Positions 1-64,000 of a DNA stretch of 64,000 bases are shown here, piece by piece. The first letter of the stretch is position 1. Every line of letters begins with the position of its first letter. The notes beneath the pieces were generated by a model. It had not been told where the DNA came from and ran no database searches. It saw nothing but the letters and a program-made list of their open reading frames with translations. A program made the position numbers and the translations under genes. Location of the stretch: assembly GCA_041744215.1 (NCBI GenBank), contig JBGTLG010000015.1:96001-160000 (forward strand). The letters are read 5' to 3'. The stretch comes from Fimbriimonadales bacterium. Lineage in GTDB: Bacteria; Armatimonadota; Fimbriimonadia; Fimbriimonadales; ATM1.

Positions 1-1011
1 TCGAACAACGGTGCTCGTGTTACGGGTCTCGGGTTCATCGACACACCCAAGGACAGCGTTCAAGATGGCGTCGTCACGGATCCCCAAGCAGTTGGCAGCG
101 CGATTCGCCAGTGCTTGAAGGGCGCCCACATATCGGCCACCACTGCAAATGTCGCAGTAGCAGGCTCGACGGTTGTCGTTCGGACGGTGAAGATGCCTAA
201 CATGCCTGAGGACGCGCTTCGCAAGTCCATCCGGTTCGAAGCGGGACGCTACGTTCCGAGCAGCGTTGAGGAGAGCTACATTGAGTGCGAAGTACTCGGG
301 CTCCTCGACGACGGACAGATGGAAGTACTTATTGCGGCGTCACCGAAAGACATGGTTGAAAGCAGGCTTGCAGCGATCGCTGCAGCTGGGCTTGACGTGG
401 AGAGCGTCGACATCGAGGCGTTTGCGGCGTACCGATCACTGATCGAAGCCGACCCCCACAACAACGCGCTCGATGCGGCGATCGCGATCGTAGATGTTGG
501 CGCGCAGACCACAGATGTCAGCGTCGTCGACCTCGGCGCGTTTAGTCTCACCCGCTCAATCCCAATTGGGGGCGACTCGATGACGGACGCGTTGATTAGC
601 TACTTCAAGCTTTCTGAGCAAGAGGCAGAAGAAGGCAAGCGTTCGCTGGACCTCGGGCCCCTGACCTCGGACGTGCCCATGGAGAATGCGCCACTCCGCG
701 TGATTCAGCCGCTCGTCGATGAGTTGGTTCGAGAGATCAGGCGCTCACTCAACTATTTTCACAGTCAGCAGACCGGGCAAGGGAATCCGCGCGCGGTCTC
801 GCAAATCTATCTTATCGGAGGAGGAAGCCTTCTGGGCGGCCTTCCAAAGTACCTTGGCCATCGCCTCGGGATCGAGGTTGTCACTCCTGATCCCTTTGCC
901 AACCCGCACTTCTCAATCAACGAGTATTCAACGAGTGCGGACCCGCGCGAGTTGTCTGTAGCGCTTGGCTTAGCGATGCGACGGGCTGGGAAAGTCGCGG
1001 TGGCAGCGTAA
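1..1011 (+). CDS. pilM: Type IV pilus assembly protein PilM (actin-like), 5' end outside window
   Basis: Frame is open from base 1. PilM/FtsA-like motifs (VDVGAQTT, IPIGGDSMT, EIRRSLNYF, LIGGGS, VALGLAMR). First gene of the pilMNO-Q operon. Confidence 0.9.
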   Translation, partial: SNNGARVTGLGFIDTPKDSVQDGVVTDPQAVGSAIRQCLKGAHISATTANVAVAGSTVVVRTVKMPNMPEDALRKSIRFEAGRYVPSSVEESYIECEVLGLLDDGQMEVLIAASPKDMVESRLAAIAAAGLDVESVDIEAFAAYRSLIEADPHNNALDAAIAIVDVGAQTTDVSVVDLGAFSLTRSIPIGGDSMTDALISYFKLSEQEAEEGKRSLDLGPLTSDVPMENAPLRVIQPLVDELVREIRRSLNYFHSQQTGQGNPRAVSQIYLIGGGSLLGGLPKYLGHRLGIEVVTPDPFANPHFSINEYSTSADPRELSVALGLAMRRAGKVAVAA

Positions 1012-1021
1012 GGAGAAAGCT

Positions 1022-1624
1022 ATGCCCTACATCAACCTAATAGCGGAACAGCGCAAGCAAAAGCGTGACAGAGAGCGCAAGGCCAGGTCTTGGTTTTTCG
1101 CCTTTCTAGGCGTAAGCGTTCTTGGTCTCGGCACCGTTGGATTCCTGACCCTCAAGGCAGAATCTGCGTCGGCCGAAGCGCGGTCTCTGCAAACCAAGCT
1201 TGACGAACTTCGACCCCACAAAGAGCAGATCGAAGGGAATGAGAAGGTGCTGATGTCGCTCAAGCCGCGGCTTGAGACGCTCAGCAAGGCTCGACTCGAC
1301 ACAGAGCGCTGGTGGAGAATTTTGGATCACGCAAGCTTGGTCATCCCCCCCGAGACGTTCTTCACTCGCGTGAAGGCTACTGCTGGCAACGACCTAACAA
1401 AGCCAGTGGAATTGGCTTGGACAGGCATGAGCGTGGATCAGAACTTGATCGGCGAACTGATGCTGCGTCTGCAGCGCAGCCCCGATTTGGCAGAGGTTGC
1501 ACTCAAGTACACGGATCAGAAACGGACACCGCAAGGAACGGGACTTGAGTTCCAAATAGTGTGCTTCGTTCCGGGAACCGAGGAGTCAACGCGAGCACCC
1601 AAGAAGGAAGATACAAAGTCATGA
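1022..1624 (+). CDS. pilN: Type IV pilus assembly protein PilN
   Basis: N-terminal INLI motif (PilM-binding INLL type), one TM helix, coiled coil. AAGGAG RBS. Follows pilM. Confidence 0.85.
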   Translation: MPYINLIAEQRKQKRDRERKARSWFFAFLGVSVLGLGTVGFLTLKAESASAEARSLQTKLDELRPHKEQIEGNEKVLMSLKPRLETLSKARLDTERWWRILDHASLVIPPETFFTRVKATAGNDLTKPVELAWTGMSVDQNLIGELMLRLQRSPDLAEVALKYTDQKRTPQGTGLEFQIVCFVPGTEESTRAPKKEDTKS

Positions 1625-2265
1625 AAAACTCAGGCGCGAATCCATCATTCTTCGCGGCGCTCGCTGCCGTCAGTCTCGTCGTCGCAGGCGGCGGTGCTTA
1701 CTGGCAATACGGGAATGCGTCCGCTAATGAAGCCGTTGTTCGTTCGATGAAGCAAGAGATCGGCGGGACACCGAACCTCGTCGAACAAGCTGCGCTGTCT
1801 GAGGCCGAACTCGTGAAGAGTCAGTTCGAATTGACTCACCTGGAGCTCGGAGTCGCGACGGCCGAATACGTTCCCACGCTATTGCAGGAACTAGAGGCCA
1901 CAGGAAAGCAGTCCGGGCTCGACATTGTCGGTGTGCGCCCTGTGGTCAAGCAGCAAAAGAAGAAGCCCACGAACGACAAGGACGAGCCGAAGGAAGTGAG
2001 AAAGGCGTACGAGGAGCTCGATGTCGAAGTGAAGTGTCGCGGCGAGTTCAGCGCGATCATGACTTTCCTCCAGAAGCTTGCAGATTTTCCGAAGATTGTA
2101 GGGGTAAGGCACATGAGCCTCGATCCAAAAACTAAGCCTGACGGGCTCACACTCGAAATGGTTGAGTCGGTGATCGTGCTTCGTGTCTACGTCTTCAGTC
2201 AATCACGCGATACAAGCCAGGGTTCAGGTGATCCGGCTGAACGGAAGTCAGAAGGAGCAGCGTAA
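1621..2265 (+). CDS. pilO: Type IV pilus assembly protein PilO
   Basis: ATG at 1621 overlaps the pilN stop (ATGA). TM plus coiled coil. PilO-like VPTLLQELE, YEELDVEV..GEF..FL..L..FPKIV. Confidence 0.8.
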   Translation: MKNSGANPSFFAALAAVSLVVAGGGAYWQYGNASANEAVVRSMKQEIGGTPNLVEQAALSEAELVKSQFELTHLELGVATAEYVPTLLQELEATGKQSGLDIVGVRPVVKQQKKKPTNDKDEPKEVRKAYEELDVEVKCRGEFSAIMTFLQKLADFPKIVGVRHMSLDPKTKPDGLTLEMVESVIVLRVYVFSQSRDTSQGSGDPAERKSEGAA

Positions 2266-2897
2266 TGAAGGACGAGAAAGACAAGAAGAAGATCGTTATC
2301 ATCGGAGTACTGGCTGTTGCCGTCCTCGGGATTGGCGCCTGGCAATTCAGCTCGGCGAAGAGTACGCCCGGCAGCAAGAGCGCCAAGGAAAGTGCAAAGT
2401 CTGCGAGCCAGTCCGAGCCAACTCGAGAAACCATTGTTGCGGACCTCGACATGATCGGCCTGAAGCGCAGGAATCCATTTCAGCCGAGCGCGCTTGCAGA
2501 AATGCAGCCGACGCAAGCTGAGAGCACTACTGTTGTAGCACCGCCTCAGGCTTCCTCAAACGGGGCTCGTCCGAGTGGGCCGCGAGGAAGCTCCATTACG
2601 CCAGACATCAGCAAGTACCCGTTCACGTTTGATGGCGAACCGTCGCTCACTCCAGGTGTTGAGTTGACGCCAGGCACGCCACTTCGTTCACCTAACGAAT
2701 TCACCTACTCCCTCGTTGGAGTCGTCGATGGTCCGCGGCCGGTTGCCGTGTTCCGCGGCGACGACGGCACACAAAGGATGGTCCGTCTCAACGAGAGCGT
2801 AGGATCGAATAACAGCAAAGTCGTTGGCATACAAAATGGACAAGTAAAGGTTCAGCACAACGGCAAAACCATCACCTTATCGGTGGGAGGCAACTAA
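2265..2897 (+). CDS. PilP/GspC-like pilus alignment protein (TM-anchored, Pro/Ser-rich linker, C-terminal beta domain)
   Basis: Lies between pilO and the secretin. RNPF motif. C-terminal LVGVVDG..VAVF...VRLNESV...KVVGI resembles the PilP/GspC-HR fold. Confidence 0.65.
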   Translation: MKDEKDKKKIVIIGVLAVAVLGIGAWQFSSAKSTPGSKSAKESAKSASQSEPTRETIVADLDMIGLKRRNPFQPSALAEMQPTQAESTTVVAPPQASSNGARPSGPRGSSITPDISKYPFTFDGEPSLTPGVELTPGTPLRSPNEFTYSLVGVVDGPRPVAVFRGDDGTQRMVRLNESVGSNNSKVVGIQNGQVKVQHNGKTITLSVGGN

Positions 2898-2901
2898 GAC
2901 C

Positions 2902-5529
2902 ATGAAGCTCGTAGGAACGCGTTTGTTGGCCCTTTCTTTGGGCCTGCTGGCGGCGGCCGGTGCCTACGCTCAGGGCAAGATTACAAGCGTCACTGGAGCG
3001 AAATCCAGTGACGGCTACATCTTGCATGTCCGGGGCGAAAACATCCAGAACCCGCAGATCAGCAAAATCAATGCAGGCAAGACTGCTCTCGTCTCATTCA
3101 AAGCAGTGTGGCAGAGCAAGACAACGACTGTCAAAGTCGGAATCCACGGCATCGATCAGTATCGCATCGGACAGTTTCAACCCACGATTGCAAGGATTGC
3201 GATTCAAGTATCGCAAGAACTTGATATTTCAGCAAGCAAGGCAGAATCAGGTTGGGACATCGCTATCTCGAAGGTTGGCGCGAAGCCGATTAATGAGAGA
3301 TCGAAATCAGCAGAAGAAGATGCCCTTGCGATGACAAAAGCCATCAGCGAGCTTGCCCAGCCGGTCTCGCCTGTCAGCACAAAGACCAAGAGCGACACGG
3401 AGGTCACGACTAGTAACTTGCCAGCTGCCGCTCAGCAACCGACTCCCTCGCCAATGGTGATCAAGCCTTTGGAGCCGCGCACGCATGCTGCAGCGCCCAG
3501 CGCGCAGTCGCGCGTGATGCTCGACTTCTCTGACACAGAAGTTGCGATCATCATCAAGGCACTTGCCGAACAGACGGGATCCAACATCGTCACTTCGCCG
3601 GAAGTTCGATCGACTCTCACCGTTTCTCTGAAGAATGTTACGGTTGAGCAAGCTCTCGATCTCGTAACGAAGCTGTCAGGTTTCCGGTATGCAAAGATCG
3701 GCAACACCTACGTCGTAGGCACTTCCTCATTCTTGCAGAAAGTGCTCGCACAGGAACCGTCTGCAACGGCACACCTCACGACGACTCGAGTCGTCCCGCT
3801 CGCGAGCCGTAAAGCTGGCGAGATCAAGCGAACCGTTTTGAAAGCGCTCAGCATCGATTCGGTCAACGAGACGCTTCGTGTCGTCCACCCGAGTGAGGGT
3901 GGCGATCTTAGCGATCTGCCGATCACCGCCGAGGGAGGCAAGGCCTCGTCCAACCCACCTGCCGGCGGGGCTCCGCCTGTGACAGGCGGGGATCAAGGCG
4001 CTCCTCCGGTTACGACCGGTGGTCAGGCACAACCGCCCGCACAAGGCGGCAGCGGCGGTGTCGAAGGACCGAAAGAAGCTCCCGTGAATGCAGAGGGCGA
4101 CGCAGACTATCTGATTCTCATCGGCGAGAAGGGTCGCGTCGAGCAAGCGATGGCTATGATCACTCAGATCGACAGTGCGCTTGCCGACATGCTGGGTATC
4201 AATTCGAAGGACTCAGTCAACCTCAGGCCGATTACAATGACTTACGTTGTTCGAGGTGGCACAGCGGAGGATCTCGCCACGGCAATCAAGGCTTTCGCCG
4301 GACCCGTATCTGTTGTTGCGACTCCAAAGACGAGTCGAGCCGGGCAGATGCTCGTGTTGCACGGCAGGCCTGGCGAAGTGGAGCGCCTCTTCGCGATGCT
4401 AACGAAGATCGACGACGTTTCCGCTCTTGGAGAAATCGTCTATACAGTGTACGACGTGAAGTACTCGGATCCTCGCGCACTACGTGACCGATTGTCCAAG
4501 ACGTTCGAAATGCTGACCGTCATGACGGGCGCAGAGGGCGTTTCGGGACTCAGCTACACAGACCTAAGTGGCGCAGGCGGCGGGACAGCGGCAACTACTG
4601 GGGATGACGGCGGAAAGCTTTCCGAAGGAATCTCTGCGATTTCCGGCAAGCCGGTCTTCACGCCTCGCGAACTCGTTTCGGTGCCGATGAAGCTAATCAT
4701 CAGCGGTCCTCGCGATTCGGTCGACGCTGCGCTCACAATGCTCAATGCGATCGACCTTCCCATTCCACAGGTTCAGATTGAAGCTCGAATCGTCGACGCA
4801 ACCAAAGAGGAGATTATGAAGGCTGGAATCAGCTGGGACCTCGTCACCGGCAGCGCCGTCAAGATCATCAATCTAAACAATTCGCAGCCAGCAGGAGGAG
4901 ACGGATCGCCGTTCAACTCGGTCACCACGACCATCACCGGCAAGGGCTGGGGTGGAGATGTCATCGCTACACTCGATAAGGCGATTGCGAAGGCCAACTT
5001 CATCAGCAGGCCTAACGTCGTCGCAACTGATGGCCGTGAGTCAGTCGTCTTCATCGGCGACGTCGTACGGTACATCAAGTCGATTCAAGTTACGCCGACC
5101 GGCACCAGCATAGAAGTTGGTGAAGAAGAGGTTGGCGTCAAACTCAACGTGATGCCGAGAGTGGGTGGAGACGGGTCCATCACTCTCGAAGTGCAGCCAA
5201 CCGTTTCGTTCATCCGAAGCTTCCTCGACACGGGCACCGGCGGGCAGATTCCTATCACCGCTGTGCGAACTGCGAGAAGCACGATGAGACTGGCGGATGG
5301 TGAAACCGTCGCAATCGGTGGACTCATCACAGATGAAGTACGGAAGGAAGTCAGCGGGATCCCGATCCTCATGGATCTTCCCATCATTGGCCAGCTCTTC
5401 CGACGGACGACGAACTCGAAGCGACAGGGAGAAATCATCATCTTCCTCAGCGCGAAAATCGTCGACGGAACCAACATCTCCAGCGGGGCGACCGTAGCCC
5501 CGACAACCGGAGACAAGGTCAAGGGATAA
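2902..5529 (+). CDS. pilQ: Secretin PilQ (type IV pilus/T2SS outer-membrane channel)
   Basis: Signal peptide. N0 domain (LDFSDTEV..IIKALAEQ..NIV) and several N3-like repeats. Secretin core (QVQIEARIV, VGVKLNVMPRV, GETVAIGGLI, GIPILMDLPIIGQLFR). Confidence 0.9.
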   Translation: MKLVGTRLLALSLGLLAAAGAYAQGKITSVTGAKSSDGYILHVRGENIQNPQISKINAGKTALVSFKAVWQSKTTTVKVGIHGIDQYRIGQFQPTIARIAIQVSQELDISASKAESGWDIAISKVGAKPINERSKSAEEDALAMTKAISELAQPVSPVSTKTKSDTEVTTSNLPAAAQQPTPSPMVIKPLEPRTHAAAPSAQSRVMLDFSDTEVAIIIKALAEQTGSNIVTSPEVRSTLTVSLKNVTVEQALDLVTKLSGFRYAKIGNTYVVGTSSFLQKVLAQEPSATAHLTTTRVVPLASRKAGEIKRTVLKALSIDSVNETLRVVHPSEGGDLSDLPITAEGGKASSNPPAGGAPPVTGGDQGAPPVTTGGQAQPPAQGGSGGVEGPKEAPVNAEGDADYLILIGEKGRVEQAMAMITQIDSALADMLGINSKDSVNLRPITMTYVVRGGTAEDLATAIKAFAGPVSVVATPKTSRAGQMLVLHGRPGEVERLFAMLTKIDDVSALGEIVYTVYDVKYSDPRALRDRLSKTFEMLTVMTGAEGVSGLSYTDLSGAGGGTAATTGDDGGKLSEGISAISGKPVFTPRELVSVPMKLIISGPRDSVDAALTMLNAIDLPIPQVQIEARIVDATKEEIMKAGISWDLVTGSAVKIINLNNSQPAGGDGSPFNSVTTTITGKGWGGDVIATLDKAIAKANFISRPNVVATDGRESVVFIGDVVRYIKSIQVTPTGTSIEVGEEEVGVKLNVMPRVGGDGSITLEVQPTVSFIRSFLDTGTGGQIPITAVRTARSTMRLADGETVAIGGLITDEVRKEVSGIPILMDLPIIGQLFRRTTNSKRQGEIIIFLSAKIVDGTNISSGATVAPTTGDKVKG

Positions 5530-5549
5530 AGTAAACAGCCTCCCAGTGA

Positions 5550-5592
5550 CAGAATGGCCCTGCTGGCGAACCGGCGGGGCCATTCTGGTTTG
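5550..5592 (+). terminator. Probable intrinsic terminator of the pil operon
   Basis: 17-bp stem CAGAATGGCCCTGCTGG / CCGGCGGGGCCATTCTG with two G-U pairs and a CGAA loop, followed by GGTTTGGT, 20 nt after the pilQ stop. Confidence 0.7.
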
Positions 5593-5736
5593 GTGGTCTA
5601 GAGAATCCGGCGAACTTTCCTGTGGTAGGGGGCGTCTCTATCTTTAGACAAGTCTTTCAAATAGCCACTCCTGCACTACTACAGCCCCCGGCATTTTGCT
5701 GGGGGCTTAGTCCTTGTTGGGGTGTGTTGAGCGTGG

Positions 5737-7005
5737 CTAGCCTTCGATGCTCGCGCTGTAGACCGCGCGGATCACTTCATCGGGGGTGGTTAGCCCGCGA
5801 AGTATCTTGTCCCTTCCGTCCTCCATCATTGTGCGCATGCCTTGACGCCTCGCCGCCGCCTGAATCTCGCCGTGTTGGGAACCTCGCGCGATGGCTGCAC
5901 GCATGTCTGGTGTCCCAAGAAACAGCTCGAAGACGCCGCTTCGGCCTTTGTATCCTGAACCTCGGCATTCGGCGCAGCCTTCTCCCTTCATAAACTGCCC
6001 TTGCACGGGCATCCCGGGCTCAAAGCCGAGGGCGACTAGCTCATCCTCGGTCGGCTCGAACTTTTTCGAGCAGGCCTGGCAGTTCATTCGGATGAGGCGC
6101 TGCGCCATCACGCCCACACATACTGCCGCGGCGAGATATGGCTCGGCACCCATGTCGAACATTCGCCCAATCGTCTCCACAGAGTTGTTCGTGTGGATCG
6201 TGGTCAAAACGAGGTGGCCTGTCAATGCGGCCTGGATGCCAATTCCGAGGGACTCTGGGTCGCGCATTTCACCGACCATCATCACGTCCGGGTCTTGTCG
6301 CAAGAATGTGCGCATGACTCGCGGGAACGACATCTTTTCTGTGACTTGGACCTGCGTAACGCTGTCGCTGAACTCGTATTCGATTGGGTCTTCGACTGTC
6401 ACGATGTTACGGTTCTTGCGGTCAAGCTGGTTGAGGCTGGCATAGAGTGTCGACGTTTTTCCTGAACCAGTTGGGCCTGTGACAAGGATCATTCCGTAAG
6501 GGCTCTGGAGCGCTTTCATCCACTTCACGCGCGTCTCGGAGTCCATTCCCAAGGCATCTAGTTCAACCCTCATAGAACCTGGGTCGAGCAGACGAAGAAC
6601 GCACTTCTCGCCATTCAGTGCAGGCACCACGGAACAACGTGCGCTCAGCTTTCTTCCGTTGTATTCCATGTCGATGCGGCCGTCCTGCGGTTCGCGGCGC
6701 TCGTCAATGTGCATACCCGCTGCCAACTTGATGCGCGCCAATACGTTGGCGGCGGTTTCTGGAGGAAGCTGTCCGTTCTCCGTGAGCTGACCGTCGACGC
6801 GAAAACGGATCTTGAGTTGCTCTCGCTCCGGCTGAAGGTGGATATCGCTCGCCCCCGCCTCGAGCGCGTTCATGAAGATGTTATCGACAATCTGCACGGC
6901 GATAGACATCTCCTCGCCGCCCATCTCTCGTGACTTGCCCTGCTCTCGCAGAATCAGCCGGAAGCGCTTCATCGCGCCCCAATTTGTTTGCCCAACGTTG
7001 TTCAT
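5737..7005 (-). CDS. GspE/PilB-family secretion/pilus extension ATPase lacking the N1 domain
   Basis: ASDIHLQP, RFRVDG, PQDGR, Walker A GPTGSGKT, TVEDPIE, LRQDPD, LTGHLV, CxxC...CxxC. ATG 7005 chosen (AGGA upstream). The longer ORF overlaps the divergent gene. Confidence 0.85.
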   Translation of the reverse strand: MNNVGQTNWGAMKRFRLILREQGKSREMGGEEMSIAVQIVDNIFMNALEAGASDIHLQPEREQLKIRFRVDGQLTENGQLPPETAANVLARIKLAAGMHIDERREPQDGRIDMEYNGRKLSARCSVVPALNGEKCVLRLLDPGSMRVELDALGMDSETRVKWMKALQSPYGMILVTGPTGSGKTSTLYASLNQLDRKNRNIVTVEDPIEYEFSDSVTQVQVTEKMSFPRVMRTFLRQDPDVMMVGEMRDPESLGIGIQAALTGHLVLTTIHTNNSVETIGRMFDMGAEPYLAAAVCVGVMAQRLIRMNCQACSKKFEPTEDELVALGFEPGMPVQGQFMKGEGCAECRGSGYKGRSGVFELFLGTPDMRAAIARGSQHGEIQAAARRQGMRTMMEDGRDKILRGLTTPDEVIRAVYSASIEG

Positions 7006-7307
7006 ATGATTGAGTGTCCTGTGCCGGTAGCAGGTGAATCTTACCGCCGCAGGCAAAAGACGGTCGTCGCAGGGAAAACGTTGGCTCGAAGGGCGATGGT
7101 TCGGCTGGCCGGTATCGCGGGAGAGGGTTACGGGGGTTTCGCTCTGCTCTGTGGCGAGGCCGATTCCTCCTCGGAGGTTGAACGAACCGGATGCAATCCC
7201 CGTCATCTTGCTGTCGCGGCGGCAGGAGCCAGCGCAGTGCCTGTCCGAGCGCCTACCTGTCGGTAGCAGGCTCTGCCCCGCGGCAACCCACTGGAGGACA
7301 AACTGAA

Positions 7308-8996
7308 ATGGGCTTGACAAGACTAACGGCCACCCTTGGCGCAGTCGCACTACTGAGTGCCGCGGTCACACAACTTCCTCAGCCGAATCGAACTGCATTC
7401 ATTGAGATTCCCGGTGAGATGGAATTCACGGGTGAGTTGATCGTGCGCCCGCACCGCGTGGAGTCGTTTATCTTGAGGACCGGAAGTGGCCTTCAAGCGA
7501 TTCGGATGATGACTCTGGCGCGCGAACGCGTCAATCCGATCACCCTTCGATACTACGAGGGGACGGATGAGTACATTGTGCGCGTTCCTGCCGGGCGCGA
7601 TGAGAACTCACTTAGCGCGGAGCTCATGCGGACTGGATTGTATGAGTACGCCGAGCCCAACTGGCGCGTGTATCCGATAGGCGTTCCGAATGATCCGCGC
7701 TACGGACAGCAGTGGCATCTGCCGAAGATTCGTGCGGCGGAGGCAGGGGACATCATCGTCGGCAATCCAACGCAAATCATCGCGTACACTGACACTGGCA
7801 TCGACCTAACTCACCCTGATCTCTCTCCGAACCGGGTGCCCGGGCTGAATGCAGTCGACATGATCGAGGAGATTCACGGCGGCCAAGTGAATGACATCAA
7901 CGGCCACGGAACTCACGTGGCAGGCACCGGCTCCGCCGTCACCAACAATGCTTTGGGCGTTGCCGGTGTCGGCTGGAATTTCAAGACGATGATGGTGCGG
8001 GTATCGAATACGTCTGGCGGCAGTTCCTCAATCGAAGTGCTCACACGCGGCGCACGGTGGGCCGCCGACAACGGAGCGCGTACTGTTTCCACAAGTTACT
8101 CGGGGGTTTCCGCTTCTGCTGTCAACACGACCGGCGCATACATTCGCGCGCGGGGCTCTTCTTACCTGTGGGCGGCTGGCAACAGTAATGCGAACTTAAC
8201 AGCGGATCACGAGAATGTGATCATCGTGGGGGCAACTACTCAAAGCGACACCAAGGCGAGCTTTTCGAACTACGGCGTGGCGATTGATGTGGTCGCGCCT
8301 GGAGTCGACATTCATGCGACATTGCGCAACAATTCATACGGCAACAAGAGCGGTACATCGATGGCAGCTCCAATTGCCAATGGCGTGCTGGCCATGATCT
8401 ACGCTCGATATCCATGGTTGACGCCAGATCAGGCCGAGACACTGCTCTTTTTGAACTGCATCGACTTGGGTCCGCCTGGTGAGGACAACACGTTCGGCCA
8501 TGGACGCGTTGATCTGTGGGAGTCGATGAACGACACTGTGATGGTAGTTCCGAATGCGCTCAACGTTGCTTTTGGCTTGCAATTGGGTGGGAACTTGCAG
8601 TCGCTCGCGATGAGCGATGACGATAAACTGATCGTGCGTTCGGCACCGGTGATCGCTTTGGGATTGCCGAGTGCGGACGTCATCGTAACTGGGCAATCGT
8701 CCTTGACGAACCCCAGCAAGATGACGTTCGTAACCGAGCAATCTGCTTCTGCTTTCCCGGCGAACTTGAAAGTCGAACTGTTCAGTTACGTTTCGAACAC
8801 GTATGAGCAGGTTGACTTTCGCGGTGGCACGACTGGGGGCGAGTTCGTCGTTGTAGAGGTCGCCTCGAATGCCTCGCGGTTCGTTCAGAGTGGCTCAGGC
8901 CAAGTGCGAGCACGGCTGCGACTCTATGACGACATCTCTTTCACGGTGGGTGGCTCTGTGCGATACGACCTTGTGCGCTGGGAGATCACTCCTTAG
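7308..8996 (+). CDS. Secreted subtilisin-family (S8) serine protease with C-terminal beta-rich domain
   Basis: GGAGGA RBS before ATG 7308. Signal peptide and prodomain ending YAEPN. Triad DTG, HGTHVAG, GTSMA and oxyanion AAGN. Confidence 0.9.
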   Translation: MGLTRLTATLGAVALLSAAVTQLPQPNRTAFIEIPGEMEFTGELIVRPHRVESFILRTGSGLQAIRMMTLARERVNPITLRYYEGTDEYIVRVPAGRDENSLSAELMRTGLYEYAEPNWRVYPIGVPNDPRYGQQWHLPKIRAAEAGDIIVGNPTQIIAYTDTGIDLTHPDLSPNRVPGLNAVDMIEEIHGGQVNDINGHGTHVAGTGSAVTNNALGVAGVGWNFKTMMVRVSNTSGGSSSIEVLTRGARWAADNGARTVSTSYSGVSASAVNTTGAYIRARGSSYLWAAGNSNANLTADHENVIIVGATTQSDTKASFSNYGVAIDVVAPGVDIHATLRNNSYGNKSGTSMAAPIANGVLAMIYARYPWLTPDQAETLLFLNCIDLGPPGEDNTFGHGRVDLWESMNDTVMVVPNALNVAFGLQLGGNLQSLAMSDDDKLIVRSAPVIALGLPSADVIVTGQSSLTNPSKMTFVTEQSASAFPANLKVELFSYVSNTYEQVDFRGGTTGGEFVVVEVASNASRFVQSGSGQVRARLRLYDDISFTVGGSVRYDLVRWEITP

Positions 8997-9017
8997 CGGC
9001 GCCGCTCCCGGGGTCTG

Positions 9018-10064
9018 TTATGGCCGCGGGAGCGAACGACCCTGGCGAGGCCTTGGCAAACCGTTCTCGCCGTACTCGGTAAATCTATAGATGTAGCTCC
9101 ACCATGTGAGCGGACGTCCGTCAGCGCCGATGCCATGTACGTTCGGCAATCGCGAGAACCACCAGATCATGTAGTTTCGATGGTAGTCTGGGCCTCCCCA
9201 CGCCTCGCAGTTTAGCCGCTCAGTTTTTCCTGTTAGGTTTGGCCAGTTTAGCCAGTCGTTTGCGCTGCTCGAAACATAACGCGGGTTGGCATAGTCGTAG
9301 TCCTTCTCCGCATTCGGCGGATAGTGGCATGTCCCGACAGCGGCGCTTCCGCTCTGCTTTTCATTTGCAGCGAACTTTGCCCAAGCCGTCGTCAGCTCAT
9401 CGATTTTCCATCCACCGAAAAAACGTGACAGGGTGCTTTCAGTACGATGACACAAGTTATGCAGCATTTCGGCGACACCGCGCTCATAGTTGAATCCCAT
9501 AACTGCAATCGGGCGTCGCATCCCTTCGTCTGGATAGACGCCGCCGTTGATGAAAAACGCGCCGGGACCGATCATGGCGGATTCCCAGTATCCAAAGTAA
9601 GGGGCTCCAAACATCCAGACCTCATCGATGCGTCCGGCGTTTACGAGGTTGGCGACGCCAGCGTCCTTAGCCATTCTGGGGTAGTCCAATCCATCAGGCT
9701 GGTGCCAACCTGAGCCCGACTGCATACACTCTACGAAGGAGCGCGCAGTGTATCGAAAGCCATCGACTTTCGCTGGAAACTCGTTCAGGTCTCGCCAGTC
9801 GACGATTGTGTGGTTGATGTATCCACGGCTCGCAGATTTGATGTCCTCGATGTATCCTTTTGCCAATTCCCGAGGATCATTCCATTTGCCGGCTTGATGC
9901 AGTCTAACGCGACGTCCTTCCCATTCCACGTAAGGGTCAAAGTTCAGTACGAGGACCCGCACATTCAGGGGCGCGGGGCGCACACCTACTACGGGAACGT
10001 CGCCTTTGCCCCCAGGTATAGGCACCTGCAAGATCAAGGCGATTAGGAGGGGAGTAACAGTCAT
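9018..10064 (-). CDS. Secreted hypothetical protein, Trp/Gly-rich, possible metal-binding
   Basis: Short signal peptide and a 348-aa ORF with natural composition. EMLHNLCHRTE and CHYPPN segments. Confidence 0.7.
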   Translation of the reverse strand: MTVTPLLIALILQVPIPGGKGDVPVVGVRPAPLNVRVLVLNFDPYVEWEGRRVRLHQAGKWNDPRELAKGYIEDIKSASRGYINHTIVDWRDLNEFPAKVDGFRYTARSFVECMQSGSGWHQPDGLDYPRMAKDAGVANLVNAGRIDEVWMFGAPYFGYWESAMIGPGAFFINGGVYPDEGMRRPIAVMGFNYERGVAEMLHNLCHRTESTLSRFFGGWKIDELTTAWAKFAANEKQSGSAAVGTCHYPPNAEKDYDYANPRYVSSSANDWLNWPNLTGKTERLNCEAWGGPDYHRNYMIWWFSRLPNVHGIGADGRPLTWWSYIYRFTEYGENGLPRPRQGRSLPRP

Positions 10065-10099
10065 ACGTTCTCATTTTGGACGAAACGGAGAGTATCGCG

Positions 10100-11473
10100 T
10101 TACGTGCGCGGCGTTTCGGCAGTGCTTCGAGATGAAACGGACTTAAGCCATAAATGGAAAGCATCTCTTGCGTTCTTTAGTTTTGCTGTCCTGCGCGCTC
10201 CCTTGTCTCGGATCGGCGGGTCCGGGTCAGGAAACAAGCCCCAGTTGATGTTCATTGGTGAGAACTCCTCGGTATCGGTGTTGGTGACGTGCGAGATCAG
10301 GCAACCGTAGGCACAGCCGCGCGGTGGCGTCGTTCTCGTCTGGTCCTGGATCGCTTTCGCAGCATTGATTCCTGCGAGTATTCCGGTTGCCCCGCTCTCA
10401 ACGTAACCCTCGACGCCTGTGATCTGGCCAGCAATGAACGTCAGCGAACCATTCGGAACGCCGCATGTCTCCGGATTCATGGCCAGATCTGGGCCCAAGA
10501 CTCTTGGCGAGTCCAAGTAGGTGTTCCGGTGGATCACGCCATAGCGCACGAACTCGGCGTTTTGAAGACCCGGGATAAGTTGAAGGACCGCCTTTTGTGC
10601 GCCCCATTTCATTCGCGTTTGGCAAGCTACGAGCGAGTAGAGAGTTTTTTCACGGTTTTCCGGACGCAGCTGGAGAATCGCGTAGGCGCGCTTTCCTGTT
10701 CGCGGATCTGTCAAGCCGACAGGCTTAAAGTTTCCGAAGCGGAGGCTCTCCCTTCCACGCCGCGCTATCTCCTCGATTGGCATGCAGCCTTCGAAGTACT
10801 TGCCCTTTTCAAAGCCGTGCAGAGGCGCCTGCTCGGCTTCGAGTACGGCATCGATAAACGCCTCATACTCTTCTTTGGTGAATGGGCAGTTGAGGTATGC
10901 CGCGTCTCCCTTATCGTATCGGCTCTGCTCCCACGCTATCGATCGGTCGACGCTCTCAGCAGTTACCGTCGGGCTCACGGCATCATAGAAGTACAAGTGT
11001 TCGCGCCCCGTAACTTCGGCGAGCCGCGCGGAGATTGATTCGCTGGAAAGCGGTCCCGTTGCGATGACGAGTGGCCCGCGTTCGTGGTCAAATGTCGCTG
11101 GATTGAACTCCTCGCGGACCACCTCAATGTTCTCGTGACACTCGATGACGTGCGTCATCTCGGCTGCAAACTTATCTCGATCGACCGCTAATGCCTCTCC
11201 TCCTGGAACGCTGTGCTTTGTCGCGGTAGGGATCATCAGTGATCCAAGCGCTACCATCTCAGCCTTCAGCTGACCTGCCGGCGAATCCGGGTTTTGGGAC
11301 TTGAAACTGTTTGAGCAGACAAGCTCTGCGAGATAGCCAGTGTTGTGCGCCTCTGTCATCTTCGACGGTCGCATTTCGTAGAGGGTGACTTGAACACCGC
11401 GGTTCGCAGCAGCCCACGCGGCCTCGCAGCCCGCAAAACCACCTCCGACAACCGTCACACGTTGTTGACGCAT
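10100..11473 (-). CDS. trmFO: Folate/FAD-dependent tRNA m5U54 methyltransferase TrmFO (Gid)
   Basis: VVGGGFAGCEAA, AELVCSNSF, LYFYDAVSP, YFEGCMPIE, RYGVIHRNTY, AGQITGVEGYVES, PMNINWGL. Confidence 0.95.
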   Translation of the reverse strand: MRQQRVTVVGGGFAGCEAAWAAANRGVQVTLYEMRPSKMTEAHNTGYLAELVCSNSFKSQNPDSPAGQLKAEMVALGSLMIPTATKHSVPGGEALAVDRDKFAAEMTHVIECHENIEVVREEFNPATFDHERGPLVIATGPLSSESISARLAEVTGREHLYFYDAVSPTVTAESVDRSIAWEQSRYDKGDAAYLNCPFTKEEYEAFIDAVLEAEQAPLHGFEKGKYFEGCMPIEEIARRGRESLRFGNFKPVGLTDPRTGKRAYAILQLRPENREKTLYSLVACQTRMKWGAQKAVLQLIPGLQNAEFVRYGVIHRNTYLDSPRVLGPDLAMNPETCGVPNGSLTFIAGQITGVEGYVESGATGILAGINAAKAIQDQTRTTPPRGCAYGCLISHVTNTDTEEFSPMNINWGLFPDPDPPIRDKGARRTAKLKNARDAFHLWLKSVSSRSTAETPRT

Positions 11474-11494
11474 AGCTGTAAAGGTACCTTGAGC

Positions 11495-12826
11495 TCAGCT
11501 TCCGGTCCATCTGAATCTTTCGATCTTTCCTCCAATCGACCGATCCAATTCATCAACGAGGTCGATTCGCACCTCTGCCGATTCTCCGACTGATTCGCGT
11601 AACGCCCTATCAACGTCCGAAAGCACGGCAGCGCTACCGACGACTTTGACGAGAAACTCATCAACTCTCGGCTGCACCACTTGTGCTGCCACGAGTTCTG
11701 GTATCGCCGTAAACGCATAGAACATCGGAGATGCAGATCGGAGTGACCCGTCGGGCATGCGGAGAAAGCCGAAGGTTCTACCTGTTACCTTCGAAACTGT
11801 CCCAAGGGTTTTTTTGCAGGTACCTTGTTGCCCTACAACCGCACGATCGCCCAGGTCGTAGCGGATGAACGGCGTGATGTAAGGATGCAGGTTGGTCACT
11901 AGAACTCGTCCTTCTTCACCCGGCTGACAGTCGGTTCCATCGTTGCGCACGATCTCGCAGTAAACCCACTCGTCCATCGTATGGTACGCGCCGCAGGAAG
12001 GACAAGTCGCTGCGATTGGGCCGACTTCCTGCGACGAGTACAAATCTTGGATCGGAGCTGCGAACGTTTTCTCAATCGGATCGCGCCACTCGTCGTGGAG
12101 CGTCTCTCCAATTGTGCGAACGCCTCTAACCGCGAGTCCCTGCACATAGCGGGCAGCGGCAGCAAGCGCTGAAGGAAACGCGAGGATATAGTCTGGTCGA
12201 CACTCAAGACCAAACTTTGCTACGTATTGGGCTGGGGCGGAGACATCGATATAGTAGCCAGGGCCCGTGGTAATCAACTCTGCCAGCCAGCCGGAGGCCC
12301 ATGAAGAAGTGCGAAGTCCATATCGGAGCGCGTCAGCGTCCGCGCTGCCAGGCTTTGCCAGTGCCCTCAGCATGAGAGCCGAACCGGTAGGTTCTATGTT
12401 TGCCCACTCCAGCTCTCGTACAGAAACAGCGGTGCGAAACTGCTCGGAAGTATCTGTCGGGATTGACTCCACAACACTGCCACTGGTGCCGGATGTGCGA
12501 ATTGGCTGAAGCGGCGAGACACCGATCGGCGGCCTGTTACCCCGCAGCAAACTTGATCGCTCGGCCGCGGTCTCACGGGACAGTATTGGAAGTTCTTTGA
12601 ATTGCTCCCAACTCTCAATTTCTGAATCAAACGGCGAGAACTGATCTGAATAGTAGGGGACGTGTTTTCGCGCGTACGCGTAGACGCGACGCAGTCGGTC
12701 CCAGCGATACTCATCAAGTTCTGAGCGATCCCAATACTGGCTTTGAAACAGCAGTCGGTACGCGCGCCTGATCCCGTCAAGCGCATCGCCCCTCGTGCCA
12801 TTGTCGTACGCTTCAAGATAGTTCAT
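11495..12826 (-). CDS. Phenylacetate-CoA ligase/CapK-like adenylate-forming enzyme
   Basis: YARKHVPYY, LPILSRE, TSGTSG, YSSQEVG, RYDLGD, GKIERF. ATG 12826 overlaps the rqcH stop. Confidence 0.8.
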   Translation of the reverse strand: MNYLEAYDNGTRGDALDGIRRAYRLLFQSQYWDRSELDEYRWDRLRRVYAYARKHVPYYSDQFSPFDSEIESWEQFKELPILSRETAAERSSLLRGNRPPIGVSPLQPIRTSGTSGSVVESIPTDTSEQFRTAVSVRELEWANIEPTGSALMLRALAKPGSADADALRYGLRTSSWASGWLAELITTGPGYYIDVSAPAQYVAKFGLECRPDYILAFPSALAAAARYVQGLAVRGVRTIGETLHDEWRDPIEKTFAAPIQDLYSSQEVGPIAATCPSCGAYHTMDEWVYCEIVRNDGTDCQPGEEGRVLVTNLHPYITPFIRYDLGDRAVVGQQGTCKKTLGTVSKVTGRTFGFLRMPDGSLRSASPMFYAFTAIPELVAAQVVQPRVDEFLVKVVGSAAVLSDVDRALRESVGESAEVRIDLVDELDRSIGGKIERFRWTGS

Positions 12827-14352
12827 GGGTCGACAAACACTGTTTTCTCGTTGCTGTAGGTGACCTGCCCGGGCGCTGACTTCCGCGGCTTTCGAACATA
12901 CTTCGCCAACGTGTAATCCACCGGTACGTGCCGCGCGTGCTTTTGGCCGCTTGCGCTCACGGCGACCTTTGCTGCGAATTCGAAGTCGTCGTGTTGGACA
13001 CGAGAAGGGTTGTTGTCCGTTCGGAGGAGCACATGCGCTCCGGTGTGACCTCGAATGTGGAGCCACCAATCGTTTGGCCGGGCGACCCGAGTTGTGAGAT
13101 AGTCGTTTGCTGTTGCAGTTTCTCCCCAGTACACTGCGAACCCGCTCGGTGATTCTGTCTTCCGGATCTTGTGTCCCTCGAATTCGCGATCCTGTTTCGG
13201 CATCGGTTTGCCAACGTCGCGAAACCAGCCTCGCGATTTGGCAAGATCCTCGATCTCGTTATCATTGCTTGCAGTGGCATCTTCTAACTTCGAAAGTGCG
13301 GCGGCAATCTCGTGTATCTCCCGCTGCTTCCGATTGTATGTCGCACGCAGTTCCTCGACCGCGGCTTTCGCGTTTTTTGCCTTCTTGAAGAGTCGATCCG
13401 CGTTTTCAACGTGTGTCTTTTGTGGATCTACTGGGATACGCACTTCCACTCCCTCATGGTTGGAGGCCACGACGAAGCCGGATTGAGTTTGTTGCTGACC
13501 ATAAGCGAGAATCAATTCTCCCCGGCGCTGAAGCTCCTGCGCCCTCGCAGCGTCGTCAAGCGATGTCTCCATCTGCTCAAGCGACTTTTTGCGCGCCTCT
13601 AAAGCGCGGCGCAGCTGACCCACCAGCGACGCTCTGCGGGCGGCATGATCCTGCAAATCAACGTCTGACAAGAAGTGCGTCTCCAGTGCTGCTGAGAGAG
13701 AGTCGAACTGCTTCCCTACCGCAGTTTGTTCTGGTTGGAAACAGTACGCACCCGCCTCAGGAACCAACACTCTCGGGCCGGATGAAGCCCGCTCTAGCAA
13801 CGCTTCGGGTCCGATCGAATCCAACTGCTTCTCCAGGAACTTCGACAACCCGCGCCGGTTGAGAACGGCTTCTCTCAAGCTTGACGCTGGCGAGTGCGGA
13901 GGCTCATAAGGTTGCCCGATTTTATCGGCGCCTACACTCCGGCACTTCGCAAGGATGCGCCGCGCAGGCGAAACTACGAAGAGATTGGCGTGAGTTCCAG
14001 TGAAGTGCGCCATGAGCGAGTACGGCCCGTCCGACTTACCGATGGTTATCTGGCAAACACGATCGAAGCCAGATTGATCAATGGATAGCAATCTGCCCCC
14101 CTCGAGCTTCTCTCGCACGATCCGATGGAATGGATCCGACACCGAGACACTGTTTGGGGTGACGGATGCGAGAAACATTCTGTGGTAAACCGGATGACAC
14201 GACAACAGCAAACCACCGTCATAGTGGGGGCCTTTTAGTCTCAGAAGGAGTGAAGTCTCGTTTGGCTGAATGACTTTTCTTAGATTCGATCCAACGGCCG
14301 CTTGCGCCTCGTCGCAAACAACAGCCAGCGAAAGGCTATCGAAGGGGATCAT
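12823..14352 (-). CDS. rqcH: Ribosome quality-control protein RqcH (NFACT/FbpA family)
   Basis: MIPFDSLSL start, GFDR motif, coiled coil with ENADRLFKKAK, NFACT-R (NDYLT, DWWLH, GAHV, VDYT..KYVRKP..PGQV.Y). Confidence 0.85.
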   Translation of the reverse strand: MIPFDSLSLAVVCDEAQAAVGSNLRKVIQPNETSLLLRLKGPHYDGGLLLSCHPVYHRMFLASVTPNSVSVSDPFHRIVREKLEGGRLLSIDQSGFDRVCQITIGKSDGPYSLMAHFTGTHANLFVVSPARRILAKCRSVGADKIGQPYEPPHSPASSLREAVLNRRGLSKFLEKQLDSIGPEALLERASSGPRVLVPEAGAYCFQPEQTAVGKQFDSLSAALETHFLSDVDLQDHAARRASLVGQLRRALEARKKSLEQMETSLDDAARAQELQRRGELILAYGQQQTQSGFVVASNHEGVEVRIPVDPQKTHVENADRLFKKAKNAKAAVEELRATYNRKQREIHEIAAALSKLEDATASNDNEIEDLAKSRGWFRDVGKPMPKQDREFEGHKIRKTESPSGFAVYWGETATANDYLTTRVARPNDWWLHIRGHTGAHVLLRTDNNPSRVQHDDFEFAAKVAVSASGQKHARHVPVDYTLAKYVRKPRKSAPGQVTYSNEKTVFVDP

Positions 14353-14357
14353 TGGCG

Positions 14358-15317
14358 TCAATGGTCTTGCTCCAGTTTGGCGCGTGTCTCTTCGATTAGG
14401 TGGCGGCGCAGCGTCTCCCTCCAAGTTTGCACCCTTTCAGACGCCAGTGGGCTTGACGCCTCTGTTGCAAATCGACCGCTTCTGATGTCATCTAACAGAG
14501 CTTCAAAAACTTCTCGAAGTCTCTTGTCGACGACTCTTGGCCCGGCGACCATTGCGCCGTACTGAGCGGTGTCGCTGATTCGATCGACCATTCCAGCTAC
14601 GCCGTTCTCGATCATCATATCTGCGATCAATTTGATTTCGAATAGGCATTCGTAAAACGCTGCTTCTGGACTGTAGCCTGCACCAACGAGTGTCTCGAAC
14701 GCCGCTATCGCGATCGATGGGATGCCTCCGCAGAGCACTGCCTGCTCTCCAAAGAGATCGGTTTCGGTCTCTTCTCGGAAACTGGATTCGATCACTGCCC
14801 GACGGCCGCACCCGAGCGCCTTCGCGTACGCTTTTGCGAGGTCTATGTCTCCGGGCTCAGCAGCGACGAGCGCGGCCGCGCCGGAGCCCCCCACGTACAG
14901 GTTTCGCAATTGTGGGCCAATCGCTTTTGGCGCGACGAGGAGCCGTTGGAGTCCGTCGCGCGGTTTCACGGTCCCGTACATGATTGTGTAGCCGTGGGCA
15001 AAGACCACCGCCGCGCCGTCTTTTGCCCCTGGGTTGACGACTTGGTCCAGGACCGACGTATGCGCTCTTTCAGGCAGGAGCAGAGCAATCAGGTCACCTT
15101 CGGCAACCGCATCTTCCAGCGTAACCGGACTAAACCCTGCGCGGCGCGCCTCTTCCTCGGACGTTCCGGCGCTGCGAGCGCCCACGAGCACATCGAGCCC
15201 GCTGTCACGCGCGTTCATTGCTTGGGCTCGGCCTTGGGAGCCGAATCCGAGGATGGAGACGGTCTTTCCGGCTAACGGCTCCGTGCTGAGTTCTGGATCT
15301 CGCCAAATCTGCGCCAT
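14358..15317 (-). CDS. ilvC: Ketol-acid reductoisomerase
   Basis: GFGSQG, NARDSG, FAHG, VAPK, EETETDLFGEQAVLCGG, YEC..E.KLI.D, ISDTAQYG. Confidence 0.95.
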   Translation of the reverse strand: MAQIWRDPELSTEPLAGKTVSILGFGSQGRAQAMNARDSGLDVLVGARSAGTSEEEARRAGFSPVTLEDAVAEGDLIALLLPERAHTSVLDQVVNPGAKDGAAVVFAHGYTIMYGTVKPRDGLQRLLVAPKAIGPQLRNLYVGGSGAAALVAAEPGDIDLAKAYAKALGCGRRAVIESSFREETETDLFGEQAVLCGGIPSIAIAAFETLVGAGYSPEAAFYECLFEIKLIADMMIENGVAGMVDRISDTAQYGAMVAGPRVVDKRLREVFEALLDDIRSGRFATEASSPLASERVQTWRETLRRHLIEETRAKLEQDH

Positions 15318-15370
15318 GACTGGTGGCCAGTATGGCCGCCGTCGGCGGGCGTAGTACAATTCCGATCAGC

Positions 15371-16390
15371 GTGGACTCACTCAGCCCCCGAAAAGAACGA
15401 ATTCTCACCGCCGTCGTGCTGGAGTACGTCGAGACAGCCGAGCCCGTTGGGAGTGGCCATATCGTCGAGCGTTATGACCTTGGAGTCGGTTCGGCGACCG
15501 TTCGCAATGAGTTGGCGGATATGTCGGAGCGGGGCTATCTGGAACAACCGCACACATCGGCCGGCAGGATCCCCAGCGACACCGGATATCGCTACTACGT
15601 AGATCGCCTGGACATTCCGGAGGGGGATGAAAAAAGCGCCTCTGATTTGCGCGACGTGACAAACGTCGAAGATCTGCTGGTTGACACTTGCCGATTGTTA
15701 GCGAGGGTTACTCAGCACGTCTCTGTCGCAGCGATGTTGCGGGAGCGCACGGTCACCATACGACAGGTGACCTTGACGAGTATCACGCCAACTCGTGCGC
15801 TGATGGTCGCCGTTTTGAGCAATGCGATCGTGGAGGATCGGTTGATTGAGGTTCCACCAGATATCACGTCAGAGGACTTGAATCGCATCGCGCATCTCGT
15901 CACTCAAGCATGCGAGGGCGTTAGATTGAAGCCGCTTGCGCGGAAGGCGCAACCGCCTGTCGAGCATCTGAGGCCAAGCTTACAGACTACATACGCAAGG
16001 GTGTGGCGGGAACTGCGCTCGTTGGCGAAGGCAAAGTCGATGGGCAAAGTCATCGCGGAGGGAACTGCGTACCTCGTAAATCAACCGGAATTTCAGAGAG
16101 ACTATGAAGCGTTGACGAACATCGTTCAGGCACTTGAAGATGCGAACGTGCTTCAAGAAGCGATTCAAGCACCTGCTGCTACGGAGACTGGAGTGTCGAT
16201 CGGGCGTGAAAACGCTGCAGTTGCGTTACAACGGCTCGCCATCATCGCCGCGCAGTTCTACGTCGATGACGAAGACGCTGGGACTATCGCTGTTATCGGG
16301 CCTACGCGCATGAACTATGAGTCCACTATTCCGCTGGTTCGGCAGACGGCGCTCGCGCTTACTGAGGCCCTTTCAAGGTTGATGAAGTAG
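15371..16390 (+). CDS. hrcA: Heat-inducible transcription repressor HrcA
   Basis: EPVGS, SATVRNELA, LEQPHTSAGRIPSDTGYRYYVD, IGREN, GPTRMNY. GTG start at 15371. Confidence 0.95.
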   Translation: MDSLSPRKERILTAVVLEYVETAEPVGSGHIVERYDLGVGSATVRNELADMSERGYLEQPHTSAGRIPSDTGYRYYVDRLDIPEGDEKSASDLRDVTNVEDLLVDTCRLLARVTQHVSVAAMLRERTVTIRQVTLTSITPTRALMVAVLSNAIVEDRLIEVPPDITSEDLNRIAHLVTQACEGVRLKPLARKAQPPVEHLRPSLQTTYARVWRELRSLAKAKSMGKVIAEGTAYLVNQPEFQRDYEALTNIVQALEDANVLQEAIQAPAATETGVSIGRENAAVALQRLAIIAAQFYVDDEDAGTIAVIGPTRMNYESTIPLVRQTALALTEALSRLMK

Positions 16391-17178
16391 TGCGGCGATA
16401 CGGACGCATTTACGCTGGATTCGTTCGAACCAGTCTCAACCGTGAGCTTGAGTTCCGCGCTAACTTCTTTGCGAAGGTTGGAGAGAACATTGTGTGGATG
16501 GTGTTCTTTCTTCTGATTCTGCAAGTAGTTTACATGAATGCCGACAGCATTGCGGGCTGGTCGAAGGGCGACGGCTACATCCTCGCGGCGACGTGCTTCC
16601 TATTGCTTGCGATCGTCAACGCTGTGTTTGCGCATGGACTGGTCGAACTTCCCGACAAGGTTCGCAAGGGCACGCTCGACTTTGACTTAGTGAAGCCTAT
16701 CGATATTCAGTTTCTTTTGACATTGAGAAAGTTTAATTTTAGCGAAGTGGGGACACTCGCAGTTGGCCTCGTCGTCGTGTTTGTTGGCGCCAGCATGTCC
16801 GGACACTCGCCAAGCGCTGCGAATGTCGCCGCCTATCTCGGGATGCTGCTCTGCTCGATAACGATCTTCTATTCGTTTAATCTCGTCATGATGACCACTA
16901 GCATTTGGCTGGTTAGAGTCGACAATCTTTGGGTACTTGGGCATACCGTCTTTGACATCGCGCGGTTTCCGCTCGATATCTTCGGAGCACGGCTCCGATC
17001 CCTGCTGACCTACTACATTCCTCTCGCATTCATCGCGACCATGCCTGCGAAGGCACTTCTTGGCACGCTCGACCTCATCACAGCTGCGGTCGGGGTCGTT
17101 TGGGCGGTGGGCTTCTTTTTGTTTGCTAGGTCATTTTTGAGGTTCGCGCTGAGCCACTACACGAGCGCGAGTTCGTGA
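16390..17178 (+). CDS. ABC-2 family (DUF990-type) permease
   Basis: LEFRANF, IAGWS, VRKGTLDFDLVKP, RFPLDIF, IPLAF..PA, YTSASS C-terminus. About 6 TM helices. Confidence 0.85.
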   Translation: MRRYGRIYAGFVRTSLNRELEFRANFFAKVGENIVWMVFFLLILQVVYMNADSIAGWSKGDGYILAATCFLLLAIVNAVFAHGLVELPDKVRKGTLDFDLVKPIDIQFLLTLRKFNFSEVGTLAVGLVVVFVGASMSGHSPSAANVAAYLGMLLCSITIFYSFNLVMMTTSIWLVRVDNLWVLGHTVFDIARFPLDIFGARLRSLLTYYIPLAFIATMPAKALLGTLDLITAAVGVVWAVGFFLFARSFLRFALSHYTSASS

Positions 17179-17221
17179 TTGGCTGTCTGAGGGCTCCATC
17201 CCGGTAAACTGCGCCCGCGGT

Positions 17222-20035
17222 ATGAGCGAACCAATCCGAATCGAGATCGACCCCGAAGCGAAGCGCCGAATGATCAAGTATGGGATCATTGTTGGGATCC
17301 TCCTCTTGTTGCTTACCTTCGGGTCAGCGTTTGTGCGGACGTATGCGGACTATCTTTGGTACCTTTATGACGCAGAGGCCGCCGTCATATTCACAACTCA
17401 GCTAAAGACTAGGCTGTTGCTGCTCGCGGCAGGGTTCGTGATCGCAACTCCCGTCCTGATCTTGAATGCCCGGGCTGCATTAAAGGCAGCGGAGGTTGCG
17501 GGTCGGGAGCCCCGCAGCGCGATGGACGAAGCTCTCGAACAACTGCTCGGTGCGCTTGATCGCGCTCGCTCGGGTTTGATGCGGTCAGTGAAGTTCGTCG
17601 CTCCGGTTTTTGCTTTGCTTTTCGGAATCTCACTCTCGTCACGTTGGGAGGACTGGCTTCGCTACCAAAACGCGGTCGGATTTGGAAAGGCTGACCCGAT
17701 CTTTGGAAATGACTACAGTTTTTACGTCTTTAAGCTTCCCTTCCTGCAGGGGGTTCAAGGTTGGTTATGGACCTTGTGGCTCTTGTGCGCGATCATCGCA
17801 GTCGCAGTTTTCTTTGGCGTAGGGAGCATGGCATCCACAGGGCGACAGGCCATCGGCGCTAAGACGATGCGCACGCAGCTTGCATTACTTGCCGCGACCG
17901 GGTTTGCGATTCTTGGCTGGGGCATTTGGCTTGGCCGCTACGATGCGCTTACAGTGGTCCACAGCAGGTTCACCGGCCCTGGTCACGCAGAGTTGATCGG
18001 AATCACTGCGCAAGGGATACTCGCCTATGTCCTGTGGTTTTGTGCAGTCGCGAGCGCGACGAGCATACGGATTAGCAGTCCTATCGTGATCGCCGGCGGG
18101 GGCGCCGCCCTATCGGCTTTGACGTACATTATTGGTGTTGCGATCGTCCCTGGCATTACTCAGACTTACCGGGTTAATCCCAACGAACTCAGGCTGCAAA
18201 CTCCATACATTGCTCGGGGAATCGAATCCACAAGATGGGCTTACGCGCTCGACAAGATTGAAGAGAGGCCATTTTTGGCACAAGCTCGTCCCGATGCGAC
18301 AGAGGTTGCCAACGCAGAGAGCACGTTTGCAAATCTGAGGTTGTGGGATCCGTTTTTGTTGCAGAAAAACGTCAACGTGCTTCAGACTCTCCGCGATTAC
18401 TTCACGTTTCCTGACATCGACGTAGACCGCTACACAATCGACGGAAAGCAGCGGCTGGTTATGCTCGGGGCAAGAGAGATTGACGTCGAGGGACTCGACG
18501 CTTCCCGCCGCGGCTGGCAAAACCTGCATATGCAGTACACACATGGGACGGGCGTGGTGGCTGTCGCAGTGAATGAAGCAACGACAGAAGGAATGCCCGT
18601 CTACCTTCTGAAGGACGTTCCGCCAGTTGGACGGCCCGAGTTGCGTGTCGACGAGCCGCGAATCTATTTCGGAGACGCTTTCAAAGCTGACGGCGATTAC
18701 GTTTTTGTTAGCACCAAGCTCGCGGAGTTCGACTACATGGGCGGCGCGGAAGTCGAGCATCGCTGGACCGGATCGCGGGGAGTTCCCGTCAGCGGAACGT
18801 TCGCAAAGCTGATCTTTGCGTGGACGCTGGGCGACCGCGACCTTCTGTTCACGCAAGATCTTCTGCCGGAATCCCGGCTGTTGTGGAGGAGAAACATTCG
18901 TGTTCGTGCGGCGAAGCTGCTGCCATTTTTGAGGTGGGATCGCGATCCCTATATCACCATCATCGACGGGCGGCTTGTTTGGATCATCGACGGGTACACA
19001 ATCACCGACAAGATCCCTTATAGTCAGCCGACAGCGATGGAGCGGGGGATGTTCAACTACATGCGGAATAGCGTGAAACTAACCATCGACGCTTACACCG
19101 GTGATTGGCACGCATACATCACCGCACCGGAAGATCCCATCGTCCAGACGTACGATCGGATTTATCCCGGCATCATGAAGCCGGTCAGTGAGGCGCCACA
19201 AGGGGTTCGTGAACACTTTCGGTACCCGGAAGATCTCTTTTCAGTTCAGTCTGTACAGCTGTCGCGATATCACGTAACAGATGTCACGATGTTCTATCGT
19301 GGTGAAGACGCTTGGGAACTGCCGCGAGCGCCAGGTCAGGACCGACGCCTCCCTCCGTACTATGTCCAGCTCAAACTGCCAGAAGTCGACGATGACAGAT
19401 TCTTGCTGATCCTTCCATTCACTCCGATCGGTCGTCCGAACATGATTGGTTGGCTGGCGGCGCATTGCGATCCAGATCGGTACGGCGAAATGACTCTTTA
19501 TCGATTCCAAGGGACGCAGAACGTCAACGGCCCAGAACAGCAGGAGGCGCAGTTCCAGACTGAGCCGGACCTAAGCGCCAGGCTGACATTGTTGGGACAG
19601 TTTGGAAGCCGAGTGCTTCCTGGAAACCTCATCGTTATTCCGGTTGGCAACAGCGTCGTGTATTCCAAAACGATGTTCCTGGAGCCAGCCGGAGCAGATC
19701 AGTCGAGCATAACGCAGTTGAGAATCGTTGTGATGGCTGTCAGCGACAAAGTGGTTTTCGCAGAGACCTACGAAGCTGCGCTGAACAAGCTGCTCGCTGT
19801 GCTTGGTGCGGACATCAGACCCGCCGAACCGACTGAACCTTCTGAGCCAGGAGCTGCGGAGCCAAGCCCACCTTCTCAGCCCTCAGACACGGCGGCGATC
19901 GAAAAGCTTCGTCAAGCGTTGCGGGCGCTCGACGAAGCAGAAAGCGCGTTGAAGGCCGGTGATTGGGCCGGATATGGTGAAGCGCAAAAGCGCGCGCGAG
20001 CCCTTCTCGAGGAAGCGTTAGGTGCATCACGCTAA
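17222..20035 (+). CDS. UPF0182 family membrane protein
   Basis: DPIFGNDYSFYVFKLPF, PNE...PYI, NLRLWD, DVDRY, YTHG, EPRIYFG, NYMRNSVK..DAY.G, HFRYPEDLF, AGDWAGYG. Confidence 0.9.
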   Translation: MSEPIRIEIDPEAKRRMIKYGIIVGILLLLLTFGSAFVRTYADYLWYLYDAEAAVIFTTQLKTRLLLLAAGFVIATPVLILNARAALKAAEVAGREPRSAMDEALEQLLGALDRARSGLMRSVKFVAPVFALLFGISLSSRWEDWLRYQNAVGFGKADPIFGNDYSFYVFKLPFLQGVQGWLWTLWLLCAIIAVAVFFGVGSMASTGRQAIGAKTMRTQLALLAATGFAILGWGIWLGRYDALTVVHSRFTGPGHAELIGITAQGILAYVLWFCAVASATSIRISSPIVIAGGGAALSALTYIIGVAIVPGITQTYRVNPNELRLQTPYIARGIESTRWAYALDKIEERPFLAQARPDATEVANAESTFANLRLWDPFLLQKNVNVLQTLRDYFTFPDIDVDRYTIDGKQRLVMLGAREIDVEGLDASRRGWQNLHMQYTHGTGVVAVAVNEATTEGMPVYLLKDVPPVGRPELRVDEPRIYFGDAFKADGDYVFVSTKLAEFDYMGGAEVEHRWTGSRGVPVSGTFAKLIFAWTLGDRDLLFTQDLLPESRLLWRRNIRVRAAKLLPFLRWDRDPYITIIDGRLVWIIDGYTITDKIPYSQPTAMERGMFNYMRNSVKLTIDAYTGDWHAYITAPEDPIVQTYDRIYPGIMKPVSEAPQGVREHFRYPEDLFSVQSVQLSRYHVTDVTMFYRGEDAWELPRAPGQDRRLPPYYVQLKLPEVDDDRFLLILPFTPIGRPNMIGWLAAHCDPDRYGEMTLYRFQGTQNVNGPEQQEAQFQTEPDLSARLTLLGQFGSRVLPGNLIVIPVGNSVVYSKTMFLEPAGADQSSITQLRIVVMAVSDKVVFAETYEAALNKLLAVLGADIRPAEPTEPSEPGAAEPSPPSQPSDTAAIEKLRQALRALDEAESALKAGDWAGYGEAQKRARALLEEALGASR

Positions 20036-20583
20036 TGGAGAAAGTCGTTCGAGCGACGGAACTTGACGTTTCGGCGGCTGGGCTTGTGCTCCCCGATGGT
20101 TTTAGAATCGATTCGGTCGAGCTCGCTTTTCCCGCTCCAACTGTCCCCTGCTCGCCGTGGCGCGCGAAGGAAGGCACCAAGGTTGACGTCATCATCCGGG
20201 TTACTTCCGCCGATGTTGCCGAGTACCTAAATCGAAAACAACCGTCTGGGCTCAGCAATTTTCGCGTCTCAACAAAAGACGGAAAGCTGCAAGTTGTTGC
20301 GACGACCAAGATTGCCATTCTTCCTGTCGAAGTCGGAGCGGAGGGGCTTTTAGAGTTTGCAGAAGGGAGACTGAACTTTGTTCCCCTTCGGGCTGAAGTT
20401 GGCGGGGTCGGAGCACCGGAAGGCATGATCCGCGAACAGTTCTCAAAGATCAATCCGCTGATCGACCTGACGGGGTGGCCCGTGGAGACAGTGGTTCGGT
20501 CGATTGAGATTCTCGACAATGTCCTCCGCTTGGAGGGTACGCTTACGCTGACCGCCGACATACCTCGACGCGGCGAGGCGTAA
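20035..20583 (+). CDS. Hypothetical protein (DUF2993/LmeA-like elongated beta fold)
   Basis: Coupled to the UPF0182 gene (TAATG). Beta-rich pattern with INPLIDL..WP. Family assignment is tentative. Confidence 0.55.
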   Translation: MEKVVRATELDVSAAGLVLPDGFRIDSVELAFPAPTVPCSPWRAKEGTKVDVIIRVTSADVAEYLNRKQPSGLSNFRVSTKDGKLQVVATTKIAILPVEVGAEGLLEFAEGRLNFVPLRAEVGGVGAPEGMIREQFSKINPLIDLTGWPVETVVRSIEILDNVLRLEGTLTLTADIPRRGEA

Positions 20584-20594
20584 TCGACAAGAAA

Positions 20595-20999
20595 ATGGAC
20601 CCAAGAGCCTTTCGCGACAGCGAAACCTGGAAAATGTCAATGGACTTAGCGGAGCGAGTCTATCGTGAAGCAGAGGCGTTGCCCGAGCATGAGCAGCTCG
20701 GCCTGATTATGGAAATGCGTCAGAGTGCGATCAGGATCCCTTCGGCGATTGCTGAAGGGCACGGTCGCGGAACGGAAGACGACAGACACCGCTTTTGCGA
20801 GGTTGGCCTAGGAGCCCTTGCTCGCCTAGAATCTGAGGTTCTTCTGCAGGAGCGCATTTACGACGCGATGCAGGTTGGCGACATTCACTTTATGATCGAC
20901 CAGCTTCGGATAGCGCTGTTACGAGAACTTGACGCGTACGAATCGGACGACACGTCCGAATTCGACATTGACGACGACTTCGGTTTCGAACAGAACTGA
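20595..20999 (+). CDS. Four-helix-bundle protein (23S rRNA IVP-like) with acidic tail
   Basis: FRD..TW..SMDLA..VY....LP..EQLGL...MRQSA..IPS.IAEG.GR pattern. Confidence 0.8.
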   Translation: MDPRAFRDSETWKMSMDLAERVYREAEALPEHEQLGLIMEMRQSAIRIPSAIAEGHGRGTEDDRHRFCEVGLGALARLESEVLLQERIYDAMQVGDIHFMIDQLRIALLRELDAYESDDTSEFDIDDDFGFEQN

Positions 21000-21008
21000 C
21001 AGATTCAC

Positions 21009-21839
21009 ATGATTAAGACAAAGATACGCATCGGGCACTCGCCCGATTCGGACGACGCTTTCATGTTTTGGGGCCTGGCGAAGGGAGCGGTTGAATCGCA
21101 GTATGAGTTTGAGCATATCCTAAGGGACATCCAAACTCTGAACGAGTGGGCGATGGAGGGCAGACTCGAAACGACGGCGGTATCCGTTCACGCATACGCC
21201 TATGTCGCTGACACTTACGCACTGCTTCGACATGGCGGCTCTTTTGGCGAAGGATATGGCCCGATGATCGTCGCGCGCGAGCAGATGTCGCGAGAGCAAC
21301 TTCAGGACACCGTCATTGCAATTCCAGGCAAGCTGACAAGCGCCTTCCTTCAGCTGAACCTTTACCTCCCCAACCCGAAGTACGAAGTAGTTCCCTTCGA
21401 TAAGATTATGCCAGCGGTCCAGGAGGGAAGATACGATGCCGGACTAATCATCCACGAAGGGCAGCTAACTTGGGAGGCCGAAGGTCTCAAGCTTGTTGCA
21501 GACTTTGGTCAATGGTGGCGGGATGAGACTGGGCTACCGCTACCCCTAGGAGTCAATGTAGTTCGACGGGACTTAGGCACTGAGGCAATCTCGGAGTTAA
21601 ATCGCGTGATGAAGCAGAGTATTCAAGCGGGTTTAGCTAATCGAAAGGAAGCGTTAGCGTACGCGCTCCAGTTTGCGCGCGGGATGGACGTCCAAACCAG
21701 CGACACCTTTGTTGGCATGTATGTCAACGAACGAACACTTGACATGGGCGACGAAGGGATAGCAGCGATACAACTGCTCCTTAAGCGAGGCGCAGACGCG
21801 GGCATTGTCCCTCCGGTTGACGTCGTTGTGATGGATTAG
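21009..21839 (+). CDS. mqnD: 1,4-dihydroxy-6-naphthoate synthase (futalosine menaquinone pathway)
   Basis: IGHSPDSDDAFMF, DIQTLN, SFGEGYGP, IPGKLTSA, GLIIHEGQLT, LPLPLG, MYVNE. Confidence 0.85.
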   Translation: MIKTKIRIGHSPDSDDAFMFWGLAKGAVESQYEFEHILRDIQTLNEWAMEGRLETTAVSVHAYAYVADTYALLRHGGSFGEGYGPMIVAREQMSREQLQDTVIAIPGKLTSAFLQLNLYLPNPKYEVVPFDKIMPAVQEGRYDAGLIIHEGQLTWEAEGLKLVADFGQWWRDETGLPLPLGVNVVRRDLGTEAISELNRVMKQSIQAGLANRKEALAYALQFARGMDVQTSDTFVGMYVNERTLDMGDEGIAAIQLLLKRGADAGIVPPVDVVVMD

Positions 21840-22600
21840 TATCTGCGTTTCGGCGCGGTCATAACCATCCACCAGAATTTTGGCAGCAGAATGTTCTTTC
21901 GCCACTTGGAGGGACGGAGTACCCACCTCCACAGCCATTCAAGACGCATTCTCTGAAACAGCTTCGGAGCACGCTTGACTGTGCCACTGAGTACGTCAAA
22001 AGAACCGCCAACTCCCATAGCGACCTTCGAACCTAGTTCGAAGAGGTGTTCTGCAATAAACTTTTCTTGCTTCGGAATACCCATTGCTACAAAGACGACA
22101 TCTGGTGAAGCCGTGCGCACTTCAGCTACGACTGAGATTTCGTCCGACGTTGGGAAGTATCCGTCGTGCACTCCCACTATGTTGACGCCGGGATACTTCA
22201 GCCGCATCTGGTCCGCGGCTTTTGCCGCAACTCCCGGTGCTGCCCCAAGGAAGAATATTCTCCATCCACTAACCGACGAGCGCTCACAGATTCGCTCAAC
22301 CAGGTCCACCCCGCTGACACGGTCTCGGACGGGCGAACCAAGGCGTCTCGACGCCCAGACAACTCCTGCACTGTCGGGTGTGACAAGGTCTGCGTTCAAC
22401 AGGATGTCACGCCAAACCACATCGGACTGAGCTGCGACCAAGCCGCTTGAATCGGCGGTGACAACGATTCTTGGCACACCCTCGTCAATAAACCTTGAGA
22501 TTCTGGCAATCGCTTCCTCCATCGATACAGGATCAACGCCTATCCCAAGAATGTCCACCCGTTGCGGATACTGCACTCCTTGGTCCGTCGTTGTTTCCAT
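21836..22600 (-). CDS. WecB/TagA/CpsF family glycosyltransferase
   Basis: ADLVTPDSAGVVWA, RVSGVDL, FFLGA.PGVA, HDGYF, VAMGIPKQE, GVGGSFDV, RAP, LEWLWR. Confidence 0.9.
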   Translation of the reverse strand: METTTDQGVQYPQRVDILGIGVDPVSMEEAIARISRFIDEGVPRIVVTADSSGLVAAQSDVVWRDILLNADLVTPDSAGVVWASRRLGSPVRDRVSGVDLVERICERSSVSGWRIFFLGAAPGVAAKAADQMRLKYPGVNIVGVHDGYFPTSDEISVVAEVRTASPDVVFVAMGIPKQEKFIAEHLFELGSKVAMGVGGSFDVLSGTVKRAPKLFQRMRLEWLWRWVLRPSKWRKNILLPKFWWMVMTAPKRRY

Positions 22601-22606
22601 GGCGTA

Positions 22607-25090
22607 TCAGCTCCGTCTTCGTGAGCTTTCGGAGTTAGCACGACGTTTCCTTGCCGAGCTGGGCTTCGAAACCGTCTTTCCGTTCCCCGTCGCGTGGGTT
22701 TTAGCCACAAGTGCAAGCTTAAGCACACTCTCTGCTGACGCAACATAGTGAATCCGTATCTTCTTTCGAACCGCAATAGGGACGTCATCATTGACGTCTT
22801 TTTGGTTCTGCTCACACAGGATCAACGCGGTGATTCCCGCGCGATACGCCGCCAAGACTTTCTCCTTAACACCTCCGACAGGTAAGACTTGACCGGTCAG
22901 CGTAAGTTCGCCGGTCATCGCGAGCCTCTGCTTCACAGGACGATCTGTAAACAGGCTCGCGAGCGCGCTCAAGATCGTGATGCCAGCACTCGGCCCGTCT
23001 TTCGGAACTGCACCTGCGGGAACGTGCAAGTGAATGTCCGTCTGACGAAACTCGCCCGGGTCGATTCCGTAGTCAAACGCATGAGTACGCAGGTAGCTTA
23101 ACGCTGCGCGCGCTGACTCCCTCATGACGTCTCCCAGTTGGCCTGTGAGAATCAGCTCACCTTTCCCTGACATCTTTGCCGCTTCAACGAAAAGGACATC
23201 ACCACCAGCTGCAGTCCAAGCTAATCCAACGGCCATCCCGGGCTTTAGCACCCGCTCTGCAATTTCATCCCGGAGATAGCGAGGGCTGCCTAATGACTGC
23301 TCAATGAACGCTTGGTCTACTGTGATCGGTTCTTGCTTGCCATCGGCAAACAGGCGCGTAGCCTTCCGGCAAACGGATGCTATCTCACGCTCCAGGTTTC
23401 TTACGCCCGCCTCGCGTGTGTATGACCGAATCAGGAAACGAATCGCCTCCTTGGTCCACTTGAGAAGCTTCGATTCCAAACCATGCTCTTCAATCTGCTT
23501 TGGGATGAGGTGCCTTCGGGCGATCTCAACTTTCTCCTCCTCGGTGTAGCCTCCGAGTTCGATCACTTCCATCCTATCGCGCAACGGGGCAGGGATTGTG
23601 TGGAGGATGTTTGCCGTTGTGATGAAGAAAACGCGGCGCAGATCGAACGGCGCATCGATGTAATGGTCTCGAAAGCTGTTGTTCTGCTCTGGATCCAGAA
23701 CCTCCAATAGCGCTGAGGACGGATCGCCACGAAAGTCGGTCCCAAGTTTATCGACTTCATCCAGCATGAACACAGGATTGTTGCTTCCTGCCCTGCGAAT
23801 GCCTTGCAGTATCTGGCCCGGCATCGCGCCAACATAGGTTCTCCGGTGACCGCGAATCTCCGCTTCGTCACGCATCCCACCGAGTGCGATTCGAATGAAA
23901 CTGCGTCCCATTGCATGGGCGATCGACTTTCCCAATGAGGTCTTTCCAACTCCGGGCGGTCCGACGAAGCAAAGGATCGGCTGCCTGACCACCCCGCTCT
24001 TCTTGAACTTTCGAACGGCAAGGAATTCGATGATCCGCTCCTTAATTTTGTCAAGCCCGGAGTGATCCGCATCAAGCACCTTCTTGACTTGATCTAACTC
24101 TAAGTTGTCCTCCGTCGATGTGCTCCAGGGGAGCGATATCATCCAGTCGATGTAAGTGCGTGCTACGGTGTACTCTGGTGCACCAGGCGACATTCGCCTG
24201 AGCCTGTCAAACTCGCGATTGACCTCTTTCAGCGCTTCTTCTGAAAATCCCGCTGAGTCAATTCTAAGCCGAACCTCGTCGAGTTCAGCCTCCCTATCAT
24301 CAGTTTCACCGAGTTCTCTCTGAATGGCTTTCAGTTGTTCGCGAAGATAATAGTCACGTTGTGATTTACTTAACTCGGTGTTGACTTCACTTTGGACTTT
24401 CGAAGTTAACTCTAAAACTCGGACCTCTTTTGAAAGAAGCTCAACCACAAGCCGCATTCGTTCTCTGATGTCCACTGTCTCGAGAATCTGCTCTTTGTCT
24501 TCGATCGCGAATGGCATATGCGCCGCGATTAAATCGGCCATTACGTTGGGTTCTTGGACCGCCTGCGTAAGCGTACGGAGTTCATCTGGCAAGTGTGGAG
24601 CCAGTGAGACTGCGCGATCGAAGAGCGCTGCCACTGTGCGCCTGAGCGCCTCTATCTCGTCTTCATCCTCGCGCAAGATCTCCGGCTCTTGAATCACCTC
24701 GATCTTCGCTCGCAAGAATGGCTCTTCCTGAATTGCGTTGATTATTCGAAATCTGACGATGCCTTGGACAATCAGCCTGATTGCATCTGGAAGCTTCACC
24801 AGTGTCCGGATGATAACGGCGCATCCATGACCATAAACATCGTCAAATGTCGGCGTTTCAGTGTTTGGATCCCGCTGGGCCACCACACCAATTATTCTTC
24901 GGTTCCCACCTACGCTTTCGTCAATGAGCTGAACGCTTGTGGGCCGTGCAACCGACAGCGGGGCGATCAGCATCGGGTAGATGACTGAGTCGCGCAGTGG
25001 GAGAATGTTAAGCTCGTCTGGAATCTCCGGCCGAAGATCGTCTTCCTCTTCGGTATCTTCGTCCCGGATCTTTAAATCAATTTCTGACAT
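22607..25090 (-). CDS. lon: ATP-dependent protease Lon (LonA)
   Basis: LPLRD N-domain, GPPGVGKTS, RGHRRTYVGAMPG, LDEVDK, YTREAGVRNLER, PKDGPSAG, VGGVKEK. Confidence 0.97.
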   Translation of the reverse strand: MSEIDLKIRDEDTEEEDDLRPEIPDELNILPLRDSVIYPMLIAPLSVARPTSVQLIDESVGGNRRIIGVVAQRDPNTETPTFDDVYGHGCAVIIRTLVKLPDAIRLIVQGIVRFRIINAIQEEPFLRAKIEVIQEPEILREDEDEIEALRRTVAALFDRAVSLAPHLPDELRTLTQAVQEPNVMADLIAAHMPFAIEDKEQILETVDIRERMRLVVELLSKEVRVLELTSKVQSEVNTELSKSQRDYYLREQLKAIQRELGETDDREAELDEVRLRIDSAGFSEEALKEVNREFDRLRRMSPGAPEYTVARTYIDWMISLPWSTSTEDNLELDQVKKVLDADHSGLDKIKERIIEFLAVRKFKKSGVVRQPILCFVGPPGVGKTSLGKSIAHAMGRSFIRIALGGMRDEAEIRGHRRTYVGAMPGQILQGIRRAGSNNPVFMLDEVDKLGTDFRGDPSSALLEVLDPEQNNSFRDHYIDAPFDLRRVFFITTANILHTIPAPLRDRMEVIELGGYTEEEKVEIARRHLIPKQIEEHGLESKLLKWTKEAIRFLIRSYTREAGVRNLEREIASVCRKATRLFADGKQEPITVDQAFIEQSLGSPRYLRDEIAERVLKPGMAVGLAWTAAGGDVLFVEAAKMSGKGELILTGQLGDVMRESARAALSYLRTHAFDYGIDPGEFRQTDIHLHVPAGAVPKDGPSAGITILSALASLFTDRPVKQRLAMTGELTLTGQVLPVGGVKEKVLAAYRAGITALILCEQNQKDVNDDVPIAVRKKIRIHYVASAESVLKLALVAKTHATGNGKTVSKPSSARKRRANSESSRRRS

Positions 25091-25546
25091 TTACTCTTGC
25101 TCAATTGGAACCTTTCGACGGCTGGGCGTCTCTTCCCTCTTTGGGACGCTTATGAAGAGCATCCCGTTCGCATACCTCGCTTTGATACCGTTGCGATCCA
25201 CGGCTACATCTGGGAGATTTACGATTCGCTCAAACTCTCCATAAAGCACCTCAAGTTGGTAACATCGCAGCGAGCATGCCTGCGCATCGGGCTCACGTTT
25301 ACCCCGCAAAACGATGGCGTGGCGTTCCGGGGAGAACTGGACTGAAATCGCGTCCGGATCGACGCCAGCAAGTTCCACTGCAATCTCGAGTGTGGAGTCG
25401 GACTCTGCTAGGTCGACTTTTGGCCGCCACGACCGTTGAGGAACGGCACCCGTCGTTCCGAGCACCTGCATCATTTGGTCGCTGAGTCTTTGGAGCTCGG
25501 TGCCGATCTGCCAAAACCAGACTTCGTCCTGTTCTTTTCGCTTCAC
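25091..25546 (-). CDS. Small heat-shock protein Hsp20
   Basis: WRPKVD, VELAGV, YQLEVLYGEFER..LP, A.YANGML.I.VPK. Abuts lon. Confidence 0.9.
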   Translation of the reverse strand: MKRKEQDEVWFWQIGTELQRLSDQMMQVLGTTGAVPQRSWRPKVDLAESDSTLEIAVELAGVDPDAISVQFSPERHAIVLRGKREPDAQACSLRCYQLEVLYGEFERIVNLPDVAVDRNGIKARYANGMLFISVPKREETPSRRKVPIEQE

Positions 25547-25553
25547 GACAATT

Positions 25554-25584
25554 GGATTATATCCCGGCTCTCCCGGTATAATCC
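25554..25584. promoter_or_regulatory. Back-to-back divergent -10 boxes for hsp20-lon and secG
   Basis: GGATTATA-N15-TATAATCC places a perfect TATAAT on each strand in the 53-bp intergenic gap. Confidence 0.65.
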
Positions 25585-25599
25585 GCCCGGAGACATTCG

Positions 25600-25851
25600 T
25601 TGGGCACCCTCTTAAACATCTTAAACGTCCTTTTGCTGATCCTTTGCGTTGTCTTTGTGGCCATCACGGTAGTCTTTGGAAGCAAGTCGGACGCTATGTC
25701 GGGTGGCAGCAGCACAATCCGAACGACCTTTAAGGGGAAAGCCGGGTTTGATGACCATATGTCGAGGCTAACATTGATCCTCGGAGTGTCGTTTATGGCG
25801 CTGGCCCTCCTGATCGACATCCTCCATGCCCGCTCCGGCGTAGGTGGATGA
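25600..25851 (+). CDS. secG: Preprotein translocase subunit SecG
   Basis: 83 aa, two TM helices separated by a Gly/Ser loop (SKSDAMSGGSS...KAGFDDHMSRLT). TTG start with GGAG. Confidence 0.8.
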   Translation: MGTLLNILNVLLLILCVVFVAITVVFGSKSDAMSGGSSTIRTTFKGKAGFDDHMSRLTLILGVSFMALALLIDILHARSGVGG

Positions 25852-26714
25852 GCCGCAAGGCCCTCCGCTGGCTAATCTTTTTTGGTCTCCTCGGGGTCGT
25901 CGTCAGCGTGGCCGTAATGAACGCGGTCTCCAACGCCAAGTTCGTGTCCCGCCTCCATCGGGCAGATCCTAGTGCTTTTGCCGAGTTCTCCGAGCGGCCA
26001 GACTTATACAACCTCTTCATCTCAATGGCGCCGCCTGCCCGCCTAAAACTCGTTGAAGCGCTCGGCAGTTGGAACTCTCCCTCTGCACCGGCCACACTCG
26101 TATTGCTTGCTCGCGACCCAGATCTGCGTGTGCGAGCGGCGCTGGTCGACGCCATGGCCCGGCAGGCAACAGCGGAGTCTCCCGGGATCGTAGCCACTTT
26201 GGCAACTAGCGACCCCGCCGGTAAAGCTATAGTCGTCGAGGCCGTATCCAGGTCGGGTGAGGCAGGGAGGAGGGTAGCCGAGGCAGCCTTTTCCGACGCT
26301 GGCGCCCGTGAGACCGCATCGAACGTCTTGATTCGATTTGGGGGGGAGGCTCAAGCTTTTCTCGCTGCGCGATTGGGCGATCCCGAGGTGGGAGTCGCCC
26401 TGGACGCTGCGGATGTTCTGGTACGCATCGGCAGGAAAACGACAGATGCCGGCGTGCCGGGGGCCCTCTGGGCGCTTTACGATCGGCTTACAACACAGCA
26501 GGAGCGCGACCGCTTGCTCCCGATTCTTGCCGAGTTTGGGGTTGGTCAAGCACAAGATCTGTTTGTTTCGACGCTTCGAGATGAAACGGCACCAACGAAG
26601 TTGAGAGCGGCCTCGGCGCTGGGGCTCCGCCAGATCGGTGCTATGCAATACCTTGGGGAGTTCCAAAACGACCCTGATCCTGAAGTTCGGGAGGCCGCAA
26701 TGGGAGAACGGTGA
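25848..26714 (+). CDS. Membrane-anchored HEAT-repeat protein
   Basis: N-terminal TM. HEAT-type ends DPDLRVRAA, DPEVGVALDAA, DPDPEVREAA. Confidence 0.75.
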   Translation: MSRKALRWLIFFGLLGVVVSVAVMNAVSNAKFVSRLHRADPSAFAEFSERPDLYNLFISMAPPARLKLVEALGSWNSPSAPATLVLLARDPDLRVRAALVDAMARQATAESPGIVATLATSDPAGKAIVVEAVSRSGEAGRRVAEAAFSDAGARETASNVLIRFGGEAQAFLAARLGDPEVGVALDAADVLVRIGRKTTDAGVPGALWALYDRLTTQQERDRLLPILAEFGVGQAQDLFVSTLRDETAPTKLRAASALGLRQIGAMQYLGEFQNDPDPEVREAAMGER

Positions 26715-26752
26715 TCCAAAGCCGCCTCCACAATCGTCGTAACAAGTCAACA

Positions 26753-27436
26753 ATGTCTGTCTCTCGCCAGTCCTTTTTGGAAGACCTGCGAAGTCTCGAA
26801 CAAGATTTGATCGAGATGGCGAGTCTGGTTGAGCGACAGCTGACAGCGGCCGTGGACAGTTTGGTCACGCTTGATCCAGAACTCGCGACATCTGTCATCG
26901 AGGGTGACGACGAAATTGATCGTCGCGACATCGAGATTGAGCAGCACTGCCTGAGAATCCTCGCTCTCCAACAGCCGATGGCAAAGGACTTGAGAACTGT
27001 CGGGACTGTGATGAAACTCATTACCGACGTTGAGCGGATCGGCGATCTCGCTGTTGATATTGCGAAAATCACGCTGAAGGTCAACGCACTGATGGGCGAT
27101 GCGAAGTCAATCGACTTGCTAAGAATGGCAGTACCTGTAAGAAGGATGCTGAGAGAGAGCATTGAGGCGTTCGTCAAGCGCGATTTAGATAGTGTTACCC
27201 AGGTTGTTCTGCAAGACGACGAAGTGGACTCATTGTTTCGAGAACTTCGGGAGCAACTTCACTCCATCATGCAGACACAACCTGACCGGGTTGTGGAAGC
27301 GAGTTGGTTACTGTTAGCCATCATTCATTTGGAGAGAATCGCCGACCATGCGACAAACATCGCAGAACGGGTCTTCTTCATGGAGACCGGCAGAATGGAA
27401 AACCTCGCCGCCAAGTTGCGCGGACCGCAACCGTGA
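26753..27436 (+). CDS. phoU: Phosphate signalling protein PhoU
   Basis: GDDEID, LALQQPMAKDLR, DVERIGDLA, DDEVD, HLERIADHATNIAE. Confidence 0.95.
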   Translation: MSVSRQSFLEDLRSLEQDLIEMASLVERQLTAAVDSLVTLDPELATSVIEGDDEIDRRDIEIEQHCLRILALQQPMAKDLRTVGTVMKLITDVERIGDLAVDIAKITLKVNALMGDAKSIDLLRMAVPVRRMLRESIEAFVKRDLDSVTQVVLQDDEVDSLFRELREQLHSIMQTQPDRVVEASWLLLAIIHLERIADHATNIAERVFFMETGRMENLAAKLRGPQP

Positions 27437-28107
27437 CTTTGTCGGATCGACTCGGATCTCTCCGGCAGCGAATCTTGGACGCGTGCGATGCTTCAGGTAG
27501 GTCTGCGAAAGACGTCACGCTCATTGCTGCGTCGAAAGGGGCAACCTCGGCTCAGGTGGCGGAATTGGCCGATTGCGGAGTGGTCGACTTCGGGGAGAAC
27601 TACCTTCAGGAATCGCGCCTCAAGCGCGAAACGTGCAGAAGTGGCCTTGCATGGCATTTCATTGGGAGGATCCAGAGTAACAAAGCGCGACAGATCGGAA
27701 AAGAGTTTGACTGGATCCACACGATCGACTCGTTGAAAACAGCCAAGGTTGTCTCGCGGGGGGCTGAGGAGTCTGGATCAATCAAGGATGTTTTGATCGA
27801 GGTGAACATCGCCGATGAGCCCAACAAGGGCGGCGTGGAGCCCAGCGGAGTTGCAAATCTGGCCGAGTTGGTGTACTATGAACCCGGTGTCCGGCTCCGG
27901 GGCCTCATGACAATGGGACCCGCGAATCGAAATGCTGAGGAATTACGTCCGTACTTCCAAGCTATGCGAAGGCTCCTTGAGGGGCTGAGCATCGAAGGTG
28001 CGGACTGCTTGAGCATGGGAATGTCTCATGACTTTGACGTGGCGATCCAGGAAGGAGCCACCCACGTGAGAGTTGGAACAGCCCTCTTCGGACGCCGAAA
28101 AATCTAA
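27433..28107 (+). CDS. yggS: PLP homeostasis protein YggS/PipY
   Basis: LIAASK, FGENYLQE, WHFIGRIQSNK, GLMTM, LSMGMSHDF..AI.EGAT.VRVGT.LFG. GTG overlaps the phoU stop. Confidence 0.93.
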   Translation: MTLSDRLGSLRQRILDACDASGRSAKDVTLIAASKGATSAQVAELADCGVVDFGENYLQESRLKRETCRSGLAWHFIGRIQSNKARQIGKEFDWIHTIDSLKTAKVVSRGAEESGSIKDVLIEVNIADEPNKGGVEPSGVANLAELVYYEPGVRLRGLMTMGPANRNAEELRPYFQAMRRLLEGLSIEGADCLSMGMSHDFDVAIQEGATHVRVGTALFGRRKI

Positions 28108-28124
28108 GGAAGGAGTATTTACTC

Positions 28125-28517
28125 ATGGAAGAGCTGCAAGAAACCACCCAGCGTGGCGTTTTCGAGAGACTTTTGGGCACGTTCCGGCGGCACGAGGTCG
28201 AGGACGACGAGGTTGAGTTGGGAGCACCTATGGCTCCTGGTCGACTGTATCACATCACCGTTCGAAGGCAGGTAGTCAGTTTCGCTGACGCAGTGTCGGC
28301 GGCAGATGGTCTAAAGCGAAACGAACAGCAAATTCTCAATCTCTGCTCGGCTGACAGTCAGTTGAGAGAGAAGATAAAGGACTTCCTTGCTGGCGTGAAC
28401 TACGCCCAGGAAGGGACTTGGGAGGAGCTCGGAGAGCACGTATACCTGCTGGCTCCGAGTAATGCCAGGGTCGAGACGGCTCCGGCAACTCCCAGAATCG
28501 CTGCCACCCAGAATTAG
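28125..28517 (+). CDS. sepF: Cell division protein SepF (divergent)
   Basis: SF.DA...AD.LK....ILNL...IKDFLAG..YA..G.....G..VYLLAP.N pattern. Conserved yggS-sepF order. Confidence 0.8.
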   Translation: MEELQETTQRGVFERLLGTFRRHEVEDDEVELGAPMAPGRLYHITVRRQVVSFADAVSAADGLKRNEQQILNLCSADSQLREKIKDFLAGVNYAQEGTWEELGEHVYLLAPSNARVETAPATPRIAATQN

Positions 28518-28705
28518 TCCCCCACGTTCACAACCTGTCCTGCTAACCCGCGGGCCGGAGCGCACTCTCCCAAACTGAGGCGCCCTGCAGCCAAAAACGC
28601 CTCATGCGTTTCCGGCCCGCACTTTCCCGCAAGCCCTGAGGGAATTACCTGGCATCGGCTGTGCTCCACGTGGAATGACTTGCTCTGGAGTGGGACCGAG
28701 CAAGT

Positions 28706-30430
28706 ATGCTCACGGGCGAAGTATTTCTACAAGATGGACTGATTACTGAGGAACAGCTGCGCCTTGCGAACGAGAAGCAGCTTGAACTCGGAGGAAACGA
28801 GCCGATTGCCAACGTGCTCGTTTCGATGGGGTTTATCACCGAGAAGGACCGCGTCCGGCGACTCGGAATCCTGTGGGGGGTTGAGTTCGCGGACCTCACA
28901 GAGAGTCAGCCCGAACCAGCCATTCCTCTACTGATCTCCTCAACTTTCGCACGAAAGTTCAAGTGTTTGCCCATGCGGCAGGACGGCGACAGATTGTTCG
29001 TTGCGATGGCCAATCCGCTGGACGTCTTCGTTATTGATGAGTTGCGGATGTTGGCTGGGAAGGAGATCGAAGCTCTCATCGCGGTCGAGGACGAGCTCGT
29101 TTCGGCGATCAACGCTTCGTATTCTCGCGACGGCGCCCTAAGCGACCAGCTCAAGGGTGTTATGGCAGACTTTGACAGTGACGTCCAGTTTTCAACTGCC
29201 AACGATGACGATGAAGTCAGCGACGATGAACTCCGGGAAATGGGCGACGATGCGCCGGTTATTCGGTTGGCGAATCTCATCATAAATCAGGCTATTTCAG
29301 ACGGCGCGAGCGACATTCACATAGAACCAGGAAAGGAAATGGTTAAGGTTCGCTATCGAGTCGACGGCGTGCTGCGCGACTCGATGGTCGTTCCGAAGAA
29401 GATTCAGGCACCGCTCACCAGCCGCTTCAAGATCATGTCCAACATGGACATCGCCGAAAAGCGCGCGCCGCAGGACAATCGCATCGCAGCAGTCATAGGT
29501 GGTCGCGAATTCGACTTCCGTGTTAGCACACTCCCAACAATTTTTGGCGAGAAGATTGTTATGCGCGTACTCGACCGAGCTAACGTAAACATCGGGCTTG
29601 CGAAGCTGGGATTCCTTCCCGATACACTGCAGCAACTTGAGGATGCATGTGGGCGTTCGTACGGGATTATCCTGGTTACAGGACCTACCGGGTCGGGAAA
29701 GTCAACCACCCTATACTCTGTACTCAACAAGATCAGCAACGGGGAGAATAACATTATCACCATTGAGGATCCCGTTGAGTATGAGTTAGACGGAATTAGT
29801 CAGTGCAACGTGAATGTCCGCGCCGGAATGACATTCGCGGCAGGCCTGCGATCAATGCTTCGGCAAGATCCTGACGTCATCATGGTCGGTGAAATGCGCG
29901 ACAAGGAGACTGCCACCATAGCGATGGAGGCAGCGCTTACCGGACACTTAGTCCTCAGCACGCTCCACACCAACGACGCAGCCGGCTCAGTCACCCGACT
30001 GATCGATATGGAAGTCGAGCCATTTTTGATCGCCAGCTCGATCGTCGCCGTGCAGGCGCAACGGTTGGTACGCACGATTTGCCAAAAATGCAAGGAGCCG
30101 TTCGTCGTGCCTCGCGAAGCACTGCTCAGGTACGGGTTTCCCCTTCCTGACGGTGTCGGTGTTGAGACCGACGGCAAGCTTAATCTTTTCAAGGGCGCAG
30201 GTTGCGACCGATGCTCGAGCACCGGCTACAAAGGGCGAACGGGAGTGCACGAACTGTTGACCGTAACTGACGAGCTCAGGGATGAGATTCTCAAGCGGGC
30301 GCCAAGCCATGCCATCCGAAACATCGCATCGACTCAAGGTATGCGAACGCTACAAGAAGATGCAGTTCAGAAAATTCTCTTGGGGCAGACAACAATTGAC
30401 GAAGTGTTGAGAGTTATCTACGCGGGGTAG
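28706..30430 (+). CDS. pilB: Type IV pilus extension ATPase PilB with MshEN/N1 domain
   Basis: N-terminal GLITEEQL...Q, AMANPLD, APVIRL, ASDIHIEP, GPTGSGKSTT, LRQDPD, STLHTND, CxxC/CxxC, GYKGR. Confidence 0.92.
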   Translation: MLTGEVFLQDGLITEEQLRLANEKQLELGGNEPIANVLVSMGFITEKDRVRRLGILWGVEFADLTESQPEPAIPLLISSTFARKFKCLPMRQDGDRLFVAMANPLDVFVIDELRMLAGKEIEALIAVEDELVSAINASYSRDGALSDQLKGVMADFDSDVQFSTANDDDEVSDDELREMGDDAPVIRLANLIINQAISDGASDIHIEPGKEMVKVRYRVDGVLRDSMVVPKKIQAPLTSRFKIMSNMDIAEKRAPQDNRIAAVIGGREFDFRVSTLPTIFGEKIVMRVLDRANVNIGLAKLGFLPDTLQQLEDACGRSYGIILVTGPTGSGKSTTLYSVLNKISNGENNIITIEDPVEYELDGISQCNVNVRAGMTFAAGLRSMLRQDPDVIMVGEMRDKETATIAMEAALTGHLVLSTLHTNDAAGSVTRLIDMEVEPFLIASSIVAVQAQRLVRTICQKCKEPFVVPREALLRYGFPLPDGVGVETDGKLNLFKGAGCDRCSSTGYKGRTGVHELLTVTDELRDEILKRAPSHAIRNIASTQGMRTLQEDAVQKILLGQTTIDEVLRVIYAG

Positions 30431-30436
30431 GAGATC

Positions 30437-31324
30437 ATGTACGCACAAGCAAATCCAGAGCAAAACAATTCACTGACTGCGATTCTCGCCAAAGTTGGCG
30501 AGATCGCGGCGATGCCGCAGGTGGTATACAAGATCATTGAGCTTACGGGAACTACAGCAACTTCTGCTCAAGCGATTGAAGACGCCATCTCTCTTGATCC
30601 GGGGTTCAGCAGTAAGGTGCTGATTCTCGCGAATAGCGCCTTTTACGCGCTCCCACGTCGAGTTACTTCAATTCGTGAAGCGGCAACCTTCATGGGCTAT
30701 AAGACCATCCGGCAACTCGCGATGACGGTCGGTGTCTTCGACATGTTCGTTGGCAAGAACGACTCGGGAAGCTTGCGCCGCCGGACCTGGTGGCGCCACA
30801 GTGTCGATGCCGCTGTTTGTGCAAAGTCCATTGCGAAGTGTACGCCCGTCGTCGATCCTGAAGACGCGTACTCTTGCGCTCTCCTGCACGACGTTGGCAA
30901 GTCGCTTCTCGACCGCGCAACCCAGGGCGAATACGCTCAGGTCGAAGAACTTGTTGCTGGAGGCACGGACGTGCTTTCCGCCGAAACTGAAGTGTTTGGA
31001 TGCACACACATGGAGCTTGGCGCGGCTGCGGCGGCACGGTGGAATCTGCCGCAGATGATCATTGACAGCATCGCCATGCACCACGGCGGAGCGAGCGGCG
31101 ACTTCACACAGCATGTGGCCGTGACGTGCATTGCGAGCGAATTCGCACATCAGATCGTTGAGGGCCGAAAGCAAGCTACCGAAGTTGAAGAAGCAACCGA
31201 GGCTCCTAAACTGCGAGCGAGTGAGTGGGCCACCACCGCGCTCACAATAGACGATATCAAGATCAAACAGTGTTATGACATTTGCAAGGCGACCATTACG
31301 CAACGGACAGGGATGGCGCTCTAG
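30437..31324 (+). CDS. Stand-alone HDOD domain protein
   Basis: MPQV, DPGFSSKVLILANSAFY, SIREA..MG, WRHS, LLHDVGK, E...G.TH..LG....RWNLP....I..HH. Confidence 0.9.
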   Translation: MYAQANPEQNNSLTAILAKVGEIAAMPQVVYKIIELTGTTATSAQAIEDAISLDPGFSSKVLILANSAFYALPRRVTSIREAATFMGYKTIRQLAMTVGVFDMFVGKNDSGSLRRRTWWRHSVDAAVCAKSIAKCTPVVDPEDAYSCALLHDVGKSLLDRATQGEYAQVEELVAGGTDVLSAETEVFGCTHMELGAAAAARWNLPQMIIDSIAMHHGGASGDFTQHVAVTCIASEFAHQIVEGRKQATEVEEATEAPKLRASEWATTALTIDDIKIKQCYDICKATITQRTGMAL

Positions 31325-31333
31325 GAGGAAACC

Positions 31334-32569
31334 ATGTCAAGTAACTTCGATTGGAACAAAGCATTGCCGGATGGCGACCCAGGTGCGTCCCTGGAACCAG
31401 CGACAAAAGCACCAGAACCCGTCGGTATTGACCCGCGAAACGGTATGCCGATGGCGCCGGCGGAGCCGAGCGTGCGGTTGAACAACCACGAAGAGGTACG
31501 ATCGGTCGAGGACGTTCACATTGACGAGCTCCTTGTTGAGTGCGTGGAGAGGAAGGGCTCAGACCTCCACATTACTTCGAACCTACCGCCGACTATTCGT
31601 CTTGATGGCGATCTGACTTCCCTTCCCTATCAACCTCTCGAGTCGAGACAGACGCAGCGCCTTGTCTACGATATTCTTTCTGACTCGAATGTCCAGAAGT
31701 TTGAGGAGACTAGGGAACTGGACTTCTCGCACAGCATCAAGGGGATAGGACGATTTCGCGTCAACGTGTATATGCAGCGAGACTCGCTCGCTGCGGCGTT
31801 TCGTGCGATTCCCACTTCGATCCCGTCGTTCGAGGATCTTCGACTTCCGCCGATTATTCGCGAGATGGCGAAGCGATCGAGCGGACTCGTGCTTGTCACC
31901 GGACCGACGGGCTCGGGCAAGTCAACAACAATCGCTTCGATGATCGACGACATCAACGTCACGCGCAGGTGTCACATCATGACGATCGAGGACCCGATCG
32001 AGTACCTGCACCAGCATAAAACAGCGATGGTCAACCAGCGCGAAGTTCACCACGACACGATGAACTTTAACAACGCGCTCCGGGCAGTTTTGCGCGAGGA
32101 CCCGGACGTTATCCTCGTCGGAGAAATGCGTGACTTGGAGACAATCACTGCGGCGCTTACACTCGCAGAGACGGGCCACTTAGTGTTCGGGACCCTCCAC
32201 ACGCGAAATGCGCCGCAAACTGTGGACCGCGTCGTCGACGTGTTTCCGCCCGACCAACAAGAACAGATACGAGTCTTGTTAGGAAACGTCCTTGAGGGGG
32301 TCGTCGCACAGCAACTGCTTCCCAAGCTTGGTGGCGGGCGAATCGCAGCGATCGAGGTGATGCTCGCAACCCCTGCGGTGCGGAACCTCATTCGAGAAGG
32401 CAAGACTCACCAGATGTACAGCGTTCTCGAAACCAGCAGCCAACAAGGTATGCAGACCATGGACCGCGCCCTCCAGGAGCTTTACAAAAACGGATACGTC
32501 TCGTTCGACGAAGCGTTGATGAGGGCGATCGATCAAGAAAACTTCGCCCGCCTTACAAAGGCGGCGTAG
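31334..32569 (+). CDS. pilT: Type IV pilus retraction ATPase PilT
   Basis: SDLH, RFRVN, GPTGSGKSTT, TIEDPIE, LREDPDVILVGEMRD, AETGHLV, AVRNLIRE, GMQTMD. Confidence 0.95.
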   Translation: MSSNFDWNKALPDGDPGASLEPATKAPEPVGIDPRNGMPMAPAEPSVRLNNHEEVRSVEDVHIDELLVECVERKGSDLHITSNLPPTIRLDGDLTSLPYQPLESRQTQRLVYDILSDSNVQKFEETRELDFSHSIKGIGRFRVNVYMQRDSLAAAFRAIPTSIPSFEDLRLPPIIREMAKRSSGLVLVTGPTGSGKSTTIASMIDDINVTRRCHIMTIEDPIEYLHQHKTAMVNQREVHHDTMNFNNALRAVLREDPDVILVGEMRDLETITAALTLAETGHLVFGTLHTRNAPQTVDRVVDVFPPDQQEQIRVLLGNVLEGVVAQQLLPKLGGGRIAAIEVMLATPAVRNLIREGKTHQMYSVLETSSQQGMQTMDRALQELYKNGYVSFDEALMRAIDQENFARLTKAA

Positions 32570-32586
32570 GCGCCAGTCCCACGGCG

Positions 32587-32627
32587 GCCAATTTGGAGGC
32601 TCCAGTGAATCTGGGGCCTCCATTGGC
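32587..32627 (+). terminator. Stem-loop after pilT (possible terminator or stabiliser)
   Basis: TGGAGGCTCCAG-TGAAT-CTGGGGCCTCCA, extended by GCCAA/TTGGC. No clear U-tract. Confidence 0.45.
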
Positions 32628-32735
32628 ATCTCGGTGAGGATCCTCTTTGGTGACATCCGTGCTTCGCTGCATCTCTTGCTCGGTTTTCTCCGTCATACTG
32701 ATACCGACTTCACAATCAAATCCTCGGAGGGAGAC

Positions 32736-33269
32736 ATGTCAGACGAAACTCAAGGCCAACCGCCGCAAGACCACCAACCGAATCCACCTGAGCAGCCGGC
32801 CGCTCCACAAGAGCCGCAACCACAGCCGCCCGGCTCTCCACCAGAGAATTGGCAAAACCCGCCTGGCGCTGCGCCTAATCCAGACCCACACGGACTCGGA
32901 CCAACGTCGATGGGCATGGCGCCTACGGCCGCAGCCGCGATCAGCTATGTGTTTGGCTGGGTTACAGGACTGATCTTCTTCCTTTCGGAGAAGACGAACA
33001 AGTTCGTGCGGTTCCACGCGATGCAGTCCATACTGCTGTCCGTGGTACTGATGGTGTTGTGGTTCGTAGTGTTCATGATCAGTCTTTTTGCAATAGGGAC
33101 CGCGACACAAACTGGGGGTTTCATGTTCATCGCGATCAGCTGCCTGAGTTGGATCGTGTTGCTGGGCTACTTGGTTTTGTTGGTAGTTTGTATCATTCAA
33201 GCAGCAACTGGCAAGTGGTTCAAGCTCCCCATAATCGGCGACTTTGCGGCAAAGCAAGCCGGGGTATAG
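32736..33269 (+). CDS. DUF4870-type membrane protein with Pro/Gln-rich N-terminus
   Basis: GGAGGG RBS. AAAISYVFGWVTGLIF, FVRFHAMQS, FKLPIIGDFA. Confidence 0.85.
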   Translation: MSDETQGQPPQDHQPNPPEQPAAPQEPQPQPPGSPPENWQNPPGAAPNPDPHGLGPTSMGMAPTAAAAISYVFGWVTGLIFFLSEKTNKFVRFHAMQSILLSVVLMVLWFVVFMISLFAIGTATQTGGFMFIAISCLSWIVLLGYLVLLVVCIIQAATGKWFKLPIIGDFAAKQAGV

Positions 33270-33283
33270 GATCTCTGGACTCT

Positions 33284-33323
33284 CATCCACGGCCAGCGAC
33301 TATCGCTGGCCGTGGATGCTTTT
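33284..33323. terminator. Intrinsic terminator between convergent genes
   Basis: Perfect 16-bp stem CATCCACGGCCAGCGA-CTA-TCGCTGGCCGTGGATG followed by CTTTT. Confidence 0.8.
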
Positions 33324-33816
33324 AGAGCCCCATTATCAGTGGGACCAGGTTGAGTGTTAGGGAAAGAATCAGGAATACAACGGACACAATCAGAAAGATG
33401 ATGCTTAGCATCTTGAGCGTTTGACCTCGCTGATCACCTGCAGCAAGCACCTTGTTCGCGTTCACGATCGCCAATGGATAGAAAATCCAGGCAAGAATCG
33501 TGCAGCAGACACATCCGAAGGTGCCGATTCCGAAGTAAGTCCAGCCCATGTTCAGGTCGTTCTGTGCACTCGGTGAGAACCCGGGAAGCGGCTGGTGAAC
33601 ATTTTGAGCCCGAGGATATGGAGACGGCGGCTGCGCGGGGCTGCCGGGCATAGCCGAGAACAATCCTGGCACCGTAGATGCAGATACCTCGAATCCGCTG
33701 TCCATCTCGACTACCATGGTCGTAGGCAGCACCCTGCCTTCTCTAACCCATTGACGCAAGACATCTATGGGGACTGGCCCATAAGTCTTCCCATCCGGAC
33801 CGCGTACCGAATACAT
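33322..33816 (-). CDS. GYF_2/DUF4339-like domain membrane protein
   Basis: YGPV....LRQWVREGRV.PTT N-domain, Pro-rich linker, two TM helices with a CVCC cluster. Confidence 0.7.
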   Translation of the reverse strand: MYSVRGPDGKTYGPVPIDVLRQWVREGRVLPTTMVVEMDSGFEVSASTVPGLFSAMPGSPAQPPSPYPRAQNVHQPLPGFSPSAQNDLNMGWTYFGIGTFGCVCCTILAWIFYPLAIVNANKVLAAGDQRGQTLKMLSIIFLIVSVVFLILSLTLNLVPLIMGL

Positions 33817-33819
33817 CGA

Positions 33820-35733
33820 TTAGGAAACCTGCACGACCTCGTAGGCTTCGATGACATCGCCCTCTTTGAATCCAGTCCAGTTTTCGAACTGGATGCCACA
33901 CTCGAAACCGGCTGCCATTTCGCGCACGTCCTCCTTGATATGTTTTAGCGACTCGATTCGGCCTTCGTAGACTACCTCGGCGTCGCGCCTCACGCGGCAC
34001 TTCGAGCCACGGAGCACCTTGCCCTCGGTTACGTAGCAGCCAGCGACAAAGCCCTGCTTCGTAAGCTTGAATGCAACTCGGATCTCAACTGTTCCGAGAT
34101 GTCGCTCCTCGAACTTCGGCTCGAGCATTCCCTTAACCGCCTGCTCAATGTCTTCAATCAATTCGTAGATGACCTTATAGAGCCTGACTTGGACGCGTTG
34201 ACGTTCCGCTTCCGCCTTCGCAGATGGCTCGATCTTAGTATTGAAGCCGACGACGATTGCCCCCGAAGCTGAGGCGAGCAAGATGTCCGTCTCGGTCACC
34301 GAGCCGACGCCGGAGTGAAGCAGCTTTACGTCGATCTCTTCGTTCTCAATCTTCTCGATGAGCCCCTTCACCGCTTCTACCGATCCTTGGACGTCGCCCT
34401 TTACAATGATGCGCAATTCTTTGGTGACACCCTCTTCGAGTCGCTGCTTCAACGTTTCGAGTGTGACCCTTGCCCCACCGTCGACCATCGCGACTTCGCG
34501 GGCGTCCGAGCGGAGCGTTTCCGCCTCGCTTCGGGCAACCTTCTCGTCTAGGAACACACGCAATGTGTCGCCTGCAAACGGGACTTGATCGAGGCCTAGA
34601 ATCTCAACTGGCGTACTCGGTCCGGCGTCTTTCAGCGGCTTGCCTTGGAAGTCGAACATCGCTTTGATCTTGCCAACGGCGTGGCCAGCGAGTACGTGAT
34701 CGCCCGACTTGAGCGTCCCGCTTTCGATGAGCGCCGTCGCGACGGGGCCGCGGCCTTTGTCCAGTCGTGCCTCGATCACAACACCCTCTACTTCCCCACC
34801 CGCGTCGGCCCGCAGATCCATCAAATCTGCCTGGAGCACGATTGTTTCTAACAGATTGTCAACTCCATCACCCGTCATTGCGGACACAGGCACGACTTCT
34901 ACTGTGCCGCCGAAATCGGTCGGGACAAGCTCATGCTCCAGAAGTTGCTGCTTGACCTTGGGAACATTCGCTTCTGGCCGATCGATCTTGTTGACCGCCA
35001 CGATGACCGGAACTTCGGCATTCTTCGAGTGGTTGATTGCCTCGATCGTTTGAGGCATTACGCCGTCGTCGGCAGCAACGACGAGTATCGCGATATCGGT
35101 GACTGATGCACCTCTCGCCCGCATTGCTGTGAACGCTTCGTGGCCGGGAGTATCAAGGAAGGTGATCTTCTTGCCACCCACGTCTACCTGATAAGCTCCA
35201 ATGTGCTGCGTGATCCCGCCAAACTCTTTTTCAGCTACCTTGGCCTTCCTAATGTAATCGAGCAAGCTAGTTTTGCCATGATCGACGTGCCCCATGATCG
35301 TGACAATCGGCGCGCGAGGCTGGCTCCCGACCGCGCGCTTCCTCGGGCGGTCTTCTTCTTTGGCCTTCGGCTTGGGCGGCTCCGCCCATTTGATAGTGAA
35401 GCCAAAATCAGAGACGATTTTCTCGGCGACGTCTTCAGCGAGAGAAGTGGTCAGGGCAGCAAGCGTCCCAGACTTCATGAGGGCTTTCTGCACCTCGGCA
35501 TGCCCGAGGTTCAGCGCTCCAGCGATATCTCTCGGAGTTGCCCCGGGCGGCAACACAACTTGCTTTGCCTGCACCATCTCAGCGACGGCTTCCCTTAGGA
35601 GCTCTAGGGTGTCTGAATCGATCTCTACGCTCCCGTTCTCAGAGAACACGCCGAGTTCGGCGAGCACGAATGAAACCTGCGAAGGCAAGGCCTTCAGGTC
35701 ATTCGCAAGCGCGTCGATTTCAACCTTTGACAT
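33820..35733 (-). CDS. infB: Translation initiation factor IF-2
   Basis: [49 protein letters not shown]. Start is ATG 35733 or TTG 35745. Confidence 0.97.
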
Positions 35734-35995
35734 ACGTTTCTTCAAGTTCTCGAAGCAACTGCTGCTCCAGCAAGTCCCAGTCTACCGAACCGACATCAAT
35801 TCGCAGAGTCCTGGCAAACGCCCGCCGCTTCACGGCGTCTGCGATGCACCCGGCATCTCTGCACACGTAGGCGCCCCTTCCCATCGCCCCAAAACCAATG
35901 TGCCCTTCTTGCCCCCGGGACACTCTGATCAGCGTCCCTTTCTCTGCTGATCGCCGACAGGAAACGCATCGCCGCAGTGGGTTTCGATCTGACAG
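35720..35995 (-). CDS. ylxR: YlxR/RnpM family RNA-binding protein (start uncertain)
   Basis: PLRRCVSCR, LIRV, GRGAYVC...C...A.K...F.R.L, between nusA and infB. Start is CTG 35995 or TTG 36061. Confidence 0.8.
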   Translation of the reverse strand: MSDRNPLRRCVSCRRSAEKGTLIRVSRGQEGHIGFGAMGRGAYVCRDAGCIADAVKRRAFARTLRIDVGSVDWDLLEQQLLRELEETYVKG

Positions 35996-35996
35996 C

Positions 35997-37064
35997 TTAT
36001 CCCTCGCTTGCGGCCTGCACAGCGGCCTCGGCTGCGGCCTCGGTCTCGCTCTTGATGTCAATGTTCCAACCGGTCAGTTTGTGAGCAAGTTTTGCATTGA
36101 GCCCGCCTTTGCCAATCGCCAGGCTCAACTGGCTGTCAGGCACCACGACGAGAGCGCGGCGGTCCTCCTCAATGGTCTTTACCGATGAAACCTTTGCGGG
36201 GCTAAGCGAGTTAGCAATGAACACCTTCGGATCGTCGCTCCAGGGAATGATGTCAATCTTCTCATCATAGAGCTCGTTGACGATGGCTTGGACTCGCGCG
36301 CCGCGCTGCCCGACGCACGCTCCGACAGCATCCACTCGCTCGTCAGTTGACAGCACAGCAATTTTGCTTCTAACACCGGGCTCACGCGCGACGCCCTTGA
36401 TCTCAACTGTTCCCGCGCCGATTTCTGGGACCTCTAAGTCAAACAGCTTTGGAACCAATTCGTCCGCACGGCGAGAGACGCGCACCCTCGGGCCACGCTT
36501 TGTTTCTTCGACCCCGCGCACGAAGACCTTCAGCCTATCATTGATTCGATAGGGTTCGCTTCGGACTTGATCCTCTTTCTTGAGGACACATTCACTCCGT
36601 CCGGCCTGCAACACGACATCGGGTCCTTCGCGACGAATCACGATTGCGCTAACAAGCTCACCTTGCTTGTCACCGAACTCTTCAACAGTCCGTCGGCGCT
36701 CTGCTTCGCGCAATTTTTGCTGCAGAACCTGCTTAAAGGTTTGCGCTGCAATTCGTCCGAACAATTCCGGCGCGATTTCCATTGGGATGAAATCGCCTAT
36801 CTCTACGTCAGGTTTGCGTTTCCGCGCGTCTTCGATACTGATCTGGAAAAAGTGATTGGTCACATGGCCCACAACCTCTTTCTCGCAGATAGCAGTCATG
36901 TGCGCCTTCTGCGTGTCGATATGGACAGTCACGTCGCCCGTCGCTCCGACATGCTTCTTGTATGCGGCGGCCAGGGCGATTTCGACCTCTTCAATCAGCT
37001 CTCGAACCGGAAGATCCCTCTCTTGGGCGATCTGTTCGAGCATCAATACAAATTCTCTGTCCAT
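35997..37064 (-). CDS. nusA: Transcription termination/antitermination factor NusA
   Basis: FGRIAAQTFKQV, SR, LF.LEVPEI, AREPG.RSKIAV, VGACVG.RG.RV, LSLAIGKGG.NAKLA.KLTGW.IDI. Confidence 0.97.
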   Translation of the reverse strand: MDREFVLMLEQIAQERDLPVRELIEEVEIALAAAYKKHVGATGDVTVHIDTQKAHMTAICEKEVVGHVTNHFFQISIEDARKRKPDVEIGDFIPMEIAPELFGRIAAQTFKQVLQQKLREAERRRTVEEFGDKQGELVSAIVIRREGPDVVLQAGRSECVLKKEDQVRSEPYRINDRLKVFVRGVEETKRGPRVRVSRRADELVPKLFDLEVPEIGAGTVEIKGVAREPGVRSKIAVLSTDERVDAVGACVGQRGARVQAIVNELYDEKIDIIPWSDDPKVFIANSLSPAKVSSVKTIEEDRRALVVVPDSQLSLAIGKGGLNAKLAHKLTGWNIDIKSETEAAAEAAVQAASEG

Positions 37065-37084
37065 TTCTTCGACCTTCCTGGAAC

Positions 37085-37111
37085 AAAAAAGGATGGCGGA
37101 GGGCCATCCTT
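37085..37111 (-). terminator. Terminator/attenuator hairpin in the nusA leader
   Basis: Minus strand AAGGATGGC-CCTCC-GCCATCCTT-TTTT, ending about 20 nt before the nusA ATG. Confidence 0.75.
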
Positions 37112-37136
37112 GCTTCTGCCCACAAGTTATCGGCGG

Positions 37137-37145
37137 ATTATAGCA
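37137..37145 (-). promoter_or_regulatory. Extended -10 promoter element for nusA
   Basis: Minus strand TGCTATAAT (TGn + TATAAT) upstream of the leader hairpin. Confidence 0.7.
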
Positions 37146-37179
37146 CAGAGGCTCTTGATTTGGCCTCAGTCGAGCCGCT

Positions 37180-39417
37180 CTACGCCCCGGCCTTGCCCCC
37201 AAAAGTGCGCTGAATGCTGATCACATCCTGCATGGAACTGATCCGGCTTATGACATTTTGCAGATGGCTGAGATCCTGCACCTCAACCATCATGTCGAGA
37301 GATGCAGTTTGGTTCGGCAACGTGCGTATGTTTGCGCTGATCACGTTGGTTTTCGTCTCGCCAAAGATCGCAGTGATGTCGGCAAGTAGGCCCTGACGAT
37401 TGAGAGTTTGTATTCTAAGACTGGTGGAAAATGCGCCCTTGGCTTTTGGCGGCCAATTGACTGGCAGGACTCGGGCCGGGTCGGTTTCAAGAAGCCGAAC
37501 TGCATTTGGGCATAGCTTTCGGTGCAAGATCACCCCTCTGCCTTTTGAAACGTATCCGACAGTTTCGTCGCCCGGCACAGGTAGACAACAGCGGGACCGG
37601 CGGTAAGCGATATCGTCGATGCCGGTCGTGCCGATCGTGATTCCCTGCAGCGGTGGCTGAATCGTCTGAGTACGGCCTTTGCGAATCTGCTTCCGCTCCT
37701 CGTTCGTAAGCAAGTGAGCGACACGTTCCACACTTTGGAGCCCTTCGCCAACACTTGCAAGAAGCGCTTTATGATCCGCCTTCTTGAGGCGCACGGCCGC
37801 CGCAGACAAGTTCTCCTCTGTAAGCAGCGCTTTTGGATCGAAGCCGAGTGACTTCAGCTCTCTTTCAATCGCTTCGCGGCCACGCTGTGCGTTGGAGTCC
37901 TTGTTCTGTTGGCGAAGCCATAGACGTATTTTTTGTCGCGCGCCAACTGTTTTGACCATTCTCAACCAGTCGACACTCGGTTGCGCGTTTCCCCGAGTCA
38001 TCACTTCGACGATGTCGCCATTGTCTAGCTCATGATCAAGTTTTACGATTCGACCATTTACCTTTGCGCCAACGGTCTTCATTCCGACCTCTGTGTGGAT
38101 TCGAAAAGCAAAGTCAATCGCAGTTGCGCCTCGGGGGAGATCGACTACATCTCCTTTGGGGGTAAAGCAGAAGACCTGCTCGCTGAACAAGTCTGTGCTA
38201 ACCGAGCGCAGGAACTCGCTACCCGTCGTGGCGTCGCTTGACCAATCGAAAATCTGCTGACGCAGGCTGTTGATCCTTGCCTGTTCGCTCGCAGTGATTC
38301 GTTCATTTCCGCGACCGGGCTTGTATTGCCAATGGGAGGCGACGCCGTACTCCGCCGTCCTGTGCATCTCAAATGTTCGGATTTGGACTTCGAGCGGCTC
38401 GCCGTGAGGACCCACCACCTTAGTGTGCAGGGACTGATATCCGTTTGACTTTGGCTTAGCGATGTAGTCGTAGAACAGACCTGGAATCGGTTTCCACAGC
38501 TCATGCACGGTGCCTAGCACTTTGTAGCAATCGCTCTCAGTATCCAGAATGATTCTTATGCCGAGCAGATCATAGATTTCTTCGAAGTCGAACCCGAACA
38601 CTGCGATCTTCTGGTAGACGCTATAGAGGTGTTTTGGTCTGCCTTGGACTTCTGCATGCTCGAATCCCGCATCTTCAAGCCGTTCTTTGAGCTGTACAAT
38701 CGCTTGATCCAGCTCCTCTTCCCGCTTTGATCGTGTTTTGGCCACCATCTCAGTAACATCCGCGAACTCCTTCGGATGCAGATGCTTAAAAGCCAGGTCC
38801 TCGAGCTGCCACTTCATCTGCCAGATGCCCAGCCGGGCCGCGAGGGGTGCATACACATCGAGCGTTTCGCGCGCCATTCGAAACTGCTTGTCCTCACTGA
38901 GAGATTCAAGTGTCTGCATGTTGTGAAGCCTGTCAGCGAGCTTGATAACCATGACTCGGATATCGGCTGCCATAGCCATGAGCATTTTTCGCATCGTCTC
39001 GGCGAAGCGGGCGCGCTGTTCGGCTGCCTTCTTCTTCTCTTCGATGTGTTCGAGAGGCGGAAACTTGAGCTTAGTGACACCCTCAACGAGAGAGCCCACT
39101 GACTTCCCAAACATCGCTTCGATCTGAGTCGCTGTTATCTCAGTGTCTTCCAAGACATCATGGAGTAGTGCCGCGATTACGACATCCTCTTCCATTTGCA
39201 GCCCAACGAGGATGTCGGCCACGGCCAGGGGATGGTTGATGTATGGCTCACCGCTCCTCCGCGATTGACCTCTGTGCGCGGTTTCCGCTACGAAGTACGC
39301 CAGACGGACGCGAGCGATGTCGGCTTTTGGCGAAGCCTGCCGCAAGCGATTCAGGAGTTCAGTCAGGCCGTCTGGCTCCTCCCATCCTGGCGAAATCTGC
39401 AGCGTTGCGGTAATCAA
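37180..39417 (-). CDS. rel: Bifunctional (p)ppGpp synthetase/hydrolase Rel
   Basis: H..Q.R.SGEPY..HP, LLHDVLED, KLADRLHNM, GRPKHLYS, DYIAKPKSNGYQSLHT, EVQIRT, TGS, CC.PVPGD, ACT. Start is TTG 39417 or ATG 39438. Confidence 0.95.
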   Translation of the reverse strand: MITATLQISPGWEEPDGLTELLNRLRQASPKADIARVRLAYFVAETAHRGQSRRSGEPYINHPLAVADILVGLQMEEDVVIAALLHDVLEDTEITATQIEAMFGKSVGSLVEGVTKLKFPPLEHIEEKKKAAEQRARFAETMRKMLMAMAADIRVMVIKLADRLHNMQTLESLSEDKQFRMARETLDVYAPLAARLGIWQMKWQLEDLAFKHLHPKEFADVTEMVAKTRSKREEELDQAIVQLKERLEDAGFEHAEVQGRPKHLYSVYQKIAVFGFDFEEIYDLLGIRIILDTESDCYKVLGTVHELWKPIPGLFYDYIAKPKSNGYQSLHTKVVGPHGEPLEVQIRTFEMHRTAEYGVASHWQYKPGRGNERITASEQARINSLRQQIFDWSSDATTGSEFLRSVSTDLFSEQVFCFTPKGDVVDLPRGATAIDFAFRIHTEVGMKTVGAKVNGRIVKLDHELDNGDIVEVMTRGNAQPSVDWLRMVKTVGARQKIRLWLRQQNKDSNAQRGREAIERELKSLGFDPKALLTEENLSAAAVRLKKADHKALLASVGEGLQSVERVAHLLTNEERKQIRKGRTQTIQPPLQGITIGTTGIDDIAYRRSRCCLPVPGDETVGYVSKGRGVILHRKLCPNAVRLLETDPARVLPVNWPPKAKGAFSTSLRIQTLNRQGLLADITAIFGETKTNVISANIRTLPNQTASLDMMVEVQDLSHLQNVISRISSMQDVISIQRTFGGKAGA

Positions 39418-39418
39418 C

Positions 39419-40207
39419 CTACCTCTCGACGTTGGCATCCAGAAGGTACACGATTCCGGCTGGGTCTGCCTTCCCACTTGCCTTTCCAAGCACTATGCGT
39501 CCGTCATGCGTCCGCCCCACATAAATGTTGCCGAGATAGACTTCCTGAGGAACTTGGGCCAACACCCGAACGTTTCCTTGCGGCGACACGTGACGAATGA
39601 CGCCGTCTTTGTATCCAATCACGCCGCCCAACTTACTCGGAATGATCTGCTCGCACGGAATTGTCGCGAGTGTTTTCGGACGACGATCCGCACCGAAGAA
39701 GCGGATCTCTCCGTCCTCCTGCAAAGTATAAAAACTGCCATCCGATTGAGGTACTAGGGCGACAGCAAAGTCTTCGCTAATCTCCCGTCCCTGACGATCG
39801 AGAATGAACTCGAACTCGCTGCTGTCCGGTGTCTTCCTCATGATGTATCCGCTGTTAAACATCGCCCAAATGTTTTCGCTGGTATCGAGCTTGACTAACA
39901 TCGGATAGCGCAACCGTCGCTGCCAAATCACCTTCCCGTCCTTCGCGTAGTCTGTTACCAGGCCAGACTCATAGTCAGCGATGACAAAGCCAGACTTCTT
40001 TGGCAAGATCTCCAGTTTTCCCTTGAACTCGAATGGGTAGACGTGGGTTCGTCGCACCGAGTTCCCGTCCACCGCGAAGCGACCAATCTTCACGGTTTCT
40101 CCCTCAAGTATCGTCGCGAGAATGCTTCCATCATTGTCGAAGGCAAAACCGGCGTTTGGTTGAAGCGGGATCGATATCTGCGTTAATGCGATCAACAGCA
40201 ATGTCAT
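39419..40207 (-). CDS. Secreted hypothetical protein, beta-propeller-like
   Basis: Short signal peptide and repeated short beta strands with DG turns. Coupled to kdsB and rel. Confidence 0.65.
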   Translation of the reverse strand: MTLLLIALTQISIPLQPNAGFAFDNDGSILATILEGETVKIGRFAVDGNSVRRTHVYPFEFKGKLEILPKKSGFVIADYESGLVTDYAKDGKVIWQRRLRYPMLVKLDTSENIWAMFNSGYIMRKTPDSSEFEFILDRQGREISEDFAVALVPQSDGSFYTLQEDGEIRFFGADRRPKTLATIPCEQIIPSKLGGVIGYKDGVIRHVSPQGNVRVLAQVPQEVYLGNIYVGRTHDGRIVLGKASGKADPAGIVYLLDANVER

Positions 40208-40929
40208 CGTGCGAACTCCTTTTCGAGTAGCTTGGATGCCTCGAGAGCCTGCTCAGGCGTATCGACTGAAATCCGGGATCCTATGCCGGGTGCCATTTGG
40301 ATCGGAACACCGTGTTCTAAGAATCTCAGTTGCTCGAGCATCTCTGTGTCCTCCAGGGGTGTCGGCTTCCAGGTCAAGAATCGAGAGAGCAGGTCATGTG
40401 TGTACCCATAGATTCCGACGTGTCGCTTCACCTGAATGCCGCCCGCATTCCTCCGAAACGGTATCGAGGCGCGGGAAAAGTATAAAGCTCGATCGTGAAT
40501 GTCTGTCACCACCTTTACGACGGCTGAGCTAGTGCAATCTGATGCATCTGCGGCGACATAGAGACTTGCCATCTCATGCCCTGCGATCAGTAACTCGGCA
40601 CAAGCGTCAACATCCTCCGGCGGAAGCAACGGTTCGTCGCCCTGCACATTTATGTACGCATCTGCGCCAATGAGGGGCGCGATCTCGCCGATTCGGTCTG
40701 TTCCGGACGGATGGTCGTCTCGAGTCATCATCGCCTCGGCACCAAATGACGCCGCCGCGCTCGCTATCTCGATATCTGGAGTTGCGACCAGCACTGCACT
40801 TGGGATGTGCGAGCGAGAGACTGCTTCGTAAACCCATTGAATCATCGGCTTTCCGGCGAGCCGGTGGAGCGGCTTGCCTGGAAATCGGGTGCTGGCCATC
40901 CGCGCCGGGATTACGGCGACGACGTTCAT
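40204..40929 (-). CDS. kdsB: CMP-Kdo synthetase
   Basis: IPARMASTRFPGKPL, HPSGTDRI, INVQGDEP, VKVV, ALYFSR, HVGIYGY, LEQLRFLE, VDTPE. Confidence 0.93.
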   Translation of the reverse strand: MNVVAVIPARMASTRFPGKPLHRLAGKPMIQWVYEAVSRSHIPSAVLVATPDIEIASAAASFGAEAMMTRDDHPSGTDRIGEIAPLIGADAYINVQGDEPLLPPEDVDACAELLIAGHEMASLYVAADASDCTSSAVVKVVTDIHDRALYFSRASIPFRRNAGGIQVKRHVGIYGYTHDLLSRFLTWKPTPLEDTEMLEQLRFLEHGVPIQMAPGIGSRISVDTPEQALEASKLLEKEFAR

Positions 40930-40955
40930 TGCGTAATCATACCGGCCCCATCTGT

Positions 40956-43079
40956 CTAAACGGACTTCTGGACCGGCTCCCGGAGTTCAATGAGAGTATT
41001 CGCTCCCGGGACAAGATCGACTTGAATTCGCCAAGTCGCTTCGAGATCTTCAATCTTGCCAAGTCCGGACGGCCAGCTTCCGCGGGCGAACCGGGCGGGT
41101 AAATCGAAGGTGTAAGCGATTGGCCTCTCAGATTGCAGTGAGAGATGCGTGAGAACTCCATCTTGCACTCGCACGGCGGCGGCGATCGCGCGGCTCAATC
41201 TAAGCCCACGGAAGCTAAAGTTGCGCATCGTCTCTGGAACCGCCGGAAGCAGGAAGTCCCCATAGTCATCGACGCGTGCAAACATCCAGTGGAGTGCGGC
41301 GAGCCATGCTCCGCAGCCCGTTGTAAACCAAGGCACGATCGGTTCCCCGTCCCGAGTGACATGCTCATTCGGGCTCATGAACTGACCTGCGGCCAAAGTT
41401 CCTCGCTGCACTGCTTCCCACGCAGAGTCACCATCCGACAGCACCGAGTGGCACATCCCAAGGTGGCCCGCCGTCCACATCCAACCGGTCTCATCGAACA
41501 CTTCATGGAAACCCGGTTTCCAACCATGCTCAGTCCGGGCATCACTGTGCAGCATTGCAAGCGTGTTCCGCGCAAACTCACTCCCTTCATCGCAAAAGAA
41601 CGGTGCGACGTATCCCGCGACTGACGTATGGAGAGACTTATCAGTAGGGATCCCATACTGGCGACGATTTAAATCTAGAACGAAGTTCTGCCTGAGCGCT
41701 TTCGACAACGAATCCCAATTGGCCCTTCGCTCTCGGTCGACACCGAGACGCCGTGCGGCCTCTGCTGCACGATCAAGACAGAACACTGCTGCAGCCATCG
41801 TGAATGGCCCAGACGCAACGTCTCCAACGCTCTCGTCGAAGTCTGTACATGTTTTCGTCCTGAGATTTCCCCGCTCATCTCGCTCAATCATATGGCATTC
41901 GAAGTAGCGCGCGCATTCACGCAAGACGGGATACAAATCTTCGAGCACTTCGATGTTGCGTTGATAGAGCCAGAGCGACCACGCGCATGCGGCGATCAAA
42001 CCCATGTGGAAGCGCTCCGTGTACCAATGCCCGTGCGGGTCACGTTCCTCTCCAGCTTCAGTCGAACTCCATGGGTATAGCGCGCCACGACCTCGAGCCC
42101 GCTCTATAGCCTTTGGTAAGGTGGCAAGCCGAAAGTATGGGACGTTGCTCGCCATACTCTCATGACCACCCGAAAGCAGGCCTAGGAACGGATAGTATTC
42201 ATCGTGGAACGCCCCTGCCCCCCAATGCCTTTCCGACACCGTGGGAGGGATTGACCAGTGTGTCGTTTGACATGCAAGAGTGTAGAGCGACATTCGCCTG
42301 AAGAGGTCAACGTGTTGATTTCCGGTCGACACTTCGCTCTCTTCCCAAAAGGCCCGCCACTTGTCTGCGTGATCGTTGAACTCATGATTGAGTTCAGTAA
42401 ACGACAAAGGGGCACAGTAGTGAATCCGATCGCTGAAGGTGATTACCGTGCGAACTACAATCTCATCTCCGGGCGCAAGCAACTTGTGAACTTCTAAAAC
42501 GGATTCATTGCTCTGCACCTTCCACTGCATTCCCTCAGTTGCGATTGTCACTGCCCCAAGGGTTTCTGACGTTTCCCACTCATACTGGACTGCACCTAAC
42601 AACTCCTCGGCCCGAAACTTCAACTCTTCTTGACGCACACCGTGCCGAACACCGAAGCAGTAACGGAGGGAGAACAAAACTTCTTGGTCTTCGGCCGAGT
42701 GATTACTAAGTCGTGTCTCGACGAAGAAGGAATTGCGCTTTCCAAACACTAATGATCGTGTAGATTCCAGCAGGCCCCCGTAAAGGATCCTAGTTCGCAC
42801 TTCCGCCGTGTCCGTGTGGATCGCTTGCGCAACCTCGACAGCCTTCGGTGCTTCGCCCGCAATCCAGATACTCCTCTCTAGTGTGCCAAATGGAATAAGG
42901 GGGTGACGTGGGCCCGGCAGCCTTCTACCCGCCAACACAAACTCCTGGCAGGCCGCCGCTGCCGCAGGCCACAACTGTGGCTCGTGATACCCGCTGCGAC
43001 CAAGGGTAGTCGCCAGGGTACCGTTGCCTACCAGAGCGGGGACGGGGCGGTCCGAGTGCAGGGAGCTATCGAACTGCAT
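40956..43079 (-). CDS. Glycoside hydrolase/phosphorylase with (alpha/alpha)6 barrel (GH65/GH95-like)
   Basis: VGNG N-terminus, W..FW..S, F.DE, GALYPW, LYPVL...A.YF, DFDE, FTTG.G. Family boundary uncertain. Confidence 0.65.
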   Translation of the reverse strand: MQFDSSLHSDRPVPALVGNGTLATTLGRSGYHEPQLWPAAAAACQEFVLAGRRLPGPRHPLIPFGTLERSIWIAGEAPKAVEVAQAIHTDTAEVRTRILYGGLLESTRSLVFGKRNSFFVETRLSNHSAEDQEVLFSLRYCFGVRHGVRQEELKFRAEELLGAVQYEWETSETLGAVTIATEGMQWKVQSNESVLEVHKLLAPGDEIVVRTVITFSDRIHYCAPLSFTELNHEFNDHADKWRAFWEESEVSTGNQHVDLFRRMSLYTLACQTTHWSIPPTVSERHWGAGAFHDEYYPFLGLLSGGHESMASNVPYFRLATLPKAIERARGRGALYPWSSTEAGEERDPHGHWYTERFHMGLIAACAWSLWLYQRNIEVLEDLYPVLRECARYFECHMIERDERGNLRTKTCTDFDESVGDVASGPFTMAAAVFCLDRAAEAARRLGVDRERRANWDSLSKALRQNFVLDLNRRQYGIPTDKSLHTSVAGYVAPFFCDEGSEFARNTLAMLHSDARTEHGWKPGFHEVFDETGWMWTAGHLGMCHSVLSDGDSAWEAVQRGTLAAGQFMSPNEHVTRDGEPIVPWFTTGCGAWLAALHWMFARVDDYGDFLLPAVPETMRNFSFRGLRLSRAIAAAVRVQDGVLTHLSLQSERPIAYTFDLPARFARGSWPSGLGKIEDLEATWRIQVDLVPGANTLIELREPVQKSV

Positions 43080-43193
43080 TACTAGAAAACCTCGAAGCGA
43101 ATGGGAGACGAGCCTGGCCGCGAGGGTAACAGGCTGTACAGTGGACGGGGTAAAACCTCGCAACGGTTCGCGTGCGTCTGCTCTTGTTTACTC

Positions 43194-43679
43194 ATGGCTT
43201 ACTTGGACCCTCAGACAGTACGATTCTGGTTCCCCGAGCCGGGCTCCCGGGCCAGGTGCGAGATCGCAGGTGATCGGTGCTTGCTCGAGGTCCGTGTGCA
43301 TCGTTGCTTTCCATTTTCGCTCCCAACTAGGTATGTCAGCGTCCAGGATGCGAGTTCGAACGAGGCTGGCATTCTGGCTGACTTAGACGACTTAGATCCT
43401 GCTTCACGCGGCGTCGTCGAGTCAGAGCTCGATCGGCGCTACTTCACCCCCATTATCGGCAGGATCGTCACTTTGCGGCAAGAGGCGTCAATGTGGTGGT
43501 GGTCGGTAGAGACTCAGCGCGGTCCAGCGTCGTTTTACATTCGCGGGGTTAGGGACTCGATCCACGAGGTCGCGCCTCGGCGGTGGCAGATACTGAGCAT
43601 GGATGGCCAACGCTATGAGATTAGCGACATTGCCCTCTTAGACTCGCGCAGCCAGGCGCTCTTCGAGGGGCTCTTTTAG
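43194..43679 (+). CDS. DUF1854 family protein
   Basis: RCFPFS.P..YVSV.D....E.G...DL..LD..SR..VE.EL.RRYF.P.I, W.VET.RG, G.RY.I.D...LD..S. Confidence 0.75.
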   Translation: MAYLDPQTVRFWFPEPGSRARCEIAGDRCLLEVRVHRCFPFSLPTRYVSVQDASSNEAGILADLDDLDPASRGVVESELDRRYFTPIIGRIVTLRQEASMWWWSVETQRGPASFYIRGVRDSIHEVAPRRWQILSMDGQRYEISDIALLDSRSQALFEGLF

Positions 43680-43681
43680 AC

Positions 43682-44329
43682 GTGTTCTCTTCGGCCCTGG
43701 CGCTGGCCCTACCAGAGCGGTGCCTTGTTTGTTGTGAAATGGCACAGCCCGCGTTTTGCGCGGATTGCGTGGAGGCAGAGCGCTCGCTGCGAAGCGGCAG
43801 TTGTCCACGTTGCGGTATCGGCGATATCGGTGCATGTGCGGAGTGTAGGTGGATGGGTTCCCTGGACTGGTTTAGGTCTGTAGCTGACTACACGGGCGTG
43901 GCAGGACGCGCGATCCGCCGTTTCAAGTTTCACGGTAGCGCGGAATTGGCACCGTACATTGCGGATCGAATGCGCCATCTCTTAATCGACGCGCCCAACT
44001 TCGATGTCGTAGTGCCGGTGCCAATTCATTGGTCACGTCGATCGTTGAGAGGCTTCAACCAGTCCGAGTTGCTTGCGGAAGCTCTCACCTTATCAAACTC
44101 AAAGCTGCTCATCCGAACGCGTGCGACGCGACCTCAAACACGAGTTAGCGGACGCGAGCGACTTACTAATCTGGAGAATGCTCTCCGCGCGCGTACGACG
44201 TACACAGGACTTCGCGCTCTGCTTATCGACGACGTTGTCACGTCGGGCAGCACGCTAGAAGCTTGCGCCTCGGCTCTGAAGGCGGCCGGCGCATCTTGGG
44301 TAGGTGGCGTCACATACGCGCGAGGTTAG
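43682..44329 (+). CDS. comF: ComF family protein (double zinc ribbon plus PRTase)
   Basis: Four CxxC, KF.G, VPVPIH, RGFNQS, R..NL..A, LIDDVVTSGSTL. Confidence 0.9.
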   Translation: MFSSALALALPERCLVCCEMAQPAFCADCVEAERSLRSGSCPRCGIGDIGACAECRWMGSLDWFRSVADYTGVAGRAIRRFKFHGSAELAPYIADRMRHLLIDAPNFDVVVPVPIHWSRRSLRGFNQSELLAEALTLSNSKLLIRTRATRPQTRVSGRERLTNLENALRARTTYTGLRALLIDDVVTSGSTLEACASALKAAGASWVGGVTYARG

Positions 44330-44334
44330 AGCCC

Positions 44335-44868
44335 CTACATCTCCGGTTCGAGAAGCCCGTAGGTTCCGCCCTTTCGCTTGTAGAGCACAGCGAACTGCCC
44401 ACTATCCGAGTTGCGAAACACGAAGAAAGGATGCCCGACCAGTTCCATTTGAAGGGATGCTTCATCGGGGCTCATCGGTTTCACGAGGAACTGTTTTCGC
44501 TCCACGATTCGAGTTTGCGGTGCTTTCGGTGGCTTCTCTTCGGAGAGCGCAGCAGGCATGCGCTTCGCACCACGACGGCGATGCGAGTCGATGAGCCGGC
44601 CCTTCAGCGAACTCAGCCTTTTTTCGAGCTTGTCTGAAACCCGATCGATGCAGGCTCGCAACGACGAATCGCGCTCTTCCCCACGGACCGTGAATCCGTC
44701 GGCAAAAACGGTCACTTCGAGGCGATGTTTTCCCTTTTGCTCGTGGTACACCATTTCGACGCGAGTAGCTTTGTGAAAGTACTTGTCAAGTTTTCCCAGC
44801 TTCTTCGCCGCATAGTCGCGGTGTCGCTCTGGGACGTTTCCTTCTGCATTTCTTACCAGTAGTTCCAT
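44335..44868 (-). CDS. hpf: Long-form ribosome hibernation promoting factor
   Basis: YA.KKL.KL.KYF, EVT, ID....KLE..L...K, C-domain KPMS.DEA..QMELVGH.FFVF.N......VLYKRK.G.YGLLEP. Confidence 0.92.
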   Translation of the reverse strand: MELLVRNAEGNVPERHRDYAAKKLGKLDKYFHKATRVEMVYHEQKGKHRLEVTVFADGFTVRGEERDSSLRACIDRVSDKLEKRLSSLKGRLIDSHRRRGAKRMPAALSEEKPPKAPQTRIVERKQFLVKPMSPDEASLQMELVGHPFFVFRNSDSGQFAVLYKRKGGTYGLLEPEM

Positions 44869-44872
44869 ATCT

Positions 44873-46039
44873 TTACACCTCCCAAGTGCGGCGGATGCGC
44901 GAGGAAACTGTTGCGATCGCGATCGCGGCTATGCCTTCACCTCGCCCGATTGCACCGAGGCCTTCGTGCGTCGTCGCCTTCACATTGATTTTCGACACGT
45001 CGACACCTGTTTCCTGCGCAATCTGCTCTCGCATCTGTTCCCTCCGCGGGCCAATCTTTGGGCTTTCCGCAAGGATCGTTATGTCAAGTGAAGTGACTCG
45101 CCCTCCCGCTTCGGAAACACGCCGGACGGCTTCTCGGACAAAGTGCCGGCTGTCCGCGTCCTTCCAGGCTGGGTCGGTATCAGGAAACAGCTGCCCGATG
45201 TCGCCCGCAGAAACCGCACCCAACAGCGCGTCAGTAACAGCGTGGAGCACGACGTCTGCGTCTGAGTGCCCTGCCAGGCCGGGTTCGCCGTCGAAGCGAA
45301 CTCCACCGAGTACCAAAACACGACCAACTTTGCTGGAGAATCGGTGGATGTCGTAGCCAATTCCGCTCAGAATCTCGTTCGAATACTGTTGGTCCATCAT
45401 AAGCTGAAAATCCTCAAAACTCGTGATCTTGTGGTTGAATCGATCACCTTCCACGACCCTGACCTTTCTGCCCGCGGCCTCCAAAGCGCTGGCTTCATCA
45501 GTGACGTGCGCGTGCTGAGACAGGGCGTCCAATAGCCAGTCCTTCCGACTTCCCTGGGGCGTCTGGGCTGCGAAGATTCCCGCCCGGTCAATCGTGCTTT
45601 CGACGTAGTTGGTCGCTCGCTTGAGTGTGTCTACGACAGGCAGTGCCGGAATCGCTGCACCAAACTCTTCGGTAGCGTCGATGACGCGTGTGATCAAGTC
45701 CGGTGTGGCACCGGGGCGAGCTGTGTCGTGGATCAGAACGATATCCGCTCCCTTCGCCGCGAGGATGCCATTGATGGAACTTTGCTGGCGCGTCTCGCCG
45801 CCTCGCACCACGAAGTCGAGGTCAGAGTCGTCAAACTCGTGCTCTTCTCCTGGTGCGCATACGATGCCCACCATGTCAACTCTCGGGTGCGTTCGAAACG
45901 TCTTGAAGGATACTTTCCACAACGGGAGGCTCGGCTCCAAGTGGACGTGGACTTTGCGCCTCTCACCAGGCCACGCACTTGGGCACGTAGCAGCGAACCG
46001 GGATGATGAGCCGGCAGCTAAGAGGATCGCTGTTGTCAT
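44873..46039 (-). CDS. ispDF: Bifunctional IspD/IspF (MEP pathway)
   Basis: IspD: AAGSSSR, GG.TRQ.S, HD.ARP, AQTPQ, TDEA, KIT. IspF: GIGYDIH, GHSDADV..HA..DA, GDIG..FP, KATT.E.LG..GR.EG. Confidence 0.92.
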   Translation of the reverse strand: MTTAILLAAGSSSRFAATCPSAWPGERRKVHVHLEPSLPLWKVSFKTFRTHPRVDMVGIVCAPGEEHEFDDSDLDFVVRGGETRQQSSINGILAAKGADIVLIHDTARPGATPDLITRVIDATEEFGAAIPALPVVDTLKRATNYVESTIDRAGIFAAQTPQGSRKDWLLDALSQHAHVTDEASALEAAGRKVRVVEGDRFNHKITSFEDFQLMMDQQYSNEILSGIGYDIHRFSSKVGRVLVLGGVRFDGEPGLAGHSDADVVLHAVTDALLGAVSAGDIGQLFPDTDPAWKDADSRHFVREAVRRVSEAGGRVTSLDITILAESPKIGPRREQMREQIAQETGVDVSKINVKATTHEGLGAIGRGEGIAAIAIATVSSRIRRTWEV

Positions 46040-47151
46040 GCGTCTGCTGACTTCTTCTTGGAGCGCGGCGCATCCTCATCGTGACCATTCAAGGAGGCAA
46101 AAATCATCCTCCCTGCTGCACTCTGGTGGACTTGACTTACACGCACCTGCATTCGGTCGCCCATGAATTCGAAGCCATCCTCGATGACCACCATTGTGCC
46201 GTCGTCAAGAAAGCCCACCCCCTGGCCAGGCTGGCTCCCTTCCCGCTCCACCAAAACCGTCAGAAGTTCGTTGGGCATATATTGAGGGCGCATAGACACC
46301 GCTAAATCATGGACGCTAAGGACCGTGACGCCATGGACTTGGGCAACTTTGTTCAGGTTAAAGTCGTTGGTCACGAGGCTGGCACCAAGCGCCTTCGCCA
46401 GCCGCACAAGTCGGGAGTCGACGGCCTCGTCCTCTGCGCCCGCAAACCGGTCCTGAGTGCCGATTTCGATTTCGAAGTCGTTTTGCAGATTGCGGAGCAT
46501 GTCCAGTCCCCGCCGACCGCGCTGGCGCTTCGTGGTGTCGTGGCTGTCGGCAACGGCCTGTAGCTCCTTGATTACGAAATCGGGAATGTACAGCTTTCCT
46601 TCGAGGAACCCTGCCTTCGCGACTTCGTAGATTCTCCCGTCGATAATGACGCTGGTGTCGAAAATCTTTGTGTTGCTTCGCCCTTTTCCTGAGACTCTAG
46701 CCCACGGCAGCGACTCTTCCATGCTCTTCAGTGCTGCGAACGTGATCCCGATCAGGGCGAACATTAGAAGGAGGCTGCCGAGTACTGCCCAAGCTCCAAA
46801 ACTAAAGGCCAGCATATGGAACGGGATGCTGAGGCCGAGCCCTACGATAACAGACACGAACAGCGTCGTTCGCTCAGAGGCAGTCATCACCGACCAGCGC
46901 CCAAGTACCCGCCCAATCCAGGTTACGACGAGAAGGCCGACCAGGCCGACTGTGACTGCTCCGAAGACCCCGATTGCGACAATTGAGTACAGATTGCGAA
47001 AGCTCGGCAGCATACTGTCGGGTGCTCCAGATGCCGCCGAAGGGTCGAGGAGCAGGTAGGCGCGCTGTAACCCTGCAGGGATCGTGATCTCCGCGATCAC
47101 GACTCCAGCGAGCATACACGCAACTACAAACCCAAACTTAAAGACCTTCAA
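46036..47151 (-). CDS. Membrane PIN/TRAM domain protein (YacL family)
   Basis: TM N-terminus. DTSVIIDGRI, ELQ..ADS, RGRRGLD, TNDFNL.KVA, GQGVGFLDDGTMVVIE, AGRMIFA. Upstream of ispD. Confidence 0.9.
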   Translation of the reverse strand: MKVFKFGFVVACMLAGVVIAEITIPAGLQRAYLLLDPSAASGAPDSMLPSFRNLYSIVAIGVFGAVTVGLVGLLVVTWIGRVLGRWSVMTASERTTLFVSVIVGLGLSIPFHMLAFSFGAWAVLGSLLLMFALIGITFAALKSMEESLPWARVSGKGRSNTKIFDTSVIIDGRIYEVAKAGFLEGKLYIPDFVIKELQAVADSHDTTKRQRGRRGLDMLRNLQNDFEIEIGTQDRFAGAEDEAVDSRLVRLAKALGASLVTNDFNLNKVAQVHGVTVLSVHDLAVSMRPQYMPNELLTVLVEREGSQPGQGVGFLDDGTMVVIEDGFEFMGDRMQVRVSQVHQSAAGRMIFASLNGHDEDAPRSKKKSADA

Positions 47152-47311
47152 AGCAGTTTTCTCAGACGCAGTGCCGCCAAACTCTGGCTCACCCTATTTT
47201 GACTCCGACTGCCTCCGATTCGCACTGAATCGCCTCGGGCGAACGTAGCCTAGGTGGCCCGAACGGAACCTATGACGGCATTTAGGCTTACTATCATTCT
47301 GGGTGGCTTCC

Positions 47312-47341
47312 TTGACTCCGGAGCCCTTCGATTGGTAGTCT
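47312..47341 (+). promoter_or_regulatory. Sigma70-type promoter of topA
   Basis: TTGACT-N18-TAGTCT, 34 nt before the ATG. Confidence 0.6.
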
Positions 47342-47375
47342 GGCCGCCCACCCGGCCAGAAAAAAGCAAATTTGT

Positions 47376-49973
47376 ATGAAAAAACCCACTGGGAAGTATC
47401 TCGTTATTGTCGAGTCGCCGGCCAAGGCGAAAACGATTAGTCGGTTCCTCGGAGGCGAGTACGTCGTCGAGGCCAGCTACGGACATGTCCGCGACCTCCC
47501 TCAGAGCGCCAAGGACATCCCGGCGAAGTATAAGAAGAAAGAGTGGTCTCGTCTCGGTGTGGACGTTGATAACGGCTTCGAACCGATTTACGTCGTTCCG
47601 AAAGACAAAGAGAAGCATATCAAGCGACTCAAGTCAGCAATCGACGGCGCGACGGCTTTGTTCCTTGCTACAGACGAGGACCGCGAGGGAGAGAGTATCG
47701 GCTGGCACGTGCTTAGCGTCTTGAAGCCACCGAAGTCGCTACCGATTCACCGCATCGTCTTCCACGAGGTGACAAAGGAGGCTGTAGAGTCCGCTCTCGC
47801 TTCGCCGAGGGCGGTCAACGACGCTCTAGTCAAAGCTCAAGAGGCCAGGCGGGTACTCGACCGTTTGTACGGCTACAGTCTCTCAGAGCTTCTCTGGAAG
47901 CGAGTGGCGAAAGGATTGAGCGCTGGCCGAGTGCAGAGCGTCGCCGTTCGCCTGTGCGTGGAGCGGGAACGCGACCGCATTGCCTTCGTCAGGAGCACCT
48001 ACTGGGATCTCGAACCGGACTTAAAGGCGTTGAAAGGACAGTTCACTGCAAAGCTGACTCGGATCGAAGGAAAGCGGGTCGCGGATAGCAAGAGCTTCGA
48101 TCCAGCGACGGGAAAGCTGAAGGACGGCGCCCGCGTTCTGCTAGACGGGCCGCGAGCTACCTCACTGAGAGATGCGATCACCAAACACGCAGCTTGGTCC
48201 ATCTCAGCGCTGGAATCGGTGCCCGAGTCGCGGAAACCGGGCCCGCCCTTCACCACCTCGACTCTCCAGCAAGAGGCCAACCGGAAGCTGAAGTTTCCTT
48301 CAAAACATACGATGCAGCTCGCGCAGCAGTTGTACGAAGGCGTGGACCTCGGCGGAGAGCGGGTTGGACTGATTACCTATATGCGAACCGACAGCGTGTC
48401 GCTTGCCGCCCGCGCGGTCACCGAGGCGCGCGAGGTCATTGCGGAAATGTATGGCCCGTCGTTCTTGCCAAAGTCGCCAGTCGTCTACAAAACAAAATCG
48501 AAGGGAGCGCAAGAGGCGCACGAAGCGATAAGGCCGACCGATGTCAGGCGGAAGCCGCAAGACGTCAAGAAGTTTTTGACAGCTGACCAGTTTAAGCTGT
48601 ATGAACTCATCTGGATGAAGATGGTTGCCTGTCAGATGGTAGCGGCACAGTTTGAGAGGACATCCGTGGAGGTCGATGCCAAGAGCGAGGAGGCGACTGC
48701 CACATTCTCGGCGAGCGGGCGGAGAATTGTGTTTCCGGGTTATCTCCGGGCGTACGTCGAGGGATCAGATGACCCGGATGCGGAGCTCGGTGACAAGGAG
48801 ACTCTGCTGCCTGAATTGTCGCTCGGTGAAACGGTGGAACCTTCGGAGATCCGCGTCGACAAGCACGAGACAAAGCCGCCGCTGAGATACACGGAAGCGA
48901 GCCTCGTTAAGCGCCTGGAAGAGGAAGGCATTGGGCGGCCAAGCACCTATGCGACGATCATTTCGACGATCCAGGACCGGGGATACGTGTTCAAGCGGGG
49001 TAACGAACTCATCCCAACATTCACAGCTTTCTGCGTCACCCAATTTCTCGAAGAGCACTTTGGTGACCTCGTTGACACCAAGTTCACGGCGCACATGGAG
49101 GCTGAGCTCGATTCCATCGCTGAAGGGCAAACGAAATCTGCAGAGCTACTCGGTCACTTCTACTTTGGTGACGGAAACGGCAAAGGGTTGGTCGCGAGAA
49201 TCAAGGACGTGACCGGAGGTTATCCGGCGGTGGCGGTGGGCAAAGACTTCTTGGTGAAGGTCGGTCGATTCGGACCCTACGTGCAGCGGGGCGAAGGCGG
49301 CAAGGACAACGTCGCGGGGTTGCCAGACAACCTGCCACCCGATGAACTTGACGAAGCGCGTGCGGCTGAGCTAATCGAGCGGAGAGCCGCGGGCGGCGAA
49401 GCGGTCGCGGTTGACGCGGATTCCGGCCGACAAATCAAGGTTCTGGAGGGGCGATATGGAGCCTACGTCGAGCTAACTCAAACCGAAGAGGAGAAGGCGG
49501 CGGGGGCCAAGCCGAAGCGCGTTAGCCTACCGAAGGGTATGGAACCGGCTGATGTCACCCCTCTTGTCGCTCAGGCGCTTGTCGCGCTGCCACGCAGCCT
49601 CGGGAACCATCCTGATGATGGAGGTGAGGTTTCGGCTGGCCTAGGGCGTTTCGGCCCTTACGTGAAGCATGGGACCGAATACCGCAGCCTCGATTCGTGG
49701 GAGCAGGCTTGCGAGATCGATCTCGACGGTGCGCTGGCGCTCCTTGCGGTACCCAAACCTGGCCGTGGAAAGGGCGCGGGAAAAAACTCTTACCCGGTTC
49801 TCCGGGAGTTTGGTGAACTGGAAGGCGCAAAAGGGCCGGTACGGATTCTCAAAGGTAGGTACGGTCCGTACGTCACCGACGGAAAGACAAATGCCTCGCT
49901 TCCGAAGGACAGCGACCCGTCCCAACTCACCCCGGAGCAGGCCCTGGAGTTGTTGTCAGCGAAGCGAAAGTAG
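47376..49973 (+). CDS. topA: DNA topoisomerase I with Topo_C repeats (no zinc ribbons)
   Basis: IVESPAKAKTI, ATDEDREGE, SAGRVQS, LITYMRTDS, QEAHEAIRP, GIGRPSTY. Four GR(F/Y)G(P/A)YV repeats. Confidence 0.97.
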   Translation: MKKPTGKYLVIVESPAKAKTISRFLGGEYVVEASYGHVRDLPQSAKDIPAKYKKKEWSRLGVDVDNGFEPIYVVPKDKEKHIKRLKSAIDGATALFLATDEDREGESIGWHVLSVLKPPKSLPIHRIVFHEVTKEAVESALASPRAVNDALVKAQEARRVLDRLYGYSLSELLWKRVAKGLSAGRVQSVAVRLCVERERDRIAFVRSTYWDLEPDLKALKGQFTAKLTRIEGKRVADSKSFDPATGKLKDGARVLLDGPRATSLRDAITKHAAWSISALESVPESRKPGPPFTTSTLQQEANRKLKFPSKHTMQLAQQLYEGVDLGGERVGLITYMRTDSVSLAARAVTEAREVIAEMYGPSFLPKSPVVYKTKSKGAQEAHEAIRPTDVRRKPQDVKKFLTADQFKLYELIWMKMVACQMVAAQFERTSVEVDAKSEEATATFSASGRRIVFPGYLRAYVEGSDDPDAELGDKETLLPELSLGETVEPSEIRVDKHETKPPLRYTEASLVKRLEEEGIGRPSTYATIISTIQDRGYVFKRGNELIPTFTAFCVTQFLEEHFGDLVDTKFTAHMEAELDSIAEGQTKSAELLGHFYFGDGNGKGLVARIKDVTGGYPAVAVGKDFLVKVGRFGPYVQRGEGGKDNVAGLPDNLPPDELDEARAAELIERRAAGGEAVAVDADSGRQIKVLEGRYGAYVELTQTEEEKAAGAKPKRVSLPKGMEPADVTPLVAQALVALPRSLGNHPDDGGEVSAGLGRFGPYVKHGTEYRSLDSWEQACEIDLDGALALLAVPKPGRGKGAGKNSYPVLREFGELEGAKGPVRILKGRYGPYVTDGKTNASLPKDSDPSQLTPEQALELLSAKRK

Positions 49974-49996
49974 CACTCCGGTAAAATTACACTCAC

Positions 49997-51301
49997 ATGC
50001 CCCACCGAGACCGCCAGCTCATTTCCGCGGTTCACCTCGCCACTAAGAAGCTATCAGCTACGACGAGCGTCGAGGAGACGCTCCGTGAAGTTTTGGAGAT
50101 TTGCGTCCAGGCGGTTGGGGCGTACGGAGGCACCATCTATATCCACGACCCGTCCGGTAGCGTTCTGGTGTTTCGTCACGTCCTGCCGGAGAGCGTTCGG
50201 GATTCTCTCCCTCCCGAGATCCCAGACACCTTTGGGATTGCCGGAGAGGTGTTCCAAACGGGCGTGCCCCAGATCGCCAGCGTGGAGGACCGAGGAGGCT
50301 CCTCCACCCCCTCCTCGGAGATCGAAGAAGCTACCGGGGTGCGAGTAACTTCGATGCTCACTGCCCCTCTTGCCGTCGCAGGTATGGACCCAATTGGCGT
50401 CGTTCAACTCCTTAACAAGGAAGGTGGCGAGTTTGAGGAGCGTGAGATCCAGATCATCGAAACCGTCTCGGCGGTGAGCGCGATGGCCTATTTGAACTCT
50501 GTGCTGACCGAGCAGTCGAATCGGGCGGCGAGTATGATCGGTATGGGTGCCGTAGGACATGACATCTACAACCTGGCCGCGGCGCTCAGGGGTGCTGCCC
50601 AGTTGATGGAGATGGCGGTTCAGCAGGTTGAGCAGGATCCCGAGGCAAGCGTCGAGGAGCTTAGGGAGTCGCTCCAAGACTTGATGTCCGGAGTTGAGAC
50701 GATCGTCGGGTACAGCGCGATCATCAATAAGCTCTCGAAGGGCGCAGCGATGACGCCGGAGAAGCGAGCAGGCGAGTTCAGCGAAGCCGTTCGCAAAGCG
50801 GCAGCCTACATTGAGGCAACCGCCAGAAGCGAGCACCAAATTGGCATTTGCTACCAGATTGAGCCTGACGGGCGCCAAAGTCTATTCGACAGTCATTACG
50901 TCAACAGAATCGTTCAAAACTTAGTCGGCAATGCGGTCAAGGCTACAGTTGAGTCGGTGGACTTAAGACAAGCACGCACTGTGCTGTACGAGGATGATCG
51001 CGGTCCAGTCTATGACGAGGTCATCATACGATACTCGCTGCGAGACGGCTGCCATGTTATCGAAGTCAAAGACAGTGGCATGGGAATGACCGAAGCTACA
51101 AAACGCAAGATTCTCGGGGGGACAGCAGGCAGCGGGTGGTCAAAGAGCGGGGGCACTGGCTGGGGTACCCGAACCGTCATCGAGCTAACCGCTGCGCATG
51201 GGGGCCGACTTGAAATCGAATCGACCCCGGGTGAGGGGAGCCTGTTTCGTGTCGTTCTTCCGCTGGAACCTGCATCGACCGAGGTAGCTGCACACGTATG
51301 A
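49997..51301 (+). CDS. Cytoplasmic GAF-domain sensor histidine kinase
   Basis: GAF (GIAG.V, SML.APL, IGVVQLLNK), H-box GHDIYN, N-box NLVGNAVKA, DSGMGM, GGTGWG, S.PGEGS.F.V.LP. Confidence 0.88.
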   Translation: MPHRDRQLISAVHLATKKLSATTSVEETLREVLEICVQAVGAYGGTIYIHDPSGSVLVFRHVLPESVRDSLPPEIPDTFGIAGEVFQTGVPQIASVEDRGGSSTPSSEIEEATGVRVTSMLTAPLAVAGMDPIGVVQLLNKEGGEFEEREIQIIETVSAVSAMAYLNSVLTEQSNRAASMIGMGAVGHDIYNLAAALRGAAQLMEMAVQQVEQDPEASVEELRESLQDLMSGVETIVGYSAIINKLSKGAAMTPEKRAGEFSEAVRKAAAYIEATARSEHQIGICYQIEPDGRQSLFDSHYVNRIVQNLVGNAVKATVESVDLRQARTVLYEDDRGPVYDEVIIRYSLRDGCHVIEVKDSGMGMTEATKRKILGGTAGSGWSKSGGTGWGTRTVIELTAAHGGRLEIESTPGEGSLFRVVLPLEPASTEVAAHV

Positions 51302-52287
51302 ACATCTGGATGGATGCAGGAAACTACCAGCCCTCCAGGCGAAATCGATGGAAACGCGCAATTGGCGCTTTCCTGTACACGCTCGTTTGTATCTTTGCGC
51401 TTGGCCTCGGCTCTCTCCAAGGGTTGCGCTATTCCAACCCGCTCTTAGCTGAAGGGTTCATGCGCAAGGTGGTTCCCAGCTTTAGCGCTGATCCGTTCGC
51501 GGGACGCGACGAGATCGTAATCCTCGCTCTTGGTACTGACAAAGACTACGATGAACACAACCGCGTCGTGAGTTCGTCTGCTCGCGCTGATTCGATTCAG
51601 TTAGTGCGCCTGGACTTCGCGAACAACGCGATCGGTATCTTCGGGATCCCGCGAGATACCTACGTCGAGATACGCGGCTATAGGCCCATGAAGATCAATG
51701 AACTTCACAAATTCGGCGGCGGCGAGGCTGTTGCGCAAGCAGTCTATGAACTGGTAGGCATTCGTCCGGACAAGATCGTCGAAGTGGACTTCGACTTTGT
51801 GCGTCAGGCTGTGAATACTGTCGCAGGAGTGGAAATCTACATCAACAAGAGAATGAAGTACACAGACAGGAGCGGTAATCTATTCATCGACTTCCATCCG
51901 GGTCGCACAACACTCACAGGAGACCAAGCGCTAGGCTTCATTCGATACAGGCAAGACAGCGAAGTCGACCGCGGCAGACGCCAGCAAGACTTCCTAATAG
52001 CATTCAAAAGGCGCGTCTCCAAGAGTCCAGAGTACATCCCCGAACTCTCGAAGCTGATCATGGATACTCTTGACGACTACTTGACAGAACAAGAAGTGTT
52101 TAGCATCGCTGACTTTGCGAGGAGTGTTCCAACCGCAAAAGTTCGACACGGTACGCTCCCGGTAAGAGAAGGCCCGATGTATCCGAAGTTCTACTATTAT
52201 CCAATCCGTGAAGAAGTCGCGCAAGCGCTTGTCAATGCCGGAATGCGCGCCGGCTCAGCGACTGCTGGGTCGGTGTCCGTTCGGTGA
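51298..52287 (+). CDS. LCP (LytR-CpsA-Psr) family glycopolymer transferase
   Basis: TM anchor. IL.LGTD, RADSI, IPRDTYV, KIN, L.G.QALGFIRYR, D..R..RQQ.F. Confidence 0.92.
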   Translation: MNIWMDAGNYQPSRRNRWKRAIGAFLYTLVCIFALGLGSLQGLRYSNPLLAEGFMRKVVPSFSADPFAGRDEIVILALGTDKDYDEHNRVVSSSARADSIQLVRLDFANNAIGIFGIPRDTYVEIRGYRPMKINELHKFGGGEAVAQAVYELVGIRPDKIVEVDFDFVRQAVNTVAGVEIYINKRMKYTDRSGNLFIDFHPGRTTLTGDQALGFIRYRQDSEVDRGRRQQDFLIAFKRRVSKSPEYIPELSKLIMDTLDDYLTEQEVFSIADFARSVPTAKVRHGTLPVREGPMYPKFYYYPIREEVAQALVNAGMRAGSATAGSVSVR

Positions 52288-53099
52288 TACTTTTCTTTGC
52301 AATTGACGAAGAAGATCGCGATATCGAAAGGCGGTCATCAGAGCACGTACAACTCGGTAAGTTCTTTCTGCGGGGGGCAATCGCGTTTGCAATTCTGTTG
52401 CTCATTTTCACACCTGTCTATTTGAACTGTCGCCAGCAAATGCTTCGTGTAGTGACCCAAGAGAACCTTCGGACGCTCTTCCAGGGTGTGTCGCTTTACG
52501 CGGACGCGAACAACGAAGGACTTCCGCCGCTCTACGAGCGAGCAGGGCCGGAAATGCCGGTCATAGATCGAAATGGCAACCCAATCATTTGGGCAACCCA
52601 CGTGATGGGGTACGTCGAGGCGTACCGGCTTCGCAATCCTAAGACCCCGCAGGATTCGCAAGTTCGCCTTACTGTCTCCACTACGTCATCGGGATCGTCG
52701 ACAACATATCTCGGGTATGGGATGGCGTCTTCTCTTGATACGACGCGACTATACGACATCACCAACAAAGACTCTGTACTCTTCGCAGAAACAACCTCCG
52801 GCGGTCGAAATGGCAGCCTGAACCCCTTGCCTCTTGCATTCGCATCGGATGGCTTCATGATCGGCTTCGACGATACCAACCTGCCAGGCGCAGGCCCAAC
52901 GAGAGACTCGCAGTTTGCAACACGGTTGGCATTTTCAAGCCGAGGAGGAACCAACTCGATCAGCGATATGGAACCGCTGCACGAAGATGGGACCCTGGCG
53001 ATTTCTGCTGACGGGCGCATCCTCTACCTAAAGCCATCCGATCAAATCGTCCAAAAGGCCGGTACACTACCTACTGGTCTATGGGCGCCTTTTCGGTAA
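52284..53099 (+). CDS. Pilin-like (DUF1559-type) protein with C-terminal H-X9-DG motif and no prepilin cleavage site
   Basis: TM ending IFTPVY, then NLRTLFQGVSLYADANNEGLP. C-terminal H-EDGTLAISA-DG. Confidence 0.65.
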   Translation: MILFFAIDEEDRDIERRSSEHVQLGKFFLRGAIAFAILLLIFTPVYLNCRQQMLRVVTQENLRTLFQGVSLYADANNEGLPPLYERAGPEMPVIDRNGNPIIWATHVMGYVEAYRLRNPKTPQDSQVRLTVSTTSSGSSTTYLGYGMASSLDTTRLYDITNKDSVLFAETTSGGRNGSLNPLPLAFASDGFMIGFDDTNLPGAGPTRDSQFATRLAFSSRGGTNSISDMEPLHEDGTLAISADGRILYLKPSDQIVQKAGTLPTGLWAPFR

Positions 53100-53119
53100 C
53101 TAACCAGGATCCGGGCTGG

Positions 53120-53800
53120 GTGAATGAGCTCGTGCGCGAGTATGCCGCGATCATAGGCGAAGATGTGCCTGCTGCCAACGGTCCAACAACGTTCGCCGTG
53201 GCCCGCGACGCGTGCCACGGCGCAGCAAAGCCGCCGCCACCTGAAAGGCTTGACATTCGAGAGTGCCGCATGGAGTGGCGATCCCATCGCATAGACGGCT
53301 CTGTCTCACCGGTCGGCCGAGTCGGTCAATTCGTTCCAGATTGCCCAGCAGACGAGACTCCACAGGTAGGCGCGCAGGTTAGACTCCGCCATGCAGACGG
53401 CGTCATGAAAGCGGTCGTTGTTGGGTATTGCGGGTCGGACGTGCTTTTGATGCGCGGGCCGACACAACGCGAACGCAGAGCCCACCAGCGCATTGGTGTC
53501 GCGGGCGTGGCCCTCGTTCGGTTCAACAGGTCCAATCAGGAAGCCAGAATAAGCGACCTGTCTGAGGGAGGGATTGGCCTCTCGTCGCCGATGGCCGTGG
53601 AGGTTGGGGGCTCGATCCACCTGTTGTTGCGCATCCACGGGAAGAAGGCGTTACCTCTTGAGTGCGACGGGATTGTAACTAGCTGCCGAGCCGTTGAGCG
53701 CGGACCACAAGGCGAACATCGCATCGGCGTAAAGTTCGTCGATCTATCGCCAAAGTTAGTTGACCGAATTCGATTGTTGCTACACGACGAGTGCTCGTAA
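53120..53800 (+). CDS. PilZ domain protein (YcgR-like layout)
   Basis: QRERRAHQR (RxxxR) and DLSEGG (DxSxxG), C-terminal GVKF. GTG 53120 is the probable start. Confidence 0.85.
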   Translation: MNELVREYAAIIGEDVPAANGPTTFAVARDACHGAAKPPPPERLDIRECRMEWRSHRIDGSVSPVGRVGQFVPDCPADETPQVGAQVRLRHADGVMKAVVVGYCGSDVLLMRGPTQRERRAHQRIGVAGVALVRFNRSNQEARISDLSEGGIGLSSPMAVEVGGSIHLLLRIHGKKALPLECDGIVTSCRAVERGPQGEHRIGVKFVDLSPKLVDRIRLLLHDECS

Positions 53801-53818
53801 ACTTCTCGCCGGACCGCC

Positions 53819-55063
53819 ATGGCTAACTTGAAACGCGAATCCAGTCTGGCTGCCATGCTCGGGTTTGGTGTCTGGGTTCTCCTGGGAACCTTAGCAGTGT
53901 CGGGAATCGCGCTTGCAACACAGTACGCCCCGATCGCTGGTGGTGCCCACGCATCGGTTGTAGCGATGCGCGACAGCCCGGTGCACTCCTTTCTCTGTGA
54001 CTACCACTACTATGGGAGTGGTGTAGCGATTGCTCTCGCAGCTGTTAACCTGGCGTTTCTGCTCTGGGCCGGGAGATATGGCCGCCCGGATCGATGGCTG
54101 TGGTGGGGAGCGCTCGGAGCCTTGATCATAACAATGCTGGCGCAAGTAACCGGCAACCTTCTTCCATTCTCGCAGCATGACGTCCGCACGGCGTTCGCGG
54201 AAGGAGGCATCGCTGCCCAAACCCCGCTTATCGGACCCACGCTTCGAGCGATTGCGATAGGCGGGGAGGCCGTCGGCCAAGAGACTGTGGATAGATGGTA
54301 CTTCGCACACCGCTTTGTCGCCCCACTCCTGCTGGTTCTTCTTGCATTCCCCGCTATTCGCTCGCTCCGCAGGGAGGGATTAAAGTCAAAGCTGTGGTGG
54401 GCGATTCTTGTTCCTGCGGCCATCGCTGCAGCAGGCGCGCTCATCGTTTCTGGGCCGCTCGGCAACGCAGCGCTGCCCTCAGACCTCGCAACGGGCGCAA
54501 CGAGGCCTATGTGGTACGTGCTGCCGATGCATGCACTACTTGACACCTTGGGCGGAATCAATCCAAGCATGGGCTGGATAGGGGCGATGCTGGTGCCGGG
54601 CCTAGCGGTTACCGGTCTGATGATGCTTCCGATCCTTGTTCGTAAGTCCGCAGAGGGCGCGGCGTTCGGACGAATCGCTGTACTATTTGGGTCCGTTCTG
54701 CTCATCTTGGCAATCATCACGTATGGAGACCGGGTTCAAGGGCCTTTCGCGGACGAACCAACATTTGATGCCCCGCGAGCAGCGCCAGAGCCCACCCAGA
54801 CACCGAACCTGCCGCTCGCAGAACAAGGCAAGTTGATCTATGACGCAAACAAGTGTTCTAGCTGTCATGCCATCGGTGGCGCTGGTTCTGCGACAGCAGG
54901 ACCGAACCTCGCGGGAGTCGGCAGTCGGAGGCCGAATGTTGAAGAACTTATGGATCTCGTTCGTGATCCCCAGGCGTTCGGAATCCAAACGATGCCGGCA
55001 TACTCGGCGCTCAGCCTGAGCGAGCTGCGTGCGTTAGCCGAGTATTTGAGTTCGCTGAAGTGA
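53819..55063 (+). CDS. Cytochrome b(6)-like plus subunit IV plus monoheme cytochrome c fusion, atypical
   Basis: SGIALATQY.P, A..SV, H63, TG.LLP, P.IG......GG..VG, H164, RPMWY, CSSCH, GPNL..VG, MP. Confidence 0.8.
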   Translation: MANLKRESSLAAMLGFGVWVLLGTLAVSGIALATQYAPIAGGAHASVVAMRDSPVHSFLCDYHYYGSGVAIALAAVNLAFLLWAGRYGRPDRWLWWGALGALIITMLAQVTGNLLPFSQHDVRTAFAEGGIAAQTPLIGPTLRAIAIGGEAVGQETVDRWYFAHRFVAPLLLVLLAFPAIRSLRREGLKSKLWWAILVPAAIAAAGALIVSGPLGNAALPSDLATGATRPMWYVLPMHALLDTLGGINPSMGWIGAMLVPGLAVTGLMMLPILVRKSAEGAAFGRIAVLFGSVLLILAIITYGDRVQGPFADEPTFDAPRAAPEPTQTPNLPLAEQGKLIYDANKCSSCHAIGGAGSATAGPNLAGVGSRRPNVEELMDLVRDPQAFGIQTMPAYSALSLSELRALAEYLSSLK

Positions 55064-55071
55064 GAGGGAGT

Positions 55072-55147
55072 TGGCGCGCTCGAGAGGACTCGAACCTCCG
55101 ACCTACAGGTCCGCAACCTGTTGCTCTATCCACTGAGCTACGAGCGC
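55072..55147 (-). tRNA. tRNA-Arg, anticodon GCG
   Basis: GCGCTCG-TA-GCTC-AGTGGATA-GAGC-A-ACAGG-TTGCGGA-CCTGT-AGGTC-GGAGG-TTCGAGT-CCTCT-CGAGCGC-G-CCA. Full 76-nt cloverleaf with A20, G37 and encoded CCA. Confidence 0.95.
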
Positions 55148-55209
55148 GCGGGGGCTCCTAGGATACCCGGGGCTAGCGTCGGCGGTATGCTTGAAGCACG
55201 ACGAGACCC

Positions 55210-55968
55210 ATGATTTCGAATTCGAACCCACGATCCTTCGCGGACCTAGTTGGATTTCCCGATTCACTGCGATCACCTACCTTAGGCGCGCACGACACCC
55301 ATGGAACTACGGTGCTTTGCCTTCGCTATAAGGACGGCATCTTGAACCTCGGCGATCGTCGGGCCACAGCGGCGAATTACATCATGTATGATCGCGCCAA
55401 GAAGATATTGCGACTGGACGATCACACGCTGGTTGCAATCTCGGGTTCATTCGCTCGCAGTACCGAGATTGCACGCTACTTGCGACATGCATTCAAATAC
55501 TATTCCCGGACGCAACTTCAGGACATGAGTGTTGAAGGCAAGTTGCAGGAAGTCAGCCGCGCCCTCGCCGGAAATCTAAGTATGTCGCTCGAAGGGATTG
55601 GCATCTTTCTCCCTATCGTTAGCGCGTACGATCCCGCGTCTGACTCGCTGGGCATTTACTTCTACGACGTAATGGGAGCGCGCTTCGAGAGCGGTCAATA
55701 CGGTTGCGCCGGCTCTGGCTCTCATCGGATACAGGGGGTCTTTGAGTACATACAGCGGCAGCAAGGAAACTTCGAGGAGCGAGAACTTGAAGAAGTGCTC
55801 TTGGATGGCCTGACTATGCTCGACATCGCTTCGGAGCTCGACTCTGCGACAGGGAATCTTTCGATGCCATTGCCTATCGCAAAGACTCTGACTAAGCACG
55901 GCATCGAGGACATCAACGAACAATTGCTTCGCGAATCCGTGTTGTCCGTTCAAAAGGGTAAGGGTTAG
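55210..55968 (+). CDS. prcB: 20S proteasome beta subunit
   Basis: 32-aa propeptide ending HG/TTV (catalytic Thr33), GDRRAT, K.I, E..L....K, YD..G, GSGS, D.ATG. Confidence 0.9.
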   Translation: MISNSNPRSFADLVGFPDSLRSPTLGAHDTHGTTVLCLRYKDGILNLGDRRATAANYIMYDRAKKILRLDDHTLVAISGSFARSTEIARYLRHAFKYYSRTQLQDMSVEGKLQEVSRALAGNLSMSLEGIGIFLPIVSAYDPASDSLGIYFYDVMGARFESGQYGCAGSGSHRIQGVFEYIQRQQGNFEERELEEVLLDGLTMLDIASELDSATGNLSMPLPIAKTLTKHGIEDINEQLLRESVLSVQKGKG

Positions 55969-55973
55969 AATCT

Positions 55974-56681
55974 ATGTTGTCCCCTTATGATTGGCAAGAG
56001 AGCATAAGCCAACGCGCCCAGTACATTGAAAACCGCATCAAGAGCGGGTCGCCGATAGTGGGGCTATCCATTGATGCCGGCTGCATTTTGTACACGTATC
56101 GAAAGCACATTCGAAAAGTCTACGAAGTCTATGATCGCATGATGTTTTCAGCGATCGGTCAGCAGGCAGACGTCGAATCAATGCGCGTGACTTCGATCGA
56201 CTTTGCACACCAGGAAGGATTTGCACATAGTGAGGACGATGTGACCATCGGCCGACTTGTTGGTTTCGCCCTCAGCGGCCCCATGAAGCGTGCTTTCGGG
56301 GATCTCACCGTAGCTCCGTTTGTCATCCATGCGCTGTTCGCGGAGATGAACGCAAAACCAGCAGAAGACCTGTTCATTTGGCTGCACTATGACGGGGATT
56401 TCGTCGCACACAGGCAGTTCGCAGTTGCCGCTGGCACGCGCGATTCCGAGAAGCGGATGGTCGAGTTTTTGTCAAGTGCGTATCGTCCCGACTTGTCGGT
56501 GGAAGAGGCTTTCGGAATTGCTGACCAAGCATGGCGCATCGGAGCCGATCGCGATGTTGACGGTGTCCCGGATGAGGAACTCCTGTCGGATGCCTTCCCC
56601 GAGATCGGTTTTCTTGAGCGAAACGTTGAACGCGTGCGCAGATTTCGTCTCATTCAGCAGGATTCGAAGCACTCCAGGTAG
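55974..56681 (+). CDS. prcA: 20S proteasome alpha subunit
   Basis: PYDW....R..Y....I..GSP.V, KVYEVYDR..F.A.G...D.E..R, S..DVT, P.....LFAE, YDG, L.R.....R.FR. Follows prcB. Confidence 0.88.
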   Translation: MLSPYDWQESISQRAQYIENRIKSGSPIVGLSIDAGCILYTYRKHIRKVYEVYDRMMFSAIGQQADVESMRVTSIDFAHQEGFAHSEDDVTIGRLVGFALSGPMKRAFGDLTVAPFVIHALFAEMNAKPAEDLFIWLHYDGDFVAHRQFAVAAGTRDSEKRMVEFLSSAYRPDLSVEEAFGIADQAWRIGADRDVDGVPDEELLSDAFPEIGFLERNVERVRRFRLIQQDSKHSR

Positions 56682-56834
56682 CGCTGTCCGTCCATGAGAT
56701 TGATCCGCAAGGAAGCTCCGCTGCATCCGCATAGGGGACGTCCTTTGCCGCTCTTGTTCTCGTCCTGAGTGCTGAGATAATGCGTCAAGGACCTTTGACG
56801 CAGATCGCCTGCGAGAATCGTCCAATCTGGATAG

Positions 56835-57530
56835 ATGGTGCTATTGACAGCTTCTCTCCTCTTGGTCGGACAATCGGTAGGGCCGATTCGCGGCTTCGCG
56901 CCGACCTTCCTGTACGAGAAGATTTCCATCGAAGGTTTTGACGTCTACGTATCTCCAGAAGTAAGGGGTGTTTCGGAGAGACGCGCGCCAGGCCTTGCGG
57001 CTCTACACGCGGCACTGCTCGATGTACTTCACTCGGTGCCGTCCAATCGGATTAGCGCAGTTTTAGGTATGTCGATTTGGCTGGAGTGGGACTTGAGAGA
57101 CAGAGGAGTAGTCGTTACGTACCTCTCGCAAACGGCCAAAGAATTGAGGGAGGTTGGAGTGAACCCCGACAAAGCGCAAGGGATCGAGGTAAGTAACTTG
57201 CGCACGTTCCTCGGTTCCGACGCTCTTGCAGCGCGATCGATCCTCTCAGCACTCGCTATCGCGTATCTTCACAAGTCACTTGCGCCAGGGCGCGACGCAA
57301 TTGAGACGACTTTCCGCCGAGCAATGGAGGACGGACTCTACGCGTTGTCAGCAGAGAAGCGGAAGCTGGAAACGCGTTCATACCCAAGTGTCGGCCCAGA
57401 CGAGTATTTTGCGATTCTAACGCTTGCTTACTTTGATCGAAACAACTTCTATCCGTTCAACCGCAGGGATCTCCGGGATCACGACTCACGGGGAGCAGCG
57501 CTTATGGCCCAGGTGTGGGATTCGAATTAG
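56835..57530 (+). CDS. Secreted zincin-metallopeptidase-like protein with degenerate HExxH
   Basis: Signal peptide. IEGF.V.V, IWLE, NPDKA..IE..N, EYFA..T.AYF..N.FYPF.R.DL..HD..G..LM..VW. SALAI sits where HExxH is expected. Confidence 0.6.
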   Translation: MVLLTASLLLVGQSVGPIRGFAPTFLYEKISIEGFDVYVSPEVRGVSERRAPGLAALHAALLDVLHSVPSNRISAVLGMSIWLEWDLRDRGVVVTYLSQTAKELREVGVNPDKAQGIEVSNLRTFLGSDALAARSILSALAIAYLHKSLAPGRDAIETTFRRAMEDGLYALSAEKRKLETRSYPSVGPDEYFAILTLAYFDRNNFYPFNRRDLRDHDSRGAALMAQVWDSN

Positions 57531-58309
57531 AGCAGCAGATTCCCGACAGAGTCGTTTCCTCGCGCAATTGCAGCATAGTATTCCGCAACCCACTCCGCAG
57601 TTTCCGCTCGCGTATAGACCTCGTCCGAGTCTCCCCGGACCGCGTCAAGCAACAGGTGCGCGACCTCATCGGCCGATTGGGCTCTGACTGAAGGAAACGA
57701 CCGGGCGCGCCCTTCGAGCTGTGGAGTCGCAATGTGTTTCGGGTTTGCCGACGATTGAAAATCTGTGCTAGTCAAACCTGGGTTAAAGAGCAATACTCGA
57801 ACTCCCTCGCGACTAAGTTCCTGTCGCCAGCCCACCGCCATTGCCGCTAGCGCCGCCTTGGCCGCGTTGTAAGCTGCTCGCCACGGGGCGTACGGAATAC
57901 GACCGAGGATGCTCCCCACCAAGACGATCGTGCCCTTGCGAGCCGCCACCATCGCCGGTGAGCACCCTGCAACCGTGTTCATTGCGGACAGCAAGTTGAC
58001 CCTCATCATGGAGTCGATGTCAGCGTACGTGGTCTTACATGGCATCACCGTCAAGCCTCGTCCAACATTAGCGATAGCGACGTCAAAAGTCTCGGCGCTT
58101 GCGAGGTACTCGACAGATTCCGCAAGCTCCATATCGAGAGCGACAGTTTCCAGCCCTTTACCGACTTCGTCCTGCAACTCTATGAGCAGTTCTGCACGCC
58201 TTGCAACCGCGACCACCGAGGCACCTTGAGATACTGCTAGCCTAACGGCTGCTCGTCCGATCCCGCTACTCCCACCAGTTATGAGAATTCGCTTATTGCG
58301 GATGTCCAT
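57527..58309 (-). CDS. Short-chain dehydrogenase/reductase
   Basis: ITGGSSGIG, VARR, N.G, S, YNAAK, PG.T.T.F. Confidence 0.9.
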   Translation of the reverse strand: MDIRNKRILITGGSSGIGRAAVRLAVSQGASVVAVARRAELLIELQDEVGKGLETVALDMELAESVEYLASAETFDVAIANVGRGLTVMPCKTTYADIDSMMRVNLLSAMNTVAGCSPAMVAARKGTIVLVGSILGRIPYAPWRAAYNAAKAALAAMAVGWRQELSREGVRVLLFNPGLTSTDFQSSANPKHIATPQLEGRARSFPSVRAQSADEVAHLLLDAVRGDSDEVYTRAETAEWVAEYYAAIARGNDSVGNLLL

Positions 58310-58451
58310 GTCTCCGATTATGCAGAAGAACTGAAGCGCACGATAAAGGATCTGACACCAAACGATAAGAGAGACCCGAGTCCCATCACCATGTCCGCCT
58401 GCTCATCCAACGCAAATGAGAAACCGCAACTTCAGCCGTACAGAATAGGCC

Positions 58452-59315
58452 ATGATGTCCTCAATGATTTCCGGCGCGTTTACTGCTCTGATAACCCCAT
58501 TCGATGCGACGGGTGAGGTTGACTACCCAGGTTTCGCGCGACTCCTCGCCTGGCATGAGGCGGCCGGAATGGACGGGGTTGTCATTGCGGGCACTAATGG
58601 CGAAGGTCCAAGCCTTAGTTCGGTTGAAAAGCGGGACGCACTCCGGTTCGCTGTTGAGCATGCAGGGAAACTGAAGGTGATTCTCGGAGGCGGGACGTGT
58701 TCGATAACCGAGGCAGTGTGGCTATCCGAACAGGCGCAGAAAGCGGGCGCAATTGCCACTCTCATGCTGCCGCCCTTTTACTTTAATGCGACAGAGCGTG
58801 GACTTTTCGCGTGGTTTAACCAGCTCTTGTCGAATTGTGACCTGCCCTGCATCGTGTACAACTTTCCGAAAACCACGGGGGTAACCATCAGTTCTGCCCT
58901 CCTGGAGTCGCTCTTCGAGTTTGAACATTGTGTTGGTATCAAAGACAGCTCCGGCGACCTGGCGCAACTGAACGCATACCTTTCGGTCGCATTGCGTCAC
59001 GATCGAGTTGTTCTGGTAGGCGACGAGCGCCTGCTCCTGCATTCACTCTCTTCGGGTGGTTCAGGGACCATCAGCGGACTCGCGAACACCTTTCCTGTCC
59101 TGGTGTCCAGACAGGTCCGTGAACAATCGGATGCACTGCAGTCACTCATGAATCAAGCGGTTGAAAACATCAAGAAGCATCCACAGCCTGCGGTGCACAA
59201 AGCCATTCTGAATCATCGTGGCCTTCCGGGGGGTCAAGTTCGTCCGCCGCTGGAACCGATCTCAGAGGACGCTCAAACAGAGGTTCTGGCCTTTGTCGAC
59301 TCATTTGGGTTCTAA
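58452..59315 (+). CDS. DHDPS/NAL-family class I aldolase
   Basis: ALITPF, GTNGE..SLS..E, PPFY, YNFP..TG, GIKDSSGD, G.ISG.AN, VR.PL. Confidence 0.88.
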   Translation: MMSSMISGAFTALITPFDATGEVDYPGFARLLAWHEAAGMDGVVIAGTNGEGPSLSSVEKRDALRFAVEHAGKLKVILGGGTCSITEAVWLSEQAQKAGAIATLMLPPFYFNATERGLFAWFNQLLSNCDLPCIVYNFPKTTGVTISSALLESLFEFEHCVGIKDSSGDLAQLNAYLSVALRHDRVVLVGDERLLLHSLSSGGSGTISGLANTFPVLVSRQVREQSDALQSLMNQAVENIKKHPQPAVHKAILNHRGLPGGQVRPPLEPISEDAQTEVLAFVDSFGF

Positions 59316-59335
59316 ACGTCAGGTACAAACGCCTT

Positions 59336-60628
59336 ATGGTCCTCGCTCTGGCGCTCGTGCTCTCGGATGCCTTGACACCGGTTCGAGCAGCGCACTCCAA
59401 TCTCCAAGAGTGTGCGCTCAGAATCGAGGCGATGGCAACTGTTTCTGAGGCACATACCCAGTTTTCATACGACATTTATCGGGATCGCGACGGTCGCTTT
59501 AGAATTGACCTTCGACCGGACACAGATTCGGAGTACATTTTCTTCACAGATGGCAACCGGATCATTCTTTATGAGCGAAGCAGAAATGTCTTTGTCGAAA
59601 CTCCATACACGCCAGAAAGATCTCCGAGCCAAAATGTAAGCGCAACCTTCGGTGCTGCGGAGCCAATGATGCAGGTCTACTTGGAGCCCCGTAACGGGCT
59701 TGCCTCTTTCTTGCGCACTTGGGGTGCTTCGGGTTTTGTGCGTGACGCAGCGCGACAAGGGGAATACGTCGCAAAGAATGCGACAGCACCTGTTCGTATC
59801 TTTGCATCACGTGGGACGAATCTCATTGAGTCTGTCATCGTTGGCGAAGCAGACCGGGCAGCGAAGTGGCAGGTCAAAGCTGCGCCACTGTCCCTTCTAG
59901 AAGCGATACCTTGGACTCCACCGCAAACTGCGATTCAGATTGAGTCCTTTGCGCCAAACGCGCTCCCAGCTCCGATTGTCTCACCAGAAGCTAAACCGAT
60001 CATTCAGCGTTCTCGTGAGGTGTACGACAACCTGAGCACCATAGCGTTTTCTTCCAGTTCCTACCTGTTCACCTCTGACGCGGAGGATCAGCAATCAGCG
60101 CACGGGTGGTGGGAGCGAAGCGGACGTCTGCGCGTTGCGGCAACCGTTTCATCGGCAAATCGATCACTAGAAGCTTTCTTCGATGGCGCAACGCTTCGGG
60201 CATATGATAAGACGAGTAAGAAGGGTTACATTGGCGTCATCCCATCTACAGAAGTTGTCGATGTGATTCTCCAGTTAGGTGGACCTATCGAGCCGCTGGT
60301 CGCTACGCTCGCGACGAAGAAGCCCTTTTGGAATCGCTTTCTGCAACCAGGATCGAATGTAACTCTGGAGACGGAGTCTGACACGGGCGCGAGTATTCTA
60401 AGAATCACCACTTTCGACGGGTGGACAGTAAGACTCACTGTGAGGCAGGATGGGCTGATTGGGCGAATTGAGCGATCTTTGAGTGTTGACGGCAAGCTCT
60501 CCGCCTCAGAAACTGTACTTTATAGTTACCACCGCGTCAATGAACCAATACCTGCCGAAGACTGGACACTACCTGTTCCGACCGAGACAATCTTCGATCC
60601 GCTGATCCTGGGAGACAGAAATCGCTGA
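59336..60628 (+). CDS. Exported protein with two LolA-like beta-sheet modules
   Basis: Signal peptide. Two similar halves, each with RxD/R..A....F.DG....Y(E/D) and ending W..P. Confidence 0.5.
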   Translation: MVLALALVLSDALTPVRAAHSNLQECALRIEAMATVSEAHTQFSYDIYRDRDGRFRIDLRPDTDSEYIFFTDGNRIILYERSRNVFVETPYTPERSPSQNVSATFGAAEPMMQVYLEPRNGLASFLRTWGASGFVRDAARQGEYVAKNATAPVRIFASRGTNLIESVIVGEADRAAKWQVKAAPLSLLEAIPWTPPQTAIQIESFAPNALPAPIVSPEAKPIIQRSREVYDNLSTIAFSSSSYLFTSDAEDQQSAHGWWERSGRLRVAATVSSANRSLEAFFDGATLRAYDKTSKKGYIGVIPSTEVVDVILQLGGPIEPLVATLATKKPFWNRFLQPGSNVTLETESDTGASILRITTFDGWTVRLTVRQDGLIGRIERSLSVDGKLSASETVLYSYHRVNEPIPAEDWTLPVPTETIFDPLILGDRNR

Positions 60629-60686
60629 AGGTCCTCTTCAGCCACCTAGCATTCCCAACATTTAATCCGTCATAACTGTCAATCGG

Positions 60687-60944
60687 ATGATGTCAGACGA
60701 CAATCAGTTATCAGACATTGTTGACAAGTGGAGGGGAGCGGGGGCCAACGAGTCCCTGACTTCCCTAGCAAAAACCACTGCGGATGCGATTCGGCGCACC
60801 TGGACAGGCAACGCAGACTCCATCAAAGATCTGATGGTGTGGCTGGAAGACATCCAAGAGGGCCAGGTTCCTTCGAGCGCTAGGGTTCGATCGATCTATC
60901 TAAGGCTCGAGAAGGTGAGGGCTGCAACACCAGATAAGAACTGA
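60687..60944 (+). CDS. Small hypothetical protein
   Basis: 85-aa helical ORF filling the gap between genes. No recognisable motif. Confidence 0.55.
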   Translation: MMSDDNQLSDIVDKWRGAGANESLTSLAKTTADAIRRTWTGNADSIKDLMVWLEDIQEGQVPSSARVRSIYLRLEKVRAATPDKN

Positions 60945-60986
60945 CGCAACGGGTTGCCTAAGCCGAGAAGATTACGGCTGCGATCT

Positions 60987-61835
60987 CTATAATCTTATGG
61001 CCATGACGTTGTGCTCCGTAGCAACAACTTGGTAGTGGGAAACACTCCCCAAAAACACCCGGTCCCAGAACCCATGGCCTCGCGCACCAACGATCAGAAG
61101 ATCTGCGTCGCACTGCTTCATCGTTTGGGCGATCACATCGTTTGGGTGCCCTTCAATGATGACCTGATCTGAGTCGATTCCTGCTGCTTGAAACTGCGAA
61201 GCGAGCAACTCATTGGTTTCTTCAGCTTCAGCACTCGACAGATCAGCGCTCGTTTCGTGATGCTCTGGTTCACTAATCGCGCGTAAGACCGTGATTCGAG
61301 CGAGTCCTTGTGGGGTCCACGTAAGAAGCTTGTCCGCGCAACGCTTCGAGTAGTCTGAGTGGTCAGTTGCAAAAATTGCGGAGAGCGATCCTGTTGTCCT
61401 CGGAGCGCGCTTCGCGATAAGAAGCGACTGCTTCGCGCCCGAAGTGAGGGCCTTCGTAACGCTACCGTAAAACAGAGACCCCCAGGCGTCCTTCTTAGCT
61501 GACTCCACAGCTATGATGTCGGCGGTCTGCTCCTCTGCAAATTCGATGAGGCTACGTCCGGCATCCCCTCTGCGAAGTGTAACGGAAACTTCGTAAGCAG
61601 ATTGCGCCAGTTTTGCTTGCGCCTGTGCTAAGGCGCTCCTACCCTCCTCTTCCAGTTGTTCGACACGCGCCCGAAGCGGGTGAGAGGGACTGACGTTCGG
61701 ATATGCGGTCTCTGGGAGGAGTCCCTCAATGCTATGAAGCAGATGTACTTCTGCTTTCGCAAACTGTAACTGCTTCAAGACATTGAGGGTGATCGAGGCG
61801 CCGCCGTGATCGATTCCTACTACAAGCTTTGTCAT
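60987..61835 (-). CDS. Tandem-domain universal stress protein
   Basis: Two USP domains (VVGID...GSVT..L; ATD.S..S, G.P...I, DLLIVGARG..F....LGSVS). ATG overlaps the terC stop. Confidence 0.9.
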   Translation of the reverse strand: MTKLVVGIDHGGASITLNVLKQLQFAKAEVHLLHSIEGLLPETAYPNVSPSHPLRARVEQLEEEGRSALAQAQAKLAQSAYEVSVTLRRGDAGRSLIEFAEEQTADIIAVESAKKDAWGSLFYGSVTKALTSGAKQSLLIAKRAPRTTGSLSAIFATDHSDYSKRCADKLLTWTPQGLARITVLRAISEPEHHETSADLSSAEAEETNELLASQFQAAGIDSDQVIIEGHPNDVIAQTMKQCDADLLIVGARGHGFWDRVFLGSVSHYQVVATEHNVMAIRL

Positions 61836-62860
61836 AGTTCGGTGTCCTCAGATTGTACTCTTTCTTCGCTGTCGACTTGGGGTTGAGGCTTAGGTGGCCA
61901 GGCGAGCGAAGCTGCGACCGAGGCTCCCAGAATTGCGACGATTACGACCAACGATAACCACGTAGGCATATGAGGGATTCCCCAAGTGCCGACCTTCTCA
62001 ACGTAACCATACAGCATCTTGACACCGACGAATACTAGAACTAATGCAAGACCATAGTTGAGGTAATGAAAGAGTTGCATCAGGCCTGCAAGCGCAAAGA
62101 ACAATGCTCGCAGGCCAAGAATCGCAAACACGTTGGATGTAAAGACGATGAATGGATCTTGTGTGATTGCGAAGATAGCGGGGATTGAGTCAACTGCGAA
62201 AACGATGTCGGTCAGCTCAATCACAAGGAGTGCAACGAAGAGCGGTGTAGCAGTCAAGACGCCGTTTATGCGAACAAAGAAGTTCGCTCCATGGTAGTCG
62301 TCTGTTGTAGGAAACACTTTCCGGAACCACCGCACAACAGGGTTCTTCCCAGGATCCATCTCCTTTCCATGGATGACTACCATCTTGACGCCCGTCAAGA
62401 TCAAAAACAGCCCGAAGACCACCATCGTCCAGAGAAACTTCGCAATCAGCGTTGCGCCTAATGCGATGAAGATGCCCCTGAACACGAGCGCGCCAACGAT
62501 GCCTAGAAACAAGACCCGGTACTGGTACTCAGAAGGGACACGAAAGTACGCGAAGACGATCAAGAAGACGAAGATGTTGTCGACACTTAGCGCGCGCTCT
62601 ACCGCATATCCCGCGAAGAACGCCATTGCAGCATCAGCATTTGAGTAAGAACTGCTTGGCTGGATTCGATCCCAAAACAGCCAAATGACACCATTGAAGA
62701 CGAGCGCGACGATGATCCAGATCACACTCCAGACGAGCGCTTCGCGCATCCGAATGGCGTGCACTTTTCGGTGAAAAACACCGAGGTCAAGCGCCAAAAA
62801 TCCGAGAACGAACCCCAAAAAGGTCGCCCAAATCCAAATGGAGACATTCGCTACTTCCAA
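61832..62860 (-). CDS. TerC/Alx family membrane protein (Mn2+ export type)
   Basis: LALDLG, E.ALSVDNIFVF, Q.RVLF.GI.GALV.R, E.TDIVFAVDSIPA, FTSN.FAILGLR. TTG start with GGAGG RBS. Confidence 0.93.
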   Translation of the reverse strand: MEVANVSIWIWATFLGFVLGFLALDLGVFHRKVHAIRMREALVWSVIWIIVALVFNGVIWLFWDRIQPSSSYSNADAAMAFFAGYAVERALSVDNIFVFLIVFAYFRVPSEYQYRVLFLGIVGALVFRGIFIALGATLIAKFLWTMVVFGLFLILTGVKMVVIHGKEMDPGKNPVVRWFRKVFPTTDDYHGANFFVRINGVLTATPLFVALLVIELTDIVFAVDSIPAIFAITQDPFIVFTSNVFAILGLRALFFALAGLMQLFHYLNYGLALVLVFVGVKMLYGYVEKVGTWGIPHMPTWLSLVVIVAILGASVAASLAWPPKPQPQVDSEERVQSEDTEL

Positions 62861-62949
62861 GGCAGTCGCCTCCGAAAATGCATCCTATAAGGTCGATTGA
62901 GTTCGCTTCTGCCGCTCATTTCAGTCATCTGGATCGAACGTCAGGCTAA

Positions 62950-63065
62950 CAAAAAGACCTTCATCCGCCTGGCGGTGAAGGTCTTGCGCTTTAAACCGGA
63001 CCGGCTCTTTCGAGCGTACTGACGACCTCGGTACTGCGTCTGCAGGCGCTACTCCCCTTCGGGAT
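62950..63065 (-). ncRNA. yybP-ykoY (Mn2+) riboswitch with intrinsic terminator
   Basis: Minus strand GAAGGGGAGTAGCGC...GTCGTCAGTAC-GCTC GAAA GAGC...GCGCAAGACCTTC. Terminator AAGACCTTCA-CCGC CAG GCGG-A-TGAAGGTCTT-TTTG shares the P1 3' strand. Upstream of terC. Confidence 0.92.
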
Positions 63066-63084
63066 CAATCGTATGATACCCGAG

Positions 63085-63672
63085 CTAGCATTCCTCGATT
63101 GGCTCAACCGTCCCAGTCTTCATGACGTACAACAGCGGGACGAAAGCGACTTCCCCATGTTCGTACGCCCGCCGAATGATCACGCTATCGCGACAAAGGT
63201 CTGATATCGTATTCTGGGCATTGAGTCTTGAGCAGTGGGTGATGGGATCAACTGAATGCTCTCGTCTCGCCTGAATTGCGGCTGGCCGAATGAGTGACCT
63301 CAATAAGCCACCAGTCGTCCCAGTGTCGTTATTGAAAACGCTACTCACCGCTAGGCAATTGGTGTGGGCCAATACGATCGCGAGCGGTACATTGAACTCT
63401 CGGATAGCGAGTTCAACCACCCAACGCGTGGTCTCACTCGCCACGTTGCCTGGTACCCGAGCAGTGAAGAGATCGCCTAGGCCTTGATCGAAGATGGGAG
63501 TGGGAGCCACACGTGAATCAGAGCAAGCGACGATGACTGCCTTAGGTTTCTGCTCTCGATCAATGCGTTCAAAGTCCTCTTGTGAGTACCGCCTCAGAGT
63601 GCTGTTCCCTGTCCGAAAGCGCTCGTTGCCCTCCATAAGGGCGTTCAGGACATTTTCTGCTCGCGAATTCAC
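63085..63672 (-). CDS. Beta-class carbonic anhydrase
   Basis: [32 protein letters not shown]...TG.V. GTG overlaps the glyQ stop. Confidence 0.92.
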
Positions 63673-64000
63673 TGAGCGACGCCAGCCTTTTCTTGGGACT
63701 TCAATAGCTCTACGTACTTGAGGCAGCACGCCCGAGCGCGAGCACGAATCCTATGAATGTAGGCGCCTCGCTCAGTTGGAGAGAGGGCACCGCGTGCATC
63801 GAGCAGATTAAAAATGTGCGAGCACTTGAGGGTTAGGTCGAAGGCTGGGTATACGAGCGGAACATCCCCACTTTCCGAGAGTCCGTAGCGGCCCAAATCT
63901 TCGGAGAACCCCGCCTTCAGTTCGATCGTCCTCTTGCTCTCCGCCTCGTACATTTCAAAAAGCTGGAACAACATCTCAACGTCAGCAACTTCGAAGTTGT
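63669..64000 (-). CDS. glyQ: Glycine-tRNA ligase alpha subunit, C-terminal part (5' end outside window)
   Basis: NFEVAD..ML...[30 protein letters not shown]. Confidence 0.92.

Follow-up and report, generated by a model that had tools for sequence, protein, structure and literature searches.

Gene architecture and genomic neighbourhood

The window (the whole stretch of DNA analysed, 64,000 nucleotides long) encodes on its plus strand a single-chain fusion of a cytochrome b, a subunit-IV-like part and a cytochrome c. The gene and its elements were located as follows:

53819..55063, plus strand: whole gene, cytochrome b + subunit-IV-like part + cytochrome c fusion, 414 aa; ATG start, stop codon at 55061-55063
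53819..54388, plus strand: cytochrome b6-like four-helix domain, residues 1-190, with short N-terminus (Pfam PF13631/PF00033; alignment with b6)
54005..54007, plus strand: His63, helix B, bL ligand kept; aligns with the first helix-B histidine of b6, 98% in 122 family representatives
54047..54049, plus strand: Asn77, helix-B bH ligand position; histidine in canonical rows, never histidine in clade I
54143..54202, plus strand: apparently rebuilt C-D loop and cd1 helix, with Gln109 and GNLLPFSQHDVRTAFAE containing His120, Thr124 and Glu128 (family conservation against canonical rows)
54296..54298, plus strand: Trp160, start of helix D, family-specific (97% of the family vs 3% of canonical rows, which mostly have Phe)
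54308..54310, plus strand: His164, helix D, bL ligand kept (b6 alignment; 98% conserved)
54350..54355, plus strand: Pro178/Ala179, helix-D bH ligand position (b6 alignment); histidine in 0/25 orthologues, present in canonical rows
54389..54733, plus strand: subunit-IV-like three-helix part, residues 191-305 (weak PF00032 match; model helices; fold match)
54506..54532, plus strand: E-F loop motif PMWYVLPMH, in which Met231 replaces the PEWY glutamate and His238 is new (alignment; His238 in 99% of the family vs 0% of canonical rows)
54734..54817, plus strand: Pro-rich linker, residues 306-333 (sequence; lower pLDDT, 65-69)
54818..55060, plus strand: class I cytochrome c domain (PF00034/PF13442), with CSSCH at 54854-54868 (residues 346-350) and Met392 at 54992-54994

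Both cytochrome b profiles of Pfam (Cytochrom_B_N_2/Cytochrome_B, residues 14-180) matched above their cut-offs with 54.8 and 41.4 bits, and Cytochrom_C (PF00034) covered residues 334-414 with 42.3 bits. Cytochrom_B_C (PF00032) reached 19.0 bits at residues 229-296, the cut-off being 20.7; the corresponding helices and fold were present in the structural model. The curated NCBIfam cut-offs for the ExtP b-type cytochrome (NF040969, 75.1 vs 290 bits) and for cytochrome b6 (NF002990, 66 vs 325 bits) were not reached. The AF2 model of the 414-aa protein (pLDDT 87.4, pTM 0.84) contained seven helices and resembled the long cytochrome b of bc1 complexes, with TM values of 0.5-0.64 over approximately 320-380 columns. 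The orientation of the bc fold in the membrane is established and, together with the seven model helices, suggests that the fused c domain is periplasmic. A complex prediction for the cytochrome b body (residues 1-310) and the c domain (residues 330-414) with two haems (score 0.08, mark 0.32) counts neither way. The open reading frame, the Pfam matches and alignment A1, comprising 24 rows (19 of the family and five canonical fused b/c proteins), agree on the fusion with CSSCH and Met392 that had originally been predicted from the DNA of the window.

The surroundings of the gene consist of a co-oriented cluster upstream and a tRNA gene downstream:

49997..53800, plus strand: upstream co-oriented cluster, syntenic in the lineage, probably not a functional partner
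49997-51301, plus strand: GAF-HATPase kinase-like gene of this cluster
51298-52287, plus strand: LCP gene of this cluster
52284-53099, plus strand: gene of this cluster for an H-X9-DG-like membrane protein of 271 aa
53081-53800, plus strand: PilZ gene, immediate upstream flank (Pfam)
55072-55147, minus strand: tRNA-Arg, downstream flank

The flanks named in the original prediction, PilZ and a tRNA without an adjacent Rieske gene, were thus found again, and neither a Rieske gene nor any other redox gene adjoined the cytochrome in the genomic contexts compared (10/10 in both cases). The gene order GAF-HATPase, LCP, 271-aa protein, (PilZ), cytochrome was shared by the window and seven of nine related loci, the genes being overlapping or closely spaced. 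Nevertheless, a functional operon with the GAF-kinase, LCP, 271-aa and PilZ genes was largely rejected, because the 271-aa protein was present in 49/49 genomes of the order, with or without the cytochrome, and was unlinked to it in family f2, where the two genes lie on separate contigs or megabases apart. Different neighbours surrounded the cytochrome at two further loci (L009 and L011). A promoter/terminator scan did not exceed its shuffled controls in the number of sites; on the plus strand, it placed no such site between the cluster genes, which is weak evidence. The upstream cluster probably represents lineage-specific synteny.

Haem ligands and the Qo region

In a phmmer alignment with cytochrome b6 (1vf5_A, E 1.5e-12, among the best matches of solved structure), His63 and Asn77 were aligned with the first and second helix-B histidines, and His164 and Ala179 with the first and second helix-D histidines, which we take to be the ligands of the bp and bn haems. 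In alignment A1, neither bH column contained a histidine in any of the 19 family rows, whereas both did in all five canonical rows. Hence, in place of the four histidines holding two b haems in Rieske/cytochrome b complexes, the protein possesses His63 and His164 only. Compared with the five canonical rows, the N-terminus was shorter by approximately 45 residues and a stretch of 19 columns was missing from the D-E linker in 19/19 family rows, so that the Qi-site segments (N-terminal helix and D-E linker) are lacking in the family. PMWY was likewise found in 19/19 rows of A1; family-wide, the PEWY glutamate position is variable and occupied by M, S, G, N, A or E. Retention of the bL ligands, loss of the bH ligands (Asn77, Ala179), the two truncations and PMWY had all been read from the window gene alone and are borne out by the b6 alignment and A1.

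The further claim that every cytoplasm-side element was lost together applies to the clade of the window gene; it does not extend to the sister clade, in which the helix-B bH histidine was retained in 8/14 members. In this clade, a second cofactor is conceivable. The helix-D bH histidine was found in 0/25 aligned orthologues. Of the bL ligands, His63 was replaced by Gln in the copy of one genome (L028) and in two representatives. The positions of Cys346, Cys349, His350 and Met392 in the c domain were conserved at 100% in the family.

Besides these losses, six residues were gained: Gln109, His120, Thr124, Glu128, Trp160 and His238 each occurred in 92-100% of the 122 family rows, but in only 0-14% of the 36 canonical rows. 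By alignment, all six are located in or beside the C-D and E-F loops, i.e., in the Qo region, and we assume that they correspond to residues of the Qo pocket as known from mitochondrial cytochrome b. His120, Glu128 and His238 were jointly present in 25/25 genomic orthologues; in some type III members, His120 was replaced by Q, N or E. Judged by these alignments, the outer quinol pocket appears to have been rebuilt in the family.

Distribution, selection and relation to known cytochrome b complexes

In the tree, one branch with a support of 98 separated the family (122 of 158 representative rows) from the 36 canonical rows. Among 401 Armatimonadota genomes, matches of at least 278 bits were obtained in 18 genomes, all belonging to one order, and the next full-length match scored 192 bits. 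Intact copies were detected in 18/54 genomes of the order sample, the gene being absent from about two thirds, and one genome (G138) featured a copy split across two frames. The split copy and the copies with Gln at the position of His63 indicate that the gene can be lost. A homologue look-up for P0008 in a protein-cluster database returned fused b/c clusters, some of them with approximately 404-410 aa, Acidobacteriota being the commonest phylum. The family has so far been seen in a single Armatimonadota order, as suggested by the 401-genome search and the names of the relatives.

The dN/dS values were 0.049 (L030/L031, dS 1.33) and 0.152 (L028/L029), and below 0.2 in each domain; these figures represent two pairs, since most pairs were saturated at synonymous sites (dS undefined or >2). 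Losses common to a monophyletic family, dN/dS of 0.05-0.15 and six newly conserved residues together indicate selection rather than decay, as had been proposed for the window gene. Both bH histidines were missing from all 19 family rows of A1, the low dN/dS values indicate purifying selection, and the canonical relatives with four histidines lie outside the clade. The gene hence belongs to a conserved family and does not represent strain-specific decay.

The nearest sequence relatives outside the family (158-265 bits) are the canonical fused b/c proteins of other Armatimonadota (P0020; L018-L022), which feature the same order of b, subunit IV and class I c on one chain and a very similar c tail. 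However, these proteins possess four histidines, GYLLPWDxKAYWAT and PEWY, their N-terminus and D-E linker are long, and a Rieske gene adjoins them; none of these features is found in the family. The four histidines, GYLLPWDxKAYWAT and PEWY were also encountered in 5/5 intermediate-scoring loci and 4/4 second copies, each adjoining a Rieske gene. The fusion of subunit IV to a c-type cytochrome is presumably the QcrC design of the Bacillus-type b6c complex. Likeness to Bacillus-type QcrB/QcrC and to b6f is reflected in cytochrome b6 (1vf5_A) as best solved-structure match; b6c and b6f differ from the family in keeping bH (and haem cn), the Qi site, a Rieske subunit and the Q cycle. ACIII is proposed to perform the same reaction, from menaquinol to cytochrome c or an oxidase, likewise without a Rieske/cytochrome b Q cycle and in the same genomes, but its fold and subunits (NrfD-like, FeS and multihaem proteins) are unrelated.

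The designation as an undescribed system was too strong, because cytochromes b without bH ligands have been published, as passages of three papers indicate (PMC4122944, PMC5600118, PMC10715153). According to the available passages of PMC10715153, the 'deranged' bc1 of Acidiphilium and Acidocella, interpreted as degenerate and proposed to have a structural role, likewise lacks the two bH histidines, and its Rieske gene is absent or devoid of cluster ligands. Its genes form a petABC operon in Alphaproteobacteria, and its cytochrome c1 is a separate protein, whereas the family has a fused c, no pet operon and, by the names of its relatives, a different phylum; N-side truncation, fusion to a c domain or newly conserved residues in the pocket are not mentioned in these passages. 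Systematic replacement of bn/bH ligands is also described, in the parts available, for cyanobacterial subfamily K (PMC5600118) and Pyrobaculum (PMC4122944), where the function was called obscure or haem loss was suggested. Unlike the family, subfamily K is of the short b6 type and has neither a subunit IV of its own nor a c domain, and the Pyrobaculum cytochrome b lacks only the fourth histidine and is not a single-chain b-c fusion. Kao and Hunte listed several natural PEWY variants, and PMWY does not appear among them in the main text; as a whole word, 'PMWY' was not found in the literature search. No description of this particular family was found in the literature passages available, papers on Fimbriimonadia and Armatimonadota included. 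Thus, loss of the bH ligands is already known from other lineages, and what is new here is the six-residue signature of the Qo region.

Proposed function and competing explanations

The cytochrome was the sole PF00033 match in its own genome (G000) and in 12/19 carrier genomes. This speaks against the proposal that it is the passive partner in a heterodimeric bc complex. A small Rieske frame was present in 11/19 carriers and absent from 8/19, two of the latter having no Rieske match and six having matches only in frames of 361-394 aa. The genome search in G000 revealed one small TAT-signal Rieske protein with bc-type boxes (CTHLSC...CPCHNG; C26:50068-50565). Its gene and that of a 4Fe-4S protein make up a separate module; NarK-like transporters, a molybdopterin oxidoreductase and MobA are encoded next to it, and this region is syntenic with a cluster for a Mo-enzyme, Rieske protein and cytochrome b in a relative (G078). 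The same genome carries an ACIII-caa3 cluster and a few small c cytochromes, and ActD of ACIII was detected in 49/49 order genomes searched.

Among the three functions originally proposed, a non-bifurcating quinol:cytochrome c oxidoreductase fits these results best. With a confidence falling just short of an even chance, we regard the protein as a stand-alone, Rieske-independent menaquinol:cytochrome c oxidoreductase derived from a fused b/c reductase subunit. The choice of quinol as substrate, the direction in which electrons would flow and the functions assigned to His120, Glu128 and His238 are inferences. Such an enzyme would consist of the periplasm-side half only, namely one b haem (bL, held by His63 and His164), a Qo-derived pocket putatively lined by His120, Thr124, Glu128 and His238, and a c haem tethered on the periplasmic side. 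Menaquinol would bind in the rebuilt pocket, its protons would leave to the periplasm via the new His/Glu residues, and both electrons would pass sequentially to the high-potential side, with the fused haem c as first acceptor. From there, they might move on to a cytochrome c, whether soluble or anchored, and then to the caa3 oxidase, or else to a different acceptor in the periplasm. Haem bL could relay the second electron or store it for a time. Neither a Q cycle nor transmembrane electron transfer would take place. The Rieske docking site of bc1 complexes lies far from bL, and electrons may therefore pass slowly if they go straight from bL to haem c. Since ACIII was found in all 49 order genomes searched, the single-haem cytochrome would provide an accessory route beside the ACIII-caa3 chain.

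Several other explanations were considered. A triad of His120, Glu128 and His238 might bind an extra cofactor (a metal or haem) in the former Qo pocket, which would replace the Rieske cluster as first acceptor or create a wire from b through this cofactor to c, with the substrate site located elsewhere. Two histidines and one carboxylate are a common metal-binding set, and here they are 92-100% conserved in the 122 family rows, almost absent from canonical rows and complete in all 25 orthologues. However, the convergence of the triad in space is presumed from sequence, several type III members have Q, N or E in place of His120, and His and Glu would be just as typical in a quinone site; we consider this explanation unlikely. 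Incorporation into a larger complex, to which another locus would contribute a Rieske protein or a further cytochrome b, would be compatible with the bc-type boxes of the small Rieske protein at C26:50068-50565 and with such frames in 11 carriers. Since this Rieske gene belongs to a 4Fe-4S module in Mo-enzyme surroundings, eight of the 19 carriers lack a small Rieske frame and 12 of them lack a second cytochrome b, and the cd1 and E-F surface, on which the Rieske head docks, is the part that has been rewritten, this appears the most improbable of the explanations considered.

A vestigial, catalytically inert remnant with a structural role, by analogy with the 'deranged' bc1 of Acidiphilium and Acidocella (passages of PMC10715153), would be in line with the patchy distribution, the split copy, the copy without His63 and the coverage of the reaction by ACIII. 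Against this speak dN/dS of 0.05-0.15, haem b and c ligands conserved at 98-100%, and six new conserved Qo-loop residues, the gain of a signature being unlike decay; hence, inertness is judged quite improbable. The protein could also sense the redox state of the quinone pool or of periplasmic cytochrome c and feed the upstream GAF-histidine-kinase/PilZ genes, as the original prediction had considered in part. The tight gene order in the window and 7/9 related loci, and weakly the lack of intergenic promoter-like or terminator-like sites on the plus strand, would be expected for such a system. The idea has lost ground, since the larger sister lineage does not share the kinase/PilZ neighbourhood: the cytochrome and the 271-aa gene are unlinked in family f2, other neighbours occur at L009 and L011, and the 271-aa protein is found in 49/49 order genomes compared with 18/54 for the intact cytochrome. 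Moreover, the shortened cytoplasmic loops leave little surface for a soluble kinase, and a sensor role is therefore considered very unlikely.

The oxidoreductase reading would open a wider, more doubtful possibility, namely that the family represents a third, minimal design of quinol:cytochrome c oxidoreductases, composed of one polypeptide with one b and one c haem, lacking the Rieske cluster, bH and Qi, and having a re-engineered Qo site (His120/Thr124/Glu128/His238, possibly with a metal) that does not bifurcate electrons. If true, the family would amount to a naturally occurring 'half bc complex' and reveal what Qo does alone. Research on bc complexes has long asked how Qo keeps semiquinone chemistry under control and prevents short circuits, and a bL-only, Rieske-free protein with its own c haem would offer a simple system for studying an isolated Qo site. 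It would also add one route to respiratory-chain reconstructions.

Source databases label the family proteins as 'ubiquinol-cytochrome c reductase cytochrome b subunit', and metabolic models of Fimbriimonadales may, owing to such ordinary cytochrome b naming, infer a complex III that is absent. Conversely, surveys that drop sequences without all four histidines, as in the methods passage of PMC4122944, would exclude the family by design. In the searched supplements of PMC11788075, the 'cytochrome b' rows shown for hot-spring Armatimonadota concern a different protein, which has 13 haem c motifs and is not part of this family. The sequencing-run listing contained no RNA run, but four DNA runs of one study, labelled as hot spring or biofilm.

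A cytochrome b–c fusion family with outer haem ligands

The original prediction described an intact reading frame for a cytochrome b–c fusion, His63 and His164 as retained ligands, Asn and Ala at the second ligand positions, and PilZ and tRNA genes as flanks. All these elements were borne out by the open reading frame, the Pfam matches, and the alignment to cytochrome b6. The reading frame is real, and its features are as follows:

53819-55063 (+): cytochrome gene, ATG start, 414 aa
Residues 14-180 (+): cytochrome b N-terminal domain (Pfam)
Residues 229-296 (+): cytochrome b C-terminal/subunit IV match, sub-threshold (Pfam)
Residues 334-414 (+): class I cytochrome c (Pfam)
Upstream: PilZ gene
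Downstream, opposite strand: tRNA-Arg gene

No NCBIfam model reached its cut-off for this protein, the top one being ExtP with 75 bits (290 needed). The closest solved structures by sequence were cytochromes b6 (1vf5_A, E 1.5e-12), in whose alignment His63 and His164 match the first His of helices B and D, and the second ones are represented by Asn77 and Ala179. In cytochrome b, the first His pair ligates the outer haem (bL/bp) and the second pair the inner haem (bH/bn). An AlphaFold2 model obtained from 19 family sequences was confident (pLDDT 87.4, pTM 0.84) and matched the long cytochromes b of bc1 complexes with TM values of 0.5-0.64 across about 320-380 columns. The protein is a cytochrome b homologue descended from fused b/c subunits.

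A clustered-protein search recovered 18 more short proteins (392-425 aa, 35-53% identity), the named ones originating from Armatimonadota/Fimbriimonadales and one being labelled Caldarchaeum, together with fused b/c proteins of the canonical kind (480-580 aa). In the joint alignment, both bH columns lacked His in 19/19 short proteins and carried it in 5/5 canonical rows; the bH loss is thus not confined to the window protein. Compared to the same five rows, all 19 short proteins featured PMWY, an N-terminus shorter by about 45 residues, and a D-E linker shorter by 19 columns. Furthermore, when 1.84 billion representatives were searched with a profile, 549 matched at E <= 1e-30; His120 and His238 were both present in 117 of the 174 proteins compared. 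In a FastTree analysis of 158 rows, a single branch (support 98) set 122 family rows apart from the 36 canonical ones. The tree was quick, unrooted, and restricted to rows with enough columns; it shows that the two groups separate cleanly, not when the family arose.

Sequence types within the family
Type I (type of the window protein): Asn113, HDxRT, PMWY
Type II: H(G/A/D)xQT; PEWY glutamate replaced by S, G or N
Type III: His113; PEWY retained

The named type III members are Fimbriimonadaceae, and across the family the PEWY glutamate has no single fixed replacement. The proposal that every cytoplasm-side element had been lost together held for the window's clade but not for its sister clade (clade II, family f2), in which 8/14 members retain the helix-B bH His; the helix-D bH His was retained in 0/25 orthologues, so the loss was stepwise. 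Seven of these eight members (L032, L033, L036-L039, and L041) have a further His four residues before the retained one (H-x3-H), the eighth (L035) has Gln there, and a few representatives carry a His about 18-19 residues past the helix-D bL ligand. These H-x3-H members and late-His representatives may conceivably hold an N-side cofactor with different ligation. Gln occupies the bL ligand position His63 in the orthologue L028 (G156:C39) and in the representatives P0057 and P0133; L029, 70% identical to L028, retains His63.

Selection and the rebuilt Qo region

Gln109, His120, Thr124, Glu128, Trp160, and His238 were found in 92-100% of the 122 family rows vs 0-14% of the 36 canonical rows. They map to the helix C end, the cd1 helix, the helix D start, or just past the PEWY position, and are thereby predicted to fall in the outer, quinol-oxidising (Qo) region. 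Their presumed counterparts in mitochondrial cytochrome b (Met139, Gly143, Ile147, and Tyr279) are well-known positions of the Qo pocket and of inhibitor resistance. Conservation in the 122 family rows reached 98% for the haem b ligands and 100% for CxxCH and the Met. Synonymous sites were saturated in most pairs; the two usable ones gave dN/dS values of 0.049 for L030/L031 and 0.152 for L028/L029, and no domain reached 0.2. These values and, more strongly, the conservation of the six gained residues support the earlier suggestion of selection rather than decay.

Distribution and relation to known cytochromes b

Among 401 Armatimonadota genomes sampled, 54 of them from the window's order, matches of at least 278 bits occurred in 18, all in two families of this order, and the next full-length matches dropped to 167-192 bits. 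The latter, as well as the second cytochromes b of some carriers, are canonical (four His, GYLLPWDxKAYWAT, PEWY); a Rieske gene adjoins each one examined, and no intermediate form between the family and canonical cytochrome b was found in the 401 genomes. In one further, single-contig genome (G138), the family copy (L023, C1:2780080-2781269) is split across two adjacent frames (profile positions 10-209 and 210-411), so that it is a pseudogene with a frameshift or else the sequence contains an error.

Of the features that define Rieske/cytochrome b complexes, the window protein lacks four: the full set of four His, a Rieske partner, the Qi segments, and, in its clade, PEWY. The loss of bH ligands in itself is already known. 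The fourth His is absent from Pyrobaculum cytochrome b, in a survey that excluded sequences missing any one of the four His (PMC4122944), the helix-2 His is replaced in cyanobacterial subfamily K, whose function was termed obscure (PMC5600118), and 'deranged' bc1 complexes of Acidiphilium and Acidocella lack the bH His (PMC10715153). No published description of the family was found in the accessible literature on Fimbriimonadia/Armatimonadota, and no paper was found for 'PMWY', subscription journals being mostly outside both searches. The family represents a real, conserved, lineage-restricted cytochrome b variant with informative losses and gains, which is apparently undescribed.

Possible role and genomic context

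Alternative complex III (ACIII; ActD) was detected in 49/49 genomes of the order, and the window's genome encodes a complete ACIII adjoining a caa3 oxidase; therefore, the cytochrome is accessory and not the main complex III. From what is known of bc complexes, a single b haem on the outer face, with nothing on the inner face, makes trans-membrane electron transfer and a Q cycle impossible. From sequence, we infer a function for which a non-bifurcating menaquinol:cytochrome c oxidoreductase is the most economical, albeit tentative, reading. The conserved rebuilt pocket could serve the membrane quinone pool and the tethered c haem periplasmic proteins as redox partners; the new His/Glu residues might accept hydrogen bonds and protons in place of the Rieske His and the glutamate of PEWY, and haem bL would relay the second electron or store it temporarily. 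The quinone used is likely a menaquinone, since MK-10/11 are reported from a cultivated representative of the class (PMC4072686).

That His120, Glu128, and His238, present in 25/25 genomic orthologues, instead bind an extra metal or haem is unlikely. Slightly more doubtful is an inert structural remnant, as the family gained a conserved signature besides its losses, which disfavours decay. A sensor appears less probable still. Upstream, the gene order GAF-HATPase, LCP, 271-aa protein, (PilZ) was kept in the window and 7/9 related loci; since the 271-aa protein occurs in 49/49 order genomes, is unlinked from the cytochrome in f2, and hydantoinase, Pup ligase, and mannosyltransferase are the neighbours at two other loci (L009, L011), this association is read as lineage-specific synteny.

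Least probable of all is that the protein serves in a larger complex that contains a Rieske subunit. No redox gene adjoins the cytochrome in the window and nine related loci. As predicted, no Rieske gene lies beside it in its own genome (2.68 Mb, 93% complete), but two Rieske matches occur elsewhere; the suggested search for a canonical cytochrome b found none there, the family protein being the sole PF00033 match. One Rieske match (359 aa) shows an oxygenase-type motif by eye. The other, a 165-aa TAT-signal Rieske (CTHLSC...CPCHNG) on contig 26 (L004:8801-11162; also L052), lies beside a 199-aa 4Fe-4S protein in a module with two membrane proteins, one of 88 aa and a divergent one of 345 aa without a Pfam match, near two NarK-like transporters, Crp, MobA, and a molybdopterin oxidoreductase. 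A syntenic cluster in the relative G078 (Mo-enzyme, FeS/cytochrome c, Rieske, canonical 397-aa cytochrome b, NarK, NarK) indicates that this Rieske is part of another module, whose cytochrome b is apparently absent from, or replaced in, the window's genome. A second cytochrome b was absent from 12/19 carrier genomes, and in 8/19 carriers Rieske matches were lacking (2) or restricted to frames of 361-394 aa (6).

Two neighbouring features of the window were also observed:

52284-53099 (+): 271-aa single-pass membrane protein with an invariant acidic/basic N-terminal motif, EEDRDxERR (alignment A3), and a C-terminal motif presumably of the H-X9-DG kind; no Pfam match
55210-56681 (+): directly downstream, two adjacent genes of the proteasome family (Pfam Proteasome), one encoding 252 aa (E 1e-22) and the other 235 aa (E 7.6e-10)

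This gene pair and the Pup-ligase genes close to the cytochrome at two of the related loci (L009:14817-16322 and L011:11209-12681) suggest that the order has a Pup-proteasome system.
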